Below are positions 1-64,000 of a stretch of DNA of 64,000 bases, piece by piece. The stretch comes from Geosiphon pyriformis uo1. Taxonomy: Eukaryota; Fungi; Glomeromycota. The notes under the pieces are model-generated. The model saw only the letters and a program-made list of their open reading frames with translations. It was not told the DNA's origin and did no database searches. A program made the position numbers and the translations under genes. The stretch covers positions 62,001 to 126,000 of the forward strand of contig JAAOMT010000070.1 of NCBI GenBank assembly GCA_016748015.1, in the 5' to 3' direction. Each line of letters starts with the position of its first letter. Positions within the stretch are counted from its first letter, which is position 1.

Positions 1-2154
1 TGGAACATTGTGTAAAACAATAGCCAAAATCAGCCAAAAAAACCAGAATAAATGAAATTTGTTTATACTATTAGTATTATTTGCTTATTGGACAATAAAG
101 CAAGACACTACACAAATTACATCATTTGAATTAGTATATGATAGAACAGCAACAATACTAGTTAAAATAGAAATCAAAACATATTTAACAGAACCAATAA
201 CAGAAGAGAATTTCCAAGAAAGATTGATGAAAAAAACATATAACTTGATAGAAACACTAGAAAACAAATGGCAAAAAGCAGCTAATAATATTTAGAAGTT
301 ACAAAAAAAACAAAAAAAAAGACACAATAACCAATTACCAAATAAACCAGTTGAATTCAGGATTGAAGATAAAGTACTTTTACATTGTACCAAAATAGAA
401 AAACAATGAAGTGGAAAATTTGACCCCAAATGAGACAGACCATTTTACATAGAAGAAATTCTAAGAAATAGAGCTTATAAATTAAAATAGAACAACAAAA
501 TCTTAGCCAAAGTAGCACATAATAATCGATTAAAACCATATCATACTATAGCATTATTACTAACCAATAATATTTTACAATTGGAAGTAGAGAGAATAAT
601 AATTCAATCAGAAGAAATTCTATGAGATTTAGAACTAATAATAATTATCAACACAAACACATCAAATTATGACATCAAAACTCTATATAAAGAATTAGCA
701 CACAACAAAAGATACCAGAAAAATAGAAATTACTAACAATATCTATATACTGACACAACAACTTTTTCAACTAATTTAACAACAAAATATGAAAATTACA
801 ATTAACCAACAAATCATTCAATATAAAAATACAAAGAAGAAGTCTTAATATGAAGTACAAAGAAAACCAGAAAACATTGTCAACAGGATAATTTTAAAAG
901 TAAGAATAACAATAGAAGTACAAACAAAAGTTATACCATACCAAAAATTGACCAAAAAAACTTAGAACTAGTGGATACAACAATTTCTAAAAAACTTTTG
1001 TTATTTTTACTTGAGACAATATTTGAATATTTAAAACTTATATACAGATAAAACAAAGTGAATATTTGATACAAAAATACTACAACAACTTGAACAATTT
1101 GTGGGAAAAAACAATCTAACTATACAAACACAAGCAATATATTGATTACAAGCTGGATTTCAAGACCAACCAGAAATACTACTCAATCTAAAAATGAATA
1201 CAGTTACCACTAATCAAATAAGTAAGATAATCAATGTCCAATTTAAGAAATTACAGGTTAAAATAACACAAGTAATTTTTGAAAAAGAAGTTCAAGATAT
1301 AATTCAATTGGGAGAATTAGAAAAATTAGGAGATTTTGATGAAGCTCAATATTAAAAAGAAGAGAATAATATTACTTATAAAATATAGAAATTATATTAA
1401 TATATAAATTAGCCAATCAGAAGTAGACATAATAAATAGAGAATTCTAAGATTCCTCTCAAAAAAATTGCAAAATTCCAAGAATTTCAGGATTCTTGATG
1501 CAAAAAATTAAGAAATTGAAAAATCTCAATTATGTATATATAGTAGTAGTATTAGAAACAGAAAAGACAAACATCTGAGTTTCATTTCCTAGTTAACATC
1601 TATATACTTTATCAATAAATATATTTATTAATTTTATCAATTTAATTATTTACTATTAATACTTTATGTTGATAGTAAATTATACTTAACCATACTGAAA
1701 CAATAGCTCTTGATCATGACTATTGATGGAATACTAATTTGCCTTGGTTTAATTTCTTTATTTTTTTTTATTTTTTTTATTTTTTTATTTTTTTATTTTT
1801 GTTTGTTGTTTACTAAATTAAGTAAAAATTAAATGCTGAATTGTTAATGTCAAAGAACTGGTAAAAAACCCAGAAACAAGGATAGAAACTCATAGAATTG
1901 AGAATAGCTTACCAGAAGATTACTGGCCACCATATTAAGAAAAAAATTCAAGGAATTGCAATTCCAAGAGACTACAGATAAAACAACTATTAAATCTCTG
2001 TCTATTATACAAAAAACTCAAACCCAAAACCTTCAGATTAACAAAACCTTTAGATCACGAAAAACTTCAGAGATTATCACCATCATATCAGCTATTAAGC
2101 ATTAAGTTACAGGTTTGTTATTTGTTTTGAGATCCCAAATAATTACTTGTAACA
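1..2154 (+). mobile_element. 3' part of a degenerate Ty3/gypsy LTR retrotransposon: integrase C-terminus, extra 3' ORF remnant, polypurine tract, 3' LTR
   Basis: ORF 59-295 LFAYWTIKQDTTQITSFELVYDR matches the integrase-core end (FAYRT..T..TPFELVYGR); downstream broken frames read KVLLH...WSGKFDPK*D.PFYI (GPF/Y motif); purine tract AAAAAGAAGAGAATAA ~1354-1369 directly precedes the LTR. Confidence 0.85.
1370..2154 (+). repeat. 3' LTR (~785 bp)
   Basis: Begins TATTAC (eroded TGTTAC) right after the PPT, ends GTAACA; CCAAT (~1413) and TATATATA (~1535) boxes; homologous inverted copy at ~27.2-28.1 kb. Confidence 0.7.
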
Positions 2155-2169
2155 ATAATAATAAAAAAA

Positions 2170-2580
2170 CTGTAATTTTTGTATTGATTGGTTTCTTTTA
2201 TCAGTTGGTTGATTCTTATTACCAAAATATATGATTTGTTAAAGCCAAGTTTAAGTTTAAAACAGAGGGTTAGACTGATTGGTAATGATAAAGTGGTGAC
2301 TAAAGTAAGTAGTAGTTTATATACAAGTTTGTTTAATAGAATAATTTATATGTTAAGTGTTATTGAGTCAATGGCAGTTAGTTTTAGTAAGCATTTGCTG
2401 TGTCTTTTTTTTTAGATATCAATAAAAAATTAATTGTATGTATAAATATGTAGTGTTGTTTTAATTGGCTCAAATGGCTAATTATATATAATAAGCATAT
2501 AAGTTGTATTAAGTTAGAATTATCTAATTTAATTCTGAATACTAAATAATAACTAAACTATACTTATTAAATATATAAAA
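2170..2580 (+). mobile_element. 3' fragment of an eroded LINE (ORF2 C-terminus + 3' UTR)
   Basis: ORF 2188-2415 ...IIYMLSVIESMAVSFSKHLLCLFF aligns with the young LINE C-terminus VIRLLGITDAIGIGFGFRKSSLFF; 3' UTR from ~2450 homologous to 17358-17488. Confidence 0.75.
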
Positions 2581-2892
2581 AATATATAATATAGTTTTAA
2601 TTAATTTAAGTGATTAATTACATGTAATTAAAATGTAAATTATATTTATTTTAAAGTATTTTGTTTATTATATTATAATAAATAATAATTAAATATATTT
2701 TTTAAAAAATAAAAAATAAAAATTGTTTTATATTAAAATTATATAAACTAAAATTTTTATTTAATTATTTTTATAATTAAATTTTTTTTTAAATTATATT
2801 ATTATTAGCTATTATAAAAAAATAATAATTGGTTTTTTATTAATTTTATATTAAAATAAAAAAAAATTTTTTGTTTTCTTAATTTTATGATT

Positions 2893-5095
2893 ATGACCAA
2901 AGTGAAAAGTAAAAAAGCTGTACCTAATATTTTTTCTAAGATATCTAATAAAATCCAACCAAAAAAACTCTCTTTGTTGTAAAAACTACTAAACAGAACA
3001 TCTTAAAAGTTTTTTTTAAAATATTCATAGTAAAAGGCTGTCTTTGGTGACTTTTAAAGGATTTTTCTCATCTTTAACTGGTTCTTTATCTGTCAAAGTC
3101 TTTTTAAAGAGATACATTTAGGTTAGTTCTAGTGTTGTCTCTACTTCTTCAAAAAGCCCAAAATTTTTTAATAACAGACTAGTCAACAAACTGGTTTTTT
3201 TTTCCATAGTTTCTATATTAGGTGTTGCTGGTATCTTTTTTTCAAAAAAAATGGTCAAAAAGACCAAAATTTCAGAAAAGTGAGAACAGTCACTTGTTTT
3301 ATTATTATTATACTTAAGCTTTTTATTGTATTATCTAATATGTTGTTTAAAATAGACTAAGATCAATTATTGGCTGTATTACCAAATATAGTATCCTTTA
3401 ACAAATCATTACTGGTTTTAAAAACAAAACAATAGTCTCCTGTTAGATTATCTGCTTTTGAGAACTGAATTAATTAGATAGAAACTAATTCAATTTTTTT
3501 TCTGGTTTCTGGTGTTACCATTAGTGATGCTTGAGAAACTATTGTTAATTATCAAATATTTGCTAGATAGATGGTTTTTATTCTGGTGTTTGGTGCTATT
3601 TTTAAGATTAAATTAGCTTATGTTAAGACTGCTTTTTAGTCTGTACATAGTTTTTTGGATGTAAATTTAGTATCAAAAAACAATATAAAACTTTTTTATA
3701 TAAAGTTTGCTTTTTAAAAATCTTTGAAAATTGCTCTTTTGGTTGAGTTTACAAGCTCAGTTTATTTAGCCACTTTTAAAATTGCCAAGTCTGGTAATTT
3801 TTGAGTCTGGTTCTTTTTTTACTATTGTTATGCTGCATAATATGCTTTTAGATATATTTGTTGTTAACATTAAAACAGCTTTTAGTGTATTTGGTAAAGT
3901 CATTTGTGTTGTATTAAAGTTTATAATATGTGATTATTCATTTTGAGAAACTGAATTTTGCTGTTTTTGCTTTAAATTATTGGTCACTTTTAATAAATAA
4001 AAATAATATTAGGATCTTTTTTTTGGTAAATTAAAATAAAATTATTTTGTTTTATATTAAGTTTAAAGCCAAGTTATTAATCTTTTTTTAGCTATACTGC
4101 TTTTAAAATTAGTAATATAATTTCTCAAATTGATGATTAGACATGTTTTATTCTTTGCTCTCTTAATTTTGGTTGTTATTTCCAATTTGTTTTGGTTATA
4201 TTTGGATCTTATATTGATTTAAATGCTGTAGTTATTAGAACTAATATGTTAAAAAAATGCTATATTTGATAAAAAACTTCTGAAAATTGGTACTGCTTTT
4301 GATGCCAATATTTAAATTATCTGGTTTTAAATTGTAAGATGTTTTTATCTCTTCTTTTTAAGGTTTTCAAGGCTTTTGTTCTTTGTATTATTAACAACAA
4401 GTTTTATGTCAAGACTGCTGTTTTTGTGCTTTTTTTGATTTTTTGTTCTTCTGTTGGTTTAATTTTTTTTGCTGATATAATATTTAATAATCTTGTGGTT
4501 TTTTTTTAGTTGATCTCTCTGGAATTTAAGTTGGCCAAGCTTTTTGTTTTGGTTAATTTTATTGTTAAGCCAGTTGGTTTCATGATTAAAGTATTTAAAC
4601 AATTTGTTAATAAAGATTTGGTTTCAAGTAGTGCTTTTAGTCTTAAAGTCAATAAAGTTTTAATACATATGAGTATCTTTAATAAGACTGTTGATAAGCT
4701 AAAATGAGAGATGTTTGCTTTAAAAACAGAGTATAACTATGAAAACATTAATATGTTCAACTCCTATATATGTTTGTTTTCTATTAATAATAATGTTTTT
4801 TCTAATTTAATGTTTCTTTAAAAACATAAATCTGCTGTTGTTAAGACTAATGCTTTGAAAATAGCTAAGTAACTGGTTAAATTAGTTAGTAATAATACTA
4901 TATTGTTTGAAATTATTCAAAAAATGTCTTCTTTAAATAAGTTTTCTTTTAAAGTATTAATGTAGTATAATCTAAACTGGTTTAAGTAACTGGTTATATG
5001 TAAAAAGTACATGAATTAGACTTAATTTGAAATATTAAATTTGTTCTAAAGTACAAGATAATAATTAGACCATATTTGTTAAACTTAATAAATAA
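2893..5095 (+). mobile_element. Eroded ORF1-only (gag-like) non-LTR element ending in the LINE 3' UTR; no ORF2
   Basis: ATG 2893 (MTKVKSKK...), broken frames with RRM-like segments (NIKTAFSVFGKV) and a degenerate zinc knuckle ~4290-4335 (YCF*CQYLNYLVLNC); stop TAG 4963-4965 immediately followed by a ~120-nt tail that aligns with 17358-17476. Confidence 0.7.
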
Positions 5096-6659
5096 AAATA
5101 TTAAAGTAAAATATTATTAAATATTAATTAATTAATTTTAATATAAAATATTTTAATTATATTATTTTTAAATTTAAAATTATACTAAAATTGTAAAGCT
5201 ATTTTAATTTTAATAATTAATTGTTTTAAAATATTTTTAAATTGATTAGTATTTTTTATGATTATTAATTTTAATTTTTATATATTTAATATTTAATTAT
5301 TTTATTTGTTTCTTTAAAATAATAATAACTTATATCAATATTGTTTTAATAAAATTATATGAAAACAAGATTGTAGGTAATAAAATTAATTAAAAAGAAT
5401 TCAACTTCAAAGAGCAAATTGAATAAATATGGATTCAATATGTAAGATCAGTCTTATAAAATATCTCAGTCACTATTCTTTTTAAAAAATAACCAAAGAA
5501 TCTGAAGGTAAAGGGATAGTTTGTACTGTCAACAAATAATAATACACTGGTATAATTCTATGTCTTATGTTAATGTTCTTAGAATTTAATATCAAGTATT
5601 AGATGTATTTTTTAGTCATGTTTTATTTAATAATCTTTAAATTCTACAATTATATAAATCAGGAAAAAGGTAGATAAATGCCAACAAATAATCTTTTATC
5701 TCAAGATATTCAGATACTTAAAGATAAGAAAAGGAAAATTAGTGAGAAAAGAAGAATTGAAATAAAGTTGTTATTTTATTTCTTTGCTTTTATTGATTTG
5801 TACATGCTTTTCTATAACTAAGAGATTCATCACTTATATAGCTATAAAAAGTAATTAATAATTACTATCTAAAAATAGAGTGGCTAATTATATGACATCA
5901 ATGGTTAATACATGTGATAATTAATAAAAAGTATGGGTTTCAATCGTAACAATATAAAAATACAATAATTTTTATATAATTAAGATAAAAGATAAAAATT
6001 GCAAATATGACAAATAAATATTATGTAAAATATTAGCAAATAAATTTATTACAATTATGCAACAATTAAGCATTACACTAGTTACAACTTATCTTTAATT
6101 GAGATGTTACTATTATGAACATAAAGATAATAATGTAATTCTGGACATATTATATTTTTCATAAGCAGGATAACTTTCTTTTATAGTGTATAAAAGTTGA
6201 TTTTGGCATTTACACATTTAAAACATGTTACACAAATATATCAATACAATATGTGGCTTAAAGAATTTAAAAAGATTTTCCCATCTTACAATATACGCAT
6301 TTGAGAGATTGAACATTGGTTCGGGCCTCAAAAACCAACAGGCGACCTGAATCCGTGAATTTTGGGTTGAAACAAGATATACGAGAAACCAAGTGACTTT
6401 CCGAGTTTGACCATTTACACTGAGGATATAGTCTAATGATAAGCCTATTAGGTTCAATCTCATTCTATGATGGCTGATTATTCTTAGTCGAACGCGTTTT
6501 AAACGCGCGTTGTAATTTTGCACTTATTTTATCTTCAAAGTTGGACCGTCAGGTTGAACGTATCAAGATCTCGTTCCTTCCAGCTACTAATAACACTTTT
6601 TGGGGCTTGGGAACTTTTTCAAAAGACTAAACTACTATACTGTTAATTGAAATTTCGAA

Positions 6660-7657
6660 ATGGCGGCTTTTCGTGAAATAAATTTAGACAATCAAAAGCG
6701 AGAAACCCTAAGGTTTTTCCCATATTTGAATTCAGCACTAGCTAAAGGACGCCAAGTTGCAGTGTGTGCGCGCAAAAGAATCTCCAAGGTAGTCCTTAAC
6801 ATTATCAAAGCGTAAAATCTACTCCAAAGTTTCTCTCAGCTTTTGGACGAAAAACTGACTAAATAATTGATTTCGATAGGCTTTTTCCATAGATAGTGTC
6901 GAATATCACATTATCACCACACAAATCTTTGACGTCTTAAGCCGTTTGCACAGAGGCAAATCATATTTGGACAAGACACGCTTAGAAACCCCACGAGGCC
7001 TTGAAGAGGAGGCGATTGAATATCGAAAGCGGTTTCTGATGAAAAAGTATTTTCGTATATGGAAGAAAGTGATAGAAACACAGCTGCGTCTTTTGTATAA
7101 GAAACGAACTCTCGGCCTAGCTTTTGACGAATATGAAGAGAGCACAAAAGTAATTGATAAATTTTTTATGTATTTTTGAAAAAGTTGAAATTAATGACTA
7201 ACGTATAGAAAATATTCGTGACATTAAAGAAACGATTCAAGTTTGATTTTTACGGAAACTTATCATTACAACAACAAAGTAAATCAATTTCTATTGAATA
7301 TGTAAGAGCAAGATCAATTTTGAAGAAATCAAAAATGGTATATTATTCATAATTGAAAAATGAATTGTGGGTTGTGAACAAAACGCTTGCTGATACTGTT
7401 TTTACCTTTAGGTACCTCGTTATTTGAGATTCGTGAGAACAACAAAAGAAATCAGGGAAAGGTCATTGTCCAAGGATGGCGGGTTAAAAGTGAGATGGGA
7501 TCTTTTATCGAATCGGGAATCTGAATATTATACTTCATTGGCACCACAAATTTCCATTTTTCCCTTTGGCTGGAGTAGATATAGAAAAGAACGGGGAAAT
7601 TTTGGTGATGATATCTCGGCAGTAGAATATTGTACGACAGAGATGGAAATTGAATGA
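6660..7657 (+). CDS. Hypothetical 4-exon protein (~257 aa) with Sfi1-like centrin-binding motif and SILK/RVxF PP1-docking motifs
   Basis: Exons 6660-6788, 6880-7149, 7209-7337, 7412-7657 joined by phase-0 GT-AG introns into one open frame; CpG retained unlike flanking repeats. Confidence 0.65.
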
Positions 7658-8646
7658 CCCGACATTGGAATCAATGAAAACTAATACAAGGTCACGAGGT
7701 CATTGCGGTCGATCTTCAAATTGAATTAAACTTTAATAAAACTTGAAAATAGCAGATGGCATAATAAATTAATTCCTGGGCGTGTGGGAAATCAGTTTTT
7801 CACAAGGAAATGCGATTGGTCGATAACCGAGTCCACTGCTACGGCTATTTTTACAATTCAAATTACAAATGTCTCATAGCAAAGTTCATGTATCCAAAAA
7901 GACGAAGAGGTATTGTATGACATTTAGGATTTCAAAAAGGAAAGCAAATAACGCGAAGCGGTAACACTGGCATTTTTAGCCTTAGCACTAATCACTTTTT
8001 CGTAGAAACATATAATATTTTCAAATACCCACCCCTTTGTTCATGTTCACGTACGACTTCAGAGAATTGGTTTCCGAGTTTCAAGAACTTTGACCTTTCT
8101 TGCCACCTCTTTACGGAGGACTACATACATCGTAACACAATTATTTGTGTTGCATACTGTATTTATATAATTCATTTCTTTTCCTACTTGACAAATTCCA
8201 TTCTTTTTTATTAGTTGCAAGATAGTATTATAAATTTTCAGAAAATTTAAGCGATTCGAATAGCTACAGGCCAAAGAAACCGACGGATAGGTACTGGGAA
8301 GGAGAAAAGGGTTCGAACCCCTTCAACTGATAAAATTTATCACGGCTTCGATGTTGAAATATCAAATATAAATATGAGAACCAAGACAAAAAATTTTATG
8401 GTTTCTTTGTATCCTGGATATATTTCTCATTTTTTATAATACACTTTTTTAACTTCAAACTCCATACCCCACTTGAGTTTTCTGAAAATTTCCCCTTTAC
8501 GCTAGGCGTAACTCTGTAATATAGCTTTAAATAATGCAATAAATATACGTACAGTTTCAATAATAAATCTAACTTGAACGTAAAATTGTGATTTTCCGAT
8601 TCTCAATCTTCAATTCAATCTATCACATTATAATAATGATGTTGAT

Positions 8647-9708
8647 ATGACGACTTACAATCACAACACATTGCCAAATTCAATCGCCGAGTCTTCTATG
8701 TCAGATATAATTAATGGGACAATTTCGAACATGGTCAGACCTTCATCACAAGTCTCAACCACAGCATCATCGATTGAGATGTCGGGAGAAATATTATTGC
8801 CAATAGATGGGGAGCAACAGCCACAAAGTTCACTGAGAACAGAAGAAACAATCAATTCAAACATAAATGTTTTGTTTACAAATTCTTTTTCAGGGAGGAA
8901 CAATGACACTAATTATAACAACAACAATAATAATTTAGCGGAAACATCAACAACAAACCCAAATATTCCAATCCCCATGCCTCCTCGCGCACATGTTAAT
9001 ATTAATTTCCAACGACCGTCTCATTTATCGACATCATTTAACAATTCTCCATTACCCCAACAAAATTCAATAGAAACCTCTTCAAATTATCGCCTACTCG
9101 AATCGAATCCCAACCAGGTAACTTCAACAATATCTCAATCAATAACACCAACAAACCAACAGACCCCGTTTAACTATCGCCGTTCACCATCTCGCTGCAT
9201 AAACGTCCTTGTGCATACAACAATCATATTCATCCTAATAGTAACTACAAGTACCTACATTTGTATTTTGAAATTCGAAGGCCCGAAACAAGCTTACTTC
9301 CACGTAATCTTCGTTTTCCTATTAATCGCCGAACTTTCGATAGGTGAACGATATTATACTAGCAACCTGGCTCGAAATCGTTTGGGAGATGACAGGCGAC
9401 ATACAAATTATCTTCCACCACCACCACCCGATTCCGCAGTTAGGTTATGGGCTCCATGGAACGATCCTGAAGTTGCAATCCGAATTGCGGAGCGACACTC
9501 GAGAGCCGCTACGATAACGATAATGGCAGAATCATCGTTTGATCCTGTGTGTCCAATGGATTTTGTCGCACCACCTGCCTACGGGAATTTTAGGGATTCC
9601 ATATTGATTGACCCCACTACTGGGGGTGCTATTGAGGGTGATAGGCAAGGAAATGAAATGTCATCGATCCCAGGTTCGCTGCCTGAATATGACGCTTTGT
9701 CATTATGA
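8647..9708 (+). CDS. Hypothetical membrane protein: disordered N-terminus, two hydrophobic helices, PY motifs (PPAY, LPEY); frame continues past one TGA to 10242
   Basis: 353-aa ORF; hydrophobic stretches VLVHTTIIFILIVTTSTYICIL and YFHVIFVFLLIAELSIG; PPAYGNFRDSILIDP. Confidence 0.65.
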   Translation: MTTYNHNTLPNSIAESSMSDIINGTISNMVRPSSQVSTTASSIEMSGEILLPIDGEQQPQSSLRTEETINSNINVLFTNSFSGRNNDTNYNNNNNNLAETSTTNPNIPIPMPPRAHVNINFQRPSHLSTSFNNSPLPQQNSIETSSNYRLLESNPNQVTSTISQSITPTNQQTPFNYRRSPSRCINVLVHTTIIFILIVTTSTYICILKFEGPKQAYFHVIFVFLLIAELSIGERYYTSNLARNRLGDDRRHTNYLPPPPPDSAVRLWAPWNDPEVAIRIAERHSRAATITIMAESSFDPVCPMDFVAPPAYGNFRDSILIDPTTGGAIEGDRQGNEMSSIPGSLPEYDALSL

Positions 9709-10714
9709 TCATCCGTACGATCTAGTGTACATACAGTTCAATCAACAAGAGACGAAAATATGGGTCGTAGAAGAAATGGAGGTGTTGAAGCGACAGTTAT
9801 TGGTGGTGGTACTATTAGTAATAGTCGGGAAGTTGCAAATGGGAGTGATGAAAGGAATTTTGCCACTTTAATTGCTGGTAACAATAACGTATCTAGTTCA
9901 AGACAAACCACAACATCGATGACCCAACGGCCGACTATTGTGGAAGAAAATAGTGCCTCTTCTCGGAATCACCCAGGTGCTCAATCTGCTTTAAATCGCC
10001 ATCACACAATGTCCTCTCATTGTAATGTTCAAAGACAGTGTTCCAGTGCTACTGTTGCTGGAGGACGAATTCTGAGATCAATATCCCCACTTTTAGAGTA
10101 TCATCATTTCAATCCGCGACAACCTCAGTACACCGCACCGAATGGATCCGTAATGACTTCCACAAGTTTCCTTTTTGATGCAGCCCTAAACTCTTCTACT
10201 CATTTTCTAATTCCACTGCCCCGAACAAGGGGTTCACAATGAGTTTCGTGTTGGTTTAGTTTTGAAGTTGGTAGGATAAAGATTGTGCAATGAGCAGTGT
10301 CGGTTCATCTTTCCCTTAGAATGAAATCAGTTGTAATTTATTGTTCATAAAATTGTAATTTTGAGAAAACAATGGTTAATCATTATCAAAAAAATAAAAT
10401 TTTCGGAGTCAAATACAATGTGTTTTCAGTTCGCCAAATAATTCAGAGAATTTTATAAAATGACCCTTGATTTCTTGGAATCTGTATTATCGCTACTAGA
10501 ACACTTACAATCTACACAAGAAATGCTATGATTCTGGGTTATTGTACGAATATATTCTGAGAAAAATCAAGACACTTATCAAATCTTAGCAATAGATTGT
10601 TCGTGGATGAAGTAAATCTCACGTTCGAATTTGCGAGGCCAAAATTCGAATCTTGTCCTATCGCTGATTAGTGGAATGCTTTATTCTAACGATTACAGCC
10701 GTAATAAATTATCA

Positions 10715-12971
10715 TTACTCGTAACTGTTAGCACACCAAATATGAGCAACCTTTTCACTAAGTGCGGGACCTATCTTTTTCCTGCCAATAACTTTGTTGC
10801 ATGTTTCCTTTAACATTTTCTTTTTCTCTTCTTCCGTAGAAAGTGACTCATATGCTTGATTAAGTGCATGAGGTGTTGAATAACGCTTTGCAATTTCTAA
10901 TGCCTTGTCACCACTAATTCCTCGAACAGTCATAAGCATCTTGACAAAAGTGTCACGTAATGTCAATGATCCGTTTTTGCTGTTAATCTCCGAATACATA
11001 GCATAGGAAATGTGATACGAGCGTTCAAGATGACTAGTTGACAGCCGTTGCTTCAACTCCAAAAAAGTAGAGCGAAACACAACATTATTTGGAATCTCAT
11101 ACAGAATTTTGTTCTATTTGAATAGAAAAAAAATTCAAAGTGAGAGAAATTCAAATAATAAACTTGATATTGAATATTTCTAACCTCATGCAAGGATTTT
11201 AGAATTTTGGTCATCGCGACTAAATAATCGATGGTTTGATCAATAGTTTTTGTTCGTTTCAAAAAGAAACCATTGATAACTTGGGTCTCAGACATGGCGG
11301 TTTGAACAGCTTGCATTCCAAACTCAACTGCTTCTTCAATTAAATAGTCTTCAACCAAGTATATTATCTGCTTAGTGCCAGACTTTTTAAGTCGAAACTA
11401 TCAAAATATGCAAAATTTGGCAGATAATTCATTTGACATTTGATTCAAACAATTTCAGAGTATGCTGTTGCTCTACCTTTTGTTCTTTGAACCGACCATC
11501 CTTGATACTCATTATTAGATCATCCATCCTTTTCCTTTCCATGACAAAGTCTAAAACAATTTCTTCAGGTTGTTTCCCACTTGAGCCTGAGGAATATCTT
11601 CGAGCAACCCAAATGACATCCCCTAATTCCAAAGCTCTCACTTGAGCATTGATACCCCTTTCTAACAATTGCTGCTCGAAATAGTCACGATCCTGTTTTT
11701 TTCGCATCTCACGATTATCGACAAGAAGAGCGACCTCAAAAGTTCCAGGCAACCATTTGATAGGTGTAAAAGACGGGTAGTCAGAAGTAGGCTTGGACGT
11801 CAGATTTTCGAAGGAGGAGGAGGAGGATGATGATTCAGACCTCACACCAACAATTGGAATATTTTGTGAGTTATCATCACTGTTTTTTTCAAGTTCAGTT
11901 ATTGGCTTATTTTCTGAAAATACACTGCCTGAAGTAGAGGCACTTTGATCAAGATTTGAACTAACATTGTCGAAAATGGTATAGCCACTATATTGAACCT
12001 TTTCTGCAAGCGAAGATATTTGATCAAAATTCATACTTAATGGATCTTCACCCGCTCCAAGCCCGGCAAAAACATCAACGCCACTTTTCTTGGACGTCTT
12101 GATCATTTGACGGGCAATTAATAAACCAGCATCGGTCAATGAATACCTTGGCGGACATCCATTCTTATAAACATAGTCCTTGTCTAGCAATATTCTCATT
12201 GAATTCCATGCTGTGTAATACTTTCCCTGTTTGGAAGATGGCATGTCAAAAGACGACTCACAAAATTGTTGTGCGACTTTGATCAGATCCGCTTTAGTCA
12301 TACTATGGTTGCTGCTAAGATATTTAGTATAATTGAGATATAAGGCGAGAATAATGCCATAACCGCCGGATTTATATTGCGGTAAATATATTCGTTTTTG
12401 CTTTTTTGAAACAGGATCCCGGACTTCAAGGGATTCTGTGGTCTTATTCATTTCGAGTTCATTAATTTTTGAAGTAGTCTTTGGAATATCATCTTTAAAG
12501 CATTGATTTAGAGAGCCAAATTTAAGAAAAAGACATATTAACAAAGAAAGAGAAAATAGTTATGATAGAAAGGGGACCAGGTGATGAATTCGTTTCACAG
12601 AGCGAATGACAAATACCGGGATGTTTGGGCATTGGTTCCCCGGTTTCTTTGCAATGTTGCATGAGTCTCTTTTCTAGCTTTTTACATATAGCTGGACCAA
12701 TTCCGTTTAATATTAAGGCTTCAATTGGATGGTTAAAAGGTAATGGGTATTTAGAGAGTGAATCAAAGGCCTATCATTAAAGCAGCCATTTTCAGTTATT
12801 ATTTGCCCGATAGAAAGAAGTGAATTCTGGCAGACAAGTACAAACTCTTTTATAAGTATGATAGGCTTTGCTATTTTCAGCCTTCGCTTTTTCCACCCAC
12901 TCGTTTATCCATTGCTGATATAATGGGTTACCACAAACCGGAGCCAGAGTGTAATTTCTTTTTGGCGGCAT
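10715..12971 (-). CDS. MUS81: Crossover junction endonuclease MUS81 (5 exons)
   Basis: N-terminal HhH (SLSKYPLPF..ILNGIGPAICKKL), winged helix (YLPQYKSGGYGIILAL...YTAWNSMRIL), ERCC4 domain (VDNRE, LELGD, ERKRMDDL..SIKDGRFKEQK), C-terminal HhH (RGISGDKA, IGPALS). Confidence 0.95.
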
Positions 12972-13108
12972 TTTTACCAAAGTTTAAAAGTAACAATAAT
13001 TAGGGTCGCGTCTAAATGCTTATAGTTGTTGACGATTCAAATTTTATCTGATTGACAATCGGTGTGTCACGGAAAAAATATCACCTATAAGATCATCATG
13101 AAATCAAG

Positions 13109-13859
13109 TCAATCCCATTTAATTACATCCGGATGTTCTTTAAATTTTTGATACGCGTCATAATTAAAGAAGGATAGTTCGGTCTCGTTTTCTTAAGGTT
13201 AAATATAAAATTTTTTCTAGATCAATAGTATCGATAAAAAAAAAAAAAATTGCTTCAACAATTGTCTACCTATTCCGTAAGATGATAAGGTAAAATTGTC
13301 ATCTTTTAATATCCAATCTTCATCGTGATCAAGATTTATGGTAAGATTTTGTGTCTAAAAAATTGTCTGAGGTTTGGGAATATGTCATATGTAAAATCTA
13401 TGAGATAACGGATTATCCCAAAGTTACCTTGGAACCATGAGCTTTAGTATAAATTTTAAGAGTATCTTTGGTCATGATTTAAATTTAAATTGAAAAGAGT
13501 GTTTTTTAAATTATTTCCCTGAAAAAGCAAAGTTTGAGTACAAGTATCCCTTTTACCATATTGAACTGTACGATATGGTCGTAATCCTGGAGTATTATTT
13601 ATTTCTTTTTTTTTCAAAAAAAAAAAATTTTTCTGTGTCAAAAGATATTTGAAAAGAAATATCAAAAAAATAAAAATGAATCGAAATAAATACTATCACG
13701 TAGCAACTCTTTTAGCTTTATTACTGTGATTGACTCCAAGTCCAATTGTTGCATGACAAGATTTTTTATTGAACGATATTCAAAACTTTTAATCAACCTT
13801 ATTGTGAGAGTTGAAGAGGTAGTCGGATTTAAAGTATTTGTTAAAGGATCAGCCAGCAT
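13109..13859 (-). CDS. AIM29: UPF0538/C2orf76 (DUF2340) ubiquitin-like protein, AIM29 homologue (5 exons)
   Basis: TLTIRLIKSFEYRSIKNLV...TLKIYTKAHGSK..NLTINLDHDED...ENETELSFFN...KEHPDVIKWD* across GT-AG introns. Confidence 0.85.
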
Positions 13860-14479
13860 GACTTTTAAAAAAAAATTTTTTTTGGGAAAAAAATATCAGA
13901 TCACAAATCTGATTTAAACTCGCCGGGGGGTTCAACGTTTTTCCGAGAAATCTTGAATTTTGGTTAGAAAAAATCTGTAATTTCAAGAATCTATTTTAAT
14001 AGATATTTGTTTACTTTAAAACTCAATTTTACAAAAATCTTTATTTTATGAATTATACAAAAAATAAAATAAAATATGGGTTTTAAGTTTCGATTCAATT
14101 TAATTCATAAAAAAAACTTTTTTTTTTTTTTAGGTTTAAAATTTTCCAAAAAGAAATTGTTTTTTGATAAAAGTTTTTTATTTTTTATTGCTTTATTATT
14201 TCCAATATTTTGTAAGATACCAACTTTTTTGTGCAAAAACTGATAGCTGCTATTAATAATAATATGGCCAAAAAAAAGTTGCCAAAAGATATTATATATG
14301 GCCTTATTAATAATAATTTTATGCAAAATATTAAAAACTTTAATAATAAAACAATTCTTTTTTTAAACAAATTTTTTTTAAATAGTAATTTAATTATTAT
14401 TAACAAATATAATAACATAAAAACTAATTTTATGTGTAAAATAAAAAGATTTATTTTTTTTATTTTTATTTTATTTTAT

Positions 14480-17400
14480 AAGTAAAATTTAAATACTACT
14501 TAATATAATATATTAAATTAAATAATTTAAATTAAGTATAAATTATGCTTTTTTTATACATAACTAACTATTTAAACCAATTAAAACAATACTTTGTGTT
14601 TATATTAATCATAATCAGATTATTTATGTTCAAATAAATTGAATACTTACTATATATTTTAAAACAAATTCTAAAAGTTTTAACAATTTCAAGCAATTTT
14701 ATAATACTATTAGAAACATATATATATTGCTAATAATAAATATTATTAAGCTATTATAAAGTATTAAACTGTTTTTTTTAAGATTATTTTATATTTTGTC
14801 TTAATTAATCAAACTTTATCTTAATAAGTTATTTTAAAACTATAAACAAAATTCACAATTTTATTAACAGTTAATTTTGAATTCTTAAAAACAAAAAAAT
14901 TTTTTAAAACCAATTTATAAAAACAAAGTTTTTGTCAAAAATTATACATAAAATAACATTAAATATATATAAAAAAAGTATTTATATAAGCTAAATACTA
15001 ATTTCTATAGTATAATATACAAATTTAACAATTAAATATAAATGTTTAGATCTGTTTTACAAAAAAATAATTAAAAAACTTGACATTATTATAAAAAAAA
15101 CACAAAATATTATAATAAAAACTATTGTATAGTTATTTATAAACAATAATAGACAAATAATAATACAAAAATTTTATAAAATAAGAATACAAATTAATAA
15201 TAAACTTGTTTATAAAACCAATTATTATATAAGAATCAGAATATTAAAACAAAAATAATTGAATTTAATTAATATTTTTAAGTAAATTTTTATCTAAAAT
15301 TTATGTATTAAAATCAATTTTTCAATATATTTAATTTACTATTTAAAAATATTACAAACAAAATATTAAGCATTTCTTAAAACTACCATATTATTGGCTC
15401 TAATAAATTTTTTAAACATAAATTAATAGCATCAAATTTAAAAAAAAACATTATTAGCCAATTTATTAATTATTTTATTACCAAAAATATCTAAATAACT
15501 CTTAATTTTTAACTAAATAATACAAAACTTCTTATTTTTAATAATGTTTGTAATATAATATCTTTTCAATTAACAGTAATTGTAAAAGTTAAAGGTTCTC
15601 AGCTGGCGCTCTCATCACCCTCTGCTTTTCCCTTCTTGTATTAATGTCAGTTCTTTGAATAATTTTTTGGCTGGTATCATCTGGATTTTTTTGGGTTGCG
15701 ATTTTTCTCTGGGTGGTCTCATGACCAATGTTTTTCGTTTTCAAAAGGGGACCCCAATGTCTATTGTTCTTAGCAAGTTAGCTTTTTATAAATGTGTTTC
15801 TTCACTTCGGTGATATGGAATTGCCTTTGTTAAGCAGCTTCGTGATCGAACTGGTTCTGTTTTTGAATAGAGGACTTTCAAGCAGTGGAAGAGACTAGAC
15901 CCTCGGGGCCCGATTCCTGATTGGTTCAATGCTACTGTTCGCTTTTTGTCTGGTTCTGGGTTATCTCTCATTTGTTCTCTTTTGCCACTGAATGTTGACT
16001 CATCTGACGTACTTGAGTCTTGCAAATTTAATGTTGTTTGCAATCGCTTGTTGGAGATTGATTCTGACTGCCTTTCTCTGTTTACGGATGGTTCTTTGTG
16101 TGGGCTGGGTACTCTTGGTATGAAGGCTGGCGCTGCTGTTTTTTTTAAGAACATTGATTTGGATTTAGGTGTGGAAGTTTCTGGTCTGGTTTCTTCTACT
16201 ATGACGGAGCTGCAGGCCATTGCTTTGGCTCTCGAGTGTGTCCCTTCTTCTCGTTCGGTTAATCTGTTTTCGGACAGCCAGGCCACTTTGGATGCAGCAG
16301 GTCAGAGTTAATGTTGGGGTGTTCGGATTTCAGGAATCAGTATTGGGTCGAACGCCACCATATTTCTAATGTTATTTGTCGCAAAAATTTGGATGTTAAT
16401 TGGATTAAAGTTAGAGGTCACTCTGGAGTCTTGGGCAATGAGTGTGCTGACACTTTGGCTAGGACTGCTGCGTCTTCTGGTGTGCATCTTCCTCACAGGA
16501 TCAATGAACATTTTCTCAAGGCTGGCGGTACTGTGGTTTCTGATAATTCTAGGCATTTTGTTTGTAATGTTTTCCACTCTATTCACCATGCACATTGGGA
16601 GGTTGGTTCTGGTTTTCGGGTATTGGTGGACAGCTTACGTGCTGATGTTGATTGGTTCAGGTCATGTTCGGTGTGGCATCCGAATTCTCATTTGGCCACT
16701 GGTTTCACTAGTGCTTGTACTGCTGATTCTCGGACGTATTTTATAAAGACGTTGCATCATTGTCTTCCTGTTGCTGTGCAAAAGTGACTTTACAATAAGG
16801 AGTACCCCAGTGTGATGTGTTTGTTCTGCGGCAATGTTGAAATTTCAGATCATGTGTTTTCGTGCCCATTCGATGCTGGTGATTATGCTCGGTTGATGAA
16901 TGCTCATGCATCTGTTTGGGAAACACACTCAGATTTATCTTACTTGACTTCATGTGTTTCACAGTTGCTTTCTGCTTGCACTTCCAATGCTGTTGTTGGT
17001 GCAGCTATATGTAAGGGCTTTGTTTTCAATGAGTGGTATCATGAATCTTTTTCTGTTTTCAAGGACTCTAAAATGGCAGCTCAGAATATCGTGGCATTCG
17101 TGCGTGATTTCTGTCTTGCATTCCATGATGATATTTGGCTGGTTCGTGTGAAACACAGAGCTATTATGGAGAAGAGTGGCTTTATCTCACGTGATGGTTC
17201 TATTCCTGTCTCGGTTTCTGGTCTTCCTTCGGTACTCTCGTCCAGTGTGATTAGATTATTGGGTATCACTGATGCTATTGGTATTGGTTTTGGGTTTCGT
17301 AAATCTAGTTTATTCTTTTCAGGTGTAGGTAACTTGGTCTCAGTGCATATAGGTGCCTAGTGTTGTCTTGACTAGTCTGAGTGGCTGGTCACGTGTAGAA

Positions 17401-18300
17401 AGAGCATGATTCACACCTAGTTTAGATCACTTGTATGATGTATTGTACTAGGTAGTGTTTGGACCTCACTCGTTAAAATAAAATAAAAAAAAGTTAAATA
17501 AGACTAAATCTAACTTAATAATATATATATTTAAAAAACTTAATAATTTAAGTTAACTATAATATTATTAATAAAAAAAAACATGCTTTAAAAACAAAAC
17601 AATAACTTGTAATTTGACCAATATAAAAAAACTAAGTTATGTATCTTAATACCAATAACTAAATTTAAATTATCAAAAAACATAACAGTATCACTTTTTA
17701 TTTTTGTTAAATTTAAATTACTTAAAAACTTATTAGTATAAACATTAATAATATTTAGATTAATATTAAGTAAACTGGTTTTACCTAAAAAAAATCCATT
17801 AAAATAAAGCATATTAGCCAATTAATAGCCAATAATCAATAATAATACAAAATAATTATTAAACAAATTAGCTAAAAAGTGGGTTTTTAAGATTTAATTT
17901 TTTTTAGTATTGAAAACTTTTCTAATTAAACACACTTTTTTTTTAATATACAGCTATTTAGTAAAAACAATACCAAATTTTTTAAGTAAATAAAACACAT
18001 TAATAAAGACTAAAGTATTTAAAACCAAAAACATTAAAATTTTATTCAAAAAACAAAAAACAAAAAATAAATTATTTATAAGTAAAATATTATATTCTTT
18101 AAAAATCTTAACAATTCTAGCTAAAAAATTATTTACTAAATTAATATTTAAATAAACTGGATATTGCAAAAAGTGATTTAAAAACCAGTTTAAAATTTGT
18201 AAATTTAGAAATCTATAATTAAAAAAATAAATAAAAATATTTTTTGTATTTAAAAAACATATTACTAATACTATTTTATTTTTTATTTGTATCTGTTTAA
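14480..18300 (-). mobile_element. Old, heavily AT-eroded antisense LINE (ORF2 3' half + 3' UTR), split by a younger LINE insertion
   Basis: Reverse-strand 3' UTR at ~14480-14592; RNase H remnant (IKSYLDIFGNKIINKLA ~ VKGHSGV.GNE.AD.LA) near 15455-15510; ORF 17954-18169 is ORF2-like; reading continues across the insertion point. Confidence 0.75.
15594..17488 (+). mobile_element. Young 5'-truncated LINE: RNase H, CCHC finger, 3' UTR, A-rich tail; 10-bp TSD
   Basis: FTDGSL...ELQAI...SDSQ...KVRGHSG..GNECAD; CLFCGNVEISDHVFSC; a few stops and a frameshift ~16300; much higher GC than flanks; AAAAGTTAAA duplicated at 15584-15593 and 17489-17498. Confidence 0.92.
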
Positions 18301-21300
18301 AAATTTTAAACTATATAATAAAAAAATCTATTAAAAATTCTGGTTTTGACAATAATAGCAAACAAGTTTTTCTTAGAAAAAAAAAAGGAGTGGTGTTTTA
18401 AAAAACAGTATTAATGGCTTTAACTAATCACTTTTGGAGTTCTGAAACTGGCAATACTATTAAATTTGATAGTGTTAATATAGAAGAGAAATGTCTAGTA
18501 GAGAAAGCCAAGTGTTGATTATGGTAAAAAACACATTTCTAATGAAAAAAATTCCAATTGAATACCAAAAAGTCCATAAGTTAAAACCAAAAAAGTTTTA
18601 AATATACTTTTAAGGAAAATAAACTTCTTGAATAATAATGATAATGATAATATATTGTTAGATATTCCACCAAATTTCTTTTTTTTTCTAAAAAATCTGG
18701 TTTTTGTTTCTGTTAAGAAGTTTTTTGCTTTAAATATTGGTTTGAATAATGTTATTAAAAAGTTTTTTCAAGAAAAGTTTATAATAATAAAAAAATTATT
18801 CTCAAAAATCAATGGTTTTGAAAAGGCTTTTATCTCCTTAAAATTTGCTGGAATTATTCAAACTATGTTCACTTTTGAATCAAGCTTGGCACAAGTAATT
18901 ATTTTGGCAAAGACTAAAGATATTACTGTAAATACCAATCTTAAAAAATTAACTGTGTATTCAAATTAGACTGTAGTGATAAAAAAAATCTCAATCAGGA
19001 CATTGACTAATGCTGTATATGCTGTACTATTCGAATTTAGTAAGATCAAGTTAATCAAAATACAACTGATAGGACTATAACAAAAAGCTGTGATTAAATT
19101 TGGTTATTTAAATCAAGTTAATCTAGTTATAACAATGTAATTTGTCTTAATTAGAAAGAATACAATACATATAGTCAGAGCTAACATGAACAAAGAATTA
19201 TGGGATGTAAAAAACAAGTATAAAATGCTACTTTATATATTATCAGTAAGAACAAATGTTCACAATATTTGGAATTTTATTGGCTTTGTGTATAGAAAAA
19301 CATGTGTTATGAATTATTATTTAATTACATATGTCTAAACTAAGTATATAATAGTTTGTTTTAATTCTGTTAAATCATTAAAAACTGTTATAAAAACTAT
19401 ATTAGTGCTAAAAAATACCAATTTGTATTGATTACACCTGAGTTTGACTAAGTGTACTAAGTATAAGAATTTAAGTTATATATTATTAGACTGTATTGTA
19501 AATAGAAAAGCATCTCTTGGTGACTTAAATTGTAGAAATTTATCAAAAACAGATAAAAACAGATTAATAAACATTTATGCTAAATATTTGACACTTATTA
19601 TTTAACTTGTCTCTTTTGATGGCATCTTTTGGGCTAAAGTAGTTAGTGGAATATTCTTTTTCTTTTTTTTTGTGCAAAATAATTTTGTAGAATTTGGCTT
19701 TTTTCCAAAAATAAAGTTTAATTCACTTATGTCTAATAAATTGAATATTAGATTTGCTATTCTTAAGTATAGTCTTACTAGTTTCATGAGACAAATTAGT
19801 GAGTTGGTTGAGAGATTAAACAAACTTAAACCAATAGTTCTTCAGTTTAACTCTAGAAGTCAGTTATTAATAACTCTTTTATTACAGAATTAAGAGGCAA
19901 ATACATTAATAAGTGAGAGTTTGGGTTTAGTTACTAGTAGTAAGACTGTAGTAGAAGTGATATCTTTGGACTTTTTAGTAGTTTATAAGTTAAAAAACAG
20001 TTTTAGGTTTTTCAGCCAAGATAGACAAATTTAATTTGGTTTTAAAACTTTTTTTATCTTAATGACCAGTCTTGTCTAAAAAATTGTTACATGTAATATT
20101 AGAGGCATAAACAATTTAACAAAACAGAAAAATATTGTTAGATGACATAAAAAATTAGACAATTTGATTTCTATTGTAATTAAGACAAAATTAAAAAGAC
20201 AAATTAGATCTTAGATTAAGACCAGATTTGTAGAATTGAAAGTTTTTGTATTTGGTTTGAACACTAGTTATCTGAATTCGGAAGTGGTAATAGTAATGGA
20301 CAAATTCTTTACTTAATATGTATATAAGATCTCTGAAATTTTTGGTTATTTTTTCTTATTTTGATTGTTGTTTAACAAAAAAGTTTTGGTAATTATTCTA
20401 GGTTTTTATATGAGTGCTTCTACTAAAATATAATTTAATCAAGCTGGTAAAATGAATTTGTGGATTGTCAAGACAATTAACATAAGTTTTTATGTAGTTT
20501 TAGGAAATGACTTCAATAAAAATAGAGCAAAGTAATACATGAGCTTAAAAAAATGTTTTGATTTGGGTTTGTACAATTTTATATTAAGTATTAAAGTAGC
20601 TAAACTTCCAATATGAGATAATTTAAGAGGTGTTAAAAAGACTATTGATTATATTTTAGTTAGTAAATATTTTTTAACAATAGTAATCAAGCAAAATATT
20701 AATAGTGTTTCTGATTTTTTTGATACTAATCATTTGGCTGTTGTGATTTTACTTAGTTTAATCAGTCTTTAGAATGCAAATTTGAATGCTATTTGAAAAC
20801 ATGCCAATAGAAATTAATGGAAGTTTGGTCTTAAAAATACTAATCTGTTAAAATAGACCCAGTTTAAGGAATATTTATCAATTAGAATGTCTTAATCATA
20901 TTATGAGTTTCAAAGTACAAAGGAAAAAAACAATTGAATGTAATATAAAATCTTGTAAAATTGGTTATTATTAGATTAATAGACAAAGTATTTCCAGGAA
21001 TTGGTTTAAAAATTTCAATAATTTTAAGAACAAACAGTCTTTTAAGTACTATAAACTAGAAATTTTGGTTTTAAGAATAATTAAAATCTTTACTTCTAAG
21101 AATATTACTGAGTTTAATTGTTTTAAACAAATTTAATCAAAATTGAATACTGATAATTCAAGTGGTTTGTTTTTTTTAATTGAGTATAAAGCTAAGAATA
21201 AGAAAATTCTTCTGTATTTGTTAAAATTTAAAAAAAAATATTGGAAATTTAAGTATCAAAAATTTGAGACTAAAAAAACAGCTAATATTAAAAGCATAAT

Positions 21301-21533
21301 TAATAAAAAAATGGAAAATTTCAGTTTTAATAAAGACAATATGATTAAAAATGTTTTAGAATAGTCATTTTGAAAGATAGTTCTAAATTATCTGGTAATT
21401 AGAAAGAAGTTGGTTCTAAAGCCAGATGAGGTAAAGCAAAAGATTGATAAAATCATGATAAATTGAACAAAAAAGTGTAAAATTTTTTTAGTCTTGTCTA
21501 ATTTGTAAGCTTGTTAATATGTGTCTTTGGCAT

Positions 21534-22361
21534 TATTATGGAAGAGTTTTCTTAGTATATTTTAATTGTTGATATCCCGTTTTAATTGTAATCAGTCTTT
21601 TGTGAGTTCCTCAATTTTATGTGTTAGATATTAATAATAATGTACTGAAGATTTTTTTTTAATATTGTGATATAAGTCTTCTCTTTAATTCTAGTTGTTT
21701 TTATATGTTGTGTACTTTTTTCTAAAGGCTAATCTAAAATTTATCTGCTGTCTGGGGTCTTTTCTGAGACTATTTTTGCAATTGCCTAATGTGTTTCTTT
21801 AATCTAGAAACATGGAATGTTAATGGCTTTTTTACAATTTTTTTAAGTATATAATAAAGCTTTTTCAATTTAATTAGCAACCATATGAATAATTTTGATC
21901 AGGAATTATTCTTCCAAAGGGTTCAGAAATGGAATGATAGTTTTATTTGTTAGAGAGAATATGTGAATTCTATTGTTAATCTTATAATTGTGATGTTAAT
22001 TCAATTTATTATTTTTATTAATTCTTTTTGAATAAAATTTTATTTAGATATTTGTTGCTTTTAATTAAAACTGTTCTATTTTTCATTATTAAAACTATTG
22101 TATATATATATAATTATTGTTTTACAAAATAATATCTTGTAATATTTTATTTCTATTATTTCTAATAGTGCTTGCTGCTTTTGTATAATAGTGCTTACTG
22201 TTATTGTAAAATAGTACTTATTGCTTTTGTACAATAGTGTTTACTGCTATTGTAAAATAATGCTTGCTGTTATTTGTAAATCATTTTTTTTTATAAATTG
22301 TTGCTGTGCTATTTCATGATTGGCTAATTTATAATTCCTATTAAATTCTTAAACTATAACA
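21534..22361 (-). mobile_element. Solo LTR (~828 bp) inserted in LINE ORF2 with 4-bp TSD
   Basis: Termini TATTAT...ATAACA (eroded TG..CA inverted ends); GCAT duplicated at 21530-21533 and 22362-22365; removal restores ORF2 reading YVSL-AYINKNIFFGV; CCAAT and TATA boxes on minus strand as in the 1370-2154 LTR. Confidence 0.8.
22164..22279. repeat. 23-bp minisatellite, ~5 copies, inside the solo LTR
   Basis: AATAGTGCTTGCTGCTTTTGTAT / AATAGTGCTTACTGTTATTGTAA units alternating. Confidence 0.85.
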
Positions 22362-25300
22362 GCATATATAAATAAGAATATTTTCTTTGGTGTAATAAGT
22401 GTCATCAAAAAGATAGATTTGATCTCAATAATTGACAACTTGTCTAATAGCAAAGCTGCTAATTTATTTGGCATAACTAATAAACTTTGGAAACATTGTG
22501 ATAATATAATAGTAGACTGTTTCTTAGTTCTGTTAAACACTTGTTTAATTCTTGAAAACATTTCTGTTCTCTGGAAAAATACATAAGTTTTAATGATCCC
22601 CAAGCTATATAATTGGAATAGAGTTTTAATTAACACATAACCCATTGTATTGATTAAAACTGCCAAAAAAATCTTGTCTAAAATTCTATTAAATTGTATC
22701 TTATTTGCTTATGATAAATTTAATGTTTTCTATAGTAACAATTTCTTAGTTTTAAAAGGTACTTTAATTCAATCTTCAATATTTGTTGATAGTTTTATCA
22801 TAAAAGATGCTTTGAAAACATATATAAAAACAGGATTAACAGAATAATAACAGATTTTAGTTTTTTAAATAGTTATAAAATGCATAATAAACTAGATTAA
22901 GATAAGATTTTTTTATTATTTCTTTGGAAAATTTTTTATGATTCCCTATTGTGCAAAGTAAAACATCAAGAACATTTGTGTAAATATTAGATTAATACCA
23001 ATTTTGTGGTTAAAACAAACAGAGTAAAAGTCAGTAGAGAAAAAACTTCTTTCTTTGCAACTGGTATTTTTATAAATAACACAATTTGAATAAGAAATAG
23101 TTAGGCTTCAATGCAGTATATTTTAGACTTAACCAATTAGTTTTTTAAGATTAATAATATTTGCATTAACAATAAAAAGACAGTTGTAATTTCTATTAAC
23201 TAAAGAGTTGTATTTGCTTTATTATATATTGGCAATCCAACTTATTTTTATTGCCAAGTGTAAAAAATCTTACAAATATTTAGAAATTTTTTTGTTAACA
23301 GAAAGTATGTTTAAGCCAAGTCTTGTCAAAGCATATTTAGATATTAAGTTTTTTTCAAACATGATTCTCAAGAAAACTCTATCAGATAAGCAATTTTTTT
23401 ACTTAGTTTTAGCAGTTTTGCAGTCTATTATTGGTTACTAGATGTAATTTAGTTTTGTGTTTAAGAGTGTATATCAAAAGTGGAATGTTATGATTAGAAA
23501 AGAGCTTAAGTTAAAGACTAATTTGCTAAAAAACTTTCTTAATAAAGCTCTATATTATCTATTATTATATGAGCTTAAATTATTTGAGCAGTTTTAGGCT
23601 AAAAACAAGATGGTTTTATTAATTTGGTTTTCTAATGTGACAAGAATTCTTGGCAGTCTATTTGTGTACTGGTTTCTAAATTTGCAGATTGCAGACTGAA
23701 TGTCAAAAAACTTATTACAATATTTTGTCAAGTTAAAAGTTCATTCTATAAAAAATTTCTGGCAAGTATAATAAAAATTTTTTAAATAACAATATTTCTT
23801 TGACAAATAAACTATCTTGTGCATTTAATCTTCTTGTTACTTTTTTATGTTAAAAATTTTGGGTGGCTTATGTTACTTTAATATAACTCACTCTTTAAAA
23901 TATCTTGGTATTGTTTTTAATAATAAATTATTAAACAAACATGGCTTTATTATGGATTAAAAGATATTTTATCATTAAAAAAGACTGAGTTCAAAGAATT
24001 TTGTGCCAATATGGTTTGTAAAAGCTGCTAATTACATAAACAACTTTTCTGTTAATCTTATTGAGTACAGCTTTGATTTTGACAGTTCAGATTTTTATAG
24101 TTTAAGTGAATTTTTAAATGTTTAGGAGTATATACATAAACTTTAGGCAAAAAAGATTAACATTTACACCAATAGTTTTTTATGTAATCTAAGTACTATT
24201 AAAGTAATAAGTGGAGTGACAGTGTATTTTTCTGAGATTGTGATAAGTTTTGGTGTAAAAGTTTTTGGTTTGTTATTATTAATATTATTAGAATTACAGG
24301 TTATTGCTCTAACTTTAAAATATGTCTTTTCATTATGCTTGATGGTTTTACATACAGACAGCTAAATTATTATAAATATATCTATATTAGAGCTTATGTT
24401 GTTTGTGCCTAATTTTTGAAATAAATGCTGAATTAAAATATGTCATATGGCTAATCTAATTAGATTCAAAGACATTTCTGTTAAGTAAGTAAAGGTTAAA
24501 AGCTATTTAGTGAATATTAACAATGATAAAACTGATAGTTTTATGAGTATTACAGTACAGTTTTGTATTTTTTTACTTATTAGTGTACAGAAAAAATTTA
24601 TTTTGGTAAATGAGTTAGTTATTTTAAACAATGCTTAGTATTTTGTTTACAATATATATCAGATAATTAAGTATGCTTAATAAAAAATGAATCTGAGTAT
24701 GGAAATTTTACAGAATTTTTTTATTCAGATTATTAATTAGTACTGTACTGTTTCAGTATAGTACTCTAATTCTCATATGCTTTTTGGTTATGCTAACAGA
24801 CTTTTAGTGACTTTTTATACATATTTAATAAAGGTAATTTATAGGAGATTGCCAACTGTAGTTAAAAAAAGACTTTATAACATAAAATATTTAAGTGTAT
24901 TATATCTGTTTTGTAATAATATTAAACTATTTGATTATGTTTTTATCTGTTCAAAAAATGCTTTAGCATGCTCAAAAATCTTGTTAGATTATGCCAAATT
25001 GTGAACTTTTTTAGTAGAATCTTGCTCTTTATTAATTTTTTTGGTGTTGTATACTTTTCTGTTAAAAGTATTAAATATTAGTGTTTATGGGATTTTATAT
25101 AAAAAATTTGTTCTCAAAAATTAGATTAGCAAAGCTGTTTTTAGGATTGAAAATAAAAAAAATGCTATGGTAATAGTAACTAATTTTATTTAATATCTGA
25201 TTAATATATATTATAGTAGATTGTAGAATTTTAAGTCTAAATATAGAATTAATATGAAAAAAAGTGGTTTAGTTAAGAACACAGAGATTTAGTCTAAGAT

Positions 25301-27199
25301 ATGCAATGGCCTTTCTAAGTTTTTTTTATCTGGAGTAATCTGTATATTTAGAATTATTGAATTATTTGCTGTCAATTTTGAATTATACAAGATCTGTTTG
25401 TTTTTTTTAATTTAAATAATGGATTAGAAATTAATATAAATATATAATGTGGTTTTAATTAGTTTGAATAAATAGTTATATATAGTAAGTACATAAGTCA
25501 TATTTAGTTTGATACACTTAGTTTGTTTTTGTATGTTAAATAATAGTTAAATTGCACTTATAAAATAATAATAATAATGATAAAATAATAAAAAATACCC
25601 AAGTATTTGTAAGATTTATTTTTTTTAACTATTAAAATTAGTAAATTACTGATTAATAATAAGAAAATATTAATTTTATAATTAATAAAAATAACTATTG
25701 TTTTGTTATTATTGATTAAAATATCATTAACCTAAAAAAATTTACTTATTATATTCAAAATATACTAAATTGTAATTTGACTATAACTTATTTAAGTGTA
25801 TTATTAATAAAAATCTTAACAACAAAAAAAAATTCAAATTGACTTAATTCTTAATTTGTTTTGTTTTAATAATAAATTTAGTATTAATTTTATATTTACA
25901 TATATTTTTTTTTGTCTTTTAACTTTATATTAAAAAAAATTATAAAAGATTTACCAGAAAAAAAAATTTATTTTAATTTAACTTATTATATATATAATAT
26001 TTATTTATTAAACCAAAATTTATTATAATATAATTAATCTAGTTATTGTAAATTCTACTAAAAAACCTAATAAATTTGGTATATATTTTAATTTGAACTA
26101 AATTATTTTTCAAATACTATTAACTTATTAAATTATATGTTTTATATATATTTTGTAATATTAATTAAAATTTGTAATTTTTTTTTCCAAGTATTTTTTA
26201 TTACAAAACCAATTGCAAAAATTAAAAATTGCATTTTAGTATTTTTTAAAACTGAAAAATTATTTCTATAGAATATATTAAACTTATTATAAGCCAAAAA
26301 AATTTTGTCAAAAAAAATCTTGAAAAAAATCTTTTATGTAATTTTAATTAAAACAATAAGTCTAATATTAGTTAAAATTTTTTTTATTTATATGACTTGA
26401 AAATTATCAACACTTATGTTTTTTTCTAAAATTAAGAAATTAATTTACAAATCAAACAAAAATTTAAGAAGTCTAAAAACATACTTAATACTGATTTATT
26501 ATAATGTTTTTAAAGTTTATTTATAATTCTAAATAAATTTATAGTTTTTTTATTAAACAAATATTTTATCATGTTTAGTATTTTATTAAAACTAATAGCA
26601 TTTATAACTCCAGAAAAAACACTATTGTTAACATAAATTAATAACAAATATTGTTGATGTTACAAGTTAAGAACAATATTTAAAACTTTTTATTTTTTTG
26701 TTTAATTTTATATAATCTTATCTATTTTAAACTTAACTTTCTTAGACTTTATAATTAATTTATTATTATCAATTAAATAATTCAAAACTATTTTTAAAAA
26801 AAGTATTTCAATATATTTTTAATAGTATAACTTTTATTGATTTTAAAATTTTTTATTTTCTTATTAATAACAATCTTAATTTTTACAATCTTGGTTTTTT
26901 AAGACTTAATAAGTTTGAATACATAATAAAATTTTTTTATTTTGGCTAATTTAAATCTAATTTATATTAAAACCAGTATTTGAATCCAAAAGTTCTTAAA
27001 TATAAAGTATATTATTATTAGAAAACCAACAATGTACTAAAAAATTAAAGTTAATATTTAAATTTAATTAAAAAATTTTGTAAATTTTTAAAACCAAAAT
27101 TTCTAATTTGTGAAAATAAAAAAAAATTGGTAAAAATACTATTATAACTTATATATCAAAATTTAAAAAACACTTTAATGACTAAAAAATATATAACTT

Positions 27200-28090
27200 T
27201 CTAAATAATATTCTATATAAAATTTACATATAAGAAATTTATTGAATTAATAAACTTATAACTTGGTACTTAATAATTAATTATATTGTTAGTAATTTTT
27301 AAAGATTTTCAGATCTAAAAATTTTGGTTGAGTTCTTTGTATAAAAGATAAAGATTTATTTAATAATTGTTTTTTCAAATTTTTTCTTTAGTGTAAAAAC
27401 TGGTTTAATCTAACAGTTATGCTTTTTTGATAAGCTATTCTTAAGTTTTTATTCTTGTTTTATGAGTCTTTTACCAGACTATTTTTGACATTAATATATT
27501 AGTACTTAATTTCTTAATCAATTAGTAAACAATAAAGAAACAAAAGAAAAAAAAGAAAAAAAAAAACAAGAAATTAGTATTTGTTAATAGTCATAATTAA
27601 GAGCTATTGATTCAGTGTAATTAAGTAGTAAATATTATAAACATAAATTGCTGATAGAATTAAAAAATAATAATATTGATTCAATAAAAAAAATGATAAT
27701 TTTATTTAATATTTGAATAATTATATTTTAAGATATAAAAAACTATTTTTTTAAAAAAAAAGTATGTTATTAATATTTATTGTTAACCAACTAAGAACTT
27801 GTGTGAATTTTTTTCTTATTTCTAATACTATTGCTATATATACTTAATTTTTATTATATAAGATCTTACATATTTTTACTCTTTTTTATGCTATTTTTTA
27901 GAATTGTAATTATTTTTGAGCAATATATCATAATTTCTTGAAAATATGTTGTGATTTCTTGACAATGTACTTATTTTTTAAAAATATGTATATTTCTGAA
28001 AATATGCTCATATGTTGAATACTATTTTTTTATTGGTCTATTTTTATAATTTGTTTTTTTTGTATTCTTTTTCTATAAATAATAATATTT
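27200..28090 (-). repeat. Eroded LTR homologous to 1370-2154 (inverted); possible internal-region relics to its left
   Basis: Reverse complement matches TATATATAG.A.TAGTATTAGAAA (~27820-27845 vs ~1537-1560), CAATAGCTCTT.AT.ATGACTATT.A (~27585-27610 vs ~1700-1726), CTGGTAAAA..AACAAG..AGAATAGCTTA (~27430-27478 vs ~1858-1911); ends imprecise. Confidence 0.7.
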
Positions 28091-28099
28091 ATAAAAATT

Positions 28100-30660
28100 A
28101 CTTAAATTAATAAAAACAAATACAGCATAATAATTAATATTAAATTTTTTTTATACTTAAAACTTTCTAATTAGTTATTATATTAATAAGATTTAAAAAA
28201 ATAAATATGTAATTAATTATTTTTTTAATACTTTTAGAGTTTTTTTATGTATAAGTCTTAATTGTAAAACTATTAATTAAGAAGTTAACTAAATTTAAAT
28301 CAAAATACTTCTTAAAACTTACATATTTCTAAGTATTATTTTATTAAAATTATTACTTAAAATCACAAAAAAAATTTAAAATAATTAATAATAAATAATA
28401 AAACAAAGTTTTTTTAAACTTATAAATAAATATTCTTAAAACAAAAAAATAAATTTTAAAAAATTACAAATATTATTATTGAATACTATTTTTTATAATA
28501 CTAAAATAAAAAAATATTTTTACTATTTTTTTTGTTGTTTTATTTAAATTAAGTTAGTTTAATTCTATAATAATTAAAAAAAATTAAAAATTATTATTAA
28601 AAAAATGATATAAAAAAAATATAAATAATTAAAAAACCACTTTTTTTAGTCAATAATTTTAAAAAAGCTTTTAATTTCTAAGAAATTATTTAATTTAATT
28701 AAAACAATAATATTAACTATTAATAAAAGTGTTTTGCTAAATACTAATTTCAAAAAACCAAATATAATATTAAATTAAGTTGTAAATATTAAAAAAAATT
28801 AAATAAATATATTTAAAAAATCAATTATTTAATTTTATTTAAATTTTTAATAATTAATTAGATTGTAACAAAAATTTTTAATAAAATTTGTTAAATTAAA
28901 ACAAACTAATTTTTTAGTTTTTAGATAATTAATATTAATTAATAAAAACTTTATTTAAGTAAATAAAACTATTAAAAATCAAATTACTTAAAACAAAAAA
29001 TAAATTTAATACTTTATTGTTTATTTTGCTAATAAATATTATTGTTCATAATTTTAAATAAAATCTATAAAAAAAAATATATGAATTATTAATTATTTTT
29101 TTATAATAAACAATAAGATAAAATATATTATTATTTGTTTAAATTAAAAAAAATTTAAATAAATCTATTATATTATTATATTATTTAATAAAGTTAATTT
29201 ATATTAAATTAAATTTGGTTTGTTATAAAAATTGTAAATATTTTAATTATATCAAATTAAACTATAATTCTCTTATAACCAAAAAAATTTGTCAAATATA
29301 TTTTATATAAAATAAATTAAGATTATTTAATTATTATATATATTAAAAAAAATATTTTAATTTTTTATTTTATTATTTTTAATAATAAATTTTGGGCTTA
29401 AATAATATCTTTAATTTAAAAACAATATATATTAATAATTTTAATATTGTTATTAAACAAAATTTAAATTAATAATTAACATAAAATTATATTTATAATT
29501 TTTATTATTAATTAATATATAATATTATTTTTAATATAATTATTTATTATTTAGTTAAATTATTAAAAATTGCTATTTAATTAAATTATGTAATATTTTA
29601 AACTATGTAATATTTAAAAATTTACCAAAATATTTAATAGCTTATTAAAATAATTTGTAATTTGTTAAAATAAATATTTAATTTATTAAAATATTAGCGA
29701 AAAAAGCATTAAAACTCGAAATACTATTACAACAAAAAATATAAAAGAAGAATCTTTTTATTTAAAAAAATATATTAATTTATTAATTATTAAAATAAAA
29801 ATAAAAATAAAAATATTAATTAATTAGTCATAATAAATCAATAAAATAAAAATTTATTTTAAAAATCCAAAACTTTTTTTATAATTAAAATGCTTTAAAA
29901 ATTTACAAAATTTTGATTAATATTTTGAAATTAACTAGTTATTAATTTTAATAACAGTTTAATTAACTCTATACTTAAACAAAAAACATTATCTTATTAA
30001 AACAAATATTTATTTATTTATTTATTTTTTATTTTTTTATATTATTAAATAGCTTATAATTAAGATTTTTTGTAAAAAAGTTAACTTTTATTGCAATATA
30101 ATTACATATTATTAAAAAACCTATATTTAAAAATTTTTATGAAGAATTAACTTTTATTAACATAAAATTGATTATTTTATTATAAATTCAATAATATAAA
30201 TAATTTAAAATATAAAAAAATATTTTGAAAATTAATTAGCTTATTAAAAATTTAACAGCTTTTATTAACAATAAAATTAACAACAATTTAGTATTAATAA
30301 TATAAGAAAAATAACCAAAAATTTTGTGTTTTTTTAGAAATTTAAAACAACAAAAAGTTTATTTAATGTGATAATCATTTTTAATACAACAATCCTAAAA
30401 TATTACCAGTTAATTTATACTTATTATAAGCAAAAATTTGATAAAAAATTTTTCAAAAATTATATTAATAACTACTTTTTTAAAAATTATAATATTTTAA
30501 AAAGCAAAAAAAATTTTTATAAAAAACCAAAATATTGTAATCATAAAATACTTGACACCTATTTTTAAAACTTGTTAATCAACAATTTTTACTTAACTTA
30601 AAATTAGAACCAAAATATAATAATAACAAAAAAACAGAAAAAAACTTCATAAATTAGCCA
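28100..30660. other. Extremely AT-rich block, probably terminally eroded repeat relics
   Basis: Almost no C/G and virtually no CpG; no interpretable ORF. Confidence 0.5.
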
Positions 30661-30984
30661 AATAATTTAGATTTCTATATTATGGATTTCGTTTGAATTA
30701 AAATGATACTAAATTCAATGTTTCAATACACAAAAATGCCATTGGAGCTTATGGAGGATCATACTGTGTCTATCGTGCTTTGGCTGTGGCAATGGGTGCT
30801 TTTGGTCTAATCATAGACCTGATTTTAAAAATACCGAGCCTACTGTAATAATTGAATCTCATATCTAAATCGTGAGTTATTTTATTTATCGAGTCATAAC
30901 CATGCACTAATCCCCAAATTTTACGTAAAGCCTTGCTTCGCACACACACATTTAAAGTCCGTGGAGACAGCATATTTTTAGCTA

Positions 30985-33122
30985 ATGTCGGAAATCAAAA
31001 TACACGAGTACTTTAACCACAAGCCTGTGGAATAGAACATTTTGAACTTCCTAAATGAATGCGATACAAAACAATTTGACCTTAAGCTAGATTTTTATAT
31101 CAAATCCCTTGAAATTATCACTGACTGTAAACAAGGCAACAGGCAAAAAAAAGCAGGTCTGTTACTTGATAACTATAGAAAAGCAAGTAAAATCTTTTGG
31201 TTAGAATTAGTGGCGTGACGAGGACTTTTTTAGTTCAAGGTTGCTCACTGAGCCACAAAACCAGTGTTGGGGCACAAATGGCTTTCTTGGTTGTCTGATG
31301 TTCAAGGTTTCTTGCTGACCCAGCACTGGTCCCACTGGGGAATAAGTAACTTTTTCGGTTACCTGGTGTTGAAGATTTTTCACTGATCTGTGGGATGAGA
31401 AATCGGATATCCGATATGTACCAGAGATATGCTAGCTAAGAAATATTTCTAATTTCTTGTATCTTCTTTTCTAGGATTCTCGACCTGACCAACAACTTGC
31501 TAAGAATTGGGAGATATAATGTAAATTAGGCAAAATGAATGGTAGATCTTTAATTAATATTCACAAATCAACGTTGACTGGGAGTGAAATTGGGTCTATT
31601 GAACATGGAATCTTCATTGCTAACTTTTCAAAGAAGAGAGACTATAAAGTGGTAAAGATGAGAGCTTTTTAGTGAAAGTTATTAAGATCGATAGAACTAA
31701 TTATTTTCTATTACAATATTTTAGGACGATGAGTTCGATGAAGAAAGAGTCCCAAAAAAGCATTGTGAAGAAACTAAGTATACTACATCGCTGCCACCAC
31801 CACCACCACCACCACTATTACGTTCAGTATTAATTGGATTAAGAGAAAAAGCATTTACGAGCGAAGAAAAAACTCTTTTTTGATGATGAGATTATAAAAA
31901 TTGATGATGACATTATAATAATTGATGATGTAAATGAACTGTGCTTTGAGGGCGAAGATTCAGCAGATGATTTCAAGATAGGAGAGACCAATGTGTCTCA
32001 GTTATTTCGGCATTATCAAAACGAATCAATAAAGATAGCGAAGACTGATGGTTTATTCGTTTAATCAAATGTGCACGAAATACTTTCACTATCATCAATT
32101 TTTCTGCTCATTCCGGATTCTCACTCAAAAACAATGATCAATATATTCAGTTCTCCTTTACTTGATGAAATCCATCAAAAAATTACCCCAGCACGGCAAA
32201 TAAAATTAAATCCAGAGTGCAAATCAAAATTTAGGGATGCAATCAAGCTAGCAACAAAGGAGTCATGCGGCCATGCCATAAATTGGTTGTTTACAGCACT
32301 TGGAAATAGTCAAGCTTTGAGGGAGAATATGGGCTTTTTAATATTAGAATGTATAAGATTATTACCCATGATAAAGCTTAAGAATGAGCCCAGCGAAATA
32401 ACATTCATCACCAATTATTTAGACCACATTATGAAGGTGATTTCACATGACCCAAGCAAACATATCGTTGAGTGGCCCAACACGGGTCTTAATGAAAGCA
32501 AGGCAAGGAAGCCACAAGGAAGAAGCAAACAGCCGGACTTTACAGTATCCACCATTCATCAGCTAGAAACGAGTGGTGTTATATTGTGGGTGAAGTCAGT
32601 CCACCTGCAGAAAAAAACAATGTGTATAAGAATTGTAATGATTTAATTCGCGTTGGTATTTTTATGAAGGACTGTCTTGATTTAGCCATAGACTTGAGTG
32701 CTGATATTAAAATGCTTGGTTTTCAATGTGTTGGTAAGACAAATTGGATTAGTTTTTCTCTCATAATTTCTGTAAATAATTTTTTTTTGCCTCCCCCCAC
32801 AGATCATAAAATAGATTTCTATATTATGGATCTCGTTCAAGGAACATATATTATGATCTATGTCGGCCAAGTATCAGTTCCAGCCTCGGTGAAAGAGATG
32901 TTTCCATTCATTGATGAAATGGAAATGCTTTTAGAAATACGAAGGATTTTTCGCGAATCCTTTGATACTTTATACGCCAAGCTCCGTTATCCTAGTCCAC
33001 CATCAACAAAGGCACGTTTCAAACGCGATACGCTTGGCACACCCAAATTTAAAGAGCTTGTGAGCAAGACACGCGACTGTCATAGAAACTGTCCAAGTTG
33101 GTATGGACGTTCTAATAGATAG
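30985..33122 (+). pseudogene. Disrupted intron-containing gene of a PD-(D/E)xK (restriction-endonuclease-fold)-like family, of the kind expanded in Mucoromycota/Glomeromycota
   Basis: ATG 30985 MSEIKIHEYF..; in-frame stops (TAG 31033-31035, TAA ~31517, TAA ~32062) and frameshift ~32585; C-terminal domain EWPN..L.ESK.RK..GRSKQPDF...GEVSP....K..DLIRVGIFMKD...GFQCVG; introns 31183-31474 (GC-AG), ~31652-31724, ~32734-32802. Confidence 0.7.
31210..31395 (+). ncRNA. Candidate structured intronic RNA: three tandem stem-closed units sharing a GTT(C/G)AAG..TT..(T/C)(G/A)CTGA 3' core
   Basis: Stems GTGGC/GCCAC (31210-14/31252-56), ACCAGTGTTGGG/CCCAGCACTGGT (31260-71/31319-30), TCCCAC/GTGGGA (31330-35/31390-95); CTGA immediately 5' of each closing strand. 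Confidence 0.55.
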
Positions 33123-34104
33123 ATAGATAGATAGATTTTCTCTCAACTTTTCATTGAAATATACTAATTAATTATTAATTAGTTTACAAATTCATGTTCT
33201 ATTTTTTAAATTAAAAGTTATATTATTATAACAAAAACACTTGTTATAAAAAATATACGTTTTGGCTTTCCTTGAAGCGCGTGAGTTTTATCGCCCATTA
33301 TGTTTCAAGTTTCAGGAAACTGTCATTGTCTTCATATTTAAGAAAAAATTGTAGACAGTAGAAAGAGCGAATCAAAATTAAAATGGATCAAATATGGGCA
33401 TTAGATGCGGAAAAGCAAGAGTAGTAGTCAAACTTTCAAGGAAAATCGGCTTCTAATTGGAATAGTAGTAGTTATCACATAATAATGAAAACATTAGTGA
33501 AATAGAATAATCAATGAAAAGTTAATAGTAATGATTGTCCGTTAGAGAAGGAAAGAGAGACGGAATCAAACGAAAAACAAATGTTTTTAAAGTTAGCAGT
33601 TTGATGCAGCATCACCATCAGCACCACCACATAATAGAAAACAATTACAAAAGATGATCATAATTGGTGTGCGTGTGTGTGCATTAACTTTGATTCTCTA
33701 ACGCAAAGAAAAGATGGGAACATAGGGGAAGATTTTTTGTTCCACTTGGAATTTCACTGAAAATTATATCGGGTATATTACAAAACGTGAATCACAAGAC
33801 TTTATGACGCAAAAAATTTCTAAATAACCCATAATCAAGAGACAAATGACTCCTTTGCTCGGCATTCGGAATTATTTTCAGGGATCAAAACAATCTATTG
33901 CAGATGCTTCCCTCCTCCTGGACCCATTCCAAAGAATAATATCATGATAAATTTTGAAAAAAAATGAAATGTCTGTTTTTGGGTGAGAAAAAATGTTCTT
34001 TTGGGAAATGAAAAAATCATTTGCCTAGCAAAAATATACACATTAAATTCGCGGTCATTTGGCATACCCATAACGTCGAAAAAGTAGTTTGAAAATTTCG
34101 TGTT

Positions 34105-36414
<2,310 letters not shown>

Positions 36415-37076
36415 AATGTAAAGTTAATAAGAGTGTAGGTCCCAGTAACTTTTTTTTTTTATTAGTTGAGGTTGGGTAATAATTCAAAACTGGTTGGAAG
36501 ATAGTCGTTGAGAAAGGAGATATAGTATTTAACTGAACTATTATTTAAGTTGGTATTAAAAATTTGAAAAACGGCACTCCCGGGTTACTAAAAGAAAAAA
36601 CACACGTTATGCCAGTTGGTAATAGAAACTTTCGGGGTTTATTGGTTTATTGGTTTACTGGTTGGTTTATTGGGTTTGTTTGATATAACAAGACCGTTAA
36701 GGAAGTAAAAAATGCAAAAGTTACTCACAATATAATCAGGTTAAATAGGTAAACCAAGTAGAGAAAGATATTGTTATTATTATCAAGAGTATGTCGGGGA
36801 CGCTTATACGCAAGGAAAAAGAGAAAGAACAACAGAAAAAGAAAGCATTTTGGATTATTTGATCATTTGGTATTTTATGTTTATTGTAAGGTCGGGTAGC
36901 CGAAGTCGGTAAGAACGAGGGGTAATATCATGATATATGAATAGAACAAAAGGCAGTGCACTGCAGTGACTCTGTTAGAATATCTGATGATTCAGTTAAT
37001 AAAATTTAAATATAGAATTTTCAATTTTTAGAAAATCGGGGCTCCTATAAAAAAAGTTTCTCCGCAGGTAAATGTT

Positions 37077-37156
37077 GAGGATAGAGGATAGAGGATAGAG
37101 GATAGAGGATAGAGGATAGAGGATAGAGGATAGAGGATAGAGGATAGAGGGTAGAG
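37077..37156. repeat. (GAGGATA)n heptanucleotide tandem repeat, ~11 copies, upstream of the MADS gene
   Basis: Direct reading. Confidence 0.9.
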
Positions 37157-38511
37157 GTTGGATTTATTTCGAATGAAGATAGTCATTGGGAATATATGAC
37201 AATGAGTCGAACCTGATTGATTTAATTGATGTAGGATTGGGAAATTGTTTAAATTTCATAGGTTTTTTAATTCCCAAAATTTTTATATTTCGAATCCCAT
37301 ACTTGAAACTAGGCTCAAATGACGTCGCAATCAATTTTTAAATATTATGAAAAATAAATAATAAAGGGCGTCAAACTTAAAAAGGAAATATCTGGTGAAA
37401 AGCCTTACTATCTGGATTCATATGAGGAAAGGGAAACAGGTGTGCATATGAGAAAAAAAAAAATTCCATGAATTATTAAGTTACCATGTCTGGTGTTTTT
37501 GTGTTAAGGGTTAATTGTTTTTTGTTGATCCTTAAAAAGGAAAATTCATATTTAAAATTTTTGGCTATGAATGTAATACCATGATTTCTGTAATTTTTTT
37601 TTTTTTTTTTTGACCGAGTGAGAAATACGGATAATGATTTTCAAGACATTCACTTAAATTAAAAAGCGGCTTAAGCGATTTTTTTTAATTTTAGAATGAA
37701 TTAAAAAGATGATTACTGACTTGGAAAAAAGATTTTTAAAGAGAACCTTTGAAATGAAATTAAATTAAATGAAATGCTAATGATATTGCGCTAAATTATG
37801 ACCGACCTATCATTATGTGAAAATATTTTGGGAATAAAATCATCGATCAACAACTAAAAGTGTAAAATATTTTCCCGGTTTTATGTGAAATTCTTTTTTA
37901 GGATAAGAATGATTCACATTAATGCCAGTAAAAACTTGACTAGAAATTTTTTATTTGGGATTTTCATCACGAAGAGGTAAGCATTTCTGCATGGAGCAGT
38001 TTTCGAATTTTCTTGTTCTATGATCATCCTGGTTCCACCTCGAAATTTGGATAAAATTAAGTGATCCGAGTTTTTAAAACTTGAGAAAATCCTCAAAAAA
38101 AAAAAATTTTTTTTATTATTTTTTATTATTTTTTATTATTATTTTTTTTTAATCACCCTTACTATTCTTAAAAGATAGACTTCTGTAACATTCTACAACT
38201 TAAAAATAACTTTTTATTCAGTCTATTTTTATTTTTATTTTTAAAACTCAAAAAGCTGTACTTCTTGAAAAAACTGCAAATGTTCCATGTGAAACAATAC
38301 CTATTGACCAAAAAGAAATCGATCATCTTTCGATCTTTTTGAACAATATTGTTGTGTTACTTATTTTCCTGATTTCATGATTGTATCTAAAAATCTTTTT
38401 AAGTAACAAAATTTTTTTTAATTAATCCAAACTCAGAAATTAATTTTGTCATTTTTATTGAAAATCATTATGTTTAAAAATTGGGGGTTTATAATTCAAT
38501 AACAAAATTTT

Positions 38512-38726
<215 letters not shown>

Positions 38727-39364
38727 TTTTAATTCTCAAAAATTAAAACCTATAAAAGTAAACTTTTTTAATAAATTACAACCAATATAAATAATTATTT
38801 AATAATTCAGTTAAACTAAATTCTATTTTTATTTTATAATTAACTTTTATTCTAATTTATATAATTTCTTATTAATAATTCTAATAACAAAAAAATGTAA
38901 CAAATATTAAATATATGAATTTATTAAAAAAAATTTTTTTTTATTTAGTTAAATATCATAAATAATATGATTGGTTGTATGGTTGATTCGGAATTACCAT
39001 TTATTAATTTTTAGTTTAGGTGCTGAATCTCACGTGAAAGGGGACATTAACGTAATAAATGTTATTTCGTTGTTTCAATGAGCAGTATAATAAAATACTA
39101 CTTTTGTCTTTGCTCAGATCTCTCAATCTGTTTGAAACAACTTCTAGCCGTTCTTTTTTAGCCTCCCTTAGCAAACTAAACTTGAAAACTTAATCTCACC
39201 AATCCTTTCCTATTATTCACACTCGAAATTTCAAAAAAGAGCTCAACTGAAACCTAAGCTGTCAAGGAACCAATCAATCAAATAAACTATTAAAAACAGA
39301 TCCGCGTGACTCATTTCGTTTTTAAGGAAGTGTGTCCTTTTTTCACAAGCATCTTTTCAGGATC

Positions 39365-40504
39365 ATGCAAAAAAACTTGGTACAAATATGTATCGCACTC
39401 TACAATTATGAAGCTGAAAAAGAGGATGAACTTTCGTTCAAGGAAGATGATATTTTATACATTTTGGAAAACGATGACGATCAATGGTGGAAAGCGAGAC
39501 TTAAAGTAGCTTCTGAAGAGGGTGTAGAAAGCGGAGAAGGACCTATTGGGCTTGTTCCTAGTAATTATATTCACGAGGTGTGTTATTTGAAGCTTGAAAC
39601 TCATCTATTGACTCACCTCGTCGTCACCTTTGGAAGCAGAAGGTTTCGACATCAATTACAAGGTTAAATTTTTTGAATCGTTCCAATCTTTTATTTTATT
39701 CTGTATTCAGGCCGAATCTTCATCTATCGCCAAAGCAGCATATGATTATGAAGCTCAGAGAGATGATGAATTATCGTTCAAGGTCGATGATACGATACAC
39801 ATTTATGAAATGGATAACGAAAATTGGTATTTAGCCAAATTAAATGACCAATTCGGCTTAGTGCCAGCGAATTATCTTGAAGTAAGTTAATTAAAAATTC
39901 CCGTGACATGTGTGTTGGCCCAATCAGCAATTTAAAGTTTTGACGGTTTTGTAATCTTTAAATTTCATACATATACATATATATATATATATATATATAG
40001 CTCTCATTCGGAGAAACGGTAGAAGTCGCTGATGAGATAGAGGCTGAAGACCCATCCGATAATCAGCTTGGGAAACCAAAACCAACTTCACTTTTTCAGG
40101 CTCTACAGGTAAAATATTTTATTTTTATCCCATGTACCATAAAAGGTCGACTGAAATATCTTTACATTTAACAAACAAATGATTTTCAAGACTGCGGCTG
40201 ATCATAACACGTACGCTGATCCCCTCCGAATATATGCACAGCAAGCTGCGCGTCCCAAAGGTGGGTCTGTTTCTGGTTCCGCAAATGAGACTAAAACATG
40301 GTCTATCTCGGTAATGTACCTTTAGCTAAGGGAATAGGCTATGGTTACTGTTTTTCATGAATACCAAGTATCAAATATTAAATTCTTAATTTCTAATTGG
40401 GTTGTAATGTTAGGAAATCGATAAAAAAAAGAAAAAGAAAAAGGGTCGATTAGGGATTGGGAACGGGAAGATTTTTTATGGCAGTGATTCAGATAAGGTG
40501 GACG

Positions 40505-40576
<72 letters not shown>

Positions 40577-41643
40577 CACTACCTATATTCTCATTTTTTT
40601 AATTAATCTTCTTTCATATTTCAGGCAGCGCCAGTTCAACAATGGGACATAACAGATATATCAGATATTAAACATGACAAGAAACATGTTCTAATAACAT
40701 TTCATGGTCCCAAGGCAGCTTCTTTTGATTTCCTCGCTAGCAGTAAAAATGACGCCGAGGCCATCTATCAAAAAGCTTTGGATTGTATCGCAATGTTCGA
40801 TGTGCCTGAAGTGCATTTGGAGGAGCCTGCAACTCATAAGGCTGTATCTCACAATACGAAATTTAATATGGAGACAAAAAACAATAAATCAGATGATGAA
40901 GAGGCATACGAAGAAGCTGAATACGAGGATAAACAAGCCAGCGAAGACGACCAGCGCGATGAAGAGAAAGTAGTCTCTCAATCACCATCCATTTCTGTGA
41001 CCCAAAGCTCACCTAAACGTGGTATCATTCTTTATGAATTTACTGCTCAAGGAGATGATGAGCTCTCAGTTATGGAAGGTGACCAGTTATGGATTATCGA
41101 TGATGTTACTAGTGAGGATTGGTGGAGATGTAGAAAAGGAGACGAAGAGGGTGTCGTGCCTGCCCAATATGTCGAAGTAAGTGTGTTAACAGTCACTCTT
41201 TGAAAGTCTGGATTATTTACTTTAAAGCTAATCGTTATACCTTTAGGTTCAAACTGAAACCAACAATAATAGTATCGAGGAGGAAACACAAGAGGAGATT
41301 GCGGCACAGGAAGCTGAGCGTCAAAAGATGGAAGAGGCGACGCGTAGAAGACAAGAGCAATCGCGTCGTGAAGAAAAGGAAAAGCGGCGACGAGAAGCCG
41401 AAGAGAAACGACGAGAAGAAGAAAAGGAAAAACAGGCATCTGCACCTCCACCACCCCCAACTCCTCCAGCTTTACCAAGTAATTAATGCTCCCAATGCTA
41501 TTGATTTATATAAAGTCATTTCATAATCTCACCCACAAACTTCTTTTGTTTTCTCTATTATTTAGGTCGTCCACCTGTCAAATCAAGAGCCTCGCAAGGT
41601 ACGTGAGTGGATCAGACTTTCGGCAATTTGATCAACGTTTTCA

Positions 41644-41741
<98 letters not shown>

Positions 41742-43671
41742 CACTCTAGAAGAGGCTATAGTCAAAAACATTCAAACTCCTGTCAACCGTCAACTTCCAG
41801 ATAGGCCAAATCAGGCCCAGTCAAAGTCCAGTAGGTTTAACTATAGTTCGTGTATTCCAATTAGAACCTACATTTATAATAAAATTTTTTATTCATAGAA
41901 CCTATTCCATCAAACACTAGAACATGGACCGATCGTTCAGGCTCTTTCAAAGTCGAAGCTCAGTTTCTTCAATATTTGGATGGAAAAGTGCATTTGCATA
42001 AGCTTAATGGTGTAAAAATTGCAGTACCAATTGACAAAATGAGCAAAGAGGACATTGCATATATTGAAGAAGTTTCCGGTGAAAAAATTGAGGACAAGAA
42101 TGACAATACACCCTTGGCCGCTATTGTTGCTGCTAAAGCAACCTCCAAAAGCGGCAGGCGTGATTATGATTGGTTCGATTTCTTTCTCAAAGCTTCTATT
42201 TCTCACGAAGATGCGTACAAATACGCTACTTCGTTCCTTGCTGAAAAAATGGACGGAACTTCAATACCTGATTTGAATCGAGATCTCATGAAAGAGCTTG
42301 GGGTTAAAGAGGGAGATATTATTAGGATAAAAAAGTATATTGAACAAAAATCACCCACAGTCAAACCAAAGAAAAATGTCAGCTTTGGAGGTACTAATAT
42401 TATTCCTGATGATGACAATGATCAAAGTGAAGTTGCGAATAAAAAATCTGCCGTAAGAATTCAAATAATCCGTCCCATTTTATCGGGTACCTCCGATAAT
42501 GTAAATTTATACGAATTTTTTGCATTTTTAGTCGGAAGAATCGAAAAAAAGTGGAAAGCCCATCTCCGAATTTGATCGAAAAATTCAAGAAAAACGCGAT
42601 GCACAATTAGCAATGGAACTTCAAGAAGAAGAGAATAGAATAGCACGCCGTGAAGGTAGATCAATACCTAAGGCCGCTGATATATATAGCAATCTGGGTT
42701 CAATCATACAGAGAGAAGAAAAGAAACCAGCCTTAAATCCTACACCTCCATTACTATTTTCTGAAACTAATGGTGTTTTAAAAAACAACACGAGAAAGGC
42801 ACGACCTCAACCTAGTAAATCAGCTTCAATTACAATTGACGCGAACTCATTCACCAGCGGAAAACAGGAAATAAATGAGGCATTTAAAACTTCCAAAACA
42901 GCCGTTAATGAAAAATTTGACGATGATGCGTGGACCACTCCTCAAACCTCCTCAGCTGCCTCTGTATTGACCCCCACCCCGATGAAGCAAGTAACCCCTT
43001 CTCTCGTGCCTACTCCTATGAATTCAGCAAAAACATTAGTGCCCCCACCGCCGCCGCCACCACCACCACCCTCTTTGGTTAATATTACTGTTCCTTCTCC
43101 CCCAATTCAACGTCCAGTTGCTCCTCTACGAGGACATCTTCCTAAATCGGCTGCTCAATTTGATAGCAGTGCATGGACCGGACAATCAATTGTGATAACC
43201 TCTTCGCCCGCCGCGACAATCACCTCCCCAGCCCCATCTCTTAACTCCATTTCATCGGGATCAACGCTTGTTCCGACACAATCTCCATTCATGCGGCCAA
43301 CAAATTTCAATCAAGTTGTAGAACCAGCTTCCCGACAAACAAATCTCAATCAACTTGTTCAACAAGTGTCCCAATCCCCACCGCCGCCACCACCACCACC
43401 ACCACCACCACCACAGCAATCAAATATGTTGATAGCTTTAAATCAAAGTGTTCCTCATTCAATTGGTTCAAGTTCACTATTAACCGAAACCCGCACTAAT
43501 CCAAATGCCTTGAACTTCAGTAGCTCAAGTTTGAATTCTGGTTTAAATGTTTCAAATAATTTACTACTTAACAATTATAACAGTCTACAACGAGTCAGTT
43601 CGGCGCCAAATTTACAAGGAACAAATTCCGGGCTGGACAGCACATTAATTCGACCAATGAACAATTATAAT

Positions 43672-43721
<50 letters not shown>

Positions 43722-44782
43722 TAACAATAGTGTCTCTGTCTCGAACATCTCGGCGGCATGGACAAATTCAAGTGTGTTATTTTATTTTAGATAAATTTTG
43801 TGGTTCATTATCTCCAAAGTTTTTAACGTTTCTTTTATTTTTGCTGATGATTAATAGATGGGCCATCAAATACCGTTAATCAATTTGTTCCATCGAGTGG
43901 GCTCCCAAATTCTATTTATACACTAAACCAAGTTCGATCAACAACTACTTTATCTTCATCATTCACCCCAGGATATTCCCAACCAGTTTTACTTCAACCT
44001 AATCTACTTCAACCTAATCTACTTCAACAAACACCCCTACAACCAACTTTACACCAACAAACCCAACTACATCAATCGCATCAACAACAAACCACATCAA
44101 ATTTTGAACCAAAAAATATTTTTGCAACAATGAAAGCCGGACAAATCCCGAATAATAATAGTAAGGCTTCACAGAAAATTTTAAATATTTCATTAAGTTC
44201 ATTCATTAATTGTTATTTGATATTTGACAGCCTCTGGTGATAGATATGACGCTTTCAAGCAACTAGATCCTCAAGCACCAAGCGTCTTTAATCAAACCTC
44301 AAGTTTGAGTCAGACAGGCATGTGTTCTTTTAATTCATACTTGGCATTTCTTTTCTAGCTTTTCATCATATTTATTAAATTTAAAATGTAGCTTCCATAA
44401 GTTTCGTTTCAAACGCACAATCTACGGGTTGGATTCAATCTCAACCTAATAATTTTTCAGGGTTGTCAGGGTCTAATACTGGTCTCAATAACTTACAGCC
44501 TAATCAACAGCTTGGTTATGGGGCTGGAACGCTACAGCAACAGCAACAGCAACAGCAATTACAACAGCAACAGCAATTACAACAGCAAAATCAAACCAAC
44601 GCCAATTTTTCTGGGTATAATGGTTCATTGGCAAGTTTCCATAATCCACAACAGAGTAATATTAACCAAGGATTTAGCAACAGTGGATATAATAATAGAC
44701 AGGTAAGAGTATTAAAGAGTTTTTCCTGGACCGTCTCTCTCAAATTCATTAACTAGAATGATTTCTCATTTTTTAGTGGTAG
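39365..44782 (+). CDS. SLA1: Endocytic actin adaptor Sla1 (multi-exon)
   Basis: Three SH3 domains (ALYNYEA..DELSF..WW..GLVPSNY; AYDYEA..GLVPANY; LYEFTA..GVVPAQY), SHD1 (RTWTDRSGSFKVEAQF...HLHKLNGVKIAVP..KMS), SHD2/SAM (YDWFDFFL...LGVKEGDIIRI), proline-rich tail; last codons after acceptor 44776: W*. Confidence 0.93.
41646..41738. repeat. ~93-nt poly(T) tract in a SLA1 intron
   Basis: Direct reading; true length may be an assembly artefact. Confidence 0.8.
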
Positions 44783-45411
44783 GGTAAATGTAAATAACAA
44801 TATCGTTTTCTTCGGTTATATATTACAATAATTTGTTTGTTTCCGGACTATAGAATTTTTTCGATTTCAGCACCCGGGATTAGAAAGATTTGTTCTCCAT
44901 TTTTTTATATATGGATTATAATGTGTAAAACGGTGTCAATACCGATCATAATTATTCAGATTTGATAATTTATTCCATTTTAAAATGTAAATGAAGGTTT
45001 CAATGTGGTTTTTACAATTAAATTTGTGAATTTACACAGTCATATTAGAGGCTAGAAAGCTTTCACATGTGTGGTTGCGATGCGATCGTAAACTGAAAAA
45101 AGGCTTTTCCTAATAAGTTTTGGCTGAAGCTCTTTTCCATACTATTTTATTGACAAAAAGTGATGGCCAACCCAAAACCTCCACAACTTGATGGCTGAGG
45201 GCTTCTTATCCTATTCCTGAAATTTGCCTCTACGAAGATTGGGAAATTGATGGGGAATTCATCTTGCCAGAATACCAGCTAGTACTTCCACAAGAACTTC
45301 CCCCGATAATTAGTACTTTTTTATAATCCAATATTTTTAGCTAACTATGATTTGGTATGAGTCATTTGTAACGATCAAAATTTTGACAAGATTTTTCTTC
45401 ATTGAACAATA

Positions 45412-48814
<3,403 letters not shown>

Positions 48815-49561
48815 GGCCGATAATATTGTAACGATAACATAAAGCAGAAATATTTTCCGAGGCTTTTGCCTATTCCTTACTATATACCTCGGTTGCACAT
48901 GAAAAGATTTCAAACTAATTGAATATATGATTCGACAAGTTATAAAAAACAAATCTATTAACAGATTACAAAGATAAATTTTAGAAAAACTAGATCTTTA
49001 ATATTGGTCTTTGGAAAAAAAGCTTGCATAAAAAGTTATCAGCATTTTAAGAAATAATTATGGCTTTTGTTTACATAAAATGTTATATGTTTTAAAATTT
49101 GAATATAAATAAAATTACTAATTGCAAGTAACAAATTAATTGAAAAGCCATAACTCTTGATTTCTGTTTCACTTAATCATTTATTTTTACGTTTTTAGGT
49201 AAATGTGTTTTACCAATTAGAAGTTTGGTTACAAAATTTTAAACTGACTAATCATAGTGCAAACTAATCTTTGGGTTGGCAATTGGGTTTGTGTTTCTGA
49301 TGTTGAAGGGTAAAGCCATTCCATCCTAAGCCCTACAAAAATTGAAAATAAAATTATATTTCAAGTTGCACAATCGTTTAGCTTTACGAAATCGCTGCCT
49401 TTCAGAGGTCACTTGATTGAGTGAACATTAAAACTAAATAAGCGTTGAGCAATCGTTCTGGATTAGTTGGATTTTAAGATTGGTAAGCTGCATTTTAGTA
49501 GAGTTTTAAGCCGATGTACCCAATTGAGAAGTCAAATCGTTATTCGAATTAAAATTCGGTT

Positions 49562-51799
49562 TCAATCAAAAGTTTTCATCTTCCTTCGTCGATGTTTGAT
49601 ACGCGATGTTCGATATACATTCGGGACGTCCGGCATCAAATGGTATCGATAAGCTTCGATTAACTGGGTAAGCGCCAGAGGAAAAAAGATGAACCAGAAA
49701 TGCAAGCAATTAATCTTATCAGAACACAACTTAAAACCACACATGAAACAGCATCAGGTAAAAGTTTTTTAACCAATGTGTTTAGGTAATTATCGCATTG
49801 TAAGCTCCTCTCACCAAATCCTTCATCCCATCAACTGACATCACCATAAGATTGCTTTCAACTTCCTCCAAAAGATATCGTTTTGGCATCATAGGAAATC
49901 GAACGCATTCAAGCAAAGATGGAAGCGCAGCCAATCTATCACCACGCCAAGGTCTGGGAAATTGCTCTATTTCTTCTGTTTCTGCCGTATGACCATCCTC
50001 AAATTCTGTTTGCTTCACTAAATTCCGATTCGTCTCTTTATTCAGATTAACAAGAGAATATTCTTCATATGATCTATCAGATAATTCGGATGGCATTGAT
50101 ACCGAGGATTCATGATGGGAAGATGTATTCCCAATTTCTGTGGAAGAAGTTAATGGAGAAAATGTCTCTGAAGGTGTGCATGTTGTTGATGCGATTGACT
50201 TAGAGTTTGCCCAACGAACTACCAATTCGAAGATCTTCTCCTCAGAGCTCACATTAGCTTCGTCATTTTCAAGCGCTAGTCGAAGTATGTTTGGATCAGC
50301 GTCTAATGTAGCCTGCTTATCCAGTAATTTATCAAAATGAAGAGCAACGAAATCTTTACAAGTACTTCCGGTTTTTACGCATGAATATTTTTCTAATGTT
50401 AAGTCCAATTTAAATGAAAGCTTAAACTTTATTTGTTAAGTAAGGTTGAATAAAATTAAAAATATATACCTGCTAATTCCCAGACCCCCCAAACATTCTC
50501 ATAGTTTAGTTCTAATCGAAGGTAGCGCAAGCACTCTTCACGGACAGGTGCAATCGCAAATCGGTCTGCCAATGCCAATAATTTCTCAGCTTCATTCAAA
50601 GAGCCAATATTGAATTTGAAAGTATAAACAAAAGTCAATAATGCAAGGAATGCATCATGATCTGTTTTACAGAGCTGAATTTCTTCTTCAAAAGTCTCTT
50701 TCATTCCATTTGTTAGCATTGCCTCAAACACTGGAGACGTACTAGCCAAGATGCCTTTATGAGCATAGAATAACTTTTCTCGAGACCATTCATCAACTAC
50801 TCGGAACGTAACATCAGAAAATTGAGGTGAATTTACAAGCCTATCGAATGGATTTGATATTTGTGGAGGAGCATCAATTATCGATTCCTGAACCTCAAAT
50901 TTTACGAGCAAGGATATAGTGTCATTGCTAATGAATCTATTGGATAAAAAAATTAACAATTATTTATAGGTGTATATCAACAGAAAAGTTATAAACAAAC
51001 CTGTCCATTTCATCGAGGGACATTAGATTTTCTTCGCCCCATGTTGAATGCTCTGAGGACAAGGGAAGTACGAAAGTTAAATATGAATCTACGCATAGAG
51101 GATCGGTGATTTGCATTGTGGAATAGAAGCATACCCACTTTCACAAAACCATACTGGTAATTCCACTATCAACCAAGAATAGATTTTTAGAGTTGAGCTG
51201 ATTCAAGGAATCATGATTTAAACAGACTTCTTACTTTTCCCAAAATCCATTCCTCTTGTTCGCAAATTCTCCAACACGAAAATTATGGAAACTTTCTTTC
51301 TAATACCTCTTAAGCATCCCGTAGATGTCTCAAGAATGCCAAGGTAAAGAGATATCGCCTTTTTATTAAATAGTAAATTGCTTATGTTTATATTTACAGA
51401 GCATTAAATATCAATTAAGAAAGCTTATAAACTTACCTGAGGATTTTTCGGTCGGCCTTTGTAAAACTGGTTTAGTTTTCTGATTAGTGGGGAATATAAC
51501 ATAATTTGTGCACGAAGCTAGTCCAGAATCGTAAAAAATATATACCTTGAAAACCCTATTATATGCACGAAAGTTTATAGTCAGTATGATACGAGAAATT
51601 TGGAAGAGTGGCGGGAATAAGTTTTCTTAACCGCTTACCATTGCAGTCCATCGGCACTAAACGAGGGGCTGGTATGTTCTACTAAAGGTTTTACCTCGCT
51701 CCAGTTGGTTATCTTCCAGCGATAAACATATGTTAAAGTACCACCTGCTGTGTTTTGACTCGTTTCATTGTACTTTAAATAAACGGATCGAGTAGTCAT
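49562..51799 (-). CDS. MATH-BTB-BACK protein (SPOP-like Cullin-3 adaptor); 5' end uncertain
   Basis: MATH: YRWKITNWS..TSPSF.ADGLQWVFKFYKG....AISLYL; BTB: FSDVTFRV...FYAHKGILASTSPVFEAML..GMKE; BACK: SSEEKIFELVVRW...LLECVRFPMM. Confidence 0.85.
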
Positions 51800-52099
51800 T
51801 TTAAATTTATCTACTGGTAATTCTATTGCACTCACGAAGGTCGCTTCAGAACTATAGAGTTAGGAAACCCTATTTATCATTTTTTTTTATTAAGCTTGAG
51901 CTAGTCAAAATTAGAAAGCTGGCTATACTTCATTGAGATGTATAATCTATAAAAAAACAATCCTTTTTGCAGATAAATATTTAATTTTAATTTTGTTCGA
52001 TTAATTCATTTATTCAAAGTCGGATATTCAAAAAAGATGTAAAACTAATTAGCAAAAATTTATAAGAATCGGAACTAGAGGGGTGGGATCCTTAATCAT

Positions 52100-53380
<1,281 letters not shown>

Positions 53381-53602
53381 CGTTGAATTTTCCTTGAAAA
53401 ATCTAAAATTTCGGTACAACTTTGCCCTGACCGAAAATTTCGTAAAATTTATTGGTACATGAAAAATATGAGCACCTGCGCATTATTCTATAAAACTTTG
53501 ATCGTCGGACAATATAAAAAAGTGACGATTTTCGTTACCTCCCAATGAAATAAAACATTTAAAATGCCTTTTATATGAAAGTCCTAATCTTTACAAACTC
53601 AT

Positions 53603-56600
53603 TCAATATTTGGATGGTATTGGCCATAGACTAATCTTTATGGGTTCTTTCGAGAGAGCAAGGGTATTGGCATGAGTGATACGACCAACAGTGATATTAT
53701 TTGCAAGTTTGTTGGTGTTCCTCATGATAAATGAATCGAGTGGAGAAAGATCAGGTTTAAATGAACGAACAATCATCACGGCGATGACACAAGTTTCTGT
53801 GGAATCGATTTTCAAAAAGGCAAAGAATCAAGGAATTGTTTAATATCATCTTTTCCAAAACAATATTAAATCATACATACCAGTCCAGGGAGATTGAGAA
53901 ATCTCAATATGTGTTCGAAGCTGATATTGAAGAGGCCTTATAATAATGAAATGGGACGGTGGTGGCCAGAAATGTTGAATTCTGTTGTCAGGCATTGTCA
54001 CCTGAAATTAAAGTTTCTAGATTGATCTCGAGTTCAAAGTTTAAAAATCAATCTCCTGCATATACCTGTATCCCCACAGTACTAGTATCGGAAATATTTG
54101 AAATCTCTGCCTCTATAAATATGCGGAGAGGAAATCCAGCGACAAACTCTTTGTTAGAACTCGAAATTGTCTGGATTATCTTTGCTTCGGTTTTTTTAAA
54201 GACATTTCCAAGCATAGATTCGGGAATTGAAAATTCCTAAAAATATTAAATAGCTTAGCAACGAAAGCTCTAACTTCATATTAAATCTGGAATGTAATTA
54301 CTTCAATGTAGCTAAAAAACGGGATTATATTGAGAGTAGTAGGCTCCTCAAAGGCTCTTTGTAGTTTCCCTCGAAGCTCGATGATATCAAGCAAATCATG
54401 ATCCTTGCGTTCAAATTGCCTGTATGATTTTATAAGAAAAAAAATTAGCAACAAAAAAATCATTATTGACTTGTAGATAATAGAGAAAGGGCATACGTTT
54501 GGATATAAGTGATCCGCTTGATGAACATTTGTATTAAATTTTGGGTAATAAAGGGCGAAGAAGCATCACTAAATCGTAGAAAGAATATTAAAATTAGCAT
54601 TTTAGAAAGCGCAAAATATCGGTGCAAGGAAATAAAAGATCGGAATATAAAGATTATTTACCTATCAATCGGCTTTAAAGCACCAATAAGCCATACTATA
54701 TTTGCCAGCGCACGTAATCTCACTATGAAATAACCTATGTGTCCGCTGACTCCGAGAAATATGTTTTCCATAGCATAGGAAAGAGCTAGCAAGTACGCAG
54801 CCAAGTCAACAGCTATCACTGAAAAGTTTCTATTGCGAAACTTCTTTTTAATCTATTTCAATTAAAATAAAAAATATATTAAAATCATCTTCGTAAACTT
54901 AGGCACTTTGAAAGCAGAGCACATACCTCTATAATTACTCTTAAAGATTCCAAATACATATTGACAAACTCTGCTTTTCCAGAGAATAAAGGCGTCATCC
55001 TTGATATGTAGCTCAAATCTCTGAAGCAGAGATAGGAAATTCAAAAGCCATTTTATAAAGTTGACAAAAGAAATAATCAAGACTATCTGATTTTGTGTAA
55101 TACCTCGAGCAAACACGCAATAGAGACATCGCTCCATTGAGATTATCGGTTTCATACAAGGATTTCACTGCACCGACCATAGCTAATGTTTGTTCCATAA
55201 ATTGCTGTGTATCAACTCAATATAAAAAATAGTACCAAAAGATTTATCCTTAAGCTTTCATTTCAGAAAAAATTACTTCATATTTGTATAAATGATTTTC
55301 TCTCTCAATTAGGTAATCTGTTAAAAGGACTTACTTGTTATTTCGTTAACAGAATCCAGTATTTCACCCTCTTCAATAACTTCCATCGCGGTAGGTTTAT
55401 TTGTTGGAAGAGGGACTTCATCTGGAACCTAAAATTAAAATTAACACTACATTAGGAATCTATTTATTTATTAAAATCATGGGATATATATCTATACCTT
55501 AATCTCAGGGAAGCAGTTAGGAAATTTATCTCGTAGATAAACATAATGTCTAAATGCATATTTTGGGAGTCTTCTCAAGATGAGGGGTTTGATAATTGCC
55601 GCGTTGAAGGAAAGGATCAGGTATCCAATATCTTACATTTTTAGTTAAGAACACCAAAAAATCGTTAAAAGCCGAAAGATATAGAAAAAGAATAAGCAGG
55701 ATACGTTTTGGAATATCAGCTTGTATTTCTTTGGGAGCAAAATTCGGCTCCATGTTGAAAAAACTGGGAATGAAATGCTCTAAAGGGTAAAATCGATTTA
55801 TTTTACTATGAGGATTTACTCAATAAAGTGAGAGCAAATTATTCAAAGAAATACCTATATAATCTCCATGATTTTTGCCAAATTGACCAAAACAACGATA
55901 TATTGACAAACGATCAATTGGATAACGTTCCATACTGCTCAACAAGGCTTCCATTAATTTAGGAAATAAGTCACGCGTCTTTAGGCGAGCAACGCTAAAA
56001 ATTAATTATAAAAAGCTTTGCTATCGATAACTCGAAAATTGAAATAAAAAAGATTTTTAATAAAATTATGGCTCACCCCAGCATTTGATGCGTTGCTTCT
56101 CGGACCTTTTTATCCGCATCGTCCAACACGCTAAGGGTAATTTGCAATTGCTCAGAGTCTAGAGAGATTTTTGCAAGTGTCCCAATTTTGCGCAAACTAT
56201 GAATGGCATTCAATCGCACAGAGTCGATTTCATCATGAAACATGTCTGATAAGTTAAAGAAAGTGGATTATTTTATTGTATATAATTTTTTAAATAATGG
56301 CCGTGATTTCCAAAATTCTTACCCACTAAGAAATCTCTCGCTCTTTTGGAAAATTGTAGATTGTGCATAGATAACTCACAAATTGAATCTATCATTAAAA
56401 ACCAATTCAGTAACATGATCCATAGATAAAAATATGATTCTGAAAAGAAAATTCAAATTCAAGTAGAATACCGATGGATGCGTTTCGAACATCATGATAT
56501 TCATCTTCTAATCCTCGAACAAACGCACCACATGCACCAGAATCAAGAAGCCGAAAATCATCGGATTCTACGTCAAAATCACCCTCTGGCGTGGGAATAT

Positions 56601-58482
56601 AATATCTTTTGGGCTTCTATATCGATAATTTTTTAAGCAGATAATGAGGTGTGAATTTTTACAAAAAGCTTAGAAAGACGATTGTGGTAATGCAAGAAAA
56701 TGCTAAATAGATCAATCGGTTACATAAGTTAGGGAAGTGTATTACTTCAGACCTTTTTTAATTATTAGACTGACCTTGCCTTGTAACCCTTTACTTGGAT
56801 TTTTCCGTTGCAAATGAGACATTAATTCCTTACTAAAAGTTTGCATCAGAACTAAATCACTGATATTTCGAAAGCTGCCCATGATTGCGCAAGCCTTTTG
56901 AAAGAAAGATAAGAGCTATTAAGCAGGTTGATCTTAATACATAATTAACAAATAGATGTTGCAAATGAATTTGTGTTACCTTACTACGAATATGCACCGA
57001 TCCATCACTAACCATATCACAAATTTTGACAAACGCGTCTTCTGCAAGTGAAGATTCTGAGGCAGAGCTGCGTTTAAGCTTGAATCTCGGATGAAGACTA
57101 CCTAATACCCTTAAAAAGATTTTTTGAGCTATTACAATGACAAAAAAACATCACAAATTTCCAATTATTTTACTCACCATATCAAACTTAAAGCTGCCGA
57201 TCTAACCTCTTCATAATCATCTTTCAAGCATTGGCAAGTAAGATTATACAAGTTTGGATCAAGTTCAGAGCCACGTTGATGGAGAAGCAGCATCGCTTTT
57301 AATGCCGTCTGGTTTCATGATTTGGATTTTGAATAAATTTGCAATCAATATTATTAAGAAAGGATAACGAGAGCTTACCCGACGAACTCTTGGATCTGTA
57401 TCGTGTCCAAAATTACGCATAACTGTTTGAATTTCAACATCGCTTAAAAAGTCTGGGTTTTTCATAGGTCCACCATTTTCATAAATTAGGTTTTTAATTC
57501 GCTTGTTGATGGGTGATAAAGAGGCCAACAACAAGAGAGCGGCAGATCTTATGCGGGAATGTGAATCTGACAATTCTTGTATCGCGTGGAGAGTAAGTGA
57601 ATGTATTGTATCCCTGAACGAAGCTGTGTCTATCTGATCCAATTTTTTGTACTGGCAATAATTTGGGATCATTTAATTTCCGGATGGAGATTTTTTTTAG
57701 AAAATTTATCCTTTAAATCACCTTTAAAATCCCCATAATTGAGTTGTAAATCTGGTACTTTAGTTTTGTGGAATCGGACTGCAACTAAAATGAAAGTTAT
57801 ATCGAATTAAGTTCAATTTTTAGGGAGTAAAATCATTTGATGATATCACCTCAAGACTAGACTCTAAGCAATAGTATCTAATCTCAATGAGGGATGCGGG
57901 GTTTTGGAAATTTTATCAATATGTAAGAAGAGCTGTAAATTCCAACCTCATTTTGAAGGGTTTCTAATATTGATCGACAATCAATTGATGGATCGTGAGC
58001 CAATTTCTCCAAGAGCAACACTAAAAGAACCTGATATAAGCGAAGAAGTGTGTACGCTTTATTTATGTCAGGAATAGTTAAAGCTAAAAACGATCCCCAA
58101 CATACTTTGACATCTTTATCCCTTTCATCACGCAGTTTTAAAATAAGGATGTTGAACAAAGTATTTCTCGAATCAGAGCGTAGATTCGAAAATTTTCGAA
58201 TGAGAGATCTAAGTGCCTGATAGGAATTGAAGAAAATAACTGAATCGCTCAAGGAAGTAAAAAACCGAGCAGAAGTTGAGGAGTGTATTTACGTGAACTC
58301 TAACTTGCTTATCAAATGAATCTAACTGATCAAAATTCAGCTAAAAATTAAAATTTTCGCTCAAGAATTAGTTTCTCTTTTATGAAAAGATGCAGCTTTA
58401 AACCAACCTCATCTAAAGGCGTATGGCCAAGATCAATGAAAACTTTGCATGTCTTTGAGTCTTCGTCACTTCCACTTTGCAT
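53603..58482 (-). CDS. INTS4: Integrator complex subunit 4 (HEAT-repeat), many exons
   Basis: SGACGAFVRGLEDEYHDVRNASIDSICEL...DFLVDMFHDEIDSVRLNAIHSLRKI; DTDPRVR; LKDDYEEVRSAAL; DAFVKICDMVSDGSVHIR; FNAA...FRHYVYLRD all match metazoan INTS4 motifs. Confidence 0.9.
55632..55704 (-). other. U12-type (minor) GT-AG intron in INTS4
   Basis: 5' GTATCCTG, branch TTCTTAAC ~12 nt before AAG acceptor, no pyrimidine tract; removal gives DIPKH-IGYLILSFNAA. Confidence 0.75.
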
Positions 58483-58743
58483 AGGAAGTGCACTATTGAG
58501 AAAATCTGTAAGGATTTGTATAGAAAATGTTCATTTCGACTAGAGTCGAATATAAATCAAAATAGAAAAACCTTTGCGTTGCGTAGAAGGAGCGTTTCAT
58601 TGTGAAATTTACCCTACTGTAAGATTAAAGAAACTAATAGCCCCAAAAAATATCAACATAAGCCATTAGACATTTTTTTGTTAGCAGCTTTTAGTGAAAT
58701 TTAATTGGCAAATAGCACAAAATTTTGCCTGAATTGGAAAGCT
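58483..58743. promoter_or_regulatory. Probable bidirectional promoter between INTS4 and kanadaptin
   Basis: 261 bp between divergent ATGs. Confidence 0.5.
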
Positions 58744-61627
58744 ATGGAATGTTCAGCTCAAAATACTGAAGAAACCAAGCCAAAAATCAAAAAATCCGTT
58801 CGCTTCAATGTCCCTTCACAGCCATCTAGTAAATCTTCAAGAACTCATATTTCTGGGCGTAGTTTTGGAGATTTACTGAACTTATGGCGCTAAAGAACCT
58901 TTTCTCCTAGCACCAGAACGAATCCTTCAACCCCCACCACCACCTCTTGCCTATGAAAAACCTCTTTGGAGTGGATTACTACCACAAGACAAATATGCCT
59001 TTGAAGTTATAAAGGAAGGCGTATCCCTGGATATAATACAAATTCCTTTCAGAGAGTTCATAGTTCTTGGTATCTTGATCCCATTTAACATTTTCCCAGT
59101 TTCCGCTTATATTTCACGAACTTTTAAATAGGACGTCTGCCCACCTGCGATATCATAATGGATCACCCTGTATCCTTATCTAAGTGCAAAATTTTATGTT
59201 GAAAAGATCTCATTGTTAGCGAAGTAACCCTTAATTCTTAACCCTTTCCCACAGTCTATATCAAGACATCATGCAATATTGCAGTTCAAGGATAATGGTT
59301 GGTTTTTTTCACAAATTTTCTCAATTATTGGCTTATTTTCTATACAGTTTTAAGTATAACAAACGTACTTTACAGGGGAGATATACATATATGATTTGGA
59401 TAGTGTGCATGGGTCCATATTGAACAGATCCCCAGTGCCAGCACGAAGTTATACCAGAGTCAGGGTTGGGGATCAATTAAGATTTGGTGAGAGTTCGCGC
59501 ATATATATTCTACAAGGACCTGAAGATGAAGATTTTGGAGAGCAGCTCATAAATACTCACCCTATTAGCCAGCAAAAGCAAAAAAGTATCCCGGAGGAAA
59601 CAGGTGTTACCTGGTAAGATTCTTCTAGTTTCCTATTTTGTTATAATTATATCATAGCATTGTATAAATTTTAGCCGTCACAAAGGGGATTTTCTGAGGA
59701 TGCAGACGCAGAAAGTGAAATGCCCGAGACATCTATCGATACATGGAAACGAGATGAAAACGCTTACTATTACAAAGATCCCCGAAAGGCGCTGCGCAAT
59801 TGGTTTGATGTATGCAATGTATCTTATTCGCTTTTGCTCAAGAAAATATCTGATTATAATCTTAATCTTCTCAGAACTGTGGAATTGATATGGAATTTGA
59901 AATAGAAGAACAAGGGCCCGTACATGCTCGCACCTTTACAGCACGGTATTTTAACGTGTTTTCTCCATTTTTATTTTTATTTTTACTATCATTATATTAT
60001 TATTTTTGAAGTGATTAATTCATAAATATTTCAGAGTTCAATTGCCCGATGTCGAGGATGCTTATGGACCAGTATATGGATTAGGGTCTAGTTCTAAAAA
60101 ACGGTAATATTCCATCAAGAGATTATGGCTTTTAAACTCAGACGATAACTCAATCTTTATTTTTAGAGATGCTGAAAAACAGGCTGCAATTGATGCCTGT
60201 GAAAAATTGGATATGTATGGTGCTTTGCGAGGAGGACACGATGAAACAGGTAGGATATTTAATTAATACTCTTAAGAAACCAAAACTATTAATCTTGATT
60301 TTTCATAGCAATTAGGAAAAGGCGACTTCGTCGATTATTAGGCAAAGATGAAGATGAAACTGATTCATTTTATGATAGAACTAATTCCTGTAAGCTGACC
60401 AAACTTCAAATAAATACTGTCTATCTTCTGCCAATTGTTAATTAAATTTTAATATTAGCCGAGCGGAATAAGTCGCGTAAATCGCAGAAAAGCCCTTCTC
60501 AAAAAGTAGAAACTTATGAATCACTTACACAACGAAGAAAAGAACTGGTAATTCAGATTGCTGATTTACGCCACAGAATATCTGAGATCAACCACTCGGG
60601 TTTGTTTACTGTATTGAAGTTTTTGTTCTAACCGATCATATTGCCAACTTTAACCCGTCCTTTATAATTAGATAAAATGATTCCTTCAAACCTTGATGAC
60701 GATTTTGATATTTATATGAATAAATTACAACAAAACTTGAGTGGTGAATCTAAATCAGATTTGGAATTGGCTTTGGAAGAAATGATGAAGGTTTTTATTA
60801 GGGTATTATTTAATTATTTTTCCATACTTCTAATTAATTTTTGTATCCAAATTCGATAACTTGACAGCAAGATCAGCGTTTATCGAAACTTATTGATATA
60901 ACCAAACCAGCTGACATCCTACAAGATCATCTGTTTTCTACCTCATTAAAAGTTTCATCCAAGTCTAAAAGGTGTGTCATGGGAGAACTTGGAAGGGTTT
61001 ATTTTACTATTGTTTTTAATGCTCAGTTATTTTTATGCGGTTTTAACATCTGATTGATATCTTTTTATCAACATGTGTAACCTCTATTTTCTAGCCGTCA
61101 AGATGATGTGATTGAAGAATTAAGCGACATACAGGTAAATTTAATTATTTCTTTTTCGAATTTGCCAATTGACTCATTCCTATCAAAACCTGATATCCAT
61201 TTTGATATTAGAACTCAGCACCAAAAACCTTAAATGTATCATCAACGTCCAAATTTTCAGACTCTTTATCCCAACAACCCGAAGATAGAGATTCGTTCTC
61301 ATCAATAGAAAGAAAAACTAAAAGAGAACCCCCAGAAATCGCTGAATTTTTCGATAAAGGAAAGAGGGCAAAAATTATGGCCCCTATGACCCCCAAAGAG
61401 TATGAAGATCAACAAATAGAAATGAATAATGAAATAGAGGAGTTTGATATAGAAGCTGAGGATGACATTACTGCCTGGGACCCACCTCAAGGACAGACAG
61501 GTAAACCTATATTTATGGACATAATAATTGATAATATGTTCAAAGCTGTAATTCATATGGTGAAAACTTTAATCATTATATAACAGGTGATGGCAGGACA
61601 GCACTAAATGACAAGTTTGGATATTAG
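58744..61627 (+). CDS. SLC4A1AP: Kanadaptin homologue (FHA + dsRBD-like + coiled coil)
   Basis: YEKPLWSG, FHA GRLPTCDI.MDHPSISRHHAILQF...YDLDSVHGS.LN..RVGDQLRFGESSRIYILQGP; YYKDPRKALRNWF; DSFYDRT; C-terminus WDPPQGQTGDGRTALNDKFGY*. Confidence 0.9.
59170..59254 (+). other. U12-type (minor) GT-AG intron in the kanadaptin FHA domain
   Basis: 5' GTATCCTT, branch TTCTTAACC at 59235-59243, CAG acceptor 59254; removal joins DHP-SISRHHA. Confidence 0.85.
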
Positions 61628-62299
61628 TAGGTCAATTGTGGTTTCAATTTACTGTGCTTCATTGGATGTGTATCTATAAATAAGATGGCTTTTAGTCACT
61701 TGCACACGTTACATTTACTCTACTTTCTAGGCTCTCCCTGATTCCACTGATTCAAAAAAAAAAGAAAGGGCTGATTGTCACTTGAGAGATCTGATTTTTA
61801 TACTTGAATTTGATGATCAGCCACTCACTACAGAACGATTATAAATCAGAGTTCATTGGCCGAAAATATTTTTTTATTATCTAATATTAAACTGTAAAAG
61901 TTCTGGTCTATTCCTTCCGTTATTCCACATACTTGTGAAAATTTCCACCATTCCGTGATATGTTTATATTACTATTTCACAAAGTGAAACAAGCACTTTA
62001 GCATATCCTTAATTTTGAACCAAATTTTTGAAATATGAAATTAAAGATTTTTGAGATATTTAAATTCAGTTTGGTGAAAAAATTTGCCTATTAATAAAAA
62101 TATTAATGAGTTGCTTAGTAATGCTTACCAGATTGAAATTGCGAAAAGAAATATTCCATTCTGTTCTTTTATTTTAAATTGGTTTTTCAAAATGTTGTTA
62201 TTAAAAAAAGTTGCCTTCATATCTGTATTTTTAATACAAACCAAAAAAAAGAATTTCAAGTAATAAAAGCAGCATTTTTTCAATTTTCAATATTAAAAC

Positions 62300-64000
62300 G
62301 GATATAAAATTAACATCACAAAATTTTGAAATTGTTTAATTATCGAATACTTTTAAAATAATAATAAAAACAGTTTTAATTAATTATTGAATTTATTAAG
62401 TTTATTAATTAAATAATTGTAACAATCATTCTGTCAATTGTAAAGAAAAATTTTTAAAATTATAATATTGCAATTTTTTTTATTTTTATATATAATTAAA
62501 ATAATATTTTTTTTATTGCCGAAATGTACCCCAAACACTGAATATTCGATACAATGCAATTATTGTACATTGGACGTAAATTGCGCATAACCAGCCATTC
62601 GAAAATAATATTATAATTATTATTATTATAATTATGTCTTAAATTTTACATAAATTTTGTTGTTATTACATTTACTTAAAAATAACCATTTTTTTACTTG
62701 TATAATATTGTAGTTTTTTAAAAAAATAGTTATTAATTCAATTTTTAAAATATGTATAAAATGTTTTTTTTACAATTGTAATTTCATTTAAAATTCCAAA
62801 TTTTTGTTTATAATAAATGTAAATTAAGTAATAATATTTTAAAATTATTGTGTTAAAAAGTATATTTTGGCAAATTATAAATTATTTTATTAAACTATTA
62901 AATATTTTTTTAAATTTTTAAATATTTTAATGAATTTTTAAATATTATAATATTTAAAATATTGTATAATTTAATTATATTTATGTATTATATAAATTAA
63001 ATTATTAATTAAATAATAATAATTAATAATAATAATTAAAAAATTAATTTATGTTTCTAATAACTTAATTTTTATTTAATAATAATAATTTAATCTAATT
63101 TTTTAACATTGTTTAATAAAATTATTAAAAATTTAATTATTAAAAATAAATTTACTTAAAAACAATTTGGTTTTTTTAATATAATACTTAATATTAAAAC
63201 TATTTATTTTTTATAAAATTAATAAATAAATAGCAGTTTTTTTATTTTAAAAAAAAAGCTTAATAGTATTTATATTATTTTTATATTACCAAAATCTATT
63301 TTAATCTTAAAACTAACAAAGTTTTTAGACACGTTAATTAAAAAACTAACAAAATAATTAATGATTTTTATTATAATAATCATATTTTTTCTACTTTAAA
63401 ATTTTTATGCAAATTTTTATTCAAAAAAAAGATAACCAAAACAATTAAAAAACCAATTAGTTTAACAACAAACTTAATTAAATTAGCCAAATTAAAGATT
63501 TTAAATTTTTTGAAATTTAATTACAAAATTAATAACAAAAATAATTAAAAATACAAAAAAAAAAAAACTCCAAAAAAACAAAACCATTTATATATAATTT
63601 TATATTAATAAAAAATGGCTAAAATTTTTAAAATCATTAGCAAATTTAAAAAAATATTTTATAATCCAAAGATAAATAATCTAAACTTTAATATTTATAA
63701 TAATATTAATATTCAAAAGTTTTTTATTAGTACTTATATAAAATACAAGTATTTAAAACAATTAAGCTTAAAATTTTTAAAGAATTAAAAATTACAATAA
63801 TAAAATATTAATAATAATAAGAATTAAAAAAATAGAAAATAAACCATATATAATTATTAATTTAAAAAATTAAATTACTAATTTAAAACAATATAAACAA
63901 AAAAAATATATTTTTAAAAATAATAATTTTTTTTTAATTAAGCAGAAAAAAATTTTATTACTGTTTTTTTAATTAGTACAAATTAGTTAATAAAAATAAT
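62300..64000. other. AT-rich eroded block, probable repeat relics
   Basis: Composition as in 28-30.6 kb; no ORFs. Confidence 0.45.

Follow-up and report, generated by a model that had tools for sequence, protein, structure and literature searches.

To our knowledge, few conserved structured RNAs are described in fungal introns beyond snoRNAs and the TPP riboswitch, and we know of no conserved structured intron RNA described for the Glomeromycotina, fungi that cannot be cultured alone and for which RNA biology is almost absent. Several described systems offer the closest comparisons. Fungal intronic TPP riboswitches, such as that of Neurospora NMT1, consist of a structured RNA in a 5′-proximal intron with two competing donors, one of which leads to an unproductive message, and direct the choice between alternative 5′ splice sites. 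In yeast, the ribosomal protein genes RPL30 and RPS14 are autoregulated by products that bind a structure in their own pre-mRNA, a single kink-turn-like site in each case. The intron-hosted polycistronic snoRNA clusters of plants and fungi are arranged in tandem, with a terminal stem for each unit. In bacteria, the type III toxin–antitoxin system ToxIN combines a nuclease gene with tandem structured RNA repeats of locus-specific sequence; these repeats, 36 nt each, are located 5′ of the toxin gene, and the RNase that cleaves them is not of the PD-(D/E)XK type. Introner-like elements of Dothideomycetes, like other multicopy structured introns, exceed the usual intron length, are structured and occur many times in one genome; introner-like elements sit in unrelated genes. 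Finally, long yeast introns have 'zipper' stems that draw the donor close to the branch point; they are single and lack sequence conservation.

Here, we focus on a stretch of 64,000 nucleotides from the genome of Geosiphon pyriformis (the window), and in particular on the first intron of a gene with a nuclease-like C-terminal region. This intron carries a tandem array of structured units, and the element is a previously undescribed conserved non-coding RNA, found in tandem in intron 1 of a gene family that extends across the Glomeromycotina; this intron is phase 0 and mostly GC-AG. It resembles the TPP riboswitch in its 5′-proximal position and in the presence of two competing donors, but it is repeated in tandem and has no match to the TPP or any other aptamer in Rfam; moreover, part of its single-stranded core varies between loci, and such variation would be incompatible with a small-molecule pocket. 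By analogy with RPL30 and RPS14, binding of the gene product to a structure near its own intron could block splicing, and locus-specific words in the RNA fit a cognate reader of this kind; here, however, the word is displayed up to six times on three scaffolds, the genes belong to a nuclease-like family and binding is putative. The array shares intronic position, tandem layout and individual terminal stems with snoRNA clusters, but not conserved C/D or H/ACA boxes, a conserved guide or an Rfam match. Like ToxIN it joins a nuclease gene to tandem, locus-specific RNA repeats, although these lie within a eukaryotic spliceosomal intron and their processing would be hypothetical. Unlike introner-like elements, the units occupy one homologous position in one gene family and predate the split of three orders. 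As with zipper stems, the closing stems would loop out about 50 nt each and leave a near-normal effective length, but in the array the segment that is looped out is conserved as well. The features of the gene copy in the window are as follows.

30884, forward strand: candidate transcription start, where cDNA contig X3 begins; the loose CGGCCGGG tail ahead of it is presumably the end of the template-switch oligo.
30985–31182, forward strand: exon 1, the family N-terminal module (MSEIKIHEYF...LLLDNYRK), with 51% amino-acid identity to exon 1 of paralogue L008.
31157–31158, forward strand: alternative GT donor, CAG/GTCTGT, 26 nt upstream of the GC donor; joined in RNA contig X2 (joint 31156/31475).
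31183–31474, forward strand: intron 1, phase 0, 292 nt, GCAAGT donor and TCTAG acceptor, placed by reading-frame homology with L008 and L025.
31210–31256, forward strand: unit 1, stem GTGGC (31210–31214) with GCCAC (31252–31256); covariance model R1, 37.1 bits, E 1.7e-8.
31260–31330, forward strand: unit 2, 12-bp closing stem (31260–31271 with 31319–31330); R1, 70.9 bits, E 4e-19.
31275–31318, forward strand: inner hairpin of unit 2 (31275–31283 with 31289–31297), followed by its tail (31298–31318).
31330–31395, forward strand: unit 3, closing stem TCCCAC (31330–31335) with GTGGGA (31390–31395); R1, 63.6 bits, E 8e-17.
31343–31365, forward strand: inner hairpin of unit 3 (31343–31351 with 31357–31365).
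31396–31415, forward strand: GGGATGAGAAATCGG-like post-array motif, then a 14-bp palindrome (31402–31415).
31449–31453, forward strand: CTAAT, branch-point-like, about 21 nt ahead of the acceptor and kept in paralogues; we take it to be the branch point from the fungal consensus CTRAY.
31475–31651, forward strand: exon 2, starting DSRPDQQLAKNW, with an in-frame TAA at 31517–31519.
31652–31724, forward strand: intron 2, 73 nt, GT..AG, spliced in RNA contigs X2 and X3.
32071–33122, forward strand: C-terminal, nuclease-like region that is read in two overlapping frames, with a frameshift near 32590.

The window copy is a transcribed pseudogene. The initial annotation had called the host gene disrupted, and direct reading of the translation places an in-frame TAG in exon 1 (31033–31035), in addition to the TAA in exon 2 and the frameshift. 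The pieces of the gene were searched separately, with stops and frameshift left as they stand, and the C-terminal region was assigned with 105 family representatives; it includes a 69-nt intron at about 32733–32801.

The borders of intron 1 rest on homology with the reading frame of the intact-looking paralogue L008/L025, in which ...LLFDRYRK is followed by a 291-nt intron with three units and then by DTRPDRQIAKDW; the corresponding reading in the window is ...LLLDNYRK, GCAAGT...TCTAG and the start of exon 2. Both sequence and reading frame give a GC donor in a strong AG/GCAAGT-type context and an AG acceptor. The GC donor is present in the window, in at least eight paralogues, in Paraglomus occultum, at two loci of Rhizophagus irregularis and in Funneliformis caledonium, and among the four loci of other species with the element or its sister intron it is found in all but one. 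The earlier description of a GC-AG first intron is supported, with the donor kept in many paralogues and in three other genera. Use of the GC donor at 31183 is not seen in the RNA contigs of this pseudogene copy, an absence that weighs little because the data are assembled contigs. The sole spliced form of the window copy in the RNA contigs joins the GT at 31157 to 31475, with GT..AG ends, a shift of frame and a 3′ side only 30 nt long. Retention of the intron, for which a search had been proposed, is seen in one RNA contig, X3 (31045–31650), in which intron 2 is spliced. The intron had also been described as long and GC-rich, and it is both: its 292 nt compare with 73 and 69 nt for the neighbouring introns seen in RNA, and the GC content of the array is 0.46, against 0.31–0.35 in the flanking exons. 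It is closed in all three frames in 14 paralogues, which leaves the array no coding potential. By inspection, paralogues do not share any conserved long-range helix that would pair the donor region with the 3′ part of the intron.

Each of the three units spans about 67 nt: a closing stem of its own encloses an inner hairpin and, after it, a single-stranded tail of 21 nt. Every feature listed in the initial annotation is found in place, including the different closing stems, the T-rich inner loops and the shared core, which recurs at 31233, 31300 and 31368 with spacings of 67 and 68 nt. On the sense pre-mRNA, each unit is predicted to fold into a closing stem of 5–12 bp, a G·U-rich inner hairpin of 9 bp (three of its nine pairs are G·U) and a 21-nt single strand that reads (A/C)UGUUCAAG.CU, then a 7-mer, then YYGA, and that adjoins the 3′ arm of the closing stem. 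In the window, unit 1 is about 11 nt shorter than in paralogues owing to a deletion, and an indel disturbs the inner part of the unit 3 closing stem. Arrays contain one to four units, and hybrid units with weak stems occur, so dosage is not strict. Folding energies of whole introns are ordinary and uninformative (z −1.8, −0.9, −0.7 and −2.3). The palindrome reported after the array is present and is shared by only the two closest paralogues, and any importance of it is not supported; the GGGATGAGAAATCGG-like motif that precedes it is also present in R. irregularis.

Covariance model R1, built from G. pyriformis units alone, detects 53 units at about 30 places in that genome, and nearly all of the unit places that were fetched directly follow an exon-1 homologue. 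It also recognises the intron at the same position in genera from three orders: P. occultum (three units, E 6e-16, 6e-13 and 2e-11), R. irregularis (E 2.5e-5 and 0.02) and F. caledonium (E 5e-5 and 0.0065). Conservation of the array equals or exceeds that of the flanking exons. Among the 14 Geosiphon paralogues, identity is 0.68 in the array, 0.55 in exon 1 and 0.51 in exon 2; between P. occultum and Geosiphon, the corresponding values are 0.65–0.73, 0.50–0.59 and 0.38–0.55. Within an array, unit cores are homogenised (93% versus 69%) and are identical in P. occultum, while the closing stems remain distinct and complementary, a pattern of concerted evolution. In dead, AT-decayed copies (GC 0.18–0.21), the array decays along with the gene. 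The intron at this position in a sister subfamily (R. irregularis P0106 and P. occultum P0018) holds tandem repeats of another kind, and searches of the P0106 and P0018 introns with covariance models R1 and R2 and with nhmmer returned no significant match. On visual impression, two units of 67–69 nt in P0018 appear to share the architecture.

That pairing is kept while stem sequences change, a sign of selection on structure, had been proposed from the window alone and is confirmed across paralogues. Pairing is kept in 86.8% of cells, compared with 72.7% when shuffled and 28–48% when slid, counts that are inflated by shared ancestry, with few independent events within Geosiphon. Double changes occur at 12 of the 14 pairs and include GC-to-CG and AU-to-CG flips in either direction, which are beyond what transition bias can make. 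There are 117 G·U cells and 25 A·C cells, an excess that points to RNA of the sense strand. These data show that the element is under selection as a sense-strand RNA and is bound to intron 1; the objection that the units might not be conserved in paralogue introns does not apply, since they are kept there with compensatory changes.

A further form of covariation connects the hairpin loop with the tail. Within a locus, the loop and the tail carry the same 7-mer, and the word is specific to that locus: loop and tail differ by 1.2 mismatches within a locus and by 2.4 between loci, a difference reached by none of 2000 permutations. The two change in parallel (CTGTTAG, CTGCTGG and CTATTCG are examples), and the rule holds in R. 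irregularis and F. caledonium with other words. No consistent complement of the 7-mer was found in cis within 2 kb, which makes a protein reader plausible. One candidate complement, the CGAAGAG with which exon 2 of L025 ends, is probably a chance occurrence.

Several known identities were considered for the units. The intron has no match in Rfam 15 at E ≤ 10 (window and L025), nor do the whole loci L029 and L031 at E ≤ 1, and the units are not a known snoRNA. The kink-turn geometry of box C/D proposed for unit 1 is not supported. A near match to the C box RUGAUGA is confined to unit 1 of some copies; the heptamer, GTGACGA in the window, varies (GUGACGG, AUGGCGA, GUGCAGG and GUGGCAG), reads GCA in units 2 and 3, and lies inside a helix that covaries from TGAC/GTCA to TGCA/TGCA or TGGC/GCCA. 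At the D-box-like site, GA is nearly invariant, and the box takes the form CUGA, UCGA, CCGA, UUGA or AUGA, with variation also in the intact-looking L025. A conserved rRNA antisense element of 10–21 nt was rejected on the sequence at that position, where the locus-specific 7-mer lies upstream of the D-like box, and an H/ACA snoRNA was rejected on the absence of ACA 3 nt from the unit end and on an internal loop of 3 nt versus 21 nt. ARAGORN finds no tRNA, and GUUCAAGGC, which resembles a T-loop or B box, lacks the T stem of a tRNA or tRNA-derived SINE. A MITE, free transposon or introner was rejected because the unit matches follow exon-1 homologues of one family, and closing stems differ; an element that occurs independently of the gene family, which had been named as a possible refutation, is therefore not what is seen. 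Target-site duplication does not account for the closing stems, as in units 1 and 3 the two arms form inverted rather than direct repeats. When metagenomes were scanned for a degenerate pattern of the tail (22 nt), there were five matches, all without the hairpin and on large unrelated contigs, which we attribute to chance.

The assignment of a nuclease fold to the host gene is upheld by structure comparison. Pfam finds no domain in the family, and Foldseek against the PDB gives no match under E 0.001, with a probability of 0.98 to 9y1l. An AlphaFold model of an intact relative (P0106, residues 274–599; pLDDT 82.6) contains the alpha-beta-beta-beta-alpha-beta core, and VIA-align Z scores for this model are 9.2 to the HsdR nuclease domain, 8.5 to BpuSI, 8.2 to DrdV, 7.3 to TT1808 and 7.1 to 9y1l. 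On these Z scores of 7–9 and the consistency of the nuclease matches, the modelled C-terminal domain of the family has a PD-(D/E)XK restriction-endonuclease fold. In alignment A4, E109 and D157 (QPD) are invariant and E176 (GEV) occurs in 90% or more of rows; two residues past E176 is S/T rather than K, and K201 is nearly invariant and might stand in for the catalytic lysine of the motif. Comparison of the window with L025 shows much stronger conservation in the 5′ module than in the 3′ domain.

The reading ranked first, held a little short of even confidence, is that the array is a putative cis-acting module for the control of splicing and intron retention. It would act on its own pre-mRNA, where the folded units would bring the intron of about 290 nt near to the effective size of the introns of about 70 nt that are usual here, while displaying two words, UUCAAG and the loop/tail 7-mer, repeatedly in single-stranded form. 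A hypothetical factor that binds these words would decide the use of the weak GC donor; the alternatives, intron retention or the upstream GT donor, would both lead to a premature stop, and the array would thereby set the amount of nuclease-like protein. A purely architectural role leaves both the conserved tail and the locus-specific identity of loop and tail unexplained. It is possible, though unlikely, that the units are instead cut out of the intron after splicing and remain as a new class of stable small non-coding RNAs, with closing stems that protect their ends and a host gene that is mainly a carrier, as in intron-hosted snoRNA clusters. The tandem layout with a distinct stem kept for each unit is the build of polycistronic small RNAs, cross-order conservation is at or above exon level, and contigs over the intron interior occur in the same run as the spliced form; such contigs, however, cannot reveal discrete ends or levels, Rfam gives no match at E ≤ 10 for decayed or intact copies, the loops, and the tail in part, differ from locus to locus where guides would be conserved, and the array follows its gene into AT decay. 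More doubtful still is a cognate pair, in which the protein of each paralogue reads the 7-mer that its own array shows up to six times, and either shuts off its own splicing, by analogy with yeast RPL30, or has a nuclease domain for which the RNA is inhibitor or substrate, by analogy with type III toxin–antitoxin systems. The loop–tail identity with its parallel changes and its retention in R. irregularis and F. caledonium speaks for this pairing, as do the nuclease fold and conserved acidic residues; against it, PD-(D/E)XK enzymes are mostly DNases, type III systems have no eukaryotic precedent, and very short gene-conversion tracts between sub-repeats could yield the same identity.

Readings that deny the array a role as a new RNA fare less well. 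Unequal crossing-over and GC-biased gene conversion in a multicopy, partly selfish family could generate a functionless repeat, in which apparent compensation reflects C-to-T and G-to-A mutation bias. Concerted evolution is indeed evident, recombination changes unit number, transition decay is heavy in many copies (G-C to A-T on both arms) and the folding z-scores are weak. This origin is nevertheless improbable given a recognisable array at the same intron position across three orders, transversion-type double changes in stems, closing stems that stay distinct despite homogenised cores, and the 117:25 asymmetry of G·U over A·C, which strand-symmetric mutation bias would not be expected to produce. 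A role as DNA, with tandem B-box-like GTTCAAGGC sites for TFIIIC or signals for recombination between the 5′ module and the nuclease domain, is very improbable. The B-box/T-loop consensus is GTTCRANNC, which GTTCAAGGC fits, and the unequal conservation of the 5′ module and 3′ domain would suit recombination, but the helices exist on the sense strand only, because they need G·U pairs; no tRNA-like gene is found, and R. irregularis has a weaker form of the motif. A box C/D snoRNA cluster has the least to commend it and is scarcely credible: the intronic place, the terminal stems, CUGA at the 3′ arm of many units and GUGACGA in unit 1 of the window would suit one, but not the variable heptamer within a covarying helix, the GCA of units 2 and 3, the changes of CUGA in intact-looking copies or the lack of an Rfam match.

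Under the preferred reading, in which the array controls splicing in cis, the locus would offer a testable case of regulated unproductive splicing, and under the cognate reading one of protein–RNA co-evolution, with many copies that serve as natural mutants. The family is a new one, recognisable by covariance model in three orders and tied to a conserved GC-AG intron and an expanded nuclease-like gene family, and its covariation is unusual in that identical locus-specific words occupy loop and strand. If the cognate reading were true, which we consider doubtful, it would represent a self-recognising nuclease–RNA module in a eukaryote, kept since the common ancestor of arbuscular-mycorrhizal fungi, working either as paralogue-specific feedback on splicing or through an RNA that the nuclease processes or is restrained by. 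The array also accounts for mis-annotated public gene models: P0017 and P0032 translate through it, and P0012 bridges a pseudogene.

By homology, the stretch 31183-31474 of the AT-rich window is the first intron of the nuclease-like gene, and three back-to-back units and a palindrome can be read directly from its sequence:

31210-31256, unit 1
31260-31330, unit 2
31330-31395, unit 3
31402-31415, palindrome of 14 bp

A repeat finder places the core common to the units at 31233, 31300 and 31368 (spacing 67 and 68 nt) and gives unit 2 a closing stem of 12 bp; the unit, stem, core and palindrome details of the initial annotation were all found in the sequence. In the GC-richer, intact-looking paralogue L008/L025 (genome contig G000:C654), exon 1 ends ...LLFDRYRK, exon 2 starts DTRPDRQIAKDW, and the 291-nt intron between them, with three well-formed units, starts GTATGG and ends CCAG. 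The window copy reads ...LLLDNYRK, GCAAGT ... TCTAG, DSRPDQQLAKNW in the same phase and, because these junctions match, the intron borders proposed earlier are right and the donor is GC. All three intron frames are closed in 14 paralogues. The window gene is disrupted, as had been claimed, by two stop codons (TAG at 31033 and TAA at 31517) and by a frameshift near 32590; its pieces were searched separately, with stops and frameshift unmended and the exons not joined into a spliced protein. The public product of the locus, KAG9305649.1 (P0012; 31535-33122), is a 405-aa model of this pseudogene, with its start ATG at 31535 and invented introns that span the frameshift. Beside the gene, GC content is extremely low (0.09-0.15) at 26001-30000 and 62001-64000, which may be decayed repeats. 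The stretches 31794-31815 and 31880-31930 cover a (CCA)7 run encoding a proline stretch and a 21-nt tandem repeat of 2.4 copies within the acidic linker exon.

In a set of 44 units drawn from four species, pairing holds in 86.8% of cells, compared with 72.7% for shuffled controls and 28-48% with slid partners, and 12 of the 14 pairs have changed on both sides, counts that refer to sequences and not to independent events. Heavy C->T / G->A decay affects many copies and is enough by itself to change a G-C pair to A-T in both arms; since it mimics compensation, weight is placed on transversion-type flips, which occur as GC/CG at closing-stem ends, as AU to CG among the inner-helix pairs, and as TGAC/GTCA to TGCA/TGCA or TGGC/GCCA in the unit 1 helix. 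The claim that pairing is kept while stem sequences change is supported. The 117 G.U cells against 25 A.C cells argue against a strand-symmetric mutation bias, which predicts equal numbers; three of the nine inner-helix pairs are G.U, and this helix exists only on the sense RNA. Folding energies of whole introns are unremarkable.

Units 2 and 3 of the same array share 93% identity in their cores, compared with 69% between loci (three pairs), and in P. occultum these two cores are identical. The closing stems of units 2 and 3 differ, yet remain complementary, and the stem types correspond as orthologues from locus to locus and between species; homogenised cores with distinct stems would be expected from conversion plus selection on each unit's own folding. 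The 7-mer of the hairpin loop recurs in the tail as a locus-specific word (for example CTGCTCG, CTCTTCG, CTGTTAG, CTGCTGG or CTATTCG), loop and tail showing 1.2 mismatches in the same unit and 2.4 between loci, a result reached by 0 of 2000 permutations. R. irregularis (CUUCGAG-like) and F. caledonium (UCAAAG-like) keep the rule with other words, and no complementary partner of the 7-mer was found within 2 kb. The identity would reflect either very short conversion tracts between two sub-repeats or one locus-specific factor reading both words.

An Rfam search gave no match to the intron units, and ARAGORN found no tRNA. The box C/D reading, with the kink-turn geometry suggested for unit 1, is not supported: the box C-like heptamer varies and sits in a covarying helix, and well-preserved copies have UCGA, CCGA or UUGA in place of the D-like CUGA. 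Only the closest paralogues share the palindrome.

A BLAST search with the intron sequence gives about a dozen copies across the G. pyriformis genome, with homology covering the whole ~2.2-kb gene. Trimming each unit so that only the inner 5 bp of its closing stem remained gave a gapless 57-column alignment (A2), from which a covariance model, R1, was built; it recovers 53 units at about 30 genome places, where one to four units form an array. Almost every place that was fetched has an exon-1 homologue immediately upstream of the array, and the MITE or introner reading therefore fails; the donor stands 26-40 nt before the first unit (in two copies, as much as ~100 nt). Conservation in paralogue introns, set beforehand as the test, is borne out by these R1 matches after exon-1 homologues.

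The protein family comprises 105 representatives at 50% clustering; Paraglomus, Geosiphon, Acaulospora, Gigaspora and Rhizophagus are among the genera represented, and a chytrid and Jimgerdemannia have distant relatives. For three further species, family members that carry the same N-terminal module were retrieved, and R1, built from Geosiphon alone, matches the same-position intron in all three:

P. occultum, three units, E 2e-11, 6e-16 and 6e-13, intron start GCAAGT
R. irregularis, three units, E 2.5e-5, 0.02 and a marginal 0.84, intron start GCGAGT
F. caledonium, two units, E 5e-5 and 0.0065, intron start GCGAGT

The genera with the array fall in Paraglomerales, Archaeosporales and Glomerales, whose split is hundreds of millions of years old. 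Across 14 Geosiphon paralogues conservation is highest in the array (0.68, compared with 0.55 for exon 1 and 0.51 for exon 2), and between P. occultum and Geosiphon it reaches 0.65-0.73, against 0.50-0.59 and 0.38-0.55. At the corresponding phase-0 site, a sister subfamily carries long introns with tandem repeats, which R1, the second model R2 and nhmmer do not recognise:

R. irregularis P0106 (L029 3352-3680), two ~120-nt repeats in a GC-AG intron
P. occultum P0018 (L031 3309-3572), two 67-69-nt repeats

The P0018 units appear to share the hairpin-in-hairpin plan with a loop~tail repeat.

The family has no Pfam domain. For an intact R. irregularis member, the AlphaFold model of the last 326 residues (pLDDT 82.6) aligns to restriction-endonuclease-fold domains (HsdR, BpuSI, DrdV, TT1808, 9y1l and DUF820; Z 9.2-6.2), with a Foldseek probability of 0.98 to 9y1l, so that the nuclease fold first proposed is confirmed by predicted structure. 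E109 and D157 are invariant and E176 nearly so (at least 90% of rows). The position two residues beyond E176, usually a lysine, is S/T.

RNA evidence consists of contigs assembled from three runs and placed on the window; two of the three contain spliced joints, and cDNA is therefore present in those two. Contig X3 is continuous over 31045-31650 and then skips intron 2 (31652-31724), so intron 1 is retained in an otherwise spliced message, and contig X2 joins 31156 to 31475 from a GT donor 26 nt upstream of the GC donor, shifting the frame. Use of the GC donor was not seen for the window copy in these contigs, which are no proof of absence. The 5' end of a cDNA falls at 30884. Every unproductive form, by retention or by the GT donor, meets a premature stop.

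The array is very probably a selected sense-strand RNA element tied to the first intron of this family. Neutral repeat dynamics would fit poorly with its conservation across three orders and are most improbable. Because the weak GC donor is conserved, an out-of-frame GT donor competes with it, retention is observed and premature stops follow, we tentatively suggest that the array acts in cis to control productive splicing. Once folded, the units would bring the intron to a shorter effective length and show repeated single-stranded words to a factor. Stable unit-sized RNAs are a doubtful alternative; cognate pairing of the RNA with the gene's own product, though compatible with cis control of splicing, is unlikely.

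Several minor observations concern other loci. The public models P0017 (P. occultum, L070 3240-3540) and P0032 (R. irregularis, L072 2300-2700) translate through parts of the array because one frame happens to be open, the repeated HRWLTGLSA of P0017 arising in this way; these segments are probably annotation artefacts. Beyond Glomeromycotina, the nuclease-like domain family includes P0104 and P0084 (Gaertneriomyces sp., a chytrid) and P0094 (Jimgerdemannia flammicorona, Endogonales). The Acaulospora morrowiae member P0002 (L030 620-890) lacks an intron at the array-intron position; a tandem duplication of ~148 nt lies in its 5' region, immediately before the likely start codon. Two further places in Geosiphon, L005/L006/L018 (G000:C659:1,003-1,007 kb) and L017 (G000:C658:1,090-1,093 kb), carry head-to-tail repeats of the entire ~2.2-kb gene unit (window 30692-32877), and the massive C->T / G->A decay there (GC 0.13-0.2) resembles the inactivation of duplicated genes by a RIP-like or methyl-cytosine-driven process. 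Locus L026 holds two inverted array copies 4 kb apart, at 3683-3806 (-) and 7833-8024 (+) (G000:C701:1,147.7 and 1,151.8 kb), with identical downstream sequence; exon 1 is missing from one of them, and a hybrid unit 2/3 occurs in the other.
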